A DNA stretch of 38,591 bases, taken from positions 1 to 38,591 of the forward strand of contig JBBTRL010000057.1 in assembly GCA_038065195.1 (NCBI GenBank). The letters run 5' to 3'. The notes under the pieces were generated by a model. The model worked only from the letters and a program-made list of their open reading frames with translations, had not been told where the DNA came from and made no database searches. Both the position numbers and the translations under genes were made by a program. Shown here piece by piece: positions 1 through 38,591 of this stretch. Position 1 is the stretch's first letter; every line of letters starts with the position of its first letter. Source of the stretch: Patescibacteria group bacterium (GTDB taxonomy: Bacteria; Patescibacteriota; Minisyncoccia; GWA2-38-13b).

Positions 1-398
1 TTATTTTTGCTTCAGAGGATATCGGTTTGGCGCAACCTACGGCTTTGGTGGTGGCAAACGATGTTTTTAGGGCAGTGGAAATAATCGCATTGCCGGAATG
101 TGGCATTAACTTGGCGGCCGGCGCGGTGTATCTCTGTCAGTGCAGAAAAGATAGAAGCGCTTATGAGGCCTATATGGAGGCGATGGCAGATGTAAAAAAA
201 TTCGGAAACTTGCCTATCCCTTTGAATTTACGAAATCCGGAAACAGAACTGATGAAAGAATTGAATTATGGTAATGGGTATGACCAATTCAATAAACTCG
301 GGGTCATGGTGAGTAAGTCGAACCATGAAAAATATTCCAAAGAATCTTTTTTACCCGATAAGTTAAAAGACCATAAATATTTAAAAAATAAGACATAA
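1..398 (+). CDS. rarA: Replication-associated recombination protein A (RarA/MgsA), C-terminal part; the 5' end lies outside the window
   Basis: The frame is open from the window edge (..IFASEDIGLAQPTAL..). ASEDIG, the LRN..TELMKELNYGNGY block and the overall C-terminal layout match the MgsA/RarA C-terminal domain. Confidence 0.85.
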   Translation, partial: IFASEDIGLAQPTALVVANDVFRAVEIIALPECGINLAAGAVYLCQCRKDRSAYEAYMEAMADVKKFGNLPIPLNLRNPETELMKELNYGNGYDQFNKLGVMVSKSNHEKYSKESFLPDKLKDHKYLKNKT

Positions 399-416
399 AA
401 GAAGTTGAATAAATTT

Positions 417-448
417 TAAAAGCCTCGCAATGTTGCGGGGCTTTTTTG
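417..448. terminator. Bidirectional intrinsic terminator between rarA and the minus-strand operon
   Basis: Hairpin agcctcgc-aatgtt-gcggggct (421-442) is flanked by an A-run upstream and a T-run downstream. Confidence 0.6.
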
Positions 449-458
449 TTGATAAAAT

Positions 459-689
459 TTAATTTTTATCTTTATTTTTCAGCAATTCTTCTTTATATTG
501 TTCGTAGTTAAGGCAATAATCACTTAAACTTAACCTTCTCTCCATGTAATTTTTTTCCTGAATAAAATTACATGTTTGGCACCCAAATCTTACGATTAGG
601 GTTGATAATATTTCTTTCGGAAGATGCGGTAATTCTTCCATTGTGTTGCCACACTGGAAGCAATAATAAGGTTGTTTTTCTTTTCCCAT
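459..689 (-). CDS. Small zinc-ribbon-like protein (CxxC...CxxC), function unknown
   Basis: 76-aa ORF with CFQC and CQTC pairs. SD GGGAGG lies upstream. It starts 12 nt after the crotonase stop, so it is probably the last gene of that operon. Confidence 0.5.
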   Translation of the reverse strand: MGKEKQPYYCFQCGNTMEELPHLPKEILSTLIVRFGCQTCNFIQEKNYMERRLSLSDYCLNYEQYKEELLKNKDKN

Positions 690-701
690 TTTTCCTCCCG
701 T

Positions 702-1595
702 TTATTCAAAATTCGCTTTTCGTTTTTCCAGAAAAGCCGTTATTCCTTCCATGGCATCTGGGCTGGTCATTGCCACGGCGAAATTTTCCCTTTCAATAGA
801 TAATGCAAGATTTGTTCCAGTGTCTATTTTATTTGTTATACCGATTACATCTTTAATCATAGCCACTGAACTTCTTGAATAAGGTTTTGACTGATTCACT
901 ATGGCCGGTGTTTCCATTTCATCTATGTCTACGGTAGAATCAATCAAATTAATGCTTAACGCTTCTCTGGCATTGAACGACGCACCAGTTTTCATATATT
1001 CAATGAATTTTTCTTGATTGAGTTTGGGAATGAATCTCCACCACCATGTTCCGCCCCAACCCGGTATAAGACCGAGTGTTGTTTCCGGCAAGCCAAAGAC
1101 AGTATTTATTGACTTGACCATTCGTGCGTGGCAAGCCATTGCCAGTTCCAATCCGCCGCCTAAAGCAAACCCGTCAATAATCGCGGTTACTTTCTTTGGG
1201 CAGGATTTTATTTCCAAGAGAGCGTTTTGTCCGATCTCGGAGAAAATCATAGCTTTTCTATAAAGCGTATGTTTGTCCATTGATGTTTCCAGTATTTTTT
1301 TAATCGCATCTATAACCGCGCCAACGGCAAAAACATTCGCATCCGCAAAGCCCTCTAGATATACTTCTTTTATGTCATCTTTACTATTATTTTCTAAAAA
1401 TCTATTCATTTCCGAAAAGAATTCTTGAAGTTCCATCATTAAAATCAATGGCAAATATGGTTTTGTTTTTTGTCTCTTTGCGTCAAATGTTTCGTCAATG
1501 CCAATGAACGAAACATGCAAAATACTTTTTTCGTCCAGCAGGCATTTTATATATTTTCTATAAATGCATTCCGCTTTTTCTGTTTTTTCCGTCAT
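702..1595 (-). CDS. Enoyl-CoA hydratase/isomerase (crotonase superfamily)
   Basis: GFALGGGLELAMACHARMV and GLPETTLGLIPGWGGT carry both catalytic-Glu contexts (GGGxE, PE). The N-terminal third is divergent. Confidence 0.85.
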   Translation of the reverse strand: MTEKTEKAECIYRKYIKCLLDEKSILHVSFIGIDETFDAKRQKTKPYLPLILMMELQEFFSEMNRFLENNSKDDIKEVYLEGFADANVFAVGAVIDAIKKILETSMDKHTLYRKAMIFSEIGQNALLEIKSCPKKVTAIIDGFALGGGLELAMACHARMVKSINTVFGLPETTLGLIPGWGGTWWWRFIPKLNQEKFIEYMKTGASFNAREALSINLIDSTVDIDEMETPAIVNQSKPYSRSSVAMIKDVIGITNKIDTGTNLALSIERENFAVAMTSPDAMEGITAFLEKRKANFE

Positions 1596-1597
1596 TA

Positions 1598-2503
1598 TTA
1601 TTCCTTTCCGTAAAAGTCAAAAATTCCTTTTTTCGTTTTTTTTCCCAAATAACCTTCTCGGACAAGATGGTGCAATAGTTGCGGCGGTTTGTATTCGCCG
1701 TAGTATTTATATAATTGATTAAGAATATTAAGAACTATATCCCATCCAATTAAATCGCCAAGGTCTAATGGACCCATCGCGCCACCAACGCCGAGCATTA
1801 TTGACCTGTTAATGTCTTCAATGCTGGCTATATTGTTTTCAAGGCAAATTAGCGATTGCCGCAGGGAAGGCATAAGATTCGCGTTGACGATGAAACCCGG
1901 GACATCCATTGATGTCAAAATAGGATCGCGCTTCAATTTTTGCGCCAGTTCAAAAATTAATTTATATGTTTCATCGGAAGTGCAGTCGCTTCTTACGATT
2001 TCTAAAAGTTTTAATATATAAGGCGGATTCATAAAGTGCGCGCCAATGATCTTCTCTTTTCGCGCGTCGCTTACCGCTTTAGCAATTTCACTAATAGAAA
2101 TAGAGGATGTATTAGTTGCCAGAATTGTTTGGGGGTCGCACAAATCGTCCAATTCGCGGAAAACCGTTTGTTTCGTTTTTAAATCTTCAAATACCGCTTC
2201 AATGAATAGTTGCGGTATTTCATTAATGGATTTCATGTCTCTTAACTCAATAGGGACAATGTTCAATAAGATACTTTGCATATTACTTATTGTAGTTATG
2301 TTTGCATATCCGTTTTTATCACATTGCTTTTCTAACGCTTTTTGTAATCTTTTTATTACTTTTCTTTTTCCTTCTTCAGCTTTTTTGTATGTCTCGTCAA
2401 AAAGATAGACATAGAATCCCGCTTCCGCGAAAACTTGCGCGATTCCGGAACCCATTGTTCCTGCGCCGATAATTCCAATCTTTTTTATATCTTTTAAATC
2501 CAT
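1598..2503 (-). CDS. hbd: 3-hydroxyacyl-CoA / 3-hydroxybutyryl-CoA dehydrogenase
   Basis: N-terminal Rossmann motif IGIIGAGTMGSGIAQVFAEAGF. The C-terminal 3HCDH domain shows GFIVNA and LGDLIGWD. Confidence 0.9.
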   Translation of the reverse strand: MDLKDIKKIGIIGAGTMGSGIAQVFAEAGFYVYLFDETYKKAEEGKRKVIKRLQKALEKQCDKNGYANITTISNMQSILLNIVPIELRDMKSINEIPQLFIEAVFEDLKTKQTVFRELDDLCDPQTILATNTSSISISEIAKAVSDARKEKIIGAHFMNPPYILKLLEIVRSDCTSDETYKLIFELAQKLKRDPILTSMDVPGFIVNANLMPSLRQSLICLENNIASIEDINRSIMLGVGGAMGPLDLGDLIGWDIVLNILNQLYKYYGEYKPPQLLHHLVREGYLGKKTKKGIFDFYGKE

Positions 2504-2526
2504 AAGCTCTCCTTAAATAAAGATAA

Positions 2527-2559
2527 TTTTTCAAAAAACTAATTCTTGTTATATTACCA
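2527..2559 (-). promoter_or_regulatory. Promoter and leader of the hbd-crotonase operon: extended -10 TGGTAATAT plus leader motif AGTTTTTTGAAAAA
   Basis: The minus strand reads TGGTAATAT(2559-2551)-N10-AGTTTTTTGAAAAA(2540-2527)-N12-AAGGAG-N4-ATG. Confidence 0.5.
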
Positions 2560-2632
2560 TAATAATTTAAAAAAGCAATTGTTGCGCGGTAAAATAAAAA
2601 AGGATGAGTATTAAACCCATCCCGTTGAATTT

Positions 2633-3520
2633 TTACGGTTTGTATCCGATCAAATTATAGAGTTCTCGCCGTGTCTGCATTTTATCAATCAAGTCTTTTT
2701 GTGTGCCGGTTTCTTTAAGGCGTTTAAAAAAATCTTCCATAGCTTTCATGGCTATTCGCATAGCGCTTACTGGAAATATAACAGCGCTATAACCCATTTT
2801 TCTGAATTCTTGCGCGGTTAAGTATGGCGTTTTTCCGAATTCCGTCATATTGGCGATAAATAGCGGATTGTCCCAATGGGGTTTGTAGAGTTCGTAAAAA
2901 AACTTGAATTCCTCTTTTGTTTCTAACGCCTCTGGAAAAATAATGTCCGCGCCGGCATCTTTATATGCGATAGTTCTGTTCGCGGCGTGTATTATGTGGC
3001 CAAAGCATCGCGCGTCTGTTCTTGCCACAATCAAAAAATCGGGATTTTTTCTTGCGTTAACAATTGTTTTTATTTTTCTTATTATTTCTTTAACGCTTAT
3101 TATTTTTTTTTCATCTAAGTGTCCGCATTTTTTGGGAAATTGCTGGTCTTCTATTTGTACGCCCGCGGCTCCAGCTTCTTCTAATCGTTTGACGGCTTTT
3201 TGCAGGTTTTTTAGATAACCAAAGCCGGTATCTATATCGACGATTGTCGGCAGATCCGTAGCTTTGATTATATCTATTGTCATTTCTAAGTATTTGGCTG
3301 GTCTGAAAATATATTTTTCTCCATTTTTTGATGAATACAACCCTCCGGTATCTGGCAGTCCCTGGCTTTGGTGGAGTGCCGCGCCGGAAACATACAGGGC
3401 TTGAAATCCTATTTTTTCGGCTAGTTTTGCCGTTAAAGGATTAAATACTCCCGGCATAACGACGATATCTTCTTTCATTGAATTTTTTAATCTTAATGCT
3501 TTATTTGTTGCCATGACCAT
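2633..3520 (-). CDS. prpB: Methylisocitrate lyase (ICL/PEP-mutase superfamily)
   Basis: Motifs VSGAAL, IEDQQFPKKCGHLDEKK and ARTDA are present, and the gene sits in a prpC-prpD-prpB context. The second ATG (3514) has better SD spacing and may be the true start. Confidence 0.75.
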   Translation of the reverse strand: MVMATNKALRLKNSMKEDIVVMPGVFNPLTAKLAEKIGFQALYVSGAALHQSQGLPDTGGLYSSKNGEKYIFRPAKYLEMTIDIIKATDLPTIVDIDTGFGYLKNLQKAVKRLEEAGAAGVQIEDQQFPKKCGHLDEKKIISVKEIIRKIKTIVNARKNPDFLIVARTDARCFGHIIHAANRTIAYKDAGADIIFPEALETKEEFKFFYELYKPHWDNPLFIANMTEFGKTPYLTAQEFRKMGYSAVIFPVSAMRIAMKAMEDFFKRLKETGTQKDLIDKMQTRRELYNLIGYKP

Positions 3521-4934
3521 AATTCCTTAAATGTAGCCATATGTCTTTTATGTCGGATAATTGTTCCATATTGCGAATGTTGCAAAAAAAGTTTTCATAT
3601 CGCGGCGCGCCATTGAAACCACTGGTTAATTCTATGAATTTATGTTCCAATTCTTCGTCAGTCAGCGGATTCTGCGGATGGCCCCTGGGATAATAGGTTG
3701 CTCCTGAATTTATCGTTCTTATTCCTATATCCATATCGGGGATTTTTTTTATTACTTTAATCGCCACCGGAAAACTTTTTCCGTAAAGCGCCGTGAAGTT
3801 CGCATCGTCTTTGATAAATATTTTATTTATCAGTTTTTTTACATTCGGATCGCGAATTTTTTCTTCAGTAAAACTGTCTAAATCTATTTTGCCGTCAATA
3901 ATGGCGCGGGCAACGCAATAAGGAATGCTATGATCGGCCGTTTCTCTTGTTTTTGGATTCCATTTTGATTCATCGCCCCCGACAATACTAACAGCCGCTT
4001 CGTAGGTTTCTATTTCTACGGAAATGATAGAATCAATATTAATAATTTCAGGAAAATCTTTTCTTAAATTCAGAATTGTTTCTACTAGTGCTTGGATATG
4101 GTATTCCACGGGCCAGTTTTTGATATAAGTTTCTAAAATTTTTATCGGAGCGGGCTTTTCTTTCAGAAATCGGTGGAAATTTTCCTCAAAGTCGTTTTTA
4201 AGGAGTTGATTTAGAAAACCGCATTTTCCTTCAAAAATTTCTTTCGGTCCGGAAATTCCGGCTTCAGTCAGTTTTACCGCTCTAAGTCCGTTGTACGCGG
4301 CATTGGCGGCGGCAAGTCCTTTCCATTCAGAAAGTTCGCCGATTCTTGTTTGGCGCACATAAACTCCCATGGTAATTGCGAGAGCGATGGCATTTTTCGT
4401 TTGTTCAATATTGAATTTTGCCAGCTTTGAAGCGCCACAAGCGATAGAAATCGGAAGATAGGTTATGTGATCCCAACCGGTTATCCTTAAAGAGGCGGCA
4501 TCGCACAGTCGGCATTGAATTTCGTAAGACAAAGCGATTGCTGTTATAAAATCTTGCGTCGTTGATTTTTTTTCTTCGGCAAAAGCCAAAAGCGCGGCGA
4601 TGTTGTCTGACGGATGCGCCGGTTCCAGCGAAAGATAAGTGTCGTTGTAGTCAAGGTATCTTATCGCTGCGCCGTTGATAAAAGAAGCTGAAAGCGCGTC
4701 TGTCTGGGGCATAGCGAATGGTTTTATAATCGTTGAGTTATGACCAATAGTGTTATAATCATATGATTTGGGCGTTATTCCGTATATTTTTTTAATTGTT
4801 TCATATTTCCAAGAGCCTAACGCGCAACCGAATGAATTAATAATCCTTCTTTTTACTTCATCAATAACTTTCGGTTTAAGATCTTGAAAAGCGATAGAAT
4901 TAACATAACGGGCAAGTTTTTCCGTAATTTCCAT
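3501..4934 (-). CDS. prpD: 2-methylcitrate dehydratase (MmgE/PrpD family)
   Basis: 477 aa with a PrpD-like layout (..FINGAAIRYLDYNDTY.., ..HPSDNI.., ..ADHSIPY..). It lies between the prpC and prpB homologues. Confidence 0.85.
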   Translation of the reverse strand: MEITEKLARYVNSIAFQDLKPKVIDEVKRRIINSFGCALGSWKYETIKKIYGITPKSYDYNTIGHNSTIIKPFAMPQTDALSASFINGAAIRYLDYNDTYLSLEPAHPSDNIAALLAFAEEKKSTTQDFITAIALSYEIQCRLCDAASLRITGWDHITYLPISIACGASKLAKFNIEQTKNAIALAITMGVYVRQTRIGELSEWKGLAAANAAYNGLRAVKLTEAGISGPKEIFEGKCGFLNQLLKNDFEENFHRFLKEKPAPIKILETYIKNWPVEYHIQALVETILNLRKDFPEIINIDSIISVEIETYEAAVSIVGGDESKWNPKTRETADHSIPYCVARAIIDGKIDLDSFTEEKIRDPNVKKLINKIFIKDDANFTALYGKSFPVAIKVIKKIPDMDIGIRTINSGATYYPRGHPQNPLTDEELEHKFIELTSGFNGAPRYENFFCNIRNMEQLSDIKDIWLHLRNYGHGNK

Positions 4935-4935
4935 A

Positions 4936-6057
4936 TTAGTTTCTTTCTCCTATGTCAATGTAAATTTGTTTTTCCAATCCGACATATTTTGCTCCCGGAC
5001 GGATTATTTTATTATTCGCTTGCTGTTCTATAATATGCGCTGTCCAGCCGGTTAACCGCGATAGCACAAAAATCGGCGTAAACAATTTTATTGGAATATC
5101 CAAAAGTTTATAAACTGTTGCAGTGTAAAAATCCAAATTCGGATAAAGACCTTTTTCTTTTAATAAAATTTCCTCAATGATTTTAGACATAGCATACCAT
5201 TTCCATTCTCTTGATTCTTCGGAAAGTTTTTTAGCATACGATTCAATAATGGGTGATCTTGGATCGCCGTTTTTATAAACCGGATGACCGAAGCCCATAA
5301 TTTTTTGTCCTTTAGACAAGGCATTTTCTATCCATTTTCTTGTCAATTTAGTATCGTTAATTTCCATGAGCATTTGCATTACCGCTTCATTGGCTCCGCC
5401 ATGCAATGGTCCTTTTAATGCGCCTATTGCCGAAAGAATGCAGGAAAAGTAATCTGAAAGAGTAGAAGCTGTGACACGCGCATTGAAAGTGGAGGCGGCA
5501 AGTTCGTGTTCCGCATAAAGCATCAAAGAAATGTCAAATGCTTTTTTAGCGAGAGGAGTGGGTGGTTTAAAGGTGATTTTTCGTAAAGTATTTTCTGTAA
5601 ATGATTTATTTGGTAACCAAAGACTTTTAAAGTTAGCTTTTGTTATCCATTCTAAAATTGATAATATTTTTGCTAAAAGATTTATTGCCAGTATTTCCGT
5701 TTTTTGATTTGAATTCGTTGTTGCGCCAAAAAAAGAAACCGCAAATTTTAAAATGTCCATTGGATGCGTGTTTCGCGAAATTTGATCCAGTATAATTTTT
5801 AATTTGTTTGCTTCTCGGGTATATTGGCAAACTTGATTTTCTAAAAGACATTTGGAAAATTCTTGAAGTTTTTGGCGGGTAGGCAGGCGCCCTTTTATAA
5901 GCAAATATGCTACTTCCTCAAAACAGCTTTTTTCCGCTAAATCTTTAAGGTCGTATCCTCTGTATAATATTGTTTTTAATTCATGGTCCAGTTTGACAAT
6001 TTTTGTTTCCGCTATTTCCATTCCTCTTAATCCCGTCGTTATTATTTTTTCCGGCAT
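4936..6057 (-). CDS. prpC: 2-methylcitrate synthase / citrate synthase family
   Basis: Citrate-synthase motifs LHGGANE, GFGHPVYKNGDPRS and NLDFY are present. It is the first gene of the prp operon and has an AAGGAGG SD. Confidence 0.8.
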   Translation of the reverse strand: MPEKIITTGLRGMEIAETKIVKLDHELKTILYRGYDLKDLAEKSCFEEVAYLLIKGRLPTRQKLQEFSKCLLENQVCQYTREANKLKIILDQISRNTHPMDILKFAVSFFGATTNSNQKTEILAINLLAKILSILEWITKANFKSLWLPNKSFTENTLRKITFKPPTPLAKKAFDISLMLYAEHELAASTFNARVTASTLSDYFSCILSAIGALKGPLHGGANEAVMQMLMEINDTKLTRKWIENALSKGQKIMGFGHPVYKNGDPRSPIIESYAKKLSEESREWKWYAMSKIIEEILLKEKGLYPNLDFYTATVYKLLDIPIKLFTPIFVLSRLTGWTAHIIEQQANNKIIRPGAKYVGLEKQIYIDIGERN

Positions 6058-6079
6058 ATTTTATCCTCCTTAAATTAAA

Positions 6080-6111
6080 TTTTCAAAAAACTCAATTTTC
6101 ACCACTCTATC
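6080..6111 (-). promoter_or_regulatory. Promoter and leader of prpCDB: TGATAGAGT plus AGTTTTTTGAAAA
   Basis: The minus strand reads TGATAGAGT(6111-6103)-N10-AGTTTTTTGAAAA(6092-6080)-N8-AAGGAGG-N7-ATG. Confidence 0.5.
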
Positions 6112-6197
6112 ATAAAGGTAATATAAAAACAATTCAATATAAAATATTTGAATTTTTTATGCTTGTCCGTGCGTGTCTTGTTAATTAACAAAAATCG

Positions 6198-6229
6198 TGA
6201 TATTATTTTGGGAAGTTATTTGAAAAAAA
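6198..6229 (+). promoter_or_regulatory. Promoter and leader of the acyl-CoA dehydrogenase/MBL operon: TGATATTAT plus AAGTTATTTGAAAAAAA
   Basis: TGATATTAT (6198-6206) is followed after 7 nt by AGTTATTTGAAAAAAA (6214-6229). It is divergent from the prpC promoter. Confidence 0.45.
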
Positions 6230-6258
6230 TATTGCATTTTTATGATAAAGGAGAAGTT

Positions 6259-7560
6259 ATGAAAATCAATTCTGGTTATTTGGATTTTTTTGATTTGGAC
6301 AGGATTTTGTCCGAAGAAAATTTAGCGGTTAGGGATTCTGTCAGGGAATTTACGAATAAAATATTATTGGCAAAACCAAAAGGATTTGAATTGTCGTTGG
6401 TCTCGGAATTATATCAAAGAGGTGAATTACCGCTTGATGAAAAATTTATATTTGCGAGAGATAAAAAGAATGAAGAAGTTATAATGTTGAGGCAATGCTT
6501 GGCTGATATGGGTTTATTTCAGATTTGTTTAAGCGCTACGATGAAATTGGCCGGGGAGAGTGAAAAGAAAATGGAGAGTTATGGCGCAACCCCGGGCTTT
6601 GATTATTTTTCATATGGCGTTGCCATGCGAGAAATTGAACGCGGTGATTCGGGAATCAGAAGTTTTATTTCCGTGCAATGTGGATTGGTTATGCATGCGA
6701 TTTATTCTCTCGGTTCAGAAGATCAAAAATTAAAATGGTTACCTCTTTTGGCGTCAGGCCAAAAAATCGGTTGTTTCGGCGCCACGGAATCGGGGTCCGG
6801 TTCAAATGTCGCCGATTATAAAACGAAAGCCGTAAAAGACGGAAAATATTATATCTTGAATGGCGCAAAGGAATGGATAACCAATGCCGCGGCGCTTGCC
6901 GACATTGCCATTATTTGGGCGAAAACCGAAGATGGTATTTTACGCGCGTTTATTGTTGAACGGGGAACGCCCGGATTTTCAACTTCTAAAATAGAATATA
7001 AAAATTCTATGCGCGCTTCGGATACTGGTTGTATTTCACTTGCGGATTGCAGAATTCCTGAGGAAAATATTTTGCCGATTTTTTATCCGCAAGACACCGG
7101 TAATAAGTCATTACTTCAATGTTTTAGTCAAGCCAGATTCGGCATTGGTTGGGGTATGATCGGGGTGGCGCAGGCGTGTTATAAAGAGGCGCATAATTTT
7201 GTCACCTTGCGGAAAGTTAGCGGCGGAATGCTTGATAGTAAGCAATTGATTCAAGAAGATTTTGTTGAAATGGCGCGGCTCATAAGTTGTATGCAACTTA
7301 TGAGCAACGAGATAACAATGTTAAGGGAACAAAATAAAATGGACCATGAACATATTTCTATGGTTAAAATGAACAATTGCGATTTTGCGTTTAAGGTCGC
7401 AAGAATTGCGGATAGAATTGTCGCGTCCGCTTCCATAACAGACGAAGTGTGCATTGGCCGCCATTTGAACAATATTCGCGCCGTTGATACTTATGAAGGC
7501 GCGTATAATATTCATAAATTGATTGTCGGGCGCGCTTTATTGGGGAAATGGGCTTTATAG
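6259..7560 (+). CDS. Acyl-CoA dehydrogenase, glutaryl-CoA-dehydrogenase-like
   Basis: Motifs IGCFGATESGSGSNVA, WITNAA, MRASDTG and the YEGAYNIH tail are present. The N-terminus LDFFDLDRILSEEN..VRDSVREF resembles GCDH. The start is set at ATG 6259 (AAAGGAG 5 nt upstream) rather than the ORF-track start at 6148. Confidence 0.8.
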   Translation: MKINSGYLDFFDLDRILSEENLAVRDSVREFTNKILLAKPKGFELSLVSELYQRGELPLDEKFIFARDKKNEEVIMLRQCLADMGLFQICLSATMKLAGESEKKMESYGATPGFDYFSYGVAMREIERGDSGIRSFISVQCGLVMHAIYSLGSEDQKLKWLPLLASGQKIGCFGATESGSGSNVADYKTKAVKDGKYYILNGAKEWITNAAALADIAIIWAKTEDGILRAFIVERGTPGFSTSKIEYKNSMRASDTGCISLADCRIPEENILPIFYPQDTGNKSLLQCFSQARFGIGWGMIGVAQACYKEAHNFVTLRKVSGGMLDSKQLIQEDFVEMARLISCMQLMSNEITMLREQNKMDHEHISMVKMNNCDFAFKVARIADRIVASASITDEVCIGRHLNNIRAVDTYEGAYNIHKLIVGRALLGKWAL

Positions 7561-7586
7561 AATTTTAAAATAAGGAGGGAACGCTT

Positions 7587-8465
7587 TTGATTAGATTCGG
7601 GGATTTTACGATTTGTTGCGTTAATGACGGATTTTTCCGGCTTGATGGCGGAGCAATGTTCGGTATTGTGCCAAAGTCAGTTTGGGAAAGAAATAATCCA
7701 ACTGACGAAAAAAACCGGATATTGCTTTCTTTGAATTGCCTGTTGATTCAAAATAGAAAAACTACTGCTACTATTCTTGTGGATACGGGCATAGGCGTCA
7801 AAGACAACGAAACGCAGGAAAGATTTAAGAGATTTTACGATTTTCACGGTTCTCGTATCGTTGAAAACATATATGATATTGCCGGATTACTGCCGCATGA
7901 AATAAGTTTCGTTATAAACACGCATTTACATTTGGATCACGCGGGCGGCAATACATATTTTGATGAACAAGAGGGCGGAGAGAAAATTACTTTTTATAAT
8001 GCCAAATATGTTATTCAGAAAGGGGAGCTGGAAGCAGCTCTTGCCGATAATGAAAGGACGAACGGAAGTTATTTAAAAGATAGCATTAAAACTTTAATGC
8101 GTTGTGATGAAGATAATCTTATGCTCATTGATGCCGAAGAAAAAGAGATAATAAGAGGAGTTAGCGTTTTAAGGACCGGCGGACACACGAAGCATCATCA
8201 ATGCGTTAAAATTGTTTCTAACGGCAAAACCGTTCTTTATTTGGGCGATCTGATTCCGACAGTTTCGCATTTGAATCTGGCGTGGATTATGGGATATGAC
8301 CTTTATCCTTTAGATACTTTGCGTATGAAAGAAAAACTGCTCAATCAAGCGTTTATCGAACGATGGCTTTTGGTTTTTGAACATGATCCGAATATAGCGA
8401 TGGGATATTTAAGAAAGGAAAATAAAGGCGAGTGGGCGATAGAAGTTGTTGAAAGAATTGAATAA
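7587..8465 (+). CDS. MBL-fold metallo-hydrolase (AiiA-like HxHxDH family)
   Basis: NTHLHLDHAGGN and LDGGAMFGIVPK motifs are present. The start is TTG, 7 nt after AAGGAGGG. Confidence 0.8.
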   Translation: MIRFGDFTICCVNDGFFRLDGGAMFGIVPKSVWERNNPTDEKNRILLSLNCLLIQNRKTTATILVDTGIGVKDNETQERFKRFYDFHGSRIVENIYDIAGLLPHEISFVINTHLHLDHAGGNTYFDEQEGGEKITFYNAKYVIQKGELEAALADNERTNGSYLKDSIKTLMRCDEDNLMLIDAEEKEIIRGVSVLRTGGHTKHHQCVKIVSNGKTVLYLGDLIPTVSHLNLAWIMGYDLYPLDTLRMKEKLLNQAFIERWLLVFEHDPNIAMGYLRKENKGEWAIEVVERIE

Positions 8466-8484
8466 AAATATAAAAACACAATAA

Positions 8485-8520
8485 CATCAAACTTACAAAC
8501 TTGAGATTGTAGGTTTGATG
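8485..8520. other. 14-bp-stem hairpin downstream of the MBL gene with no U-tract
   Basis: catcaaacttacaa (8485-8498) pairs with ttgtaggtttgatg (8507-8520) with one G:U pair. Confidence 0.4.
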
Positions 8521-8532
8521 TGAATATAAATT

Positions 8533-8566
8533 AAAAAAGGCAACTGAATTCAGTTGCCTTTTACTT
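8533..8566. terminator. Bidirectional intrinsic terminator
   Basis: A perfect 24-nt palindrome aaggcaactgaattcagttgcctt (8537-8560) sits between an A-run and a T-run. It separates convergent genes. Confidence 0.75.
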
Positions 8567-8572
8567 TTGTTT

Positions 8573-9751
8573 TTATATTTTATCCGTTAAATTTTCTTCC
8601 CGCGCTATCACATATCGTTGTATGTTATTGGCGCCTTCGTAAATTCTTGTCGCCATCGCGTCGCGGCAAAACATTGGTAGCGGCGATTCTTCGGTATAAC
8701 CGATGCCGCCGCAGAAAAGCATGCAATCGCTGGTTATTTTTATAGAATTTTCCGTGGCGAAGATTTTTGCTTTTGACGCTTCTTTTGTGAATTTTTCACC
8801 GGCATCTTTTAGGATCGCAGCTTTTTGCATTAACAGACGCGCGGCATCTAGATAGATTGAAAAGTCTGCCAATGGAAAATAAATTCCCTGATTTTCAATA
8901 ATTGGTTTTTCAAATTGTTTTCTTCCTTTGCAATATTTTACAGTCCAATCCCAGGCGCCTTGCGATAATCCCAGCGCTTGCGCGGCTATGTAAAGTCGTC
9001 CCGTGTCTAATGTTGTAAGCGCGACTTTCATTCCTTTTTCTTTTTCGCCGAGCAGGTTTTCTTCCGGCACAAAACAATCTTCAAGGATAATTTCGGCTGT
9101 TGGTGAAGCCCAAAGACCGGCCTTGTGTTCTATTTTGCCGATATTAAAACCTTTTGTTGCGGTATCAACTATAAAAGCGGTTGGTTTACCACCGGTCATA
9201 CTGTCTTTGGCAAAAATGATACAAAAATGGGCAAGCGACGCGTGAGTGATAAATAATTTAGAGCCGTTTAATATCCATCCGTTATCAACCTTTTTAGCGG
9301 TTGTTGCCATATTGCCGGCATCGGAACCGGCGTTAGGTTCGGTTAGACAATAAGCTCCGAGTTTTTCACCGAATGCCACGACGCGCAAGTATTTTTCTTT
9401 TTGCGCTTCTGTTCCGAAAGCCAATAACGGCGTTACGCTAAGGGAGTTTAATACAGCGAACATCAAACTGCCGCTGCCCCACACCTTAGCGAATTCTTCC
9501 ATAATAAGAAGCGCGGATATTGTGTCTAAACCGGAGCTTTCGTAAAAGCCTCCGTATTTTTCCGGAACGGTTACGCCCAAAAATCCGTTTTCGCCGAATT
9601 TCGGCAAAATTATGCTAAAAAGTTGTTTATACTCTTCATTTGTAATTCCCTGTCGTTCGTACATTTTAATCAGCGGCGGAAATTCTTTATTGGCGAATTC
9701 CCGCGCGTTTTCTTGAACCATTTTTTGTTCGTCGGTTAGTTTAAAGTTCAT
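8573..9751 (-). CDS. Acyl-CoA dehydrogenase (short/medium-chain, butyryl-CoA-DH-like)
   Basis: Motifs GAYCLTEPNAGSDAG, FITHA and IYEGANNIQR are present. Length is 392 aa. Confidence 0.85.
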   Translation of the reverse strand: MNFKLTDEQKMVQENAREFANKEFPPLIKMYERQGITNEEYKQLFSIILPKFGENGFLGVTVPEKYGGFYESSGLDTISALLIMEEFAKVWGSGSLMFAVLNSLSVTPLLAFGTEAQKEKYLRVVAFGEKLGAYCLTEPNAGSDAGNMATTAKKVDNGWILNGSKLFITHASLAHFCIIFAKDSMTGGKPTAFIVDTATKGFNIGKIEHKAGLWASPTAEIILEDCFVPEENLLGEKEKGMKVALTTLDTGRLYIAAQALGLSQGAWDWTVKYCKGRKQFEKPIIENQGIYFPLADFSIYLDAARLLMQKAAILKDAGEKFTKEASKAKIFATENSIKITSDCMLFCGGIGYTEESPLPMFCRDAMATRIYEGANNIQRYVIAREENLTDKI

Positions 9752-9761
9752 AGGCGCTCCT

Positions 9762-10256
9762 TTATTTTTTAGGAATCCAAAAAATATCCAATATGGTATT
9801 CGTGGGGTTATCCGTGCGAAATCCGGCGATTACTTCCATGCCAATATACGGTTCGCCATACAGAAGATAACTTTTAAATATCGTGGCGAATTGAGAGCCT
9901 AAATCAATATCTATTTGGAAGTATGGATATTCCAATTCAATGCCTTCGCCCGGATATTCTACTTTTGTAAATGTATAAACTTCTCCGATAACCGGATTGG
10001 GTACTTCAATCCATGAAGTTAATTGGTTGCAGTCTGGACAGTCGGCTCTCGGAGGAAGCCATAATCGTTTTTCTTCACAATTAAAATTTGAACAGTAGGT
10101 GGCAAACAATCGGCCATTTTTTAATTCTTGGAAAAATTTTGTTAATTTTCCATAAGTATGGAAATGTTTTAGCGATCTGGGCCACTCAACAACCATTTCC
10201 GGTTTTTCTTGGATGATTTTTAGCGGTGTGCCCGTGTATTTTATTTCTTTTCCCAT
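9762..10256 (-). CDS. Zn-ribbon/OB-fold DUF35 protein (thiolase-associated)
   Basis: CSNFNCEE...CPDC zinc ribbon followed by an OB-fold-sized C-terminus. It lies immediately downstream of an SCP-x-type thiolase, which is the typical arrangement for DUF35. Confidence 0.75.
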   Translation of the reverse strand: MGKEIKYTGTPLKIIQEKPEMVVEWPRSLKHFHTYGKLTKFFQELKNGRLFATYCSNFNCEEKRLWLPPRADCPDCNQLTSWIEVPNPVIGEVYTFTKVEYPGEGIELEYPYFQIDIDLGSQFATIFKSYLLYGEPYIGMEVIAGFRTDNPTNTILDIFWIPKK

Positions 10257-10272
10257 AAATTCTCCATTGGAT

Positions 10273-11652
10273 TTAGAATGCTTTTTCCAGTAATCCGGCC
10301 GTCACATGAGAACCAACGCCGGCATGTGATATCCATAGGGCTTTTTTGGCTTTTAGCACCTGCAAGCTTATCCAGTCTTTTGGTTTTTCTTTTTTGCAAT
10401 ATTCCCATATTTTTGTATCGCCGTGGAATTTATCATATTTATTCTGAATTTGCCACAAACATTCTATCCCTTGGAAAATTCCGGTCGCGCCAACGGCATG
10501 CATTGTTCCTAAAAGTCCGCCGGAAAGATTTGACGGGCATTTTCCGCCAAAATAAGCGTCCCCTGATTCTATATAATCGGTTTCTTCTCCATATGGACGA
10601 AGTCCGATGTCTCCGTAGGTTTGCAAATCGGAAATAGTAAAAGCATCATGAAGTTCCACTAAATCTAAATCTTCAATGGGATTTTTTATACCGGCCATTC
10701 TGTAAAGCATATAAGCCGCGAAACGCGCTGCCAAGAAGCTTTCAAAGCCCGGCCAGCGCCCGCCTTGCGCTGTAATTTCTTTAAGTAATTCGTCGTACAT
10801 TCCCGATTTCTCATGAGGAAGCATGGGAATATCCATATGTCTTCTATCGGCTACGCGCAAAGTGTGCGTTCCGCCGGCAATGTAAAGACGACAAGGTTTT
10901 TCGCTTAATTCGTAAGCCAATTCTTCACTGCAAAGCAACATTGATGCGGCTCCAACGCTCATGGCACAGCATTCTAAAACTCTCAATGGATCGCAGATCA
11001 TTTTACTCGATAAAACTTCTTCTATCGTATGTTTACCGCCTTGTTGAGCATAGGGAGAATAATAAGCGTAGAGACGGTTTTTTACGGCTATTTTTGCCCG
11101 AGTTGTTTCTGAAACTTTATATATTTCCGTAAAGCGTCTTGCCATCGGCGCGTAATAAGCCGTGTACATTCTGGCAAGCCGTGTTTCAAAATCTTTGCAG
11201 GCTGCTGTTGAAATATAAAAATTTCCGGTTTTAGTATCTACTTCGTCCATTCGTTCCCAGCCCATTGCCAATACGCAGTCGGCGTACCCGGAAGCTATTG
11301 CCATTGCCGCGGCAAGCACCGTGCTTCCGCCCGTAGCTCCGCCGGTTTTTACGCCGATATTGGGCAAAGGATCAAGTCCCAAATAATCGTGCACCTTCGC
11401 TTCACATAAAAGTTGATCTTGAAAATGATCGGCGAATTCTCCATAAGCGGCAAAATTCAGCAGTCCTTTTATTTCTTTAGGCGATAACAATAAGTCATTT
11501 TCTTGCGTCATTTGCCGATAAGCCATGGCGCACAGTTCTTCCATTTTATATTCCGGAAATCTTTTCCTGAATGGCGTCAATCCGCCCGCTACAACATAAA
11601 CTGGTCGTTGCCATTTTGGGATTCTTAGGTTCCCTTTTCCAAATTTAATCAT
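10273..11652 (-). CDS. Thiolase-like protein, SCP-x / archaeal-type acetyl-CoA C-acyltransferase family
   Basis: Thiolase-fold layout with the G(G)ATGGS..AA region and a C-terminal GGLLG..HAVGATG motif. Its start overlaps the upstream synthetase stop by 4 nt. Confidence 0.75.
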   Translation of the reverse strand: MIKFGKGNLRIPKWQRPVYVVAGGLTPFRKRFPEYKMEELCAMAYRQMTQENDLLLSPKEIKGLLNFAAYGEFADHFQDQLLCEAKVHDYLGLDPLPNIGVKTGGATGGSTVLAAAMAIASGYADCVLAMGWERMDEVDTKTGNFYISTAACKDFETRLARMYTAYYAPMARRFTEIYKVSETTRAKIAVKNRLYAYYSPYAQQGGKHTIEEVLSSKMICDPLRVLECCAMSVGAASMLLCSEELAYELSEKPCRLYIAGGTHTLRVADRRHMDIPMLPHEKSGMYDELLKEITAQGGRWPGFESFLAARFAAYMLYRMAGIKNPIEDLDLVELHDAFTISDLQTYGDIGLRPYGEETDYIESGDAYFGGKCPSNLSGGLLGTMHAVGATGIFQGIECLWQIQNKYDKFHGDTKIWEYCKKEKPKDWISLQVLKAKKALWISHAGVGSHVTAGLLEKAF

Positions 11653-13616
11653 CTTCTGATTACCTCCCTTATCTCTTTCAAAACTTGCGGATTCTCAATT
11701 GACGAAATATCGTCAATCTTTTCTCCCATATAAACTTTTTTTATCAATTTTCGTGGAATTTTTCCGGAACGCGTTTTCGGCAACGCCGAAACGAAATAAA
11801 TAATATCCGGACAAAGAGTTTTTCCGAGTTTTTCGGAAACATATTTTTTCAATAATTCTTCAGCGGTTTCTTTTTGAATTAATTTTGACCATAAAACAGA
11901 AAAACAAACAAAGCATACGATTTTTTCTCCCTTTAATTTGTCCGGAATGCCGATAACCGCCGCTTCTTTTACGGATTGATGACTCATTAAACAATCTTCA
12001 ATTTCCGCGGGACCAACGCGTCGACCGGCAACTTTTATTACATCGTCGGATCTTCCATAAAGAAACCAAAATCCGTCTTTATCGGTTTTAGCAAAATCGC
12101 CGTGATACCAAGTATCTGGCCATCGCGAAAAATATGTTTCAATATATTTTTTTTTACCATTATCGCCGATAAATCCTTTAGTCATTGATGGAAATGGTTT
12201 TTTGCAAACCAAATGTCCTATTTTACCGCGCGTCGGCGTTCCATTATCGTTAAAAACATCAATATCCATACCAAGTCCTGGTCCCCCGAGAGTGCAAGGT
12301 TTAAGCGGCATTATCGGTAATGGAGATAAAAAGCATCCGATAATTTCCGTTCCGCCGGATATATTTATAATTGGGCATTTTTTATTTCCGATATTTTTGA
12401 AATACCAAAGATATGATTCTTTGTCCCATGTTTCGCCCGTAGAACCTAAAATTCTTAACGATGAAATATCATATTTTTTCAAGAAGTCATCGTCAAAACT
12501 TTTAAGTATTCTTATGGCTGTCGGCGCAATCCCAAAAATACTAACTTTATATTTTTCTATAATTCTAAACAAACGATTATGATCCGGCCAATCGGGCTTG
12601 CCTTCAAAAATTACATAGGTGCCGCCGAAAAATTGAACTCCCAATATTTCCCATGGACCCATCATCCATCCAATATCCGTATACCAAAAGAAAATATCGT
12701 TTTTTTTATAATCAAAATAATATTTTATTTCTTTCGTAGTTTGGGTAAGCGCGCCGGCATGGGTATGAATCGCTCCTTTTGGTTTTCCCGTAGTCCCGGA
12801 AGTGAAGAGAATTAAAGCGGGATGTTCAGCGTTAAGGGATTGAGTTTCAATATTTTTTGCGCCGTTAGCCATTTTTAAAAAATCGTCCCAGAAAATATCG
12901 CGATCTTTTTCCATTATCGTTTCTATTTTCAGCCGTTTAATAACAATCGTTTTTTTCAGAGAAGGTATGGTTTTTAGAATTTCGTTGATATTGTTTTTCA
13001 GTTGAATTATTTTATTTCTAAGCGGGAATCCGTCACTTGTAAATAGAATTTTTGCTTTAGCGATGCGTAGTCGTTCTGCCATTGCTTCTGCTCCGAAACC
13101 GGACATAATAGGAAGGGCAATCGCGCCGATTTTCATAGCGGCGAACATAATAATGACAGTTTCGGGAATAAATGACATATAAATTCCGACAACATCGTTT
13201 TTTCCAATGCCGTTTTTTACAAGCGCTTGGCTTGCGCAACAAACTTTTTCGTATAATTTTTGATAGGTGAATGCTATTGAATTTTCGTCATTACCTTCCC
13301 AATAAAAAGCGATTTCCTCGCCTTTACCGTCGCGAATATGACGGTCAAGGCAGTTGTGGACAATGTTAATTTTTCCGTCTAAAAACCAGTGCGTCCAGGG
13401 CATTCCCCATGTGTTGTCATAAAGCGTGCGGTATTTTTTAAACCATTCAATTTTTAAATCATTAACGCAGGCGTTCCAAAACCATTCAATGTTATCGGTA
13501 GAGCGTTTTATAAGTTCTTGGTATGTTTTTATCCCATAGCGTTTCATAAATAGAGCGATATTGCTTTTGTGGAGATAATCGCCATACGGTTCCCAGATAA
13601 AATCATTTTTTTTCAT
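11649..13616 (-). CDS. AMP-forming acyl-CoA synthetase (acetyl/propionyl/acetoacetyl-CoA synthetase family)
   Basis: AMP-binding motif ILFTSGTTGKPKG, YGRSDDVIKVAGRRVGPAEIE and C-terminal LPKTRSGKI are present. Length is 655 aa. Confidence 0.85.
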   Translation of the reverse strand: MKKNDFIWEPYGDYLHKSNIALFMKRYGIKTYQELIKRSTDNIEWFWNACVNDLKIEWFKKYRTLYDNTWGMPWTHWFLDGKINIVHNCLDRHIRDGKGEEIAFYWEGNDENSIAFTYQKLYEKVCCASQALVKNGIGKNDVVGIYMSFIPETVIIMFAAMKIGAIALPIMSGFGAEAMAERLRIAKAKILFTSDGFPLRNKIIQLKNNINEILKTIPSLKKTIVIKRLKIETIMEKDRDIFWDDFLKMANGAKNIETQSLNAEHPALILFTSGTTGKPKGAIHTHAGALTQTTKEIKYYFDYKKNDIFFWYTDIGWMMGPWEILGVQFFGGTYVIFEGKPDWPDHNRLFRIIEKYKVSIFGIAPTAIRILKSFDDDFLKKYDISSLRILGSTGETWDKESYLWYFKNIGNKKCPIINISGGTEIIGCFLSPLPIMPLKPCTLGGPGLGMDIDVFNDNGTPTRGKIGHLVCKKPFPSMTKGFIGDNGKKKYIETYFSRWPDTWYHGDFAKTDKDGFWFLYGRSDDVIKVAGRRVGPAEIEDCLMSHQSVKEAAVIGIPDKLKGEKIVCFVCFSVLWSKLIQKETAEELLKKYVSEKLGKTLCPDIIYFVSALPKTRSGKIPRKLIKKVYMGEKIDDISSIENPQVLKEIREVIRR

Positions 13617-13631
13617 ATTTCCTCCGTATTT

Positions 13632-13662
13632 ATCCCGCTCTTGATTTAGTCAATGGCGGGAT
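13632..13662 (-). promoter_or_regulatory. 7-bp stem-loop in the acs-operon leader, 6 nt upstream of the SD
   Basis: atcccgc (13632-13638) pairs with gcgggat (13656-13662) around a 17-nt loop. It lies between the leader motif and GGAGG. Confidence 0.35.
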
Positions 13663-13665
13663 TGA

Positions 13666-13693
13666 TTTTTCAAAAAACTTTTTCCGTATTCTA
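13666..13693 (-). promoter_or_regulatory. Promoter and leader of the acs operon: TAGAAT plus AGTTTTTTGAAAAA
   Basis: The minus strand reads TAGAAT(13693-13688)-N8-AGTTTTTTGAAAAA(13679-13666). Confidence 0.45.
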
Positions 13694-13723
13694 AAAATTA
13701 ACCCAAATCAATCGCATTGTCAA

Positions 13724-13830
13724 ACCCCGTTAGAAGTTCAATGAATTTGTAGATACTGTATGTTTGCAAATAAATTTGTATTTTATTTAATTCTGTATGA
13801 AATTTTGTTTTTAAAAACTTCTAACGGGGT
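13724..13830. repeat. Perfect 15-bp inverted repeat separated by 77 nt of AT-rich spacer
   Basis: accccgttagaagtt (13724-13738) is the reverse complement of aacttctaacggggt (13816-13830). Confidence 0.9.
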
Positions 13831-13850
13831 CAAACCTTTTTGTGTTTAAT

Positions 13851-13886
13851 AAAAAAGCGTTTCTGCTTAATGCAGAAACGCTTTTG
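13851..13886. terminator. Bidirectional intrinsic terminator after the PanB-family gene
   Basis: agcgtttctgc-ttaat-gcagaaacgct (13856-13882) is flanked by an A-run and a T-run. Confidence 0.75.
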
Positions 13887-13894
13887 TTGCGATA

Positions 13895-14812
13895 TTATTT
13901 CACTAACATTTTTTGCAATTTTTCAAATTCGCCCGACTTCATTTCGTACACATGTTTTTCTTCGGGAAATTTGCATCGTTTCACATCGCTGACATATTCT
14001 TTGAATGCTTCGCCGGCAAAATAGGCGAACCCGATATCTTTTATATTTTTCCAAAAAGCGTTATCCAAGTATATTCCCAAATAATACATAGTTAAATATC
14101 TTTTAACGAATTTTATTTTAAAAAGGTCAAAGCTTCCAAGAATGTCGCAACTTAGTAAAAGTTGTCCATCGCACAATCTTCCGGCGCCAATGCTGAAAAC
14201 CGGAATATTTAATTCATTTCTTATTATCATGGCCGCATTTTCAGTAACTTTTTCCAATAATACGGCGAACACACCGGCTTTTTCCAGGGCCTTAGCGGTT
14301 ATAAGCAATGTTATTGCTTCTTCGGCCGTTTCTCCGTAAATTATTTTAGTTGATACGGCGGTTTGTGGCATCAAACCAATATGGGCCATTACTTTCGTAT
14401 CATTGTCTACAATAGCTTTAATTTGATCAAGCATTTCAATTCCGCCTTCAAGTTTTATGGCGTCGCAACCGGCTTCGTCTATAAAGCGCTTCGCGTTAAA
14501 TATTCCTTCTACGATATCTTCATCATTTTTTCCGCCGTAAGCGCCTTCGGGCATATCGCCGACAATAAAAGTTTCGGGCGCGCCCATTCGGACTGCTCTT
14601 GCGTGTTTAATCATACAATTCATTGTTGGCGAATTAATTGCTGTGCTTTTTTCGCCATAAATCGCCATATTAACCGAATCTCCAATTAAGATCCAATCAA
14701 TATCGGCTTTTTCCGCTTGTCGCGCCATCCAATTTTCGTACAAAACAACTGCCGCGACCGGTTCGTTTTTATTTTTCATTTCAAAAAAATTATTAACAGT
14801 TTTTTTCATCAC
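13895..14812 (-). CDS. panB: 3-methyl-2-oxobutanoate hydroxymethyltransferase family (PanB-like)
   Basis: ILIGDSVNMAIYGEKST, HARAVRMGAPETFIVGDMP, IKLEGG and the C-terminal ..YVSDVKRCKFPEEKH match the PanB layout. Confidence 0.7.
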   Translation of the reverse strand: MMKKTVNNFFEMKNKNEPVAAVVLYENWMARQAEKADIDWILIGDSVNMAIYGEKSTAINSPTMNCMIKHARAVRMGAPETFIVGDMPEGAYGGKNDEDIVEGIFNAKRFIDEAGCDAIKLEGGIEMLDQIKAIVDNDTKVMAHIGLMPQTAVSTKIIYGETAEEAITLLITAKALEKAGVFAVLLEKVTENAAMIIRNELNIPVFSIGAGRLCDGQLLLSCDILGSFDLFKIKFVKRYLTMYYLGIYLDNAFWKNIKDIGFAYFAGEAFKEYVSDVKRCKFPEEKHVYEMKSGEFEKLQKMLVK

Positions 14813-14824
14813 TCCCTCCGTTAT

Positions 14825-15787
14825 TTATCCGACTTTCGGCAAATATAAATCTTTTGGCGCCCAATCGGAAATTTTGAAATCAGTGCCGTATTTTTCATTG
14901 CCTTTGTTTATATTTTCAATAATTTGCCGCGCCGTTTCCACCGCGCTTAATTTATATTCCAAAAGTTTTTCCGCCGGATAGTCGGGTCTGTACATTTCTA
15001 ATCCCGGACCCGGTTCGTCTTTGAAATAAACGGGAGACGCCGCTTTGACTATTTCGCATACTTCTTTAATTCTATTATTTCCGCCCCAACTTTCAAATAT
15101 TCTTGAATGAATGTCCAGCGGGAAATCATCAAAACAGTGGCGGATTTCACCGATTTGTTCTACGGTTAAATCGGTTACTGGATTCATTGTCACACCGAAA
15201 ATAGGCATTTCTTCAAGATAGGAATTTTTTATCAAACTTAACACCAAATTGGCGTCGGCCGGATTGGCGTTTCCGTCAAAAACGGAAAGTTTCAAAACTA
15301 TATCTTTTGGAAAATAGTCTAAGCAAGCGCGTTTCATCAGGTTATTTAACATGCTTTTGCGCCAGACCAAGAATCCGCGAAAACCTAAACTATAAAGGTA
15401 TATTATATCGTCAAAATAACACCTTAACGCTTCTTGTCCTCTCCAGCTCATTCCCGAAATTATTCCCTGCGGCGATTTTGCCTGAATGGCAGAATCCTGA
15501 TAAGTCGGTCTCGTAAACGGCGTCATAATGACTTCAATTCCGAAATCCGCGCCGATTTTGGCGAATTCGCGCAGTTCTTTTTCTTCATAAAAACCGCATA
15601 AAACTTTATTATCCATCATGGGATTTTTTCTTGGCGTTCCGGCTCCTCTTACGCAACAGATTGCCCGATGCCAAGGAACACTCGCTTTTTTAAACGCTTT
15701 AGCGGTTTTCAAAAATATATCCGCGCTTTCAATTCCCGAAACTTCAATACGATAATGCGCGCCGTCCGGAAAGCTGTATCTAATCAT
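14825..15787 (-). CDS. Conserved-looking hypothetical protein, 320 aa, family not recognised
   Basis: Long ORF with an AGGAGG SD. The PanB-like gene follows after a 12-nt gap with its own SD. I recognised no diagnostic motif. Confidence 0.6.
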   Translation of the reverse strand: MIRYSFPDGAHYRIEVSGIESADIFLKTAKAFKKASVPWHRAICCVRGAGTPRKNPMMDNKVLCGFYEEKELREFAKIGADFGIEVIMTPFTRPTYQDSAIQAKSPQGIISGMSWRGQEALRCYFDDIIYLYSLGFRGFLVWRKSMLNNLMKRACLDYFPKDIVLKLSVFDGNANPADANLVLSLIKNSYLEEMPIFGVTMNPVTDLTVEQIGEIRHCFDDFPLDIHSRIFESWGGNNRIKEVCEIVKAASPVYFKDEPGPGLEMYRPDYPAEKLLEYKLSAVETARQIIENINKGNEKYGTDFKISDWAPKDLYLPKVG

Positions 15788-15810
15788 ATTTCCTCCTGTT
15801 AAAATAAAAT

Positions 15811-15845
15811 GTCAAAAAACTAAAATACGATATTATTTTTTACCA
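15811..15845 (-). promoter_or_regulatory. Promoter and leader of the hypothetical/PanB operon: TGGTAAAAAAT plus AGTTTTTTGAC
   Basis: The minus strand reads TGGTAAAAAAT(15845-15835)-N13-AGTTTTTTGAC(15821-15811)-N15-AGGAGG. Confidence 0.45.
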
Positions 15846-15903
15846 TAATTAAATAAAAATTACAATAGATTAGGTTCGTGTTTAATATAGACAAGAACGA
15901 TTG

Positions 15904-15946
15904 TTTATGATAGAAAATAAGGTCAAGTGATTTAGTTTTTTGATAA
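15904..15946 (+). promoter_or_regulatory. Promoter and leader of the mutase-ETF-thiolase operon: TTATGATAGAAAAT plus AGTTTTTTGATAA
   Basis: TGATAGAAA (15906-15914) is followed by AGTTTTTTGATAA (15934-15946), then AAGGAG and ATG 15970. Confidence 0.45.
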
Positions 15947-15969
15947 TTAAATTAAGGAGAAATACGGAA

Positions 15970-17541
15970 ATGGACGAAAGAAATAAAAATAATAAGGAAA
16001 AATCATTTTGCAAAAAACCGATTGATGAATTTGACTATTCGTTGAAATTAGGCGATCCGGGGCAATACCCTTATACTCGCGGGATACATTTGGAAATGTA
16101 TAAAAAACAACTTTGGACAATGAGGCAATTTGCCGGTTTCGGTTCAGCCGATGATACTAATAAAAGATTTAAGTATTTATTGGAACACGGTGAAACCGGA
16201 CTTTCAACGGCTTTTGATATGCCGACGCTTTTGGGTCGCGATTCCGATGATCTTGTTTACGGAAAAGAAACCGGTCTATGCGGCGTTGCCATTGATACTT
16301 TGGCGGATATGGAAATTCTTTTTGATGGAATTGACTTGAATCCGCCGATTTCCACTTCAATGACGATTAACGCGCCGGCCATTGTTTTGTTCGCAATGTA
16401 TTTGGTTGTTGCCGAAAAAAAAGGAACGGATTGGAAGAATTTGCGCGGGACGATTCAAAATGACATTTTGAAAGAATATATCGCGCAAAAGGAATGGATT
16501 TTCCCGCCGGAGCCGTCTATGCGGATTATTGCGAATATTGTTGAATTTTGTTGTAAAAATGTTTCTCAATGGTATCCGATAAGTATCAGCGGTTATCATA
16601 TTCGGGAAGCCGGTTCAACGGCGGTTCAAGAGTTGGCTTTTACTTTGCGAGATGGCATTGAATATGTTGAATGGGCTATAAGGGCCGGTTTGAAGGTTGA
16701 TGATTTCGCGCCGCGTTTTTCATTCTTTTTTGATTCTTGCGAGAATTTTTTTAGGGAGATTGCTAAATTCAGGGCCGCTCGACGTATGTGGGCCCGAATT
16801 ATGAAGGAAAGATTTCACGCCAAAAATGAGAAATCGCTTCAGCTTCGTTTTCATACGCAGACAAGCGGTCTTAGTTTGCAGGCAACTGAATTGGAAAATA
16901 ATGATGTTCGCACGACATCACAGGCGTTATCCGCCATTTTGGGAGGCACTCAGTCGTTGCATACAAATTCACACGACGAAACATTGTGCTTGCCTACCGA
17001 GGAAGCCGTGAAGATCGCTTTGCGGATACAGCAAATTATTGCCTATGAAATGGATATAACAGGAGTAGTTGATCCGTTAGGCGGAGCATACTGGATTGAA
17101 AATTTAACCGATGAGTTGGAAAAAATAGCGATGCATTACATTGATATTATAGATGGGATGGGCGGTATGTTAAAAGCTATTGAACAGGGTTATCCTCAAA
17201 GAGAAATCAGGCGTTCCGCTCTTGAGCGTTGCAAAAAAATAGCAACTGGAGAAAAAATTATTATCGGCGTGAATAAATTTCCGGCAAAAGAAAAGCAGAT
17301 TATTCCGGTTTTAAAGATTGATCCGGAAATTAGAATGAAACAAGTTAAACGGCTCAATGAAGTCAAGCAAAAGCGCGATAATTTCAAAGTTAAGCAATGC
17401 CTTGAATATATAAGTTGCGTTGCGGTTTCAAAAGGAAATCTTATGTTTTCGATTATTGAAGCGGTAAAAAATTACGCGACGATAGGTGAGATTTGTCTTG
17501 CGCTTGAAAAAGTATTCGGAAGATACGAAGAGAAAATTTAA
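15970..17541 (+). CDS. icmA: B12-dependent acyl-CoA mutase, catalytic barrel subunit, isobutyryl-CoA-mutase type
   Basis: Motifs YPYTRG, WTMRQFAGFG, GLSTAFDMPT, GTIQNDILKEYIAQKEWIFPP, SISGYH and LHTNSHDE are present, with no B12 domain. The Phe in RQFAGF and the Gln in IAQKEW occupy the positions that are Tyr89 and Arg207 in methylmalonyl-CoA mutase. The start is set at ATG 15970. Confidence 0.75.
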   Translation: MDERNKNNKEKSFCKKPIDEFDYSLKLGDPGQYPYTRGIHLEMYKKQLWTMRQFAGFGSADDTNKRFKYLLEHGETGLSTAFDMPTLLGRDSDDLVYGKETGLCGVAIDTLADMEILFDGIDLNPPISTSMTINAPAIVLFAMYLVVAEKKGTDWKNLRGTIQNDILKEYIAQKEWIFPPEPSMRIIANIVEFCCKNVSQWYPISISGYHIREAGSTAVQELAFTLRDGIEYVEWAIRAGLKVDDFAPRFSFFFDSCENFFREIAKFRAARRMWARIMKERFHAKNEKSLQLRFHTQTSGLSLQATELENNDVRTTSQALSAILGGTQSLHTNSHDETLCLPTEEAVKIALRIQQIIAYEMDITGVVDPLGGAYWIENLTDELEKIAMHYIDIIDGMGGMLKAIEQGYPQREIRRSALERCKKIATGEKIIIGVNKFPAKEKQIIPVLKIDPEIRMKQVKRLNEVKQKRDNFKVKQCLEYISCVAVSKGNLMFSIIEAVKNYATIGEICLALEKVFGRYEEKI

Positions 17542-17553
17542 GGGAGATAAGCG

Positions 17554-18708
17554 ATGGAAAGGAAAAAAAGAATTATTCTTGCCAAGGCGGGTCTTGACGG
17601 TCATGACCAAGGGATAAATGTTATAAAGGATTTTTTAATTGAAAATGGTTATGAAGTTTTTTATTTTGGTCTTTACCAACAGATGCGCGATATTGCCGAA
17701 ATAGCGATTCAGGAAGGCGTTGATTTTATCGGATTAAGCGTTCATAGCGCCGCTCATTTGGAATATGTAAAAGAAATTTTTGGTTACTTGAAAAACAATA
17801 ATGCTCTTGATATAGGATTGGTTGTCGGAGGGATTGTTCCCGAACAAGATGTATTTATTCTTGAGAAGGAATTCGGCGTGCGGCGTGTTTTTGTTTCCGG
17901 AACGCCGGAAGCGAATCTGAACAGTATCGGAGATTTTTTTAGAAAAAATTCCGGAAGAAATATTGATCCAAAGTTAATGTTAGAAAATAAAAGCAAAAAT
18001 AATCTTGGTCTTTTTATTTCCGAACTTGTTAATAATTCCGAGGAAGCGTCCGGTTTTGTCAAAAATTTGTTGCGTGAAGATGTTTTAACGATTGGCATTA
18101 CGGGCCATCAGGGTGTCGGCAAAAGTACTCTGATAGGTCATCTTATTACCCAATTTAGAAATTTAAATAAAAGAGTTGGCGTTATCGCGGTCGATCCCAG
18201 CGATTGTATTTCCGGCGGAGCGTTGCTTGGAAGAGACAGGACACAAATGTGGCGCCATCTTTTTGACGAAAATGTTCATATTTATAGTATGGCGACCAGG
18301 GGCGGATATGGCGGGATTGCCGATACGACCGGGTTAGCGGTGAATGCGATGAAAATAGCCGGTTATGATATTGTTATTGTGGAAACAATCGGCATTGGAC
18401 AAGATCAGGCGGAGGTGCGGACGATTGCGGATATGACTGGTTTAATTTTGACTCCGGATATTGGCGAAGATCAGGTTTATAAATCGGGTATTATGCAGAT
18501 TGTCGATTTTTATGTGATAAATAAAACAGATATTATGCCGGCTTTGCCGTTGGAAAAGTTTTTGAATGAAATGATAGACAATAGGGTAAGTTTCAGCGGT
18601 AAATCAAAATCGCGGCCATTTATCATCAATACGAGCATGGTTAATAAAAATTGTTCTGGTATTCAGAAATTGGCGGAAAAAATATTGGAATATGGGGAGA
18701 ATTTATGA
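17554..18708 (+). CDS. Fusion protein: B12-binding domain (IcmB/MutB-C-like) plus MeaB/ArgK-like G3E GTPase
   Basis: The N-terminal half has ILAKAGLDGHDQG (DxHxxG) and GGIVP. The C-terminal half has GHQGVGKST, AVDPSD..GGALLGRDR, VETIGIGQ and INKTD. Confidence 0.8.
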   Translation: MERKKRIILAKAGLDGHDQGINVIKDFLIENGYEVFYFGLYQQMRDIAEIAIQEGVDFIGLSVHSAAHLEYVKEIFGYLKNNNALDIGLVVGGIVPEQDVFILEKEFGVRRVFVSGTPEANLNSIGDFFRKNSGRNIDPKLMLENKSKNNLGLFISELVNNSEEASGFVKNLLREDVLTIGITGHQGVGKSTLIGHLITQFRNLNKRVGVIAVDPSDCISGGALLGRDRTQMWRHLFDENVHIYSMATRGGYGGIADTTGLAVNAMKIAGYDIVIVETIGIGQDQAEVRTIADMTGLILTPDIGEDQVYKSGIMQIVDFYVINKTDIMPALPLEKFLNEMIDNRVSFSGKSKSRPFIINTSMVNKNCSGIQKLAEKILEYGENL

Positions 18709-19457
18709 ATATTATTGTTTGCGTAAAACAGGCGCCGGACATTGAGAAGTCAGTAAAAATTGCTGAAAAAATTATAGATGAGGGTTCTGATTTCGTGCTC
18801 AATCCTTTGGATGAGCACGCGGTTAAGGAAGCGGTTAACATTAAAGAAAAAATGGGCGGAAAAATTACGGCGTTGACTTTGGGGCCGGAACGCGCAAAAC
18901 AAGCATTGTTGAGGTGTCTTGCGCGCGGAGCGGACGAGGCGATTCATATTAAAACCGATACGACTTATAATTTTGATTCAACCGTTGTATCCGTTGTTTT
19001 GGCGGAAAAAATAAAAACATTGCCCTTTGACATAATTCTTTTTGGAAGCAAATCTGTTGATACAAATAGTGGCAGTTGCGGCGTTCAGATTGCGAAAATT
19101 TTAGACATTCCATGCGTTCCGGAAATTATCAAACTGGAGATTGGTCAAGAAAAGGCTGTTGTTATACGACAGATGGATGGCGGAGAAGAAACGGTTGAAT
19201 GTTTACTTCCGGCGGTTTTCACTTGCCAGAAAGGCATCAATGAATTAGGACTTCTGCGCCTTCCTGAAATACTGCAAGCTAAGAAAAAACCATTAATAAT
19301 TGAAAATCTTTCGCAAAATATTAGTTCAACTTCTGAGATTATAAGTTTGGAGTTTTTGCCGGAAAGAAAAAGCGGATTAATAATAAAAGGAAGTCCCGAA
19401 GAGCAGGTTAATGAGCTAGTTATTATTCTTAAAAAACAGGGAATTCCGGGAGGATAG
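18705..19457 (+). CDS. etfB: Electron transfer flavoprotein, beta subunit
   Basis: MNIIVCVKQAPD start and 250 aa length. ATG 18705 overlaps the upstream stop as ATGA. The ORF-track start at 18651 is rejected. Confidence 0.85.
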   Translation: MNIIVCVKQAPDIEKSVKIAEKIIDEGSDFVLNPLDEHAVKEAVNIKEKMGGKITALTLGPERAKQALLRCLARGADEAIHIKTDTTYNFDSTVVSVVLAEKIKTLPFDIILFGSKSVDTNSGSCGVQIAKILDIPCVPEIIKLEIGQEKAVVIRQMDGGEETVECLLPAVFTCQKGINELGLLRLPEILQAKKKPLIIENLSQNISSTSEIISLEFLPERKSGLIIKGSPEEQVNELVIILKKQGIPGG

Positions 19458-19459
19458 AA

Positions 19460-20449
19460 ATGGAAAAAATTTTAGTTTTTACTGAAATTAAATCCGGCGT
19501 CATAACCAAATTAAGCATTGAGGTTTTGGGTAAAGCGCGTGAACTTGCCGATAAGTATGGTAAAAAAGTAGTAGGGTTGGTTTTGGGAAATGATTTTAAT
19601 AATTTTTCAACTCCGATTGATTCTTTGGCGCGGTTCGGAGTTGATGAATTTTTACTTGCTGAGAGTGATAAGTTTGCGGATTATAATAGTGAGATATACG
19701 GGAAAATTATTTGCGGAGAAATTGAAAAATTAAAACCGCAAATTATTTTTTTCGGTTCTTCCAAAATTGGTCGGGAGCTTGCTTCGCAAATTTCCGCAAA
19801 ATTTTTAAGTTGTTGTTTTCAGGATTGCGTTGATGTTGACATTGAAAACGATTTTTTGAAAGCAAAGCGATTAGTTTTGGCGGGAAAAGTTTTTGCGATA
19901 TTGAAGAGCAAGTGTTCGCAATTTCAAGTTGCGACATTGCAGCAGGGAATTTTTCAGTCGAAAATCGTGGAAAAAGATGCGGAAATGACGCGAATAGACA
20001 TCCCCGCGGATTTAACCAGTCGGATTGTCAGAAAGGAATTTATCAATAGATCTTCCGGTCAAGTTTCTTTATTGGAAGCAAAAATTATTGTGTCCGGCGG
20101 TCGGGGAGTTAAAAGCGCGGAAAATTTTAAAATCCTTGAAGCGTTAGCCGATGTTTTAAATGGAGCCGTAGGCGCTTCTCGCGGCGCGGTTGATCTTAAA
20201 TTGCGCGTTTCTGACGATCAAGTTGGTTTAACCGGAAAAACCGTATCGCCGCAACTTTATATCGCTTGCGGCATTTCCGGCGCGTCTCAACATTTGGCGG
20301 GAATAACACGGGCGAAATTCATTGTCGCGATAAACAGCGACAATGAAGCGTCAATATTCAAAATAGCTGACGTAGGAATTGTTGGTGATTTGTTTGAAAT
20401 CATTCCGCTTCTGACAAAAGCGTTAAAGAATTTGAAAGGGGAAAAATAA
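19460..20449 (+). CDS. etfA: Electron transfer flavoprotein, alpha subunit
   Basis: The C-terminal FAD-binding block is SGGRG..VGASRGAVD..GLTGKTVSPQLYIACGISGASQHLAG. Confidence 0.85.
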   Translation: MEKILVFTEIKSGVITKLSIEVLGKARELADKYGKKVVGLVLGNDFNNFSTPIDSLARFGVDEFLLAESDKFADYNSEIYGKIICGEIEKLKPQIIFFGSSKIGRELASQISAKFLSCCFQDCVDVDIENDFLKAKRLVLAGKVFAILKSKCSQFQVATLQQGIFQSKIVEKDAEMTRIDIPADLTSRIVRKEFINRSSGQVSLLEAKIIVSGGRGVKSAENFKILEALADVLNGAVGASRGAVDLKLRVSDDQVGLTGKTVSPQLYIACGISGASQHLAGITRAKFIVAINSDNEASIFKIADVGIVGDLFEIIPLLTKALKNLKGEK

Positions 20450-20451
20450 AA

Positions 20452-21705
20452 ATGTTTAGACGAAAAGAAAGAAAGGTATTTATCGTGTCCGCTTGCCGGA
20501 CACCAATTGGAAATTTCGGCGGGATGTTAAAAGATTATTCCGCAATTGATTTGGGCGCCGCGGCGCTTCGCGGCGTTATTCAAAAATCCAAAATAGATTT
20601 GGAAAGTTGTTATTTTACATTTAGTAATGTTTTTATGGGAAATGTTTTGTCGGCCGGCTTGGGACAAAATCCGGCGCGGCAAGCGGCGCATAAAGCGGGT
20701 TTTGCGTGGGAATCGCCGTGCGTGACGATAAATAAAGTTTGCGGTTCCGGAATGCAAGCGGTAATCTGCGCTTACGATGCCATAAAATCCGGTAGGATTG
20801 ATTTGGCGTTTGTCGGCGGTATGGAAAGTATGAGTAACGCGCCGTATCTTTCGGCAAGACATTGGACCAAGAATAAAAAAGATGTATTCATTAAATCAAC
20901 GGGGGATTTTTTAGAAAGCGATTTTGATGATAAATTCATAAAAGGCGAAGCATATTATGATGATGCGAATATTACATTCGTTGATTCTATGATTCGCGAC
21001 GGCTTAGTAGATGCTTACAGCGGTAAAAATATGATTAAAATTACCGATGAATGCGCCCAAAGATTTGGAATAACACGGTATGATCAAGATGGATATGCAA
21101 GATTAAGTAATGGACGGGCAATTTACGCAACAAAAAATAATTTATTTAAAGATGAAATTGTCGCGATTGATGGTTTTTCAGAAGATGAGGGTATAAAACA
21201 ATTTAAGCCGGAAAAAATACCCGAACTAAAACCTATTTTTGAGGGAGGCAGTGTAACTGCCGCCAACGCTTCTAAATTAAGCGATGGCGCCGCGGCTTTA
21301 ATGATCGCGTCGAAAGAAATGGTTGAAGAGTTTGAAATAACGCCAATAGCGGAAATAATTGATATAATTGAATATGGCGGATTGCCGGAAGATTTTCCAA
21401 TCGCGCCGTCCAGAGCCATAAGTCAATTGCTTGAACAGAATAAGTTGATATCGAAAAATATTGAACTTTTTGAAATTAACGAGGCCTTTGCGATGGTGCC
21501 GTTGATCTTCCAAAGAATTTTCAATGTTTCAACGGTAAACATTAATGTTCGTGGCGGAGCCCTGGCATTAGGGCACCCGATTGGCGCGTCCGGCGCGAGA
21601 ATCGTCGTGACTCTGGTCCACGCGTTGAGTCATGAAAAATTAGGCATCGCTTCCGTATGCATCGGCGGCGGAGAAGTGCTGGCGCTTCTTCTGAAGGAAA
21701 TTTAA
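20452..21705 (+). CDS. Acetyl-CoA C-acetyltransferase (thiolase II)
   Basis: NKVCGSGMQA (active-site Cys), NEAFA, GGALALGHPIGASGAR and CIGGG are present. Extra residues sit in the loop domain. Confidence 0.85.
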   Translation: MFRRKERKVFIVSACRTPIGNFGGMLKDYSAIDLGAAALRGVIQKSKIDLESCYFTFSNVFMGNVLSAGLGQNPARQAAHKAGFAWESPCVTINKVCGSGMQAVICAYDAIKSGRIDLAFVGGMESMSNAPYLSARHWTKNKKDVFIKSTGDFLESDFDDKFIKGEAYYDDANITFVDSMIRDGLVDAYSGKNMIKITDECAQRFGITRYDQDGYARLSNGRAIYATKNNLFKDEIVAIDGFSEDEGIKQFKPEKIPELKPIFEGGSVTAANASKLSDGAAALMIASKEMVEEFEITPIAEIIDIIEYGGLPEDFPIAPSRAISQLLEQNKLISKNIELFEINEAFAMVPLIFQRIFNVSTVNINVRGGALALGHPIGASGARIVVTLVHALSHEKLGIASVCIGGGEVLALLLKEI

Positions 21706-21711
21706 AATAAA

Positions 21712-21745
21712 AAATCCCTGTATCGGAATTTCGATTCAGGGATTT
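21712..21745. terminator. Bidirectional terminator between the thiolase and the Fe-S oxidoreductase
   Basis: atccctg...cagggat outer stem with an atcg/cgat inner stem, flanked by an A-run and a T-run. Confidence 0.7.
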
Positions 21746-21756
21746 TATTTTTGTAT

Positions 21757-23619
21757 TTATAAATTTAAAATTTCTGTAATATCCATGATTTTTGTATTTT
21801 CCAGATTTTTCTTTTTCAATGAATCAGATAGCATTGTATGGCAGAACGGACAGGCAGTCGCGATAATATCCGGATCGGATTCAAGCAGTTGTTCCAACCG
21901 TAAATCGCTGATTTTTCGTCCTTCATTTTCTTCCATAAACGCTCTGCCTCCGCCTCCGCCGCAACAAAAAGAATCTTCGCGGGATTGCTTTATTTCTTTA
22001 ATGTTCGTGTAAATTTTTCTGTCTATAAGCGATCGCGGCTCTTCATAAATATTATTGTATCGTCCAAGATAACACGGATCGTGATACACAATATTTTTTA
22101 ATGAAAAGTCTTTTGTTTTTCCGATGTTTAATTTTTTTCGTTGCATCAAATTTGCCAGAAATTCCGTATGATGCCAAACCTTGAAATCTCCGCCGAATTC
22201 CGTATATTCATTTTTGAGAGAGTTATAGCAATGCGGGCAAAACGAGATAATTTCTTTTACGCCGTATTGTTTGAATGTCGCGATATTTTTCTTGGCGATT
22301 GTTTGGAATAGATGTTCAAGTCCGAGTTTTCGTATCCATTCTCCGCAACAAATTTCTTCTTTGCCTAAAATTCCGAATTTTACGCCGGAATTATATAGTA
22401 TTCTGGAAAGATTTTGGGGAATTTTTTGTAAACGGCCGTCCGAAGCGCCGCCACAACCGACCCACAAAAGAATATCAAATTTTTGGTTCTCGTATATTTT
22501 CGGCAACGGGAAAGAAAAAGTTTTCGTCCAGTTTTCTTTTTGTTCTTTTTGCGTTCCATAAGGATTGCCGAATTTTATTTGGTCTTCGGCGGAAATGACA
22601 TTTTCCAGCGCCGATTGCGTTTCCGGCGGCAAATCGCCGGAAATCATTGATTGAAATCTTCGCAATTCAATAATTTTTGGCAAATGTTCAATGAATATCG
22701 GGCAGTTTTGCTGGCAGGAGCCGCAAGTGGTGCAGGCCCACAGGTCTGTCGACGAAACAATGTTTTGGTTTTCTTTTTTTCGCGCTAATTGTTTGTGCAG
22801 ATTTTGAATTATTGTTTTTGGCGATAATGATTTATCGGAAGCGTTCGCGGGGCAGTTAGCGTCACAGCGTCCGCATCGCATACAGGCAAATGTGTCCAAT
22901 GTTTGTTTCCAACTAAATCGCGTAAGACAAAAATCTTTTTGATTTTCAGCCGTTAAATTTTCTTCATCTTCAATATTAAAGTATGGCAGGCAACCGAAAG
23001 ATTTAAGCGATCGGAAAAAAATATTCGGCAAAGATAGAAATATATGCAGATATTTGGAGAACGGCATATAATTTAAAAATATTAACAGAATCAGCAAATG
23101 TCCGTATTCCGCGTAAATTTTATTTTGGCTTGTTATGAAAGTATTCGCGTACAAGTCGCTGGCTTTAAGCCCGATAATAAAGAAGAGGCAAATTAAACCG
23201 TCCCAATCAAGCGTTAATTCCTTCGGTTTCGTAATAATACGCCGATAAATAAAGTAAAATACCGATAACAGGACAATAATGCTTGTGACCTGGCATAGTT
23301 TAAGATAATCATTCCCCGCTTTTCCTAAAAAATGCATCAACGAATAGTTAAATAAAATTTCACTCGCGAAATTTACATTAACAAGAAACAACAAAAGAAA
23401 TCCCCAAAAAAGCGCCGCGTGCATAATGCCAGCCAGTCGATTGCGAAATACTCGTTTTTGTCCGAAGCCAAATATTAAAAGCCCCTTAAATCGCGTAAAT
23501 AGTTTGTCAAACCTGTTTTCCGGTTTAGCTTTCCATATGATGGAAATTTTTTTTGCGGCATTATAGAAGAAAACCGCCAAGCCGATCGCGAAAACAATCA
23601 ACGCAAAATTAATGTTCAT
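21757..23619 (-). CDS. Membrane-bound Fe-S oxidoreductase (N-terminal multi-TM domain, 2x[4Fe-4S], two CCG/HdrD-like domains); candidate ETF:quinone oxidoreductase
   Basis: The N-terminal 200 aa are hydrophobic. CMRCGRCDANCP and CTTCGSCQQNCP ferredoxin motifs are present, as are the CCG-domain cysteines (ICCGEW, CPHC, DPCY, FCCGGGGG, CPFC). Confidence 0.8.
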   Translation of the reverse strand: MNINFALIVFAIGLAVFFYNAAKKISIIWKAKPENRFDKLFTRFKGLLIFGFGQKRVFRNRLAGIMHAALFWGFLLLFLVNVNFASEILFNYSLMHFLGKAGNDYLKLCQVTSIIVLLSVFYFIYRRIITKPKELTLDWDGLICLFFIIGLKASDLYANTFITSQNKIYAEYGHLLILLIFLNYMPFSKYLHIFLSLPNIFFRSLKSFGCLPYFNIEDEENLTAENQKDFCLTRFSWKQTLDTFACMRCGRCDANCPANASDKSLSPKTIIQNLHKQLARKKENQNIVSSTDLWACTTCGSCQQNCPIFIEHLPKIIELRRFQSMISGDLPPETQSALENVISAEDQIKFGNPYGTQKEQKENWTKTFSFPLPKIYENQKFDILLWVGCGGASDGRLQKIPQNLSRILYNSGVKFGILGKEEICCGEWIRKLGLEHLFQTIAKKNIATFKQYGVKEIISFCPHCYNSLKNEYTEFGGDFKVWHHTEFLANLMQRKKLNIGKTKDFSLKNIVYHDPCYLGRYNNIYEEPRSLIDRKIYTNIKEIKQSREDSFCCGGGGGRAFMEENEGRKISDLRLEQLLESDPDIIATACPFCHTMLSDSLKKKNLENTKIMDITEILNL

Positions 23620-23640
23620 TTTTTTCCTCCGTAAAATTTA

Positions 23641-23672
23641 TTTTTCAAATAACTTAACAGTATCTTATAGCA
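23641..23672 (-). promoter_or_regulatory. Promoter and leader of the Fe-S oxidoreductase gene: TGCTATAAGAT plus AAGTTATTTGAAAAA
   Basis: The minus strand reads TGCTATAAGAT(23672-23662)-N6-AAGTTATTTGAAAAA(23655-23641)-N10-GGAGG. Confidence 0.45.
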
Positions 23673-23706
23673 CTTTTATAATAATTTTACAATAATTTGT
23701 AGAAAA

Positions 23707-24720
23707 TCAATTGAGTTTCAGCGGTTTGAGTTTTAACTGATTTTTTAAGTAAGCGAAAAAATCTTTTTCCGAATTGAAAAGTTTTCCGCAAAAATAAGTA
23801 ATAAACGGGCTTCCTTCTTTTTCGGGATAAATCAGCCACACATCTTTACTGGTTTCGTACGCTTCGCGCAATTCATTGATGACGCCCGGCGAATTAGCAA
23901 CGCAGGGAAAATAAGCGATTGTTTTGTTGCTTTGTTTTATTAGCCAATAAAGATCACGGCAAACGGTTTGGTGATAAACGGTCATATCTTTTCCTTGGTC
24001 GGTCGGCGCCGGTCCGACTTCAATGGTTCTTGGGTCAAAAACCGTATAATACAAATTAAGTTTTTTTATAAATTTTTTGATTTTATCAAAGTCTTTTTTA
24101 TCCTTAAGGTGAGTCATCGGCATACTTACATAAATCGGTTCAATTTGCGGGCAAAAAATCAATTTATACAAAGTTGAAACTGACTGTTTGACCGGTAAAA
24201 CATAAAATGGCTTTTCCGCGAAATCGGCCCAGGAAGCGGTTACCTCGGCTTCCACATTTTGCCAAAGAAGAATTTCCGTATTGGAAAGTTTTTCCGATTT
24301 CCATTGCACTCTTGAATTTAATTCGTTTTCTATGTCTTCGGATCGGTTGATGAAGGTAAGAAACATATCCGGTTTTATTTTTCCCAAAGAGAGTTTATCA
24401 AAAGCGCGGCTGAATATTTTTTTCCAGTAAAAGAAACTGTGGAAACTTATTATCACGAGATCATTTTCTTTTTGGTCTTTTTCCGAATTCGCGAAAATAT
24501 TTTCGAAAGCAGCCGACCTTAAAGCGTGTAAAACATTGGGATTGGAATTAAGCACATTTTCTTTGGTAATTTTAATGCCGGCTTTTTCCGCCTGCGTGAA
24601 AATCATTTCGCCGACATAATAAATTTTAACTTTTTTGCGGTGTTTCGCCGCGAATTTTTCAAATTCTTTTAAGTATTCTTTCCGGCCGGAACCGGAAATG
24701 CTTGTTGCGAGTATAAGCAT
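23707..24720 (-). CDS. Two-domain protein: archaeal-adenylate-kinase-like N-terminal half (degenerate P-loop) plus nucleoside 2-deoxyribosyltransferase-like C-terminal half
   Basis: The N-terminus LILATSISGSGRKEY and its downstream layout resemble AdkA-type kinases. The C-terminus IYVSMPMT...ANSPGVINELREAYETSKDVWLIY resembles the NDT-fold signature (DsGT.xExGxA). This is an assignment by eye only. Confidence 0.35.
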   Translation of the reverse strand: MLILATSISGSGRKEYLKEFEKFAAKHRKKVKIYYVGEMIFTQAEKAGIKITKENVLNSNPNVLHALRSAAFENIFANSEKDQKENDLVIISFHSFFYWKKIFSRAFDKLSLGKIKPDMFLTFINRSEDIENELNSRVQWKSEKLSNTEILLWQNVEAEVTASWADFAEKPFYVLPVKQSVSTLYKLIFCPQIEPIYVSMPMTHLKDKKDFDKIKKFIKKLNLYYTVFDPRTIEVGPAPTDQGKDMTVYHQTVCRDLYWLIKQSNKTIAYFPCVANSPGVINELREAYETSKDVWLIYPEKEGSPFITYFCGKLFNSEKDFFAYLKNQLKLKPLKLN

Positions 24721-24751
24721 ACATTTAAATTATTAGTAATTTAGTCGCGAA

Positions 24752-25465
24752 TTAAATGGAATTTATTATACTGATGGCTTTTTGAAAAGAAATGCCGAAG
24801 ATGTCGGCGCCGGCTTCACGGCCGCGCTTCAATTGCTCCAAATTTTCCAAGCCGCCGGACATTTTTATTTTTAAATCGTAATTATTTTTTCTTATGATAT
24901 CCGCCAATATTTCAATATGACGGATTTTTTCTTCAAAATCAATATTATGATTAAAACCGGTGGAGGTCTTAATGAAACTGATATTCGTTTCGTTCGCGAT
25001 TTCCACGGCTTTTGAAAAATCATTTTCTTGAAGAATTCCCGTTTCAAGAATTAATTTTGTTTTTTTCGGGAAAAATTGGCTCACGGCTAAAATTTCTTTT
25101 TTGACTTTTTCGTAATCGCCTTTATTTAACGCTTCCGCGTTTAAAACTGTATCAATTTCGTCTAATCCCAATTTTTTCGCGATTTTCGCTTCGCGTTTGA
25201 TTAAATCAACGCCGTTCTTACCGTCCGGAAAATTAATAACGCCAATAAGCAAAATCCCATTTTTTTTTAAATCCGAAATTTTTTTCGCCATAACAGAGGA
25301 TGAATTACATAAATCAAAAACATCAAGCCATGAACATATTCCGCGACATCCATATTGATTAGCCGTTTCAAGAAAATTTAAAATGGCGGAAATATCATTT
25401 TTGTCTTTTAAGTAAGTAAAATCAATCAATTTCGCCAGATTTTGTTTATTGACAATATTATTCAT
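24752..25465 (-). CDS. deoC: Deoxyribose-phosphate aldolase
   Basis: LIDFTYLK near the N-terminus, IKTSTGF (Schiff-base Lys context) and a size of 237 aa. Confidence 0.8.
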   Translation of the reverse strand: MNNIVNKQNLAKLIDFTYLKDKNDISAILNFLETANQYGCRGICSWLDVFDLCNSSSVMAKKISDLKKNGILLIGVINFPDGKNGVDLIKREAKIAKKLGLDEIDTVLNAEALNKGDYEKVKKEILAVSQFFPKKTKLILETGILQENDFSKAVEIANETNISFIKTSTGFNHNIDFEEKIRHIEILADIIRKNNYDLKIKMSGGLENLEQLKRGREAGADIFGISFQKAISIINSI

Positions 25466-25471
25466 ATTTTA

Positions 25472-25480
25472 ATCATACCA
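25472..25480 (-). promoter_or_regulatory. Extended -10 TGGTATGAT placed 6 nt before the deoC ATG (leaderless candidate)
   Basis: The minus strand reads TGGTATGAT-TAAAAT-ATG(25465). There is no SD. Confidence 0.45.
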
Positions 25481-25522
25481 TTAAGTAGTATTGTTATAAA
25501 CTGTTGATTGTTGCGTTTTTTA

Positions 25523-25531
25523 TGGTATTAT
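25523..25531 (+). promoter_or_regulatory. Extended -10 TGGTATTAT for the membrane-protein gene
   Basis: TTATGGTATTAT is followed by a degenerate leader motif TTGTTATTTAAAAAT and the SD AGGGGG. Confidence 0.35.
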
Positions 25532-25586
25532 TTTATCCACTGATTGTTATTTAAAAATATTATTTGATTTTCAGAAAGGGGGCAAT

Positions 25587-26198
25587 ATGAATTTCCCGTT
25601 TTACGGCCATTCGGAATCATTTTTTTGGTTTAATATCGGTTTAGCGTGTTTTGGCGTGTTTTGGGCGTTGGTTTTGAATTTTTGGTTAAGCCGGCGAAAA
25701 CAAAATTGTGTTTGGGATTGGGTTTGTCTTTTGTGGTTTGCGTTTTGGCTCCCGCATTCTTCATATTTGGCGCTGGAGTTGCCGAAACATCTTATTAGAA
25801 TTGATAGCGTCTTGGAACCATTAACTTCTGCGGGTTTTTTGACTTATTTGGGGATTTCTTTTTTGAGCGCAGCAATTTGCGTCGCGCAGATAAGTATTGC
25901 GCTAAACAGTTGGGCGTTATATAGAAAAAAGGGGATTATTCTTGCTTTTTTATTAGTGATGATCGCGGCGTCTTTTGGAACTTTAATCGGTCTTTGCGGA
26001 GTGAATTTTTATTCATCGCCGAGTGATGTAGCCATAACCATTAAGAATTTAATGTTATTAAAAATAACACGCGATCCTTTCAATTGCGGCCATAAATGGC
26101 CGCGGACAATTGGTATTATACTATTTTTAGGCTGGTCAACGCTTTATTTTTTATTCAATCGTTTTATTTGGAGAGGCGGCGAAGAGGAAAATAAGTAG
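25587..26198 (+). CDS. Integral membrane protein (DUF1361-like)
   Basis: There are 5-6 hydrophobic segments. The FWLPHSSYLALELPKHL block resembles the DUF1361 signature. SD is AGGGGG. Confidence 0.5.
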   Translation: MNFPFYGHSESFFWFNIGLACFGVFWALVLNFWLSRRKQNCVWDWVCLLWFAFWLPHSSYLALELPKHLIRIDSVLEPLTSAGFLTYLGISFLSAAICVAQISIALNSWALYRKKGIILAFLLVMIAASFGTLIGLCGVNFYSSPSDVAITIKNLMLLKITRDPFNCGHKWPRTIGIILFLGWSTLYFLFNRFIWRGGEEENK

Positions 26199-26223
26199 AA
26201 AGCAAATTTCAGATTTTAATTTT

Positions 26224-26253
26224 TCCCGAACCAATTTTGGTTCGGGATTTTTT
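26224..26253 (+). terminator. Intrinsic terminator
   Basis: tcccgaacca-attt-tggttcggga is followed by a T-run. Confidence 0.8.
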
Positions 26254-26255
26254 AC

Positions 26256-26304
26256 TTGATTTTTAGTGGAAAGTATTGTATTCTATTAAAACGGTTTTTT
26301 GAAA
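26256..26304 (+). promoter_or_regulatory. Promoter and leader of the ADP-forming synthetase gene
   Basis: TTGATT (26256-26261), a 17-nt spacer and TATTCT (26279-26284) are followed by GGTTTTTTGAAA-TTTGAAAAT (26293-26313). Confidence 0.4.
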
Positions 26305-26335
26305 TTTGAAAATTTATCGTAAGGAGAAAAATATC

Positions 26336-28474
26336 ATGAGAAACGGTTTGTATGAAATGTTTTTTCCGAAATCTATCGTCGTAATAGGCGCGACCAGCGA
26401 TATGAAAAAACATGGAGGCGCTATGTTAGCGCGCGCTATAGAATTCGGATATAAAGGGAATATTTATCTCGTCAATCCGAAACAGGATACGATTTTTAAT
26501 CTAAAATGCTATAAAAGTGTTTTGGATTTTCCGGAAACGCCGGATGTCGCGTTTGTTGTCATTCCAGCCGTCGCGGTATTAAAAACCATTGAAGAGTGCG
26601 GTCAAAAAGGCATAAAAAATATTGTTATGATTTCCGCCGGATTTAAAGAAGTCGGTGGCGAAGGGATTGAACGGGAAAAAAAACTTTTGGAAATAATAAA
26701 AAAATACGAGATGAATCTCGTGGGTCCCAATTGCCCCGGTTTTATTAGTCCCTTTATGGATTTGCACTTTATGATGTCCGTGGCAAATGTGCAAAAAGGG
26801 GGCGTGGTTATTTTAAGTCAAAGTGGCGGAATTACAGCCGCGATGGTTGATTTTGCCAAGGATCTTGGAATAGGATGCAGTCTTATATGCGGAATTGGCA
26901 ATAAAGCGGATGTTAACGAAGTTGATATTATGGAAATGATGATGAATAACGAGGAGTTTCTAAAGGGGATTAAAGTTGTCGCTTTATATCAGGAAAGTAT
27001 CGTTGATGCCGACAGATTATTAAAAGTTGCTCGGCGGTTTGCGGAAAAAAATATTCCTATTTTATCTTTGAAGTCCGGCAGAGGCGATTTTGGGAGAAAG
27101 GCCGCGTTGTCTCATACCGGAGCTATGGCTAGTTCTGATGCGGCGGTTGACGCTTTATTTAAAAAAGCGGGAATTATAAGAGTTGATGGTATAAATGAGT
27201 TATTGACTCTTGCGGCTTCTTTTGAAAAGATTTCCATTCCTTTGGGAAATAGAGTAGCCATTGTAACGAATTCCGGAGGACCGGCGGTCGTCGCGGCGGA
27301 TTATTTTGAAAAATATGGGCTGACTTTAGCTCAATTATCCGACGAAACAAAAGAAAAATTGCATCAGATTCTTAATAAGTTCAGCGCATGGTGCGCTGTT
27401 GATAATCCGGTTGATATAATCGGCGGAGGATCGGGACAGATGTTTCAGGAGGTTGTTGAACTGCTTTTTAACGCCGATGATAATGACATTGTTTTGGTGA
27501 CAATGCCGAAGCCGTCTTTTGAAGGGGTTTTGCAAGATATCGCTCATTCGTTAGTTATTACGCGTCGCGTAAATCCGGATAAACCGATGTTTGTCGTTAC
27601 TATGACAGATGTTGACCATGATTTGCGTGAACGATACAGTAGGGCGGGATTGCCGATATTTTTATACCCCGAAGAAGTAGTAAAAATAATAGGAAAAATG
27701 TGTGAATATGGCGGTGGGTTGAAAAATGCAACATTTGACTCGTATGAATTTTCAGGAATACACAGAGAAGAAGCGGAGAAAATTATTCAAGGATGCAAAA
27801 GCGAATTTTTATCTCAAGAAGACGCGCGGAAAGTGCTTGAGGCATACGGGTTCAAGTTTCCGAAAACCGTATTGGCGATTAATAAAAATGAAGCTGAGAA
27901 TTATTTTGCGGATTTTGAAGGGAGTGGAATACGCGAAGTATATTTAAAAATTGATTCTCCCGATATTCTTCATAAAAGCGATGCGGGATGCGTAAAGAAA
28001 GCGGCTATGCTTTCCAAGGATATTGAACCAATCAATGTCTTTGACGAAGTTATAAAAAACGCTAAAAAATATAATCCGGATGCTCAAATTAAGGGCGTGT
28101 TGATTCAGGAATTCATAAGTGACGGAAAAGAAATTTTAATCGGCGTAAAATACGAGAAAGGCATTGGGCATCTTATCGCTTTTGGCGAGGGCGGAATTTA
28201 TACGGAAGCAAGAAGAGATATTAATTTTGCATTAGCGCCATTATCAGTGGAAGAGGCGAACGGTCTCGTAGAATCCGTGAAATTTTATAAGATTTTGAAA
28301 GGCGTCCGCGGGGAAAAGCCGGTTGATTTTAATATGTTGCGGGACGCGTTGTTGCGAATTTCACAACTCGTTTCCGACTTTCCTCAAATAGCGGAAATTG
28401 ATATTAATCCAATAAAAGCGTTCACGGATAAAATTATAGCCGTGGATGCGAGAATTAAAATTAAAGGAGGATAG
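26336..28474 (+). CDS. ADP-forming acetyl/acyl-CoA synthetase (NDP-forming, fused alpha-beta)
   Basis: N-terminal CoA-binding SIVVIGATSD...VNPK, GPNCPGF, LSHTGAMASSD (phospho-His context) and a C-terminal ATP-grasp domain. The start is set at ATG 26336 after AAGGAG. Confidence 0.85.
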   Translation: MRNGLYEMFFPKSIVVIGATSDMKKHGGAMLARAIEFGYKGNIYLVNPKQDTIFNLKCYKSVLDFPETPDVAFVVIPAVAVLKTIEECGQKGIKNIVMISAGFKEVGGEGIEREKKLLEIIKKYEMNLVGPNCPGFISPFMDLHFMMSVANVQKGGVVILSQSGGITAAMVDFAKDLGIGCSLICGIGNKADVNEVDIMEMMMNNEEFLKGIKVVALYQESIVDADRLLKVARRFAEKNIPILSLKSGRGDFGRKAALSHTGAMASSDAAVDALFKKAGIIRVDGINELLTLAASFEKISIPLGNRVAIVTNSGGPAVVAADYFEKYGLTLAQLSDETKEKLHQILNKFSAWCAVDNPVDIIGGGSGQMFQEVVELLFNADDNDIVLVTMPKPSFEGVLQDIAHSLVITRRVNPDKPMFVVTMTDVDHDLRERYSRAGLPIFLYPEEVVKIIGKMCEYGGGLKNATFDSYEFSGIHREEAEKIIQGCKSEFLSQEDARKVLEAYGFKFPKTVLAINKNEAENYFADFEGSGIREVYLKIDSPDILHKSDAGCVKKAAMLSKDIEPINVFDEVIKNAKKYNPDAQIKGVLIQEFISDGKEILIGVKYEKGIGHLIAFGEGGIYTEARRDINFALAPLSVEEANGLVESVKFYKILKGVRGEKPVDFNMLRDALLRISQLVSDFPQIAEIDINPIKAFTDKIIAVDARIKIKGG

Positions 28475-28477
28475 CGG

Positions 28478-28618
28478 GTGCGTAAAATTTATAAGAATAA
28501 AAAAAAGTCTTGCGCTTTGTGCAAGCCTCATAAAATGGGGTGGGCAAAGCGTTGGAAGTTCAGGGAGCTGGAGTCAATAAAAGAATTTGAAAAAATAAAG
28601 AAAGATTTAGTGCGTTAA
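28478..28618 (+). CDS. Small basic Cys-containing protein (46 aa), absent from the ORF track
   Basis: GTG start 7 nt after AAAGGAGG. The translation is VRKIYKNKKKSCALCKPHKMGWAKRWKFRELESIKEFEKIKKDLVR. A terminator follows. Confidence 0.45.
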   Translation: MRKIYKNKKKSCALCKPHKMGWAKRWKFRELESIKEFEKIKKDLVR

Positions 28619-28627
28619 AAAAAAACA

Positions 28628-28655
28628 AGCCATCGGGTAATTTCGGTGGCTTTTT
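28628..28655. terminator. Bidirectional terminator
   Basis: agccatcg-ggtaattt-cggtggct sits between an A-run and a T-run. Confidence 0.65.
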
Positions 28656-29655
28656 ATGTTAATATTTTGCCGATTATTTCCGGATAACCGTTTAGAAAAT
28701 CTTTTCCCGTCATTATTTTTTTTCCTTCCGGTTGAATTTCTTTGATTATAATATGGTCGTTTAGCGTTGCAATAGCCATTAAACTCGACAGGGTTTTAAA
28801 AACGGTTCCTTCTTTTTTATTAGGCATTATATCAATCATATCCGAAGATGTAATGTAGGGCAGCTCGGTTTTTATGATTTTAAGGCGCGTTGTGGTTTCC
28901 GTTTCGTGGTTATGCCAAAAACAAAATGTTCCGGGCCACGGGTTCAAGGCGCGTACTTGGCGATCTATTTCGTCGGAAGTTTTGTTCCAGTATATTTTTC
29001 CATTTTCTTTTATAAATATTTTTGTAAAGCTCGCTTCGTTGTGATTTTGCTCGCGCGGAGTTATTTTCTCCGCAAGCCAATCTGGCAAGGTTTTTATAAG
29101 AAGATCGGCGCTTTTTTCGGCCAAGTATTCCAATAATTCTTGGCAAATAATCGTTTCGTAATTTTTAATTTTAAGTTTTATGTTTTTAATTATCGGCCCG
29201 TGATCCATTTCTTTGTCCATTAGCATTATGGTTATGCCGGTTTCTTTGTCGCCATTCAAAATAGCCGTTTGGATAGGGGAGGAGCCGCGATATTTCGGTA
29301 ATAAAGACGGATGGATGTTGATGGTTTTGTGTTTCGGTATTTCAATAATTTCTTCCGGAATAATTTTTCCGTAAGAGCAGACGATATTCAGTTCCGGCGA
29401 CATTTCTTTTAAGATTTTAATAAATTCCGCATCTTTCACTCTTTCTGGCTGGAGTATTTTTAGTCCATATTTTAAAGCCATTTCTTTGATTGGAGAAGTA
29501 TTTTTTTCGTATCCTCGGCCGGCTTCGCGATCCGGTTGAGTGACAACGGCGATAATTTCGTATTGATTTTTAATTAGCGTTTTCAAAACGGGAACGGCGA
29601 AATCGGAAGTGCCGAAAAATATTATTTTATTTTTTGTTGATTTTTGGACGGTCAT
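28654..29655 (-). CDS. fmt: Methionyl-tRNA formyltransferase
   Basis: IIFFGTSDFAVPVL and HPSLLPKYRGSSPIQ are present, and the gene sits in the def-fmt synteny. Confidence 0.9.
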   Translation of the reverse strand: MTVQKSTKNKIIFFGTSDFAVPVLKTLIKNQYEIIAVVTQPDREAGRGYEKNTSPIKEMALKYGLKILQPERVKDAEFIKILKEMSPELNIVCSYGKIIPEEIIEIPKHKTINIHPSLLPKYRGSSPIQTAILNGDKETGITIMLMDKEMDHGPIIKNIKLKIKNYETIICQELLEYLAEKSADLLIKTLPDWLAEKITPREQNHNEASFTKIFIKENGKIYWNKTSDEIDRQVRALNPWPGTFCFWHNHETETTTRLKIIKTELPYITSSDMIDIMPNKKEGTVFKTLSSLMAIATLNDHIIIKEIQPEGKKIMTGKDFLNGYPEIIGKILT

Positions 29656-29657
29656 TG

Positions 29658-30119
29658 TTATTTTATTTTGTCTATAATTAAGATACCGTTTAAATGGTCC
29701 ATTTCATGCTGGATGATTCTTGCTAAAAAGTCCGATGCTTCAAAGGTTTTTTCTTGTCCGTTTTCGTCAAGGTATTTTAGGGTTAGATTTTCAAATCTTT
29801 TTACATTGGCGGCAAAACCCGGTAAACTTAAACACCACTCTTCTTTAATTATTTGTTTTCCGGCGGTTTTAATGATTTCCGGATTGATAAAAACATTGAT
29901 ATAATATTCTTTTTCTATCGGCATAGTTACGACAAAAAGCCGCAGAGATTTTCCGACTTGATTGGCGGCAAGACCGATTCCTTCTTTAGTGGAAGTTTTT
30001 ATCATTTCTTGAATCAGTTCTTTTATCTCGGGAGTTATTTTTTTGATGTTTTCGCATTTTTTGCGTAGAATCGGATTTTCAGCGCCAGTTTCTATTTTTA
30101 ATATTTTTTTTTCGTTCAT
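29658..30119 (-). CDS. def: Peptide deformylase
   Basis: GIGLAANQVG, EWCLSLPG (EGCLS variant) and HEMDHLNG (HExxH) are present. Confidence 0.9.
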   Translation of the reverse strand: MNEKKILKIETGAENPILRKKCENIKKITPEIKELIQEMIKTSTKEGIGLAANQVGKSLRLFVVTMPIEKEYYINVFINPEIIKTAGKQIIKEEWCLSLPGFAANVKRFENLTLKYLDENGQEKTFEASDFLARIIQHEMDHLNGILIIDKIK

Positions 30120-30187
30120 TGATTTATTGATTATATTAGTAATCTTAACGGTAAATTAATATTTAGTAAATGAAAACGAGAAGAATT

Positions 30188-32380
30188 TTATAATAAACTT
30201 TCCGGATCAACATCAATTTCCCAGTTTGACGGAATGAGCCGCAGTATTTTATTTTTTGATTCTTGATTTTCTGGCGGAATTTTTATAATAATGTGCCAAT
30301 TATACCCTCCCCTTTTTTTGGGTATAAACGCGGGTGCCGGTCCGATTGTAGACAATATACCAACATTCTCGGATTTATAAGTATGTTGCGTGTTCGTTGC
30401 AGTGGTTTTTTGTTCATCGGTTTTCGGTGATTGCGAACCATAAATTGTAAGTTTTTCATATAATCGTTTTGCTTCTTGTTCCGCGATTTGTTTATTTTTA
30501 TGCGAAAAAGTTAATTTTATGATTTGCGAAAACGGGGGATAATTGAATAATTTTCTTAATTTCAGTTCTTCTTTATAAAAATTTTTATAATCGTTTTGAA
30601 GCGCGTATTTTATCGCATAGTGATCTGGCGAATATGTTTGGTAAAGTATTTTTCCGTCATTTTTTACTTTTTGCAATAGAGAAATTATTATCTGGAAAGT
30701 TCTTTCGCCGCTGCGAAAATCCGGCATATTGAGCATGGAGTCGGAATTTATTATTCCCAAAAAATCAGTTTCGGATATATCAGACGATGTCATTAGTTGT
30801 GTGCCTATCAGAATGCCGTTATTTTCATTGAAATTTTTGATTATATCTTTTTTCATTTTTTCTGTTTTAGCCGTATCGCTATCTAGCCGCAATATTTTTT
30901 GTTCGGGAAAGATTTTTTGCAACTCTTCTTCCACTTTTTCCGTTCCGCCCCCCAAAAATTTTATTCTGTGTCCGTGGCAGTTGGGGCAGAAATCGGGCGC
31001 GTTTTTTTTGTAGCCACAGCAGTGGCATAAGAGCGATTGCTGTTTTTTATTTATGGTAGTGTTATCCGTCACGCCCCGTCCGTCTACAGACGGACGGGGC
31101 GTGACGCGAACGAGACTGCCGTGGACGGGGCGCGGCAATGAATGTAGTACCATAGGCGTTTCGCAATTTTTACATTTTATTATATGTCCGCAGTCGCGAC
31201 ACAATATCGCGCTTGCTTCACCACGACGGTTGATGAAAAGAATGATTTTTTTATCCTTGCCCGTCGGTAGGCATTGTCCGCGGGAGATTTCCCGCGGGGA
31301 GACTTTTTTTCCAACATATTTTTTCAGTTCTTCCAAAAGTTCACGGCTGAAAATGGAATAATTTTTCGCTTTCATTTCTTCGCGCATATCAATGATTTTG
31401 GAATTTGGAACTTGGAACTTGAAACCATTTTGAAAGGAAAAAAATTGTCTACCTTCGGTAGATCTTCCGTGGGCCATGCCTGCCGACAGGTGGGAAGAAA
31501 AATTGTTTTCTATACTTGGCGTTTCGCTTTGCATTATCATTTTAGCGTTATGCAGTTCCGCCAGTTTTTTCGCGGTTTCCCTCGCATGATATTTCGGGTG
31601 TTGATCCCAAGATTTATAGTGCGGATTATGCTCTTCGGTAAGAATAATAAGTCCTAAATCGCGGAAAGGTAAAAATAGCGCTTTGCGCGCGCCAAAGATT
31701 ATTTTTATTTTTCCTTGCGCGGTTTTTTTCCAAATTTCTTGGAATTGTTTTGGAGATACCCTTGAAGTAATCGTTGCGGTTTCTCTTTTGGCAATAGGGG
31801 ATATGAGCGGAGTGAGTTCTTTCTGCAGATAATCTAAGATATTTATTTCCGGCGCGAGGATAAGGATTTGCCTTTTTTTTTCAAGAGTTTTTTCAATTTC
31901 TTTTTGAAAATAATGAATGCCATTTTTTATATCAGATTGCAGTAAGTTTGTGTCCCTTCGGGACATCTCCCGCAGGGAGAGTATTTGGAATTTTGAAATT
32001 GAGATTTTTTTGTAATTTGTAATTTGTAATTTGTAATTTGAATCTATGTTGTGAGGCAACATAGATTTTAGTATTAATCCCAATGATTCGTAGTAATAAT
32101 TATGTATCCAAAACGCCAATTCCAATTGTTTCGGTGATATAACTGGTTTGGCGCTTAAAATTTCTTTGATAGGGGATAATTGAAAGTCGGCTTTTCTTAT
32201 ACTCATTTTTTCGTCTTCAAGCAAGCGACTGTTTATTACAATAGCCGGAGTTTTTCTTTTGCCCAGCGGCGCCATTACCAAACTGCCTTGTTTTATGCTG
32301 ACTTTATTTGTGAAGTATGTTAGTATTTGGGTGTTGGGTAATGGAATTTTGGTTAGAGTAATTGTTTCAATAATTCGCAT
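30188..32380 (-). CDS. priA: Primosomal protein N' (PriA) homologue with degenerate ATPase motifs and several in-frame insertions
   Basis: PriA-collinear blocks ILILAPEI, FGARKALFLPF, LFINRRG, the four Cys pairs (CRDC, CKNC, CHCC, CPNC), GGGTEKVEEEL, ILIGTQ, NYPPF, GPAPAFIPKKRGGYNWHI. Walker A is absent and DEEH reads TEEH. Confidence 0.8.
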   Translation of the reverse strand: MRIIETITLTKIPLPNTQILTYFTNKVSIKQGSLVMAPLGKRKTPAIVINSRLLEDEKMSIRKADFQLSPIKEILSAKPVISPKQLELAFWIHNYYYESLGLILKSMLPHNIDSNYKLQITNYKKISISKFQILSLREMSRRDTNLLQSDIKNGIHYFQKEIEKTLEKKRQILILAPEINILDYLQKELTPLISPIAKRETATITSRVSPKQFQEIWKKTAQGKIKIIFGARKALFLPFRDLGLIILTEEHNPHYKSWDQHPKYHARETAKKLAELHNAKMIMQSETPSIENNFSSHLSAGMAHGRSTEGRQFFSFQNGFKFQVPNSKIIDMREEMKAKNYSIFSRELLEELKKYVGKKVSPREISRGQCLPTGKDKKIILFINRRGEASAILCRDCGHIIKCKNCETPMVLHSLPRPVHGSLVRVTPRPSVDGRGVTDNTTINKKQQSLLCHCCGYKKNAPDFCPNCHGHRIKFLGGGTEKVEEELQKIFPEQKILRLDSDTAKTEKMKKDIIKNFNENNGILIGTQLMTSSDISETDFLGIINSDSMLNMPDFRSGERTFQIIISLLQKVKNDGKILYQTYSPDHYAIKYALQNDYKNFYKEELKLRKLFNYPPFSQIIKLTFSHKNKQIAEQEAKRLYEKLTIYGSQSPKTDEQKTTATNTQHTYKSENVGILSTIGPAPAFIPKKRGGYNWHIIIKIPPENQESKNKILRLIPSNWEIDVDPESLL
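31064..31135. repeat. 72-nt GC-rich in-frame block inside priA containing a 38-nt palindrome
   Basis: gtcacgccccgtccgtc-taca-gacggacggggcgtgac (31068-31105) forms a 17-bp perfect stem. GGACGGGGCG occurs at 31092 and 31123, and inverted at 31072. My hand count gives about 72% G+C. Confidence 0.9.
31278..31297. repeat. GC-rich 8-bp stem-loop inside priA
   Basis: ccgcggga-gatt-tcccgcgg. Confidence 0.9.
31398..31425. repeat. Heptanucleotide tandem repeat (ttggaac-like, 4 units) inside priA
   Basis: ttggaat ttggaac ttggaac ttgaaac. Confidence 0.9.
31448..31498. repeat. Two adjacent GC-rich stem-loops inside priA
   Basis: tctacc-ttc-ggtaga (31448-31462). Next comes tcttcc...ggaaga (31463-31498), which encloses cctg-ccga-cagg. 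Confidence 0.85.
31951..31980. repeat. Two back-to-back 15-nt stem-loops inside priA
   Basis: tgtccc-ttc-gggaca (31951-31965) and tctccc-gca-gggaga (31966-31980). Confidence 0.9.
32012..32039. repeat. Perfect heptanucleotide tandem repeat (gtaattt)x4 inside priA
   Basis: Four exact 7-nt units are preceded by T7. They encode ..YKLQITNYK... Confidence 0.95.
32041..32067. repeat. 10-bp perfect stem-loop inside priA
   Basis: aatctatgtt-gtgaggc-aacatagatt. Confidence 0.9.
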
Positions 32381-32386
32381 AACTTT

Positions 32387-32395
32387 ATTATAGCA
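32387..32395 (-). promoter_or_regulatory. Extended -10 TGCTATAAT placed 6 nt before the priA ATG (leaderless candidate)
   Basis: The minus strand reads TGCTATAAT-AAAGTT-ATG(32380). The same bases read TATTAT on the plus strand for the divergent small ORF. Confidence 0.5.
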
Positions 32396-32438
32396 TATCC
32401 GTTAATAGTTTTTTTAAAAAAGAAAAAAGGAGAATGAT

Positions 32439-32570
32439 ATGTTTATACAAACTATATTAAGTATGGTAGCAGTTTTGTTTTTTGCAATTATGATATCGAT
32501 TGAAAGTGGAAGGGTGCTTAAAGTTAAATCGTTGATATGGGTTTTTTTATGTATGCCGTACTGGAAATAA
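32439..32570 (+). CDS. 43-aa hydrophobic peptide, absent from the ORF track
   Basis: AAAAGGAG lies 6 nt before the ATG. The translation is MFIQTILSMVAVLFFAIMISIESGRVLKVKSLIWVFLCMPYWK. The leader motif AGTTTTTTTAAAAAA lies upstream. Confidence 0.45.
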   Translation: MFIQTILSMVAVLFFAIMISIESGRVLKVKSLIWVFLCMPYWK

Positions 32571-32590
32571 TATGCATTATTTTTTTTATT

Positions 32591-32634
32591 TATAACTTAA
32601 TCATGTTAATTTTATAACTTAATCATGTTAATTT
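32591..32634. repeat. Perfect 22-bp tandem duplication
   Basis: tataacttaatcatgttaattt x2. A degenerate third copy (ataaattaatcatgttt) lies at 32797-32813. Confidence 0.95.
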
Positions 32635-32705
32635 CAGGAAATTTTTAACCTTTAATTCCGCAAGGAGATAAAAATTACGGGATTTTTTTATTGGGAGTAA
32701 TCGCG

Positions 32706-32736
32706 AATATACGAATTTACTCTAATATACGAATTT
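32706..32736. repeat. 13-nt direct repeat aatatacgaattt x2 (18-nt period)
   Basis: Copies at 32706-32718 and 32724-32736. Confidence 0.9.
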
Positions 32737-32747
32737 GTATTGTTTAT

Positions 32748-32780
32748 AAAAAAAACTCGCTTGCAGGGCGAAGTTTTTTT
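32748..32780. terminator. Bidirectional terminator downstream of hepT
   Basis: A-run, actcgc-ttgcagg-gcgaagt (one bulge), T-run. Confidence 0.6.
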
Positions 32781-32814
32781 ATCTCCTTTTTAATTTCATA
32801 AATTAATCATGTTT

Positions 32815-33138
32815 CTAAAAATGTTTTTCTAATTCTGATTTAAGAAAAGGAATATCGGTAATTATCGTATTCCATACTATATCCAAATCAACTTCAAAAT
32901 AATCATGGACAGCTTTATCTCTGAATCCGGCGATATCTTTCCATGGCAAATTTATGGAATTTTTTGTTTGAGCGGAAATCTTTTTTGAAACTTCTCCGAT
33001 AAGCATAAGCTGCATTATGATCGCGCTTTGCGTTTTCTCGTCGGCGTTAAAATTCGCGCTGTTCATATTAAGGGTGAACGATTGTATTTTTCTAACCGCG
33101 TCTAAAATTTGTTTAATGTAGACATTATCATCTTTCAT
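32815..33138 (-). CDS. hepT: HepT (DUF86) family RNase toxin
   Basis: The Rx4HxY motif is present in FRDKAVHDY. Length is 107 aa. It overlaps the upstream mntA by 11 nt. Confidence 0.85.
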   Translation of the reverse strand: MKDDNVYIKQILDAVRKIQSFTLNMNSANFNADEKTQSAIIMQLMLIGEVSKKISAQTKNSINLPWKDIAGFRDKAVHDYFEVDLDIVWNTIITDIPFLKSELEKHF

Positions 33139-33415
33139 ATATTATTTTTAAATCAGGCTGTATATATGGCCTGACGAATTTATTAATGCTGTTTTCGGTA
33201 ACCAGATCAACTTTTCTGCCTAATTTATTTTCCATTTCTCGTATTAAACTCATGTATGCAAACATACCGATTGGTTTTCCGAGAGAAATCATAATGTCAA
33301 TATCGCTTTCGGGCTTATTGTCTCCGCGCGAAACAGAACCAAAAATCGCAGCGCGTTTAACGCCGTATTCTTTAAGAATTGGTAATATTTTTTTTTGTAT
33401 CTCTAATATATTCAT
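33128..33415 (-). CDS. mntA: MntA-type minimal nucleotidyltransferase antitoxin
   Basis: IFGSVSRGD...SDIDI (GSxxRG...DxD) is present. Length is 95 aa. Confidence 0.85.
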   Translation of the reverse strand: MNILEIQKKILPILKEYGVKRAAIFGSVSRGDNKPESDIDIMISLGKPIGMFAYMSLIREMENKLGRKVDLVTENSINKFVRPYIQPDLKIIYER

Positions 33416-33421
33416 AAAGGT

Positions 33422-33430
33422 ATATTAGCA
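33422..33430 (-). promoter_or_regulatory. Extended -10 TGCTAATAT placed 6 nt before the mntA ATG (leaderless candidate)
   Basis: The minus strand reads TGCTAATAT-ACCTTT-ATG(33415). Confidence 0.5.
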
Positions 33431-33457
33431 CATATTTATCGCCCAGAAAACATTGAT

Positions 33458-33528
33458 TTTATTTGTAAAGTATGTTAATATTTGAATAATGATATTTTTG
33501 TTATAGGAATAACTTCAAGGATTTTCAT
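33458..33528 (-). pseudogene. Frameshifted relic of a priA 5' end, with its promoter
   Basis: The minus strand reads TGTTATAAT-AAAAAC-ATG, then MKILEVIPITKISLFKY*. This parallels the priA start MRIIETITLTKIPLPNTQ. After a 7-nt deletion the DNA realigns with priA (..aacatactt[t/c]acaaataaa..). Confidence 0.7.
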
Positions 33529-33598
33529 GTTTTTATTATAACATATCCATTAACAGTTTTTTGAAAAGTTTTTATAAAGAAAAGAAAAGAGAAAGAAA

Positions 33599-33913
33599 AT
33601 GAAAAGCATTTTGATTGGACTGCTTGCGTTTTTCGCGATGAATTTTATTTTTGAGATGGCGCCGATGGTTTTTGAGCCAGCGCGACAGGAATCGCAGGTT
33701 GTTCTAGCGATTGATGCGAATAAGAAAGATGCATTAATAAATAAAGAAAATGATGTGTGTTTAATTGTTAGCGTTGTGGGTTTAGTTATGTTGGTTATCG
33801 GAATATTTGCAATCGGTAAGTTCGTGACCACTAATGACTATATGTATTCTATAATAACTACGATTTGGTTTTTTTTAGTTTTTTGGGGTATTATATTAGC
33901 ACTCCATCCATAA
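33599..33913 (+). CDS. Small membrane protein (104 aa, about 3 TM segments)
   Basis: Hydrophobic segments are present. The leader motif AGTTTTTTGAAAAG (33555-33568) lies upstream and a terminator lies downstream. Confidence 0.55.
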   Translation: MKSILIGLLAFFAMNFIFEMAPMVFEPARQESQVVLAIDANKKDALINKENDVCLIVSVVGLVMLVIGIFAIGKFVTTNDYMYSIITTIWFFLVFWGIILALHP

Positions 33914-33936
33914 CTTTCTATGAATCAAATTTTAAT

Positions 33937-33981
33937 CTCGTAATTTCCGCCCAAGCGGACAAAAAATTACGGGATTTTTTT
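33937..33981 (+). terminator. Intrinsic terminator; a decayed paralogous copy lies at about 32651-32690
   Basis: tcgtaattt...aaattacgg outer stem, ccgc-ccaa-gcgg inner stem, then T7. Confidence 0.7.
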
Positions 33982-33994
33982 ATTGGGAATTTTA

Positions 33995-34003
33995 TGTTAT
34001 CAT
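33995..34003 (+). promoter_or_regulatory. Extended -10 TGTTATCAT placed 6 nt before the methyltransferase ATG (leaderless candidate)
   Basis: TGTTATCAT-TGAATT-ATG(34010). Confidence 0.45.
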
Positions 34004-34009
34004 TGAATT

Positions 34010-34630
34010 ATGGAAAAAAAAGAAATTTTTCAAAACTGGCTGGAAATACCGACAACTCACAGTAGGAGTATTGATAAATATTTCGATGATTTGAATTTAA
34101 CATCGAAACGGATAGAGGGGAAAACGATTTTGGATATCGGCGCCGGAGTGATGCAATTCGCTAAGGGCGTGAGTGATTCTGGGATTGATGCGAAGGTTTA
34201 CTCCTTGGATCCTTTTTATTCTTCACCGGAAAAGAAGTCGGTCCATAAGAAAGACGACGAATTGCTTGAAAAATTCGTCCAATCCCATAACAATCCGGAT
34301 TTAAAAGATAAAATAATCGGGGGATATGCCGATAAAATTCCTTTTTGTGACAGCGCTTTTGATATGGTGATTAGCGAATATTCTATGCCCTTGTATGCTA
34401 GAAGCGTTAAAGAAATTGATGATTTTTTTGATGAATCATTGCGCGTCGTTAAAGATAATGGAGAGGTGCGAATTTGTCCGTTTTGGAACTTGCGTAGCAA
34501 TGAATTTCGGGAGCGTGTCAAGTCAAAATTGAAAGAAATGGAGAAAAACGGACTTATTCGCATTTTAAAAAACGAAGATAATTTGGCGATTTTTCAGAAA
34601 ATTCCGAAATTGTCGGTAGACAAAATTTAA
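34010..34630 (+). CDS. Class I SAM-dependent methyltransferase
   Basis: Motif I ILDIGAGVMQF is present, with post-I and motif II-like spacing (FDMVISEY). Confidence 0.75.
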   Translation: MEKKEIFQNWLEIPTTHSRSIDKYFDDLNLTSKRIEGKTILDIGAGVMQFAKGVSDSGIDAKVYSLDPFYSSPEKKSVHKKDDELLEKFVQSHNNPDLKDKIIGGYADKIPFCDSAFDMVISEYSMPLYARSVKEIDDFFDESLRVVKDNGEVRICPFWNLRSNEFRERVKSKLKEMEKNGLIRILKNEDNLAIFQKIPKLSVDKI

Positions 34631-34631
34631 T

Positions 34632-35513
34632 ATGGCAAACATTCGCGGTCTTAATATTGATAATTTTACAAAAAATCAGGCATTGCAAAAAATCGGCGAT
34701 TTTTTGTGCGATGGTCGCCAGCATTGGATCGCGACGATAAATCCGGAAATAGCGGTAAGGGCGTATAAAGACGAAAAATACCGCGATATTTTAAACAAAG
34801 CGGATTTACGAGTGGCGGACGGAATAGGAATTATTTTGGCTTCGCGGTTTTTGGGCGAAAAATTGAGAGAAAGAATCGTTGGCGTTGATTTGGTTTATGA
34901 CATTTTGGCGGATTTGAATCACCGTTTCCTGCGCCGTATCCCGGATACGGCGGTACCGTCGTATCCGGGATACGGCGAATACGGCGAAGAAAACGGTGGC
35001 AATTCGCGTGTGATGATTATCGGCGCGGAAAAAGATTCGCGTGAAAAAGCAATGAAAAATTTAAAAAAACTTTTTCCTTATGTTGAATTGGGAATTTCTT
35101 TGTTAAAGATAAAATTTAATAGGGAAAATAATGGGGAAACAGACCTTGCCTACTGGCAGGCAGGAAAAAATAATAAGGAAAATAGGGAAATGTTGGCAGA
35201 GTTAAATGGGGAAATAAGGAAATTCGCGCCGGATATATTGTTTGTCGCGTTCGGCGCGCCGCGCCAAGAACAATGGATATGCGATAATTTGCCGCTTTTG
35301 CCTTCGGTTAAACTGGCAATCGGCGTTGGTGGCGCCATTGATATGATTTCCGGAAAACTGCCGCGCGCGCCAAAAATAATAAGGAAAATGGGAGCGGAAT
35401 GGTTGTGGCGATTTTGTCTGGAGCCGCGTCGCGCTAAAAGGATTTTTAATGCGGTTGCGGTTTTTCCTTTTATTGTTTTTACGGAAGTTTTATTCTGCGC
35501 CAGAAAGCCTTAA
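34632..35513 (+). CDS. WecB/TagA/CpsF-family glycosyltransferase with two in-frame insertions
   Basis: Motifs TINPEI, ADLRVADGIGI, FVAFGAPRQEQWI, IGVGGAIDMISGKLPRAP and EWLWR are present. It is collinear with TagA except for the two inserted blocks. Confidence 0.8.
   Translation: MANIRGLNIDNFTKNQALQKIGDFLCDGRQHWIATINPEIAVRAYKDEKYRDILNKADLRVADGIGIILASRFLGEKLRERIVGVDLVYDILADLNHRFLRRIPDTAVPSYPGYGEYGEENGGNSRVMIIGAEKDSREKAMKNLKKLFPYVELGISLLKIKFNRENNGETDLAYWQAGKNNKENREMLAELNGEIRKFAPDILFVAFGAPRQEQWICDNLPLLPSVKLAIGVGGAIDMISGKLPRAPKIIRKMGAEWLWRFCLEPRRAKRIFNAVAVFPFIVFTEVLFCARKP
34920..34998. repeat. Structured GC-rich insert 1 in the TagA-family gene
   Basis: It is bounded by the 8-bp inverted repeat caccgttt/aaacggtg. 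Internal palindromes are gccgtatcc-c-ggatacggc (34933-34951) and cgtatcc-g-ggatacg (34960-34974). tacggcgaa occurs twice in tandem. Confidence 0.85.
35118..35224. repeat. Insert 2 in the TagA-family gene: purine-rich decamer repeats flanking a GC hairpin
   Basis: aatagggaaa, aatggggaaa and aataaggaaa each occur twice on either side of tgcc-tact-ggca (35147-35158). Confidence 0.8.
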
Positions 35514-35615
35514 GTGTAGTTCGCGTATTAATGATGTATTGGTGGCTTTTGGTGCGGGGTTTCGTGCTCCAAAAGTAGAAAAAGCATAAGTTCATAAAGC
35601 GTTTCAAAAAAAAGA

Positions 35616-35640
35616 AATCCTTAACATAATGTTAAGGATT
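35616..35640 (-). terminator. Intrinsic terminator for the minus-strand membrane-protein gene
   Basis: aatccttaac-ataat-gttaaggatt. The T-run is on the minus strand (plus-strand caaaaaaaag). Confidence 0.7.
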
Positions 35641-35659
35641 ATCGGAAGATTTTTAAATA

Positions 35660-36007
35660 TTATTTTAAACTTCTTTTTGCGGGAATAGATTTTATCAAAT
35701 TGAATATATTAAAGAGAGCGAATATCGGAGCGATAACAATGGGGTCATTTTGGATTATGGAGTTGTCCAGAAAAATAAAGCGTATGGCGACCGTTATTCC
35801 GAATAAGAATAAAGAAATTATCGAGGCGTTGATAGTCCATCGCAATCCCGATAACGATTCTTTTGAAAATTTATCTTTTTGGGCTTCTTTCATTAAATTT
35901 GCCCATGAGTTGCTGCGATGGCAGGTTTTTCCATATAAATACATACTGATAACGCTGATAATCGTGGCGTTCATGAAAAATAACTTGTACAATAATAAAA
36001 AGAACAT
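35660..36007 (-). CDS. Small membrane protein (115 aa)
   Basis: Hydrophobic segments are present, with SD AAAGGGGAAAT upstream and a terminator downstream. It is preferred over the overlapping plus-strand ORF. Confidence 0.55.
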   Translation of the reverse strand: MFFLLLYKLFFMNATIISVISMYLYGKTCHRSNSWANLMKEAQKDKFSKESLSGLRWTINASIISLFLFGITVAIRFIFLDNSIIQNDPIVIAPIFALFNIFNLIKSIPAKRSLK

Positions 36008-36077
36008 AATATTTCCCCTTTCTCTAATTTTGGCAATTTAACCTATTTTTAAAAAATTTATTACTGTTATTATATTT

Positions 36078-37292
36078 ATGTTTAAAGCAATTGTGTCAAA
36101 AAGTCAAATGGTTGGAGAGTCGCGTCGTTCGGCGAGCAAGTGGTACGCTTATTTTTTGGCAATCGGCAGTCTTGCCGGAACCATAATCGGTCTTGGCATG
36201 TTCGGTATTCCGTATGTGGCGATGAAATCGGGAATTTGGCTTACATTAGGTTATATTTTGATTTTGGGTTTGATTACTTTTTTGCTTCATGCCATGTACC
36301 TTGAAATTACATTACGTACCAAGGAAAGCCATCGTTTTCCCGGATATGTGGAAATCTATTTGGGTAAGAAGTGGAAGCATTTTTCCTTTTTATTGGGTAT
36401 AGTTGGCGCGTCGGGTTCGCTTTTGATTTATACGATCGTGGGCGGTGAGTTTATCAATATTTTGATTGGACCGGTTTTTGGAAATTCGGTTTTTTGGTCC
36501 GGTATAGCTTTTTTTGTTTTTGGAAGCTATATGATCATACGGCCGTTCAGAGATATCGGAAAAATAGAAGCGATTTGTACGGTTTTGATGGTGGCGGCAG
36601 TTTTTTGGTTTTTGGCTAAGGGGATTTTCGGTGGTTACGCCAATTATGATAATTTTAGTTCCATAAATTGGGATGAATGGTTTTTGCCTTACGGCGTTAT
36701 TTTATTCGCGATGGGCGGATTTTCTATGATTCCATCGCTTGAAAATATTTTGGATAAAGAAATCAAAAAAGGCGAGCGGATACATTTCGGGAAAATCGCT
36801 TTCTGGGGAACTTTTATTCCGATGATTGTTTATGCAGTATTTGCCGTCGCGGTATTGGGAATTACCGGCGCTGGTACAAGCGAAGAAGCTTTGACGGGAT
36901 TGCAAGGCGTTTTTGGAAATGGATTAGTAAAAATCGCGGCGTTAATCGGATTTTTAGCGTTGTTCACTTCTTTTATCGCGATTGGCAATGATTTGAAAAG
37001 AAATTTTACGGATGATTACCGATTGCCGAATTTAATGAGCGTTGTTTTGACTTTGTTTCCTCCTCTTGCCGTGTTTTTATTTAAGATCGCCGGTTTTATT
37101 GAAGTGATGGGTTTTTTGGGCGGAGCGCTTGGCGTTTACGCTTATGTGATTATAATTTTGCTTTTTTATAGAGCCAAGAAAAATGGTGAAATGACGCCGC
37201 TTTTTTCTTTTCAATTTCCCAAATGGTTAGCTTGCATTTTAGCGGTGATGTTTATTATTGCCGGTATTTATACTATAATGGAGATGTTATAA
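36078..37292 (+). CDS. Amino-acid permease (APC superfamily, Trp/Tyr-permease or Aa_trans-like), about 11 TM segments
   Basis: The ORF is hydrophobic throughout. The N-terminal block is GSLAGTIIGLGMFGIPYV. Confidence 0.7.
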   Translation: MFKAIVSKSQMVGESRRSASKWYAYFLAIGSLAGTIIGLGMFGIPYVAMKSGIWLTLGYILILGLITFLLHAMYLEITLRTKESHRFPGYVEIYLGKKWKHFSFLLGIVGASGSLLIYTIVGGEFINILIGPVFGNSVFWSGIAFFVFGSYMIIRPFRDIGKIEAICTVLMVAAVFWFLAKGIFGGYANYDNFSSINWDEWFLPYGVILFAMGGFSMIPSLENILDKEIKKGERIHFGKIAFWGTFIPMIVYAVFAVAVLGITGAGTSEEALTGLQGVFGNGLVKIAALIGFLALFTSFIAIGNDLKRNFTDDYRLPNLMSVVLTLFPPLAVFLFKIAGFIEVMGFLGGALGVYAYVIIILLFYRAKKNGEMTPLFSFQFPKWLACILAVMFIIAGIYTIMEML

Positions 37293-37310
37293 TTTTTTAA
37301 TCAATAATTT

Positions 37311-37318
37311 TGTAATAT
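37311..37318 (+). promoter_or_regulatory. Extended -10 TGTAATAT placed 5 nt before the glgA ATG (leaderless candidate)
   Basis: TGTAATAT-CGGGT-ATG(37324). Confidence 0.4.
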
Positions 37319-37323
37319 CGGGT

Positions 37324-38591
37324 ATGACATATTTTTCAAAAAGTGGAAAACTGAAAATTCTTTTTGTCGCTTCGGAGGCCAGGCCATTTATGAAAGTGGG
37401 CGGTCTTGGTGAAATTATGTATTCCTTGCCAAAAGCGTTGCGTGATTTGGGTCACGATGCGAGAATAATGATTCCCAAATACGCTTCAATGGATACTGAG
37501 AAATTTATTTTTAAGTCGGACTTGCGGCAATTAACGGTTGTTCCTGTTTCTATGGATCAAGCCGGTTTATTTGTTTGCAATGTTTTGCGGTATGATAATG
37601 AAAAGGGTAAAACCGAGGCCTATTTTTTGGAAAATCAAGAATATTATGAAAAGCGCGCAAATACTTATGGTTATGCTGACGATGCGGTGCGCTGGGCGCT
37701 TCTTTCAAAAGGAGCTTTGGAGTTTATAAAGCAATCAGTTTGGAAGCCGGATATTATAGTCGCTTCCGATTGGCAGGCAGGTTTAATTCCTAATTATATT
37801 CATACGGTTTATAGAGACGATCCGGCGCTTTCAAAAATCGCCACTCTTTTCTCCATACATAATCTTGCGTATCAAGGAATGTTTGATCATCATTTTGTAA
37901 GCGATATGGATTTTGATTCCGGACAGGAAGAAATTCCGGAATTTGATAATCCGCGGCTTTTGAAATTGAATTTTATGCGGCGCGGAATTATGCACGCGGA
38001 TGCGATCAACACTGTTTCATCTACTTATGCCAAAGAAATAACGATGCCGGAATACGGCGAGTTGCTTAATGATTTATTGAAAGAGCGCCGGTCGCGTCTT
38101 TTCGGAATATTGAACGGTATTAATAATGATGACTATAATCCGGAAAAAGATTCTAATATTAAAATTAATTACAGTGTTAAAAATATCGGTCGGCGAAAAA
38201 GCAACAAAGTGGTATTGCAAAATAAATTTAATTTGGAAGAAAAAGAAGATGTTCCGCTTTTCGGTATCGTCTCTCGCTTAACCGATCAAAAGGGTCTTGG
38301 ACTTTTTTTTGATATAGCCGAATCTTTATTAACCGGCTTTGATTTTCAACTCATCGTATTGGGTTCCGGAGATGCCAATTTTACATCTTTTTTTCAAGAT
38401 TTGGCAAATAAGTATCCAAAAAGGGTAGCCGGTCATTTTACTTACGACGAGACATTGCCGCGTTTTATACTTGCCGGCGCGGATTCTATTTTGATACCGT
38501 CAAAATTTGAGCCATGCGGATTGACGCAAATGGAGGCTATGCGTTATGGCGCCGTGCCGATAGTCAGAAAAACCGGCGGACTCGCCGATAG
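37324..38591 (+). CDS. glgA: Glycogen/starch synthase (GT5), truncated at the 3' end by the window edge; absent from the ORF track
   Basis: My own translation gives MTYFSKSGKLKILFVASEARPFMKVGGLGEIM..., SDWQAGLIPNY, FSIHNLAYQG and EPCGLTQMEAMRYGAVPIVRKTGGLAD. The frame is open to the end of the window. Confidence 0.9.
   Translation, partial: MTYFSKSGKLKILFVASEARPFMKVGGLGEIMYSLPKALRDLGHDARIMIPKYASMDTEKFIFKSDLRQLTVVPVSMDQAGLFVCNVLRYDNEKGKTEAYFLENQEYYEKRANTYGYADDAVRWALLSKGALEFIKQSVWKPDIIVASDWQAGLIPNYIHTVYRDDPALSKIATLFSIHNLAYQGMFDHHFVSDMDFDSGQEEIPEFDNPRLLKLNFMRRGIMHADAINTVSSTYAKEITMPEYGELLNDLLKERRSRLFGILNGINNDDYNPEKDSNIKINYSVKNIGRRKSNKVVLQNKFNLEEKEDVPLFGIVSRLTDQKGLGLFFDIAESLLTGFDFQLIVLGSGDANFTSFFQDLANKYPKRVAGHFTYDETLPRFILAGADSILIPSKFEPCGLTQMEAMRYGAVPIVRKTGGLAD

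Follow-up and report, generated by a model that had tools for sequence, protein, structure and literature searches.

An unnamed TIM-barrel protein family conserved beside a separate clade of PanB homologues in diverse bacteria

A gene for a 320-aa protein that appears to lie outside every curated family is paired, in many anaerobic bacteria, with a gene for a homologue of PanB. The pairing is conserved, the PanBs of the pairs form a separate clade, and the module is independent of panC. Judged from its sequence, the 320-aa protein may well represent a new enzyme family. The pairing points away from vitamin synthesis and towards an undescribed pathway in which one-carbon units are added to small keto acids or taken from them. 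To our knowledge, current annotation treats all PanB homologues as enzymes of pantothenate synthesis. No description of the 320-aa family, or of a PanB paralogue with such a partner, was found in the literature.

The window, meaning the whole stretch of 38,591 nucleotides that was analysed, is contig JBBTRL010000057.1 (positions 1 to 38,591, forward strand) of assembly GCA_038065195.1. The source is a Patescibacteria group bacterium (GTDB lineage Bacteria; Patescibacteriota; Minisyncoccia; GWA2-38-13b) with a 0.81 Mb genome that is 94% complete. The 320-aa gene and the PanB paralogue make up an operon of two genes, each preceded by a Shine-Dalgarno site. The operon ends in a strong terminator (Table 1) with a folding energy of -20.5 kcal/mol (z -7.1; none of 200 shuffled sequences matched it). 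An earlier sequence-only reading of the window had assigned the first gene an AGGAGG Shine-Dalgarno site and had placed a PanB-like gene, with a site of its own, 12 nt downstream, and both assignments were confirmed. The GGAGG at 14815-14819 is better spaced to ATG 14809 than to GTG 14812, and the intergenic gap is therefore 12-15 nt, depending on which of the two is the PanB start. The same reading had given the 320-aa gene its own promoter and a recurrent leader motif. Of these, the motif is present only as a copy with 2 mismatches (15809-15821), a stringency at which 24 matches occur in the window against 15 +/- 3.8 expected, and the promoter matches are at consensus level only.

Table 1. 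Features of the two-gene operon and its flanks in the window
Feature	Coordinates	Strand	Basis and remarks
320-aa protein CDS (P0001)	14825..15787	(-)	ORF and translation; Cys-less, U32-related TIM-barrel family
Shine-Dalgarno AGGAGG of the 320-aa gene	15792..15797	(-)	Direct reading; 4 nt upstream of ATG at 15787
PanB paralogue CDS (P0002)	13895..14812	(-)	PF02548; probable start is ATG 14809
Intergenic region, common to the divergent mutase gene	15798..15939	.	Putative promoter (consensus-level matches only) and leader-motif copy
Intrinsic terminator	13847..13885	(-)	14-bp stem, 5-nt loop, U-tract; immediately 3' of the PanB stop

The 320-aa protein has no match in Pfam (E<=0.01) or NCBIfam, and searches of the PDB by sequence and profile returned no meaningful match. 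At E<=1e-3 it has 428 homologues, all without a name, and the family, for which Pfam holds no model, is found at more than 500 confirmed genomic loci. An alignment of 40 members (A1) contains 31 invariant columns, which together with the 428 homologues indicates that the gene is real. No cysteine is invariant or 90% conserved in this alignment, and its conserved columns contain no GxGxxG or P-loop motif. In the AlphaFold model (pLDDT 92.6), alternating beta strands and alpha helices form a predicted single TIM barrel, and the invariant, active-site-like residues R13, E15, S17, E85, R93, K166, N202, D225, H227, R239, Y254, K256 and E258 fall, by their sequence position, within or just past the barrel strands. 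Foldseek and VIA-align matched the model to generic TIM barrels of unrelated families only (TM 0.4-0.5, Z 13-15), with the Peptidase_U32 structure 5d88, GH84, CutC, IspG and class II aldolases tied at Z 13-15; no function can be read from the fold in these searches, and no pterin-binding barrel was prominent. The sequence-only reading had found the protein unplaceable, lacking a P-loop, GxGxxG or metal-Cys cluster, and had named it the best new-family candidate in the window. The missing motifs and the standing as a new-family candidate were borne out. The profile and fold searches that it had called for led to no well-characterised family, and to a remote Peptidase_U32 link only. Prediction of a complex between the 320-aa protein and the PanB paralogue (alignments A1 and A2) gave a score of 0.00, which is uninformative either way.

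The PanB paralogue of the window passes Pfam (PF02548, 234 bits) and lies below both NCBIfam PanB cut-offs (228.9 versus 272 and 195.6 versus 207.55 bits). This copy has diverged and carries an insertion of about 25 aa; its pair-associated orthologues from other phyla score 267-377 bits, well over the NCBIfam equivalog cut-offs. Both proteins of the pair are less diverged in Symbiobacterium thermophilum (a cultured carrier), Coprothermobacterota and Dehalococcoidia than in Parcubacteria. The E. coli catalytic and metal residues D45, S46, D84, K112, E114, H136 and E181 are all present in the window protein and do not vary among the 55 members of its clade. In the tree, the PanBs of the pairs group with the unlinked PanBs of carrier genomes in a single clade (SH-aLRT 94), which includes the window paralogue. 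The panC-adjacent PanBs fall outside it, as do three of four sampled archaeal PanBs. Changes specific to the clade are V179L, V214I, L187V and D157A, of which V214I is at a pocket position (PMC7610986). Gene 2 thus belongs to the same family as canonical PanB (E. coli b0134, TIGR00222), retains all its catalytic residues and presumably shares its Mg-enolate and methylene-THF chemistry, but its clade is a distinct one, linked to the 320-aa gene rather than to panC, and the pair PanB is a second copy where panBC exists.

Across genomes, PanB is directly adjacent to the 320-aa gene (<100 nt) at 46 of 63 bacterial loci and within 3 kb at 4 more. The pair loci belong to eight named phyla, including Chloroflexota, Bacillota, Coprothermobacterota and Bipolaricaulota, as well as to Parcubacteria and Nealsonbacteria with no phylum on record. 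The test of neighbourhood conservation proposed in the sequence-only reading therefore came out in favour of the pair. Gene order within the pair varies between loci, and no neighbour besides PanB is widely conserved near the 320-aa gene. Occasional neighbours that could fit a beta-alanine/pantothenate theme are an omega-aminotransferase, a carbamoylase-type M20 protein, an S58 protein and a GS-like protein. The association is most clearly resolved in one Dehalococcoidia order of 81 genomes, where PanB is found in 77 and the 320-aa gene in 11 (a sample at the level of the class was uninformative, with 1 of 121 positive). A second PanB is present in 10 of these 11 carriers, adjoining the 320-aa gene wherever coordinates are listed (at least 9), and a second strong PanB occurs in just 2 of the 70 genomes without the 320-aa gene (Fisher p = 4e-10), 66 of which retain PanB. 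In three genomes (G007, G009 and G019) the 320-aa/PanB pair is an extra beside a panB-panC operon, and in three carrier genomes no PanB was found at all.

The remaining genes of the pantothenate/CoA pathway are unevenly represented among carriers. In the source genome, searches for PanC, PanE (ApbA), archaeal PPS and CoaB found no match. PanC is present in 7 of the 28 carrier genomes, and 11 of the 28 have no credible CoaB match (over the family cut-off). These absences from the source genome, together with the additional PanB that the pair contributes to panBC genomes elsewhere, indicate that the module is not ordinary pantothenate synthesis. They also uphold the earlier placement of the pair outside a pantothenate regulon, for which a genome-wide search for panC had been proposed.

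In archaea the 320-aa gene has a different partner. A DapA-like aldolase is co-operonic with it at six archaeal loci (four Asgard, one Bathyarchaeota and one unclassified archaeon), in all of which the aldolase is fused to Fae, and at one unclassified locus, where it is unfused. The Fae domain was confirmed by family search in four fusion proteins (126-197 bits against a cut-off of 118). The DapA-like domains score above the dapA equivalog cut-off and so might be true DapA. No paper describing DapA-Fae fusions was found in the literature. A methanogen Fae-Hps fusion combines formaldehyde-activating enzyme with hexulose-6-phosphate synthase, and the archaeal partner of the 320-aa gene resembles it in joining Fae to a lyase that handles formaldehyde, although its lyase domain is DapA/DHDPS-like (class I pyruvate aldolase) rather than Hps. 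By analogy, the archaeal partner suggests capture of released formaldehyde on H4MPT. At three Bathyarchaeia loci the gene order is SHMT-like, large cluster-mate, 320-aa gene; at one of them (L043) the first two genes were confirmed as SHMT-like and CdhA. A further locus (L037) has the order DapA-like, 320-aa gene, PanB. Away from the window and its 81%-identical Parcubacteria relative, the recurring neighbours are one-carbon enzymes, namely Fae fusions, SHMT-like proteins, CdhA and corrinoid/pterin methyltransferases. The 320-aa gene stays constant while its pterin-specific partner changes, which argues for action on a non-pterin substrate.

Two further contexts hint at the type of substrate that the 320-aa protein uses. 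A full 320-aa family domain is fused to an SMP-30/gluconolactonase-like lactonase in P0249 (one contig, three member sequences), which keeps all the invariant residues checked in pairwise alignment and is flanked by FAH-family and SDR genes. A distant relative is found within a cluster of SDR, lactonase, enolase-superfamily and aldehyde-dehydrogenase genes.

The best explanation as a whole, adopted tentatively and with somewhat less than even confidence, is that a new TIM-barrel enzyme and a dedicated PanB catalyse consecutive steps on one small carbon skeleton, apart from pantothenate synthesis. Gene 1 would be a founding-type member of an uncharacterised TIM-barrel family, remotely akin to U32 proteins and without their Fe-S cysteines, and gene 2 a PanB paralogue dedicated to the pair and acting as a 5,10-methylene-THF:2-oxoacid hydroxymethyltransferase. 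The substrate might be an aldonate-type 2,3-dihydroxy acid, possibly freed by a lactonase, which the 320-aa enzyme would convert to a 4-hydroxy-2-oxo acid in a metal- and acid-base-assisted, dehydratase-like reaction. By the chemistry of its family, the PanB paralogue could then act in reverse and transfer the terminal hydroxymethyl carbon to THF, yielding a 2-oxo acid (pyruvate or 2-oxoisovalerate) and 5,10-methylene-THF. In H4MPT-using archaea, the DapA-like aldolase fused to Fae would take the second step. The cleavage direction of flux is argued only by analogy with the methanogen Fae-Hps fusions, and the idea of a dehydratase comes from the P0249 lactonase fusion and the gene cluster of the one distant relative. 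Any dehydratase role would be a matter of analogy and not of family membership: known aldonate and dihydroxy-acid dehydratases (IlvD/EDD, enolase superfamily, UxuA) have no sequence match to the 320-aa protein and are outside its top 50 structural matches, which still allows some similarity of fold. Against this reading, the pair PanBs may still use 2-oxoisovalerate/ketopantoate, and no 2,3-dihydroxy acid could yield ketopantoate by loss of water alone. The possible true DapA identity of the archaeal aldolase domains, the occasional neighbours with a potential beta-alanine/pantothenate theme and the three carriers with no PanB found likewise weigh against it.

Non-phosphorylative sugar-acid routes proceed through a lactonase, an aldonate dehydratase and a 2-keto-3-deoxy-acid aldolase. 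The proposed pathway would follow the logic of such routes (Weimberg/Dahms-type, archaeal KDG), with conversion of a hydroxy acid to a 4-hydroxy-2-oxo acid and subsequent aldolase cleavage, but the likeness is one of context only, seen in the DHDPS-family aldolases, lactonase fusion and FAH/SDR neighbours around the 320-aa family. It would differ in that both enzymes are new in such roles, and in that cleavage would hand a one-carbon unit to THF or H4MPT rather than release a free aldehyde. No similarity of the 320-aa barrel to the IlvD/EDD, enolase-superfamily or UxuA dehydratases was detected. A more specific "reverse PanB" pathway is offered as a speculative and, in full, rather unlikely version: a cofactor-light TIM-barrel dehydratase would act on C4 or branched sugar acids (threonate, erythronate, apionate), after which the PanB clade or DapA-like-Fae would move the hydroxymethyl carbon to THF or H4MPT, leaving pyruvate.

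The most serious alternative, doubtful as it is, is anabolic. PanB would work forward, converting 2-oxoisovalerate or pyruvate and methylene-THF to ketopantoate or 4-hydroxy-2-oxobutanoate, and the 320-aa enzyme would process the product in an alternative pantoate/pantothenate-like or homoserine-like branch, for example as a non-Rossmann ketopantoate reductase or as a lactone-forming or lactone-aminolysing enzyme. The pair PanBs keep every catalytic residue and, being well above the PanB equivalog cut-offs, may still use 2-oxoisovalerate/ketopantoate. The source genome has no detected PanE, and the omega-aminotransferase, carbamoylase-type amidase, S58 aminopeptidase and GS-like ligase of some operons might provide beta-alanine or attach it. 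In two archaea that have PPS and CoaB no PanB was found, and in G023, one of the two, the 320-aa gene stands beside aldolase-Fae genes (locus L054). However, the large majority of same-order genomes without the 320-aa gene keep PanB, so that the gene is dispensable for the normal pathway there, and the pair is an extra in panBC genomes. With no PanC found in 21 of the 28 carriers, and also no credible CoaB match in 11, pantoate would have no known use. The 320-aa family also lacks a nucleotide-binding motif, and the Fae fusion suits formaldehyde capture more than release. The Rossmann-type NAD(P)H-binding domain of the ketopantoate reductases (PanE/ApbA, PanG, IlvC) was not found in the 320-aa protein, which has no conserved GxGxxG, is predicted to be a single TIM barrel and has no Pfam match to ApbA, KARI or DUF2520. 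Its candidacy as the missing ketopantoate reductase was rejected, as most same-order relatives manage without the 320-aa gene.

It is improbable that the pair feeds or drains an isobutyryl/butyryl-CoA route, to which the sequence-only reading had linked it. An example of such a role would be conversion of ketopantoate through 2-oxoisovalerate to isobutyryl-CoA for the adjoining B12 mutase. PanB chemistry does connect ketopantoate with the valine keto acid, and the pair is divergent to the mutase operon and beside an acyl-CoA synthetase, likewise in an 81%-identical Parcubacteria genome (L008). Genes for a 2-oxoacid:ferredoxin oxidoreductase and for an ADP-forming CoA ligase are close to the pair at one further locus. 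The acyl-CoA/mutase neighbourhood is nevertheless limited to this one Parcubacteria lineage. At other annotated loci no mutase, ETF or beta-oxidation genes are found beside the pair, and the recurring neighbours are one-carbon enzymes. The leader motif at the pair, moreover, is the 2-mismatch copy only. The suggested link is thus not supported.

Similarly improbable is a role in handling the one-carbon carrier, in which the 320-aa protein would supply or regenerate methylene-THF for PanB or repair PanB-cleaved folate. SHMT was found in 22 of the 28 carriers; five of the six without it were tested, all bacterial, and each has ThyX, which consumes methylene-THF. These six genomes would fit such a role, as does the recurring one-carbon context, and cleavage of folate is a documented side activity of PanB, one that drives the clustering of folK with panB (PMC4814558). 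Against it, the same invariant residues occur with THF-type (bacterial) and H4MPT-type (archaeal) partners, the fold searches gave no prominence to pterin-binding barrels, most carriers have SHMT, and a GcvT homologue in the source genome means that PanB is not the sole methylene-THF route. One Nealsonbacteria genome (G004) has no credible SHMT, FolD or GcvT match and keeps ThyX. A separate idea, that the pair is as a general rule the sole methylene-THF source in SHMT-less genomes, was rejected given GcvT in the source genome, the frequency of SHMT among carriers and the fact that G004 alone gave no credible match to SHMT, FolD or GcvT.

Peptidase_U32 is the sole family detectable by sequence among relatives of the 320-aa protein. 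Weak matches occur in 13 of 40 family members (best E 0.015), and two distant relatives, P0225 and P0185, pass the gathering score of 22.4 with 28.2 and 32.9 bits; the homology of distant members spans roughly residues 157-242. The window protein itself has no PF01136 match (Pfam, E<=0.01), and comparison of its profile with the single E. coli UbiU and UbiV sequences by hhalign was not significant (E about 0.1), the UbiU alignment placing a Cys-bearing stretch opposite WGGNNR...SPVYF of the window protein. Since only distant relatives pass, the link is read from sequence as superfamily-level. The U32 structure 5d88 (Mk0906) is among the best matches to the model (Z 13.4, rmsd 3.0, 189 residues aligned), and the ESM Atlas structural neighbours include U32 clusters, while an ESM Atlas feature search gave sub-threshold phage and U32 leads only. 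Like Peptidase_U32 (UbiU/UbiV, TrhP, RlhA, Mk0906), the family thus has a predicted TIM barrel, of a kind that unrelated families match equally well, and its distant members have detectable homology to U32, but it has no C-terminal U32 extension, and its gene partners are PanB or aldolase-Fae rather than quinone- or RNA-modification genes. Most U32 proteins carry a four-Cys [4Fe-4S] motif, which matters for function in UbiU/UbiV (PMC10990095). Despite the weak matches and structural likeness, it is scarcely credible that the 320-aa protein is an ordinary U32 member, whether a peptidase or, in the manner of UbiU/UbiV, TrhP and RlhA, an anaerobic hydroxylase that depends on prephenate, because the window protein has no U32 match, the family has no conserved cysteine and hence no [4Fe-4S] site, and RNA or quinone hydroxylation has no known tie to PanB.

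An entire clade of PanB therefore accompanies an unnamed enzyme family; it is supernumerary in genomes that have the real pathway, and it persists in genomes without a detectable pantoate-to-CoA route. For many uncultured anaerobes, among them Dehalococcoidia, Bipolaricaulota, Coprothermobacterota and Parcubacteria, metabolic reconstructions thus probably over-call vitamin B5 synthesis and overlook a pathway. The 320-aa protein and its PanB are a sharply defined protein pair, and the chemistry can also be approached independently through the archaeal aldolase-Fae partner. Cleavage, if that direction of the favoured two-enzyme reading is true, would be a new way to load folate or methanopterin with one-carbon units. 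Through the "reverse PanB" pathway, if true, organic carbon would enter the one-carbon pool of anaerobes, the tiny-genome Parcubacteria among them, by a route not described before.

P0001, the 320-aa product of gene 1, is encoded on the minus strand together with a second ORF of the PanB family (gene 2). As the sequence-only reading had described, each gene is preceded by its own ribosome-binding site. These sites, the 12–15 nt gap between the genes and the hairpin with U-tract after the gene 2 stop delimit an operon of just these two genes, which diverges from the mutase operon beginning at 15940. Several copies of the motif AGTTTTTTGAAAA had been placed at operon starts, one of them in the leader of this pair. 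The window holds four exact copies and five with one mismatch. The copy upstream of gene 1 (15809–15821) is present with two mismatches, and matches of this quality number 24 in the window against 15 ± 3.8 expected, so it deserves little weight. The host genome measures 0.81 Mb (102 contigs, 94% complete). The closest relative, Parcubacteria group bacterium GW2011_GWA2_38_13b (L008), is 81% identical and has the same gene order.

Positions of features in the window (first six rows), elsewhere in its genome (G000) and at loci (L) or in genomes (G, with contig C) carrying related genes
Feature	Position	Strand	Remark
P0001 CDS, 320 aa	14825–15787	−	ORF
Shine-Dalgarno AGGAGG of gene 1	4 nt before its ATG	−	read from sequence
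Gene 2, PanB family	13895–14812	−	second ORF
GGAGG of gene 2	14815–14819	−	favours ATG at 14809 as start
Terminator-like hairpin, perfect 14 bp, with U-tract	13847–13885	−	3′ of gene 2 stop; −20.5 kcal/mol, z −7.1
Exact copies of AGTTTTTTGAAAA	2528–2540, 6080–6092, 13667–13679, 33555–33567		sequence match
ThyX (G000)	C25:1807–2427		
GcvT homologue (G000)	C97:4712–5506		
P0249, lactonase-fused family member	L119:1305–3134		609 aa
DapA/DHDPS-like–Fae fusions	L059:8860–10365; L085:6052–7536; L086:3177–4661; L052:3197–4705		~490 aa
DapA/DHDPS-like–Fae fusions, Baldrarchaeum	L054:8868–10280 and 10287–11756		two in tandem
SHMT-like/GcvT-like stop-free frames	G002:C22, G010:C30, G014:C18, G020:C40, G024:C46, G027:C8, G012:C12 (L061:9102–11612)		

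P0001 has no match in Pfam or NCBIfam, and sequence and profile searches found no relative in the PDB, in agreement with the earlier impression that it could be placed in no family. Far from being an orphan, it has 428 homologues at E ≤ 1e-3 in the 90% clusters, each of about 310 aa and labelled “hypothetical”, 128 representative clusters at 50% identity, and at least 521 loci confirmed by tblastn in GTDB species genomes. An alignment of 40 members has 31 invariant columns, in which charged residues abound; D8, R13, E15, S17, E20, E85, R93, K166, S168, N202, R216, D225, H227, R239, Y254, K256 and E258 are among those invariant. No Cys, P-loop or GxGxxG is conserved in it, matching the P-loop, Rossmann and metal-Cys features reported as lacking from the single sequence. 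The AlphaFold2 model built on this alignment (pLDDT 92.6, pTM 0.91) shows a regular beta/alpha alternation and confidently predicts a TIM barrel. By sequence position, the conserved residues fall in or just after the modelled strands, and loop 91–117 is conserved with lower model confidence. With this model, only generic barrels were retrieved by Foldseek (TM 0.4–0.5) and by VIA-align (Z 13–15 for GH84, CutC, IspG, the U32 protein Mk0906 and class II aldolases). The profile and fold searches thus returned generic barrels and a remote link to Peptidase_U32, no characterised family, and P0001 stands as the candidate new enzyme family that had been proposed. Both proteins have insertions specific to the Parcubacteria lineage: in P0001 about 11 residues follow residue 50 and about 10 lie around residue 190, and in the PanB about 25 lie around 240–265. 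Both proteins lie on long branches, as is typical of fast-evolving CPR proteins.

Pairing was counted in the best 80 of the at least 521 GTDB loci (63 bacterial and 17 archaeal). Of the 63 bacterial ones, 46 have a PanB ORF no more than 100 nt from the gene 1 homologue and four more have one at up to 3 kb, in varying gene order. The pair is found in Chloroflexota, Bacillota, Coprothermobacterota, Lithacetigenota, Bipolaricaulota, Actinomycetota, Armatimonadota and Saccharimonadota, and in Parcubacteria and Nealsonbacteria with no phylum on record. PanB is near the gene in none of the 17 archaeal loci, and clustering of all flanking ORFs gave no other widely shared neighbour.

Gene 2 matches PF02548 with 234 bits, below both NCBIfam PanB cut-offs, and keeps all the catalytic/metal residues of E. 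coli PanB (D45, S46, D84, K112, E114, H136 and E181). Since pair PanBs from other phyla exceed the NCBIfam equivalog cut-offs, the basic chemistry of these proteins should surely be PanB-like. In a maximum-likelihood tree with thin sampling of canonical PanBs, all pair-associated PanBs and six unlinked PanBs of genomes carrying gene 1 (carriers) form one clade (SH-aLRT 94), which leaves out the panC-adjacent PanBs of E. coli and of carriers G007, G009 and G019. Of four archaeal PanBs in the tree, three also fall outside it. Unlike canonical PanB, the pair clade has V179L, V214I, L187V and D157A; V214 is a known pocket position of E. coli KPHMT, whose variant V214G takes larger electrophiles (PMC7610986).

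The separate clade and its specific residues are among several results which say, in line with the sequence-only reading, that the pair is not the ordinary pantothenate pathway. Gene 2 is the single PanB of its own genome, which at 94% completeness has no match for PanC, ApbA/PanE, archaeal PPS or CoaB, nor for SHMT or FolD; ThyX, a GcvT homologue and many acyl-CoA enzymes are present. PanC occurs in seven of 28 carriers, and 11 of them give no CoaB match above the family cut-off that is credible, counts in which absence from a metagenome-assembled genome never proves loss. Genomes with PanC hold two PanBs, and in G007, G009 and G019 these are a canonical panB-panC operon and a second PanB adjoining the gene 1 homologue. 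Within one Dehalococcoidia order (81 genomes), PanB is present in 77 and the gene 1 homologue in 11. A second PanB is found in 10 of these 11, adjoining that gene wherever coordinates are listed (at least nine), against a second strong PanB in two of the 70 others, one at a contig edge (Fisher p = 4e-10). In one Dehalococcoidia-order genome (G187; L108, L109 and L110), four strong PanB paralogues differ in their surroundings: two in tandem follow a DUF2520/Rossmann-like gene, opposite a TRAP transporter, one adjoins an HMGL-like (isopropylmalate/homocitrate synthase-type) gene, and one comes after FabG-FabF-SDR genes. The pair as the only source of methylene-THF was tested and rejected: its own genome has GcvT, and most carriers have SHMT and FolD. 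SHMT had no match in six of the 28 carriers, and ThyX is present in all five SHMT-less carriers tested, all bacterial.

An anabolic role, with the pair producing a building block akin to pantoate or homoserine, stays in play for two reasons: the pair PanBs look canonical, and a few loci have neighbours with a possible tie to beta-alanine. Such neighbours are an omega-aminotransferase behind PanB in Coprothermobacterota and Lithacetigenota, a GS-like protein together with S58 in Bipolaricaulota and, in Dehalococcoidia, a carbamoylase-type M20.

In six archaeal loci (L052, L054, L059, L064, L085 and L086; four Asgard, one Bathyarchaeota and one unclassified archaeon), the gene 1 homologue directly adjoins, on either side, a gene for a protein of about 490 aa. 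In each of the four full-length copies that were scanned, a DapA/DHDPS-like class I aldolase domain is joined to formaldehyde-activating enzyme (Fae; 126–197 bits against a cut-off of 118), a fusion suggesting that formaldehyde is the aldehyde of this aldolase. Two more loci have a DapA-like gene from this cluster in unfused form: L081 (unclassified), where it is part of the operon, and L037 (Dehalococcoidaceae), where the order is DapA-like, gene 1 homologue, PanB. Three Bathyarchaeia loci have the order SHMT-like gene, large cluster-mate, gene 1 homologue, the first two confirmed as SHMT-like and CdhA in L043. Dehalococcoidia pairs adjoin a RACo/pterin-binding/URO-D-like corrinoid methyltransferase set, and a distant relative of P0001 sits between two MttB-family methyltransferases. 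Because of these PanB, aldolase–Fae and one-carbon contexts, the partner would always be an enzyme that links a one-carbon unit to carbon 3 of a 2-oxo acid or splits it off, with THF in bacteria and as an aldolase with H4MPT-dependent Fae in archaea. Since P0001, with the same invariant residues, stays constant while the partner changes, it probably acts on the shared pterin-free substrate, a 2-oxo acid or its 4-hydroxy derivative. The alternative that P0001 handles the pterin itself is weakened by this THF/H4MPT switch. Locus L112 (G212:C14) has a pair-type PanB and the same RACo/pterin-binding synteny with no detectable gene 1 homologue; a family-less 307-aa ORF lies upstream instead. Several carriers have an SHMT-like and one or two GcvT-like segments in one stop-free frame of 840–1350 aa, perhaps a fusion or close packing of one-carbon genes; that of G012 is about 3.5 kb from the pair.

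The observation behind the sequence-only reading is confirmed, and its interpretation is partly right, as regards the new enzyme family, the conserved pairing and a role outside pantothenate synthesis. Its specific metabolic link, to the isobutyryl-CoA route, is not supported, as that context is confined to two Parcubacteria genomes. The one sequence-level link of the family is to Peptidase_U32, with weak matches in 13 of 40 members and two distant relatives that exceed the gathering score along a stretch corresponding to residues ~157–242; the ESM Atlas structural neighbours of P0001 include U32 clusters. A four-Cys [4Fe-4S] motif is important in UbiU/UbiV and is shared by most proteins of U32 (PMC10990095). 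The P0001 family, unlike these, lacks it, and in a weak hhalign alignment the Cys-bearing stretch of UbiU lies opposite Cys-free sequence. The remote matches and the missing motif argue for a Cys-less, U32-related barrel outside U32 itself, and with the cysteines missing a true U32 hydroxylase or peptidase is unlikely.

No description of the family, of the PanB clade with this partner or of DapA–Fae fusions was found in the literature, and any function of the pair is putative. The search for longer relatives gave one fusion, the single metagenomic protein P0249, in which a complete P0001-family domain, with all the invariant residues checked in pairwise alignment kept, is followed by an SMP-30/gluconolactonase-like lactonase domain. 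Its neighbours are an FAH-family gene and an SDR. One distant relative passing the U32 score lies within an SDR/lactonase/enolase-superfamily/aldehyde-dehydrogenase cluster, of a kind typical of sugar-acid oxidation. Sugar-acid routes lead from a lactonase to an acid dehydratase, whose product, a 2-keto-3-deoxy (4-hydroxy-2-oxo) acid, is split by a pyruvate aldolase. For the pair, analogy with the Fae-Hps fusion known in methanogens would point to cleavage as the direction. From the one fusion and the contexts, a three-step model is offered tentatively, as plausible if somewhat short of probable: the P0001 enzyme would convert a hydroxy acid to a 4-hydroxy-2-oxo acid; in bacteria the PanB paralogue would then run in reverse and pass the hydroxymethyl carbon to THF, while in archaea the aldolase would free formaldehyde, to be trapped on H4MPT by the fused Fae; and a 2-oxo acid would remain.

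What the first reader, a model, noticed from the sequence alone, without database searches (positions are those of the whole stretch)
31064..31135. 72-nt GC-rich block with a 38-nt palindrome inserted in-frame in the PriA zinc-finger region
Seen in sequence: gtcacgccccgtccgtc-taca-gacggacggggcgtgac (31068-31105) forms a 17-bp perfect stem. The decamer GGACGGGGCG occurs twice directly and once inverted. The block is about 72% G+C by my hand count, in a strongly AT-rich gene. It is 72 nt long, a multiple of 3, and encodes PRPVHGSLVRVTPRPSVDGRGVTD. Because of the palindrome, both strands encode VTPRPS(V/T)DGRGVT, and the antisense ORF 31053-31361 shows this. The block sits between the 2nd and 3rd Cys pairs, where this protein has 45 residues against 14 in E. 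coli PriA. Established knowledge: palindromic elements that insert in-frame into genes are known in Rickettsia (RPEs). Inference: this is a foreign palindromic mini-element, or a structure-forming insert, tolerated in a surface loop. It is related in style to the other GC-rich hairpins in priA and the tagA-like gene.
Basis: partly seen in the sequence, partly recalled or inferred. Interest (0 to 1): 0.7.

Follow-up and report, generated by a model that had tools for sequence, protein, structure and literature searches.

The report
GC-rich palindromic insert in priA
A groundwater Parcubacteria (CPR) bacterium carries a real, translated 75-78-base GC-rich palindromic insert in a floppy loop of its replication-restart helicase PriA, and it looks like one of a small family of hairpin repeats in this lineage, a bacterial counterpart of Rickettsia palindromic elements and yeast mitochondrial GC clusters.

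Summary
The palindrome is a perfect 19+2+19 (31067-31106). The decamer occurs three times. The block is 72% G+C against 37% for the rest of priA. It is in frame, at the tip of the zinc-ribbon hairpin between Cys pairs 2 and 3.

It is a true insertion. It is absent from the closest orthologue (P0003) and from 68 other PriA proteins. It is identical in four independent assemblies.

AlphaFold2 predicts it as a disordered loop.

No second full-length copy was found. Two partial relatives were. Its 5' end, TTGCCGCGCCCCGTCC, matches 15 of 16 bases in both arms of an in-frame palindrome in a glycosyltransferase gene of the sister genome. Its arms resemble a terminator-like palindrome just beyond the window's right end in the same species.

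Other GC palindromes here are demonstrably repeated: wecG and murC in this species, priA and mnmA in the sister. Copies are read in different frames and orientations. priA, wecG and murC carry different palindromes at the same sites in the two species.

Best reading: a lineage-specific REP/RPE/GC-cluster-like DNA element tolerated in a permissive loop. How it spreads is unknown. It is a new variant of a known kind, of moderate interest.

The parts
30188..32380 (-). priA (primosomal protein N', 730 aa), the host gene
   Evidence: ORF. Pfam PriA_3primeBD and PriA_C. PDB PriA matches at E about 1e-53.
31061..31138 (-). The whole in-frame insert (element E1): 26 codons, LPRPVHGSLVRVTPRPSVDGRGVTDN, where the closest orthologue P0003 has one codon
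   Evidence: Codon alignment. Indel table (31061-31135, GC 0.71, dG -45.7). Frame.
31067..31106 (.). Perfect palindrome, 19-nt arms CGTCACGCCCCGTCCGTCT / AGACGGACGGGGCGTGACG with a 2-nt centre
   Evidence: RNA fold.
31117..31137 (.). Second, small hairpin (7-bp stem) that carries the solo half-site GCCGCGCCCCGTCC (31123-31136, minus strand). The element's 5' end TTGCCGCGCCCCGTCC is 31123-31138 on the minus strand.
   Evidence: Folds. Pattern hit. Match to the L002 palindrome.
31028..31162 (-). Loop between Cys pair 2 (C403/C406) and Cys pair 3 (C452/C455) of the PriA cysteine-rich region, 45 residues
   Evidence: Invariant cysteines. Loop lengths. Strands E411-414 and E448-451, with pLDDT below 50 at 420-428 and 436-442.
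31253..31303 (-). Second window-specific in-frame GC-rich insert in priA (E2, VSPREISRGQCLPTGKD), with hairpin 31277-31298
   Evidence: (GC 0.65, dG -23.4).
31445..31495 (-). Third GC-rich, hairpin-forming variable segment of priA (E3, HLSAGMAHGRSTEGR)
   Evidence: Codon alignment. Low pLDDT at residues 300-320. Small hairpin 31448-31462.
34917..34998 (+). In-frame palindromic insert in the wecG/tagA-like gene (E4; core palindrome 34932-34977). A second copy lies in murC of the same species (L005 1532-1594).
   Evidence: blastn E = 3e-7.

Best explanation
The block is an in-frame intragenic copy of a lineage-specific family of short GC-rich palindromic DNA repeats found in this group of groundwater Parcubacteria. 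It is a composite: a solo half-site plus a perfect 19-bp inverted pair of the same motif. The family is marked by the end and arm motif (TT)GCCGCKYCCCGTCC.

Shown: it is an insertion into the tip of the zinc-ribbon beta-hairpin between Cys pairs 2 and 3 of PriA. It is fixed in the species. It keeps the reading frame. It is predicted to be a disordered 25-26-residue loop. Related palindromes occur in frame in another gene of the sister species, and between genes as a terminator-like hairpin in the same species.

Inferred: the element exists at the DNA level, not for the peptide it encodes. It is neutral or selfish. It survives only where a frame-preserving, stop-free insertion lands in a permissive loop. 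Copies are spread or replaced either by a trans-acting enzyme not yet identified, or by gene conversion or template switching between palindromes. That process would keep the arms perfect and make the elements species-specific even at orthologous sites.
For: Insertion status: the block is absent from P0003, the closest orthologue (0.796 identity), and from all 68 other relatives.

Not an artefact: it is identical in four independent assemblies whose priA genes differ by 1-2 SNPs.

Permissive site: this loop varies from 12 to 32 aa in relatives. AlphaFold2 gives mean pLDDT 87.8, but below 50 and no secondary structure in the insert.

Family links: TTGCCGCGCCCCGTCC matches both arms of L002 20109-20153 with one mismatch, with no such match in any of 100 shuffles. 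That palindrome is in frame in a GT4 interdomain linker and is read in the same frame, LPLPV against LPRPV. In the same species, L005 3500-3539 has arms GCCGCGTCCCGTCCGTC. It starts 12 nt after a stop codon and is followed by T5. murC element E5 has the same ends, TTGCCGCGCC...GGCGCGGCAA, around a different core.

Sibling GC palindromes are real repeats: wecG E4 against murC E5, E = 3e-7; L002 priA F4 against mnmA F5, E = 1e-9. They are read in different frames and orientations, giving unrelated peptides. So the DNA is what is conserved, not the protein.

Same sites, different palindromes: priA, wecG and murC each carry a different palindrome at the same position in the two species.

Precedent: intragenic REPs encoding 20-30 aa, many of them in replication and repair genes (PMC3733652); in-frame GC clusters with shared termini in yeast mtDNA (PMC8811140).
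Against: No second full-length copy of this block was found anywhere.

- Within about 52 kb of its own genome and 22 kb of the sister genome there are only 15-17-nt partial matches. blastn E-values for these are 0.2-0.6, although composition-aware shuffles give 0 in 100.
- The GTDB-representative scan with 12+12-nt arms found only GC-rich genomes and one Saccharibacteria terminator. It did not even recover this species.
- The JGI metagenome scan with an 18-nt arm gave 58 single-arm chance hits.
- A peptide search of 1.84 billion representatives gave nothing. That is a weak test, because one protein stands for each 50%-identity cluster.

No target-site duplication, no terminal signature beyond the palindrome itself, and no cognate transposase was seen. 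The only Y1/RAYT-like gene is in the sister genome and is flanked by unrelated AT-rich hairpins. The consensus GCCGCKYCCCGTCC was derived after the fact from the same sites it describes.
Confidence: 0.55

Rival explanations
1. Local de novo palindrome. The insert arose in place by replication template switching or snap-back synthesis (inverted duplication and quasi-palindrome correction) in a loop that tolerates indels. It is not, and never was, mobile. Similarity to other hairpins reflects shared mutational bias toward the same GC-rich motifs.
For: The block is internally repetitive: the decamer occurs three times, twice direct and once inverted. The arms are perfect. No full second copy was found. 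The same population shows a 45-nt in-frame indel whose sequence pairs with its own flank (ATGACCC...GGGTCAT), as templated insertions do. This lineage's priA is full of other indels, including 7-nt tandem arrays.
Against: It does not explain the 15/16 match, in the same reading frame, to a palindrome in a different gene of a different species. Nor does it explain the shared TTGCCGCGCC ends of the murC element, or the clear multi-copy status of sibling palindromes. No donor sequence for the block exists in the flanks or elsewhere in the window.
Confidence: 0.22
2. Selected function. Either the hairpin acts in the priA mRNA or DNA (ribosome or RNA polymerase pause, RNase site, cruciform), or the extra 25 residues give the PriA zinc-binding region a new interaction surface.
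For: Very stable structure: -50 kcal/mol, z = -6.7. The arms are perfect and the block is identical in all four strains. A second lineage has also enlarged the same loop. The related palindrome L005 3500-3539 sits where a terminator would.
Against: The four strains are nearly clonal, so identity says little. There is no U-tract after the stem on either strand, and no terminator call at the block. There is no Rfam match. The closest relative does without the insert. The sister lineage's insert at the same site has an unrelated sequence and peptide. The model predicts disorder. Sibling elements are read in different frames.
Confidence: 0.1
3. A patch of foreign DNA captured from a GC-rich organism, or an assembly chimera.
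For: The local composition is extreme (0.72 against 0.37). The 18-nt arm occurs in many GC-rich environmental contigs.
Against: Those matches are single arms, at about the number expected by chance, and none is palindromic. The block is identical in four assemblies from different samples, whose contig names follow different naming conventions. Its closest partial relatives are in AT-rich Parcubacteria.
Confidence: 0.03

Closest known systems
Rickettsia palindromic elements (RPE; Ogata et al. 2000; RPE-4 and RPE-6 were reclassified as CGTC-type REPs in PMC3733652)
   Same: Short palindromic DNA repeats in a small AT-rich genome. They are inserted in frame into protein-coding genes, including DNA replication and repair genes. 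They are translated as extra loops at permissive positions. Sibling copies are read in different frames.
   Different: A different phylum (Patescibacteria/Parcubacteria) and no sequence relationship. The element here is shorter (45-80 nt against about 100-150 nt, the latter figure from my own knowledge) and much more GC-rich than its host, with perfect 19-21-bp arms. Copy number is unknown. Orthologous sites in two species carry different elements.
Intragenic REPs of the GTAG/CGTC super-families (Di Nocera et al. 2013, PMC3733652)
   Same: Palindromic repeats found mostly downstream of genes, but also inside ORFs. There, dimers encode 20-30 aa, and many are in replication or repair genes. CGTC REPs have no known transposase. 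Here too one relative is a terminator-like hairpin downstream of a gene.
   Different: Those REPs have 8-9-bp stems with an unpaired GTAG or CGTC tag and a tail. This palindrome starts with CGTC, but that tetranucleotide is paired, and the stem is 19 bp. No RAYT association was found.
GC clusters of yeast mitochondrial DNA, including the in-frame var1 insertions and the Magnusiomyces 'byp' elements (PMC8811140)
   Same: Short GC-rich palindromes scattered in an AT-rich genome. They can sit in frame in coding sequence. Different clusters share terminal sequences. They evolve fast by merger and shuffling and differ between related genomes. This is the best match to the composite structure of E1 and E5 and to the species-specific sequences at shared sites.
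   Different: These are organellar, not bacterial. GC clusters show AG/TAG target-site repeats, which were not seen here. Byps are skipped by the ribosome, whereas this block is open in frame and needs no bypass.
Intrinsic (Rho-independent) terminator hairpins
   Same: The arm sequence is almost that of the terminator-like hairpin L005 3500-3539. Its inner 12 bp is identical to the stem of a Saccharibacteria terminator (L019 730-757).
   Different: The priA block has no T-run after the stem on either strand, and it lies inside an essential ORF.

Membership tests
Rickettsia palindromic elements (RPE)-type in-frame repeats | Palindromic sequence able to form a stable hairpin | tested here: met
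   19-bp perfect arms. -50.3 kcal/mol, z = -6.7.
Rickettsia palindromic elements (RPE)-type in-frame repeats | Inserted inside an ORF without breaking the frame, and absent from orthologues | tested here: met
   26 codons against 1 in P0003. Absent from 69 relatives, except for an unrelated insert in P0002.
Rickettsia palindromic elements (RPE)-type in-frame repeats | Many dispersed, recognisably similar copies in the same genome | tested here: inconclusive
   Only about 52 kb of the genome was available. One related palindrome was found (L005 3500-3539), plus shared ends with murC element E5. No full-length copy was found. The collection scans were negative and did not recover the species itself.
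Rickettsia palindromic elements (RPE)-type in-frame repeats | Insert lies at a surface or permissive position of the host protein | tested here: met
   AlphaFold2: pLDDT below 50 and no secondary structure, at the tip of a beta-hairpin. Loop length is variable in relatives.
Rickettsia palindromic elements (RPE)-type in-frame repeats | Sequence homology to the RPE-1 to RPE-10 consensus sequences | not tested
The host is a Parcubacterium, not a member of the Rickettsiales.
REP / REPIN (GTAG- or CGTC-tagged; RAYT-associated) | 20-40-bp imperfect palindrome with an 8-9-bp stem and an unpaired GTAG or CGTC tag at one end | tested here: not met
   The stem is 19 bp and perfect. CGTC is present at 31067-31070 but is base-paired. 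Definition taken from PMC3733652.
REP / REPIN (GTAG- or CGTC-tagged; RAYT-associated) | A cognate RAYT (Y1 transposase) gene flanked by the same repeats | tested here: not met
   No Y1_Tnp gene appears in the gene tables for the loci of this species; the window's own ORFs were not scanned systematically. The Y1_Tnp gene in sister locus L002 (18813-19502) is flanked by unrelated hairpins, TTTACGTAACCGCAAGACGTAAA, which are absent from the window. The rest of the genome was not seen.
Yeast mitochondrial GC clusters | Short GC-rich palindromic clusters in an AT-rich genome, able to sit in frame in coding sequence | tested here: met
   GC 0.72 against 0.37. In frame.
Yeast mitochondrial GC clusters | Different clusters share terminal sequences; elements form by merger or shuffling | tested here: met
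   TTGCCGCKCC ends are shared by E1, by E5 (which has a different core) and by F6.
Yeast mitochondrial GC clusters | Short target-site repeats (AG/TAG) flanking the element | tested here: not met
   No direct repeat is seen at the junctions of E1, E5 or F6.
MITE | Terminal inverted repeats plus target-site duplication, derived from an IS element | tested here: not met
   No target-site duplication and no related IS in the DNA seen. The element is under 80 nt.
Intrinsic terminator | GC-rich stem immediately followed by a U-tract | tested here: not met
   No terminator-like call at 31067-31106 on either strand. The stem is followed by GGATAAC on the sense strand and CGCGAAC on the antisense strand.
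Translational bypass elements (byp) | Insert retained in the mRNA but skipped by the ribosome | not testable with these tools
   This needs proteomics. The block is open in frame, so bypass is not required.

The most novel reading that the evidence does not exclude
Groundwater Parcubacteria carry an undescribed class of GC-rich perfect-palindrome elements, at about one per 10 kb in the DNA seen. These elements colonise permissive loops of essential genes (priA, murC, wecG, mnmA, a glycosyltransferase) as well as terminator positions. They share ends (TTGCCGCKCC), and they are homogenised or replaced within each genome, so that orthologous sites in sister species carry different palindromes. 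That would make them a bacterial counterpart of mitochondrial GC clusters, moved by a mechanism not yet known.
Probability: 0.35. Interest if true: 0.65.

Novelty: new variant of a known kind. Interest (0 to 1): 0.5.

Why it matters
In-frame palindromic repeats have been documented in Rickettsia, in some Proteobacteria and Opitutus, and in fungal mitochondria. I found no report of them in the Candidate Phyla Radiation (Patescibacteria).

If the pattern holds genome-wide, it has several consequences:

- It would explain many of the odd lineage-specific inserts that inflate CPR proteins and confuse homology searches and gene models.
- It would show that perfect 40-60-nt palindromes are stable in these genomes, which bears on what hairpin-processing repair they have. 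Whether they lack SbcCD-type nucleases was not tested.
- The same-site, different-sequence pattern between sister species offers a natural system for studying how such repeats turn over.

For PriA specifically, it marks the tip of the zinc-ribbon hairpin between Cys pairs 2 and 3 as a position that tolerates more than 25 extra residues.

Tried and rejected
1. Peptide search of the 5.8-billion-protein index with the four open frames of the block concatenated: nothing. A local phmmer run showed that PriA itself should have scored E = 3e-7. The index simply did not retrieve it, so the negative is uninformative.

2. HMMER search of 1.84 billion cluster representatives with the 33-aa insert peptide: no hits. 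This is a weak test, because lineage-specific inserts are rarely present in the protein that represents a 50%-identity cluster.

3. GTDB-representative scan for GCCCCGTCCGTC-N(0-10)-GACGGACGGGGC: 18 loci. Most are GC-rich actinomycetes and similar organisms. One is a Saccharibacteria intrinsic terminator. The window's own species was not recovered. In hindsight a pattern built on the termini (TTGCCGCKCC) would have been the better use of the single scan.

4. JGI metagenome scan with the 18-nt arm: 58 chance hits, none palindromic.

5. IMG/VR scans with the 16-nt end and with the wecG/murC core: chance coding matches only.

6. Rfam, at gathering and at E-value thresholds: nothing meaningful.

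7. Link to a RAYT or IS200-like transposase: the only candidate, in the sister genome, has its own unrelated flanking hairpins.

8. Indels between the three assemblies of the sister genome: none.

9. More distant PriA loci L152 and L153: no long perfect GC palindromes, so the phenomenon looks restricted to this clade.

10. Intragenic terminator and assembly artefact: both rejected.
Full report
**What is in the sequence**

The inverted-repeat finder gives arms 31067-31085 and 31088-31106: 19 nt, 100% complementary, 2 nt apart. That is one pair longer on each side than reported.

GGACGGGGCG occurs exactly three times, at 31072-31081 (minus strand), 31092-31101 and 31123-31132 (plus strand). G+C of 31064-31135 is 0.722. 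The rest of the gene is 0.366 and the window is 0.379. As RNA the 91-nt segment folds at -50.3 kcal/mol, z = -6.7, with none of 200 shuffles as stable.

The host ORF, 30188-32380 on the minus strand (730 aa), is priA. It has Pfam PriA_3primeBD and PriA_C and matches solved PriA structures at E about 1e-53. The alignment to Klebsiella PriA breaks exactly at residues 415-441.

The block is in frame. The antisense ORF 31053-31361 carries the mirror peptide. Four of the six frames across the block are open.

**It is a true, fixed insertion and not an artefact**

The organism is a Parcubacterium (CPR/Patescibacteria). The nearest PriA proteins are P0003 and P0002. P0002 comes from Parcubacteria bacterium GW2011_GWA2_38_13b.

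In a codon alignment the window has 26 codons (31061-31138) where P0003 has one. Among 71 PriA sequences, the segment between Cys pair 2 and Cys pair 3 is 12-32 residues in 69 relatives, 45 in the window and 56 in P0002.

Over 618 ungapped columns the window is closer to P0003 (0.796 identity) than to P0002 (0.759). So the closest known relative lacks the insert.

Three other assemblies of the same species carry priA genes that differ from the window's by 1-2 SNPs and have the identical block. They come from different samples, and their contig names follow different naming conventions.

**Where it sits in the protein**

An AlphaFold2 model built from 71 sequences has mean pLDDT 87.8 and pTM 0.89. 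Residues 420-428 and 436-442 are below 50, and there is no secondary structure between strands 411-414 and 448-451.

This places the insert at the tip of the zinc-ribbon hairpin and predicts it to be disordered. Every other lineage-specific segment of this PriA (about residues 110-140, 300-320, 360-375 and 650-675) is also low-confidence coil.

**The block is one of several GC-rich palindromic in-frame inserts**

Gene-by-gene comparison with the sister loci shows the following window-specific inserts:

- priA 31253-31303: GC 0.65, with hairpin 31277-31298.
- The variable segment priA 31445-31495.
- wecG/tagA-like 34917-34985: GC 0.61, dG -48, with nested palindrome 34932-34977.
- A smaller insert at 35142-35165.

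The relatives carry their own inserts:

- P0003 has a 36-nt hairpin insert near the PriA C-terminus.
- The sister genome (L002) has perfect 21-bp-stem palindromes at 77-124 and 20109-20153, and 9-bp ones at 5808-5829 and 17331-17354.

The L002 elements are present in three independent assemblies that are 99.98% identical.

**Some of these palindromes are demonstrably repeated elements**

The wecG core has a second copy in the murC gene of the same species:

- wecG: CGCCGTATCCCGGATACGGCG-GTAC-CGTCGTATCCGGGATACGGCG
- murC (L005 1532-1594): TTGCCGCGCCTGCCGTATCCCGGATACGGC-AA-CGCCGTATCCGGGATACGGCAGGCGCGGCAA

blastn gives E = 3e-7 between them.

In L002, the insert in the same PriA loop (CCAGCCCAAGGCTGGTCCGCCTCGGACGGACAAATT) recurs in mnmA with 38 of 42 bases identical, E = 1e-9.

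The copies are read in different frames or orientations and give unrelated peptides:

- RRIPDTAVPSYPGYG against AVSRIRRCRIRDTA.
- PAQGWSASDGQI against FNFSARGGPASGW.

So the DNA is what is conserved, not the protein.

**Links of the priA block itself**

No full-length second copy was found. However, its 5' end TTGCCGCGCCCCGTCC matches both arms of the L002 palindrome 20109-20153 (TTGCCGCTCCCCGTCC...) with one mismatch. No such match appeared in 100 dinucleotide shuffles.

That element is 45 nt and in frame. It lies in the linker between the two glycosyltransferase domains and is read in the same frame, LPLPV... against LPRPV....

In the same species, about 250 nt beyond the window's right end, an intergenic palindrome (L005 3500-3539) has arms GCCGCGTCCCGTCCGTC. 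It starts 12 nt after a stop codon and is followed by T5 on the gene strand, so it looks like a terminator.

The murC element has the same ends, TTGCCGCGCC...GGCGCGGCAA, around a different core.

The priA block can therefore be read as an L002-20109-like palindrome with both outer arms kept (15/16 and 11/16 by my hand count). Its centre has been expanded by a further copy of the arm motif.

One caveat applies. blastn E-values for these 15-16-nt matches are only 0.2-0.6, and the consensus GCCGCKYCCCGTCC was derived from the same sites it describes.

**Same sites, different elements**

In priA, wecG and murC, the window species and the sister species both carry an insert at the same position, but the palindromes are unrelated in sequence. 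P0003's lineage has none in priA or wecG.

Two scenarios fit. In the first, the inserts are ancestral, were later homogenised or replaced within each genome, and were lost in the P0003 lineage. In the second, insertion happened repeatedly into very few permissive sites. I cannot decide between them.

**Searches for copies elsewhere**

- GTDB representatives, 12+12-nt arms: 18 loci. Most are from GC-rich genomes. One is a Saccharibacteria intrinsic terminator with an identical 12-bp stem. The window's own species was not recovered.
- JGI metagenomes, 18-nt arm: 58 single-arm matches, mostly in GC-rich contigs, none palindromic.
- IMG/VR: chance matches only.
- Peptide searches: negative, but of little weight.
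- Rfam: no family.
- Terminator scan: no terminator-like site at the block.

**Mechanism**

No target-site duplication is seen at the junctions.

The only Y1/RAYT-like gene is L002 18813-19502. It scores 32 bits against Pfam Y1_Tnp, and 32.5 bits against NCBIfam REP_Tyr_transpos, where the cutoff is 80. It is flanked by its own AT-rich hairpins, which are absent from the window.

Shown: the block is an insertion, it preserves the frame, it forms a disordered loop, there are DNA-level families among the sibling elements, and element ends are shared.

Inferred: the block is a passenger that survives because it is open in frame and sits in a tolerant loop. Spread or turnover occurs either by an unidentified enzyme or by conversion or template switching between palindromes, which would also keep the arms perfect.

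A 45-nt in-frame indel that is polymorphic between strains, and that pairs with its own flank (window about 279-323), shows that hairpin-forming indels are arising now in this population.

**Comparison with what is known**

Di Nocera et al. (PMC3733652) describe REPs inside ORFs that encode 20-30 aa. Many are in replication and repair genes. They also equate RPE-4 and RPE-6 with CGTC-type REPs. The present element fails their structural definition, because its stem is 19 bp and its CGTC is paired.

Yeast mitochondrial GC clusters (PMC8811140) match the behaviour best. They are GC-rich palindromes in AT-rich DNA, they insert in frame in var1, different clusters share termini, and they evolve by merger and shuffling. 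They are organellar, however, and they have target-site repeats.

Full-text searches found no description of such elements in Parcubacteria or Patescibacteria. More distant Parcubacteria PriA loci (L152, L153) lack long perfect GC palindromes.

**Verdict**

I rate it a new variant of a known kind and give it interest 0.5.

Noticed in passing
window 32009-32040 and 31398-31425 (inside priA): Perfect 7-nt tandem arrays inside the coding sequence: TTTGTAA x4.6 at 100% match, and TTGGAAC x4.0. They are translated as NYKLQITNYK and FKFQVPNSK. Orthologues have other heptamer arrays at the same places, for example AACCTAA-type repeats in the Cys-pair loop of P0003-P0005 and AAATTCC-type repeats next to the GC hairpins in L002. 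A period of 7 is unusual inside an ORF, because only multiples of three units keep the frame.
   Followed up: partly
window 32664-32689 and 33962-33981; L002 6201-6270, 7756-7825 and about 9755; L001 1462-1511: A conserved terminator-like repeat family. The outer stem is TCCCGTAATTT...AAATTACGGGA, followed by a T-run, around a variable GC-rich inner hairpin. It is shared by three related genomes (blastn E down to 3e-10).
   Followed up: partly
window about 279-323 (3' part of a rarA/mgsA-like AAA gene that runs off the left edge); L084 11277-11321: A 45-nt in-frame presence/absence polymorphism between strains of the same species. It is present in the window, L084 and L086 and absent in L085 and L087. 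The extra segment forms hairpins TCATGGT...ACCATGA and ATGACCC...GGGTCAT, the second of which pairs with the flank.
   Followed up: partly
L005 3500-3539 (about 250 nt beyond the window's right end) and L019 730-757: A terminator-like palindrome of the same species whose arms nearly match the priA block. A Saccharibacteria MAG, whose accession prefix resembles that of the window species' NCBI assembly, has an intrinsic terminator whose 12-bp stem GCCCCGTCCGTC is identical to the block's inner stem. Whether that is chance or shared origin is undecided.
   Followed up: partly
L002 7099-7881 against 10001-12172: The sister genome carries a partial duplicate of the priA 5' region: a 260-aa ORF with PriA_3primeBD, 89% identical over 340 nt. 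A Fic-domain gene lies between the copy and the full gene.
   Followed up: no
L002 18784-18812 and 19523-19553, flanking the gene at 18813-19502: A divergent Y1 (IS200/RAYT-like) transposase gene flanked on both sides by the same AT-rich hairpin, TTTACGTAACCGCAAGACGTAAA. It is not found in the window.
   Followed up: yes
window 32815-33415: A HepT-like (HEPN) and nucleotidyltransferase (MNT) toxin-antitoxin gene pair lies just upstream of priA. In the sister genome a Fic gene occupies the corresponding position.
   Followed up: no
window about 700-24000 (gene tables of the identical loci L084 and L006): A long run of fatty-acid beta-oxidation and methylcitrate-cycle genes: acyl-CoA dehydrogenases, thiolases, enoyl-CoA hydratase, 3-hydroxyacyl-CoA dehydrogenase, ETF, PrpD, a PEP-mutase/ICL-family protein and citrate synthase. 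This is unusually rich metabolism for a Parcubacterium and worth a check of binning and phylogeny.
   Followed up: no
L005 237-2078: The murC-like gene of this species is called as two ORFs (266 aa and 228 aa) with an 85-aa ORF on the opposite strand between them. It may be a split gene, a pseudogene, or a further insert containing a stop.
   Followed up: no
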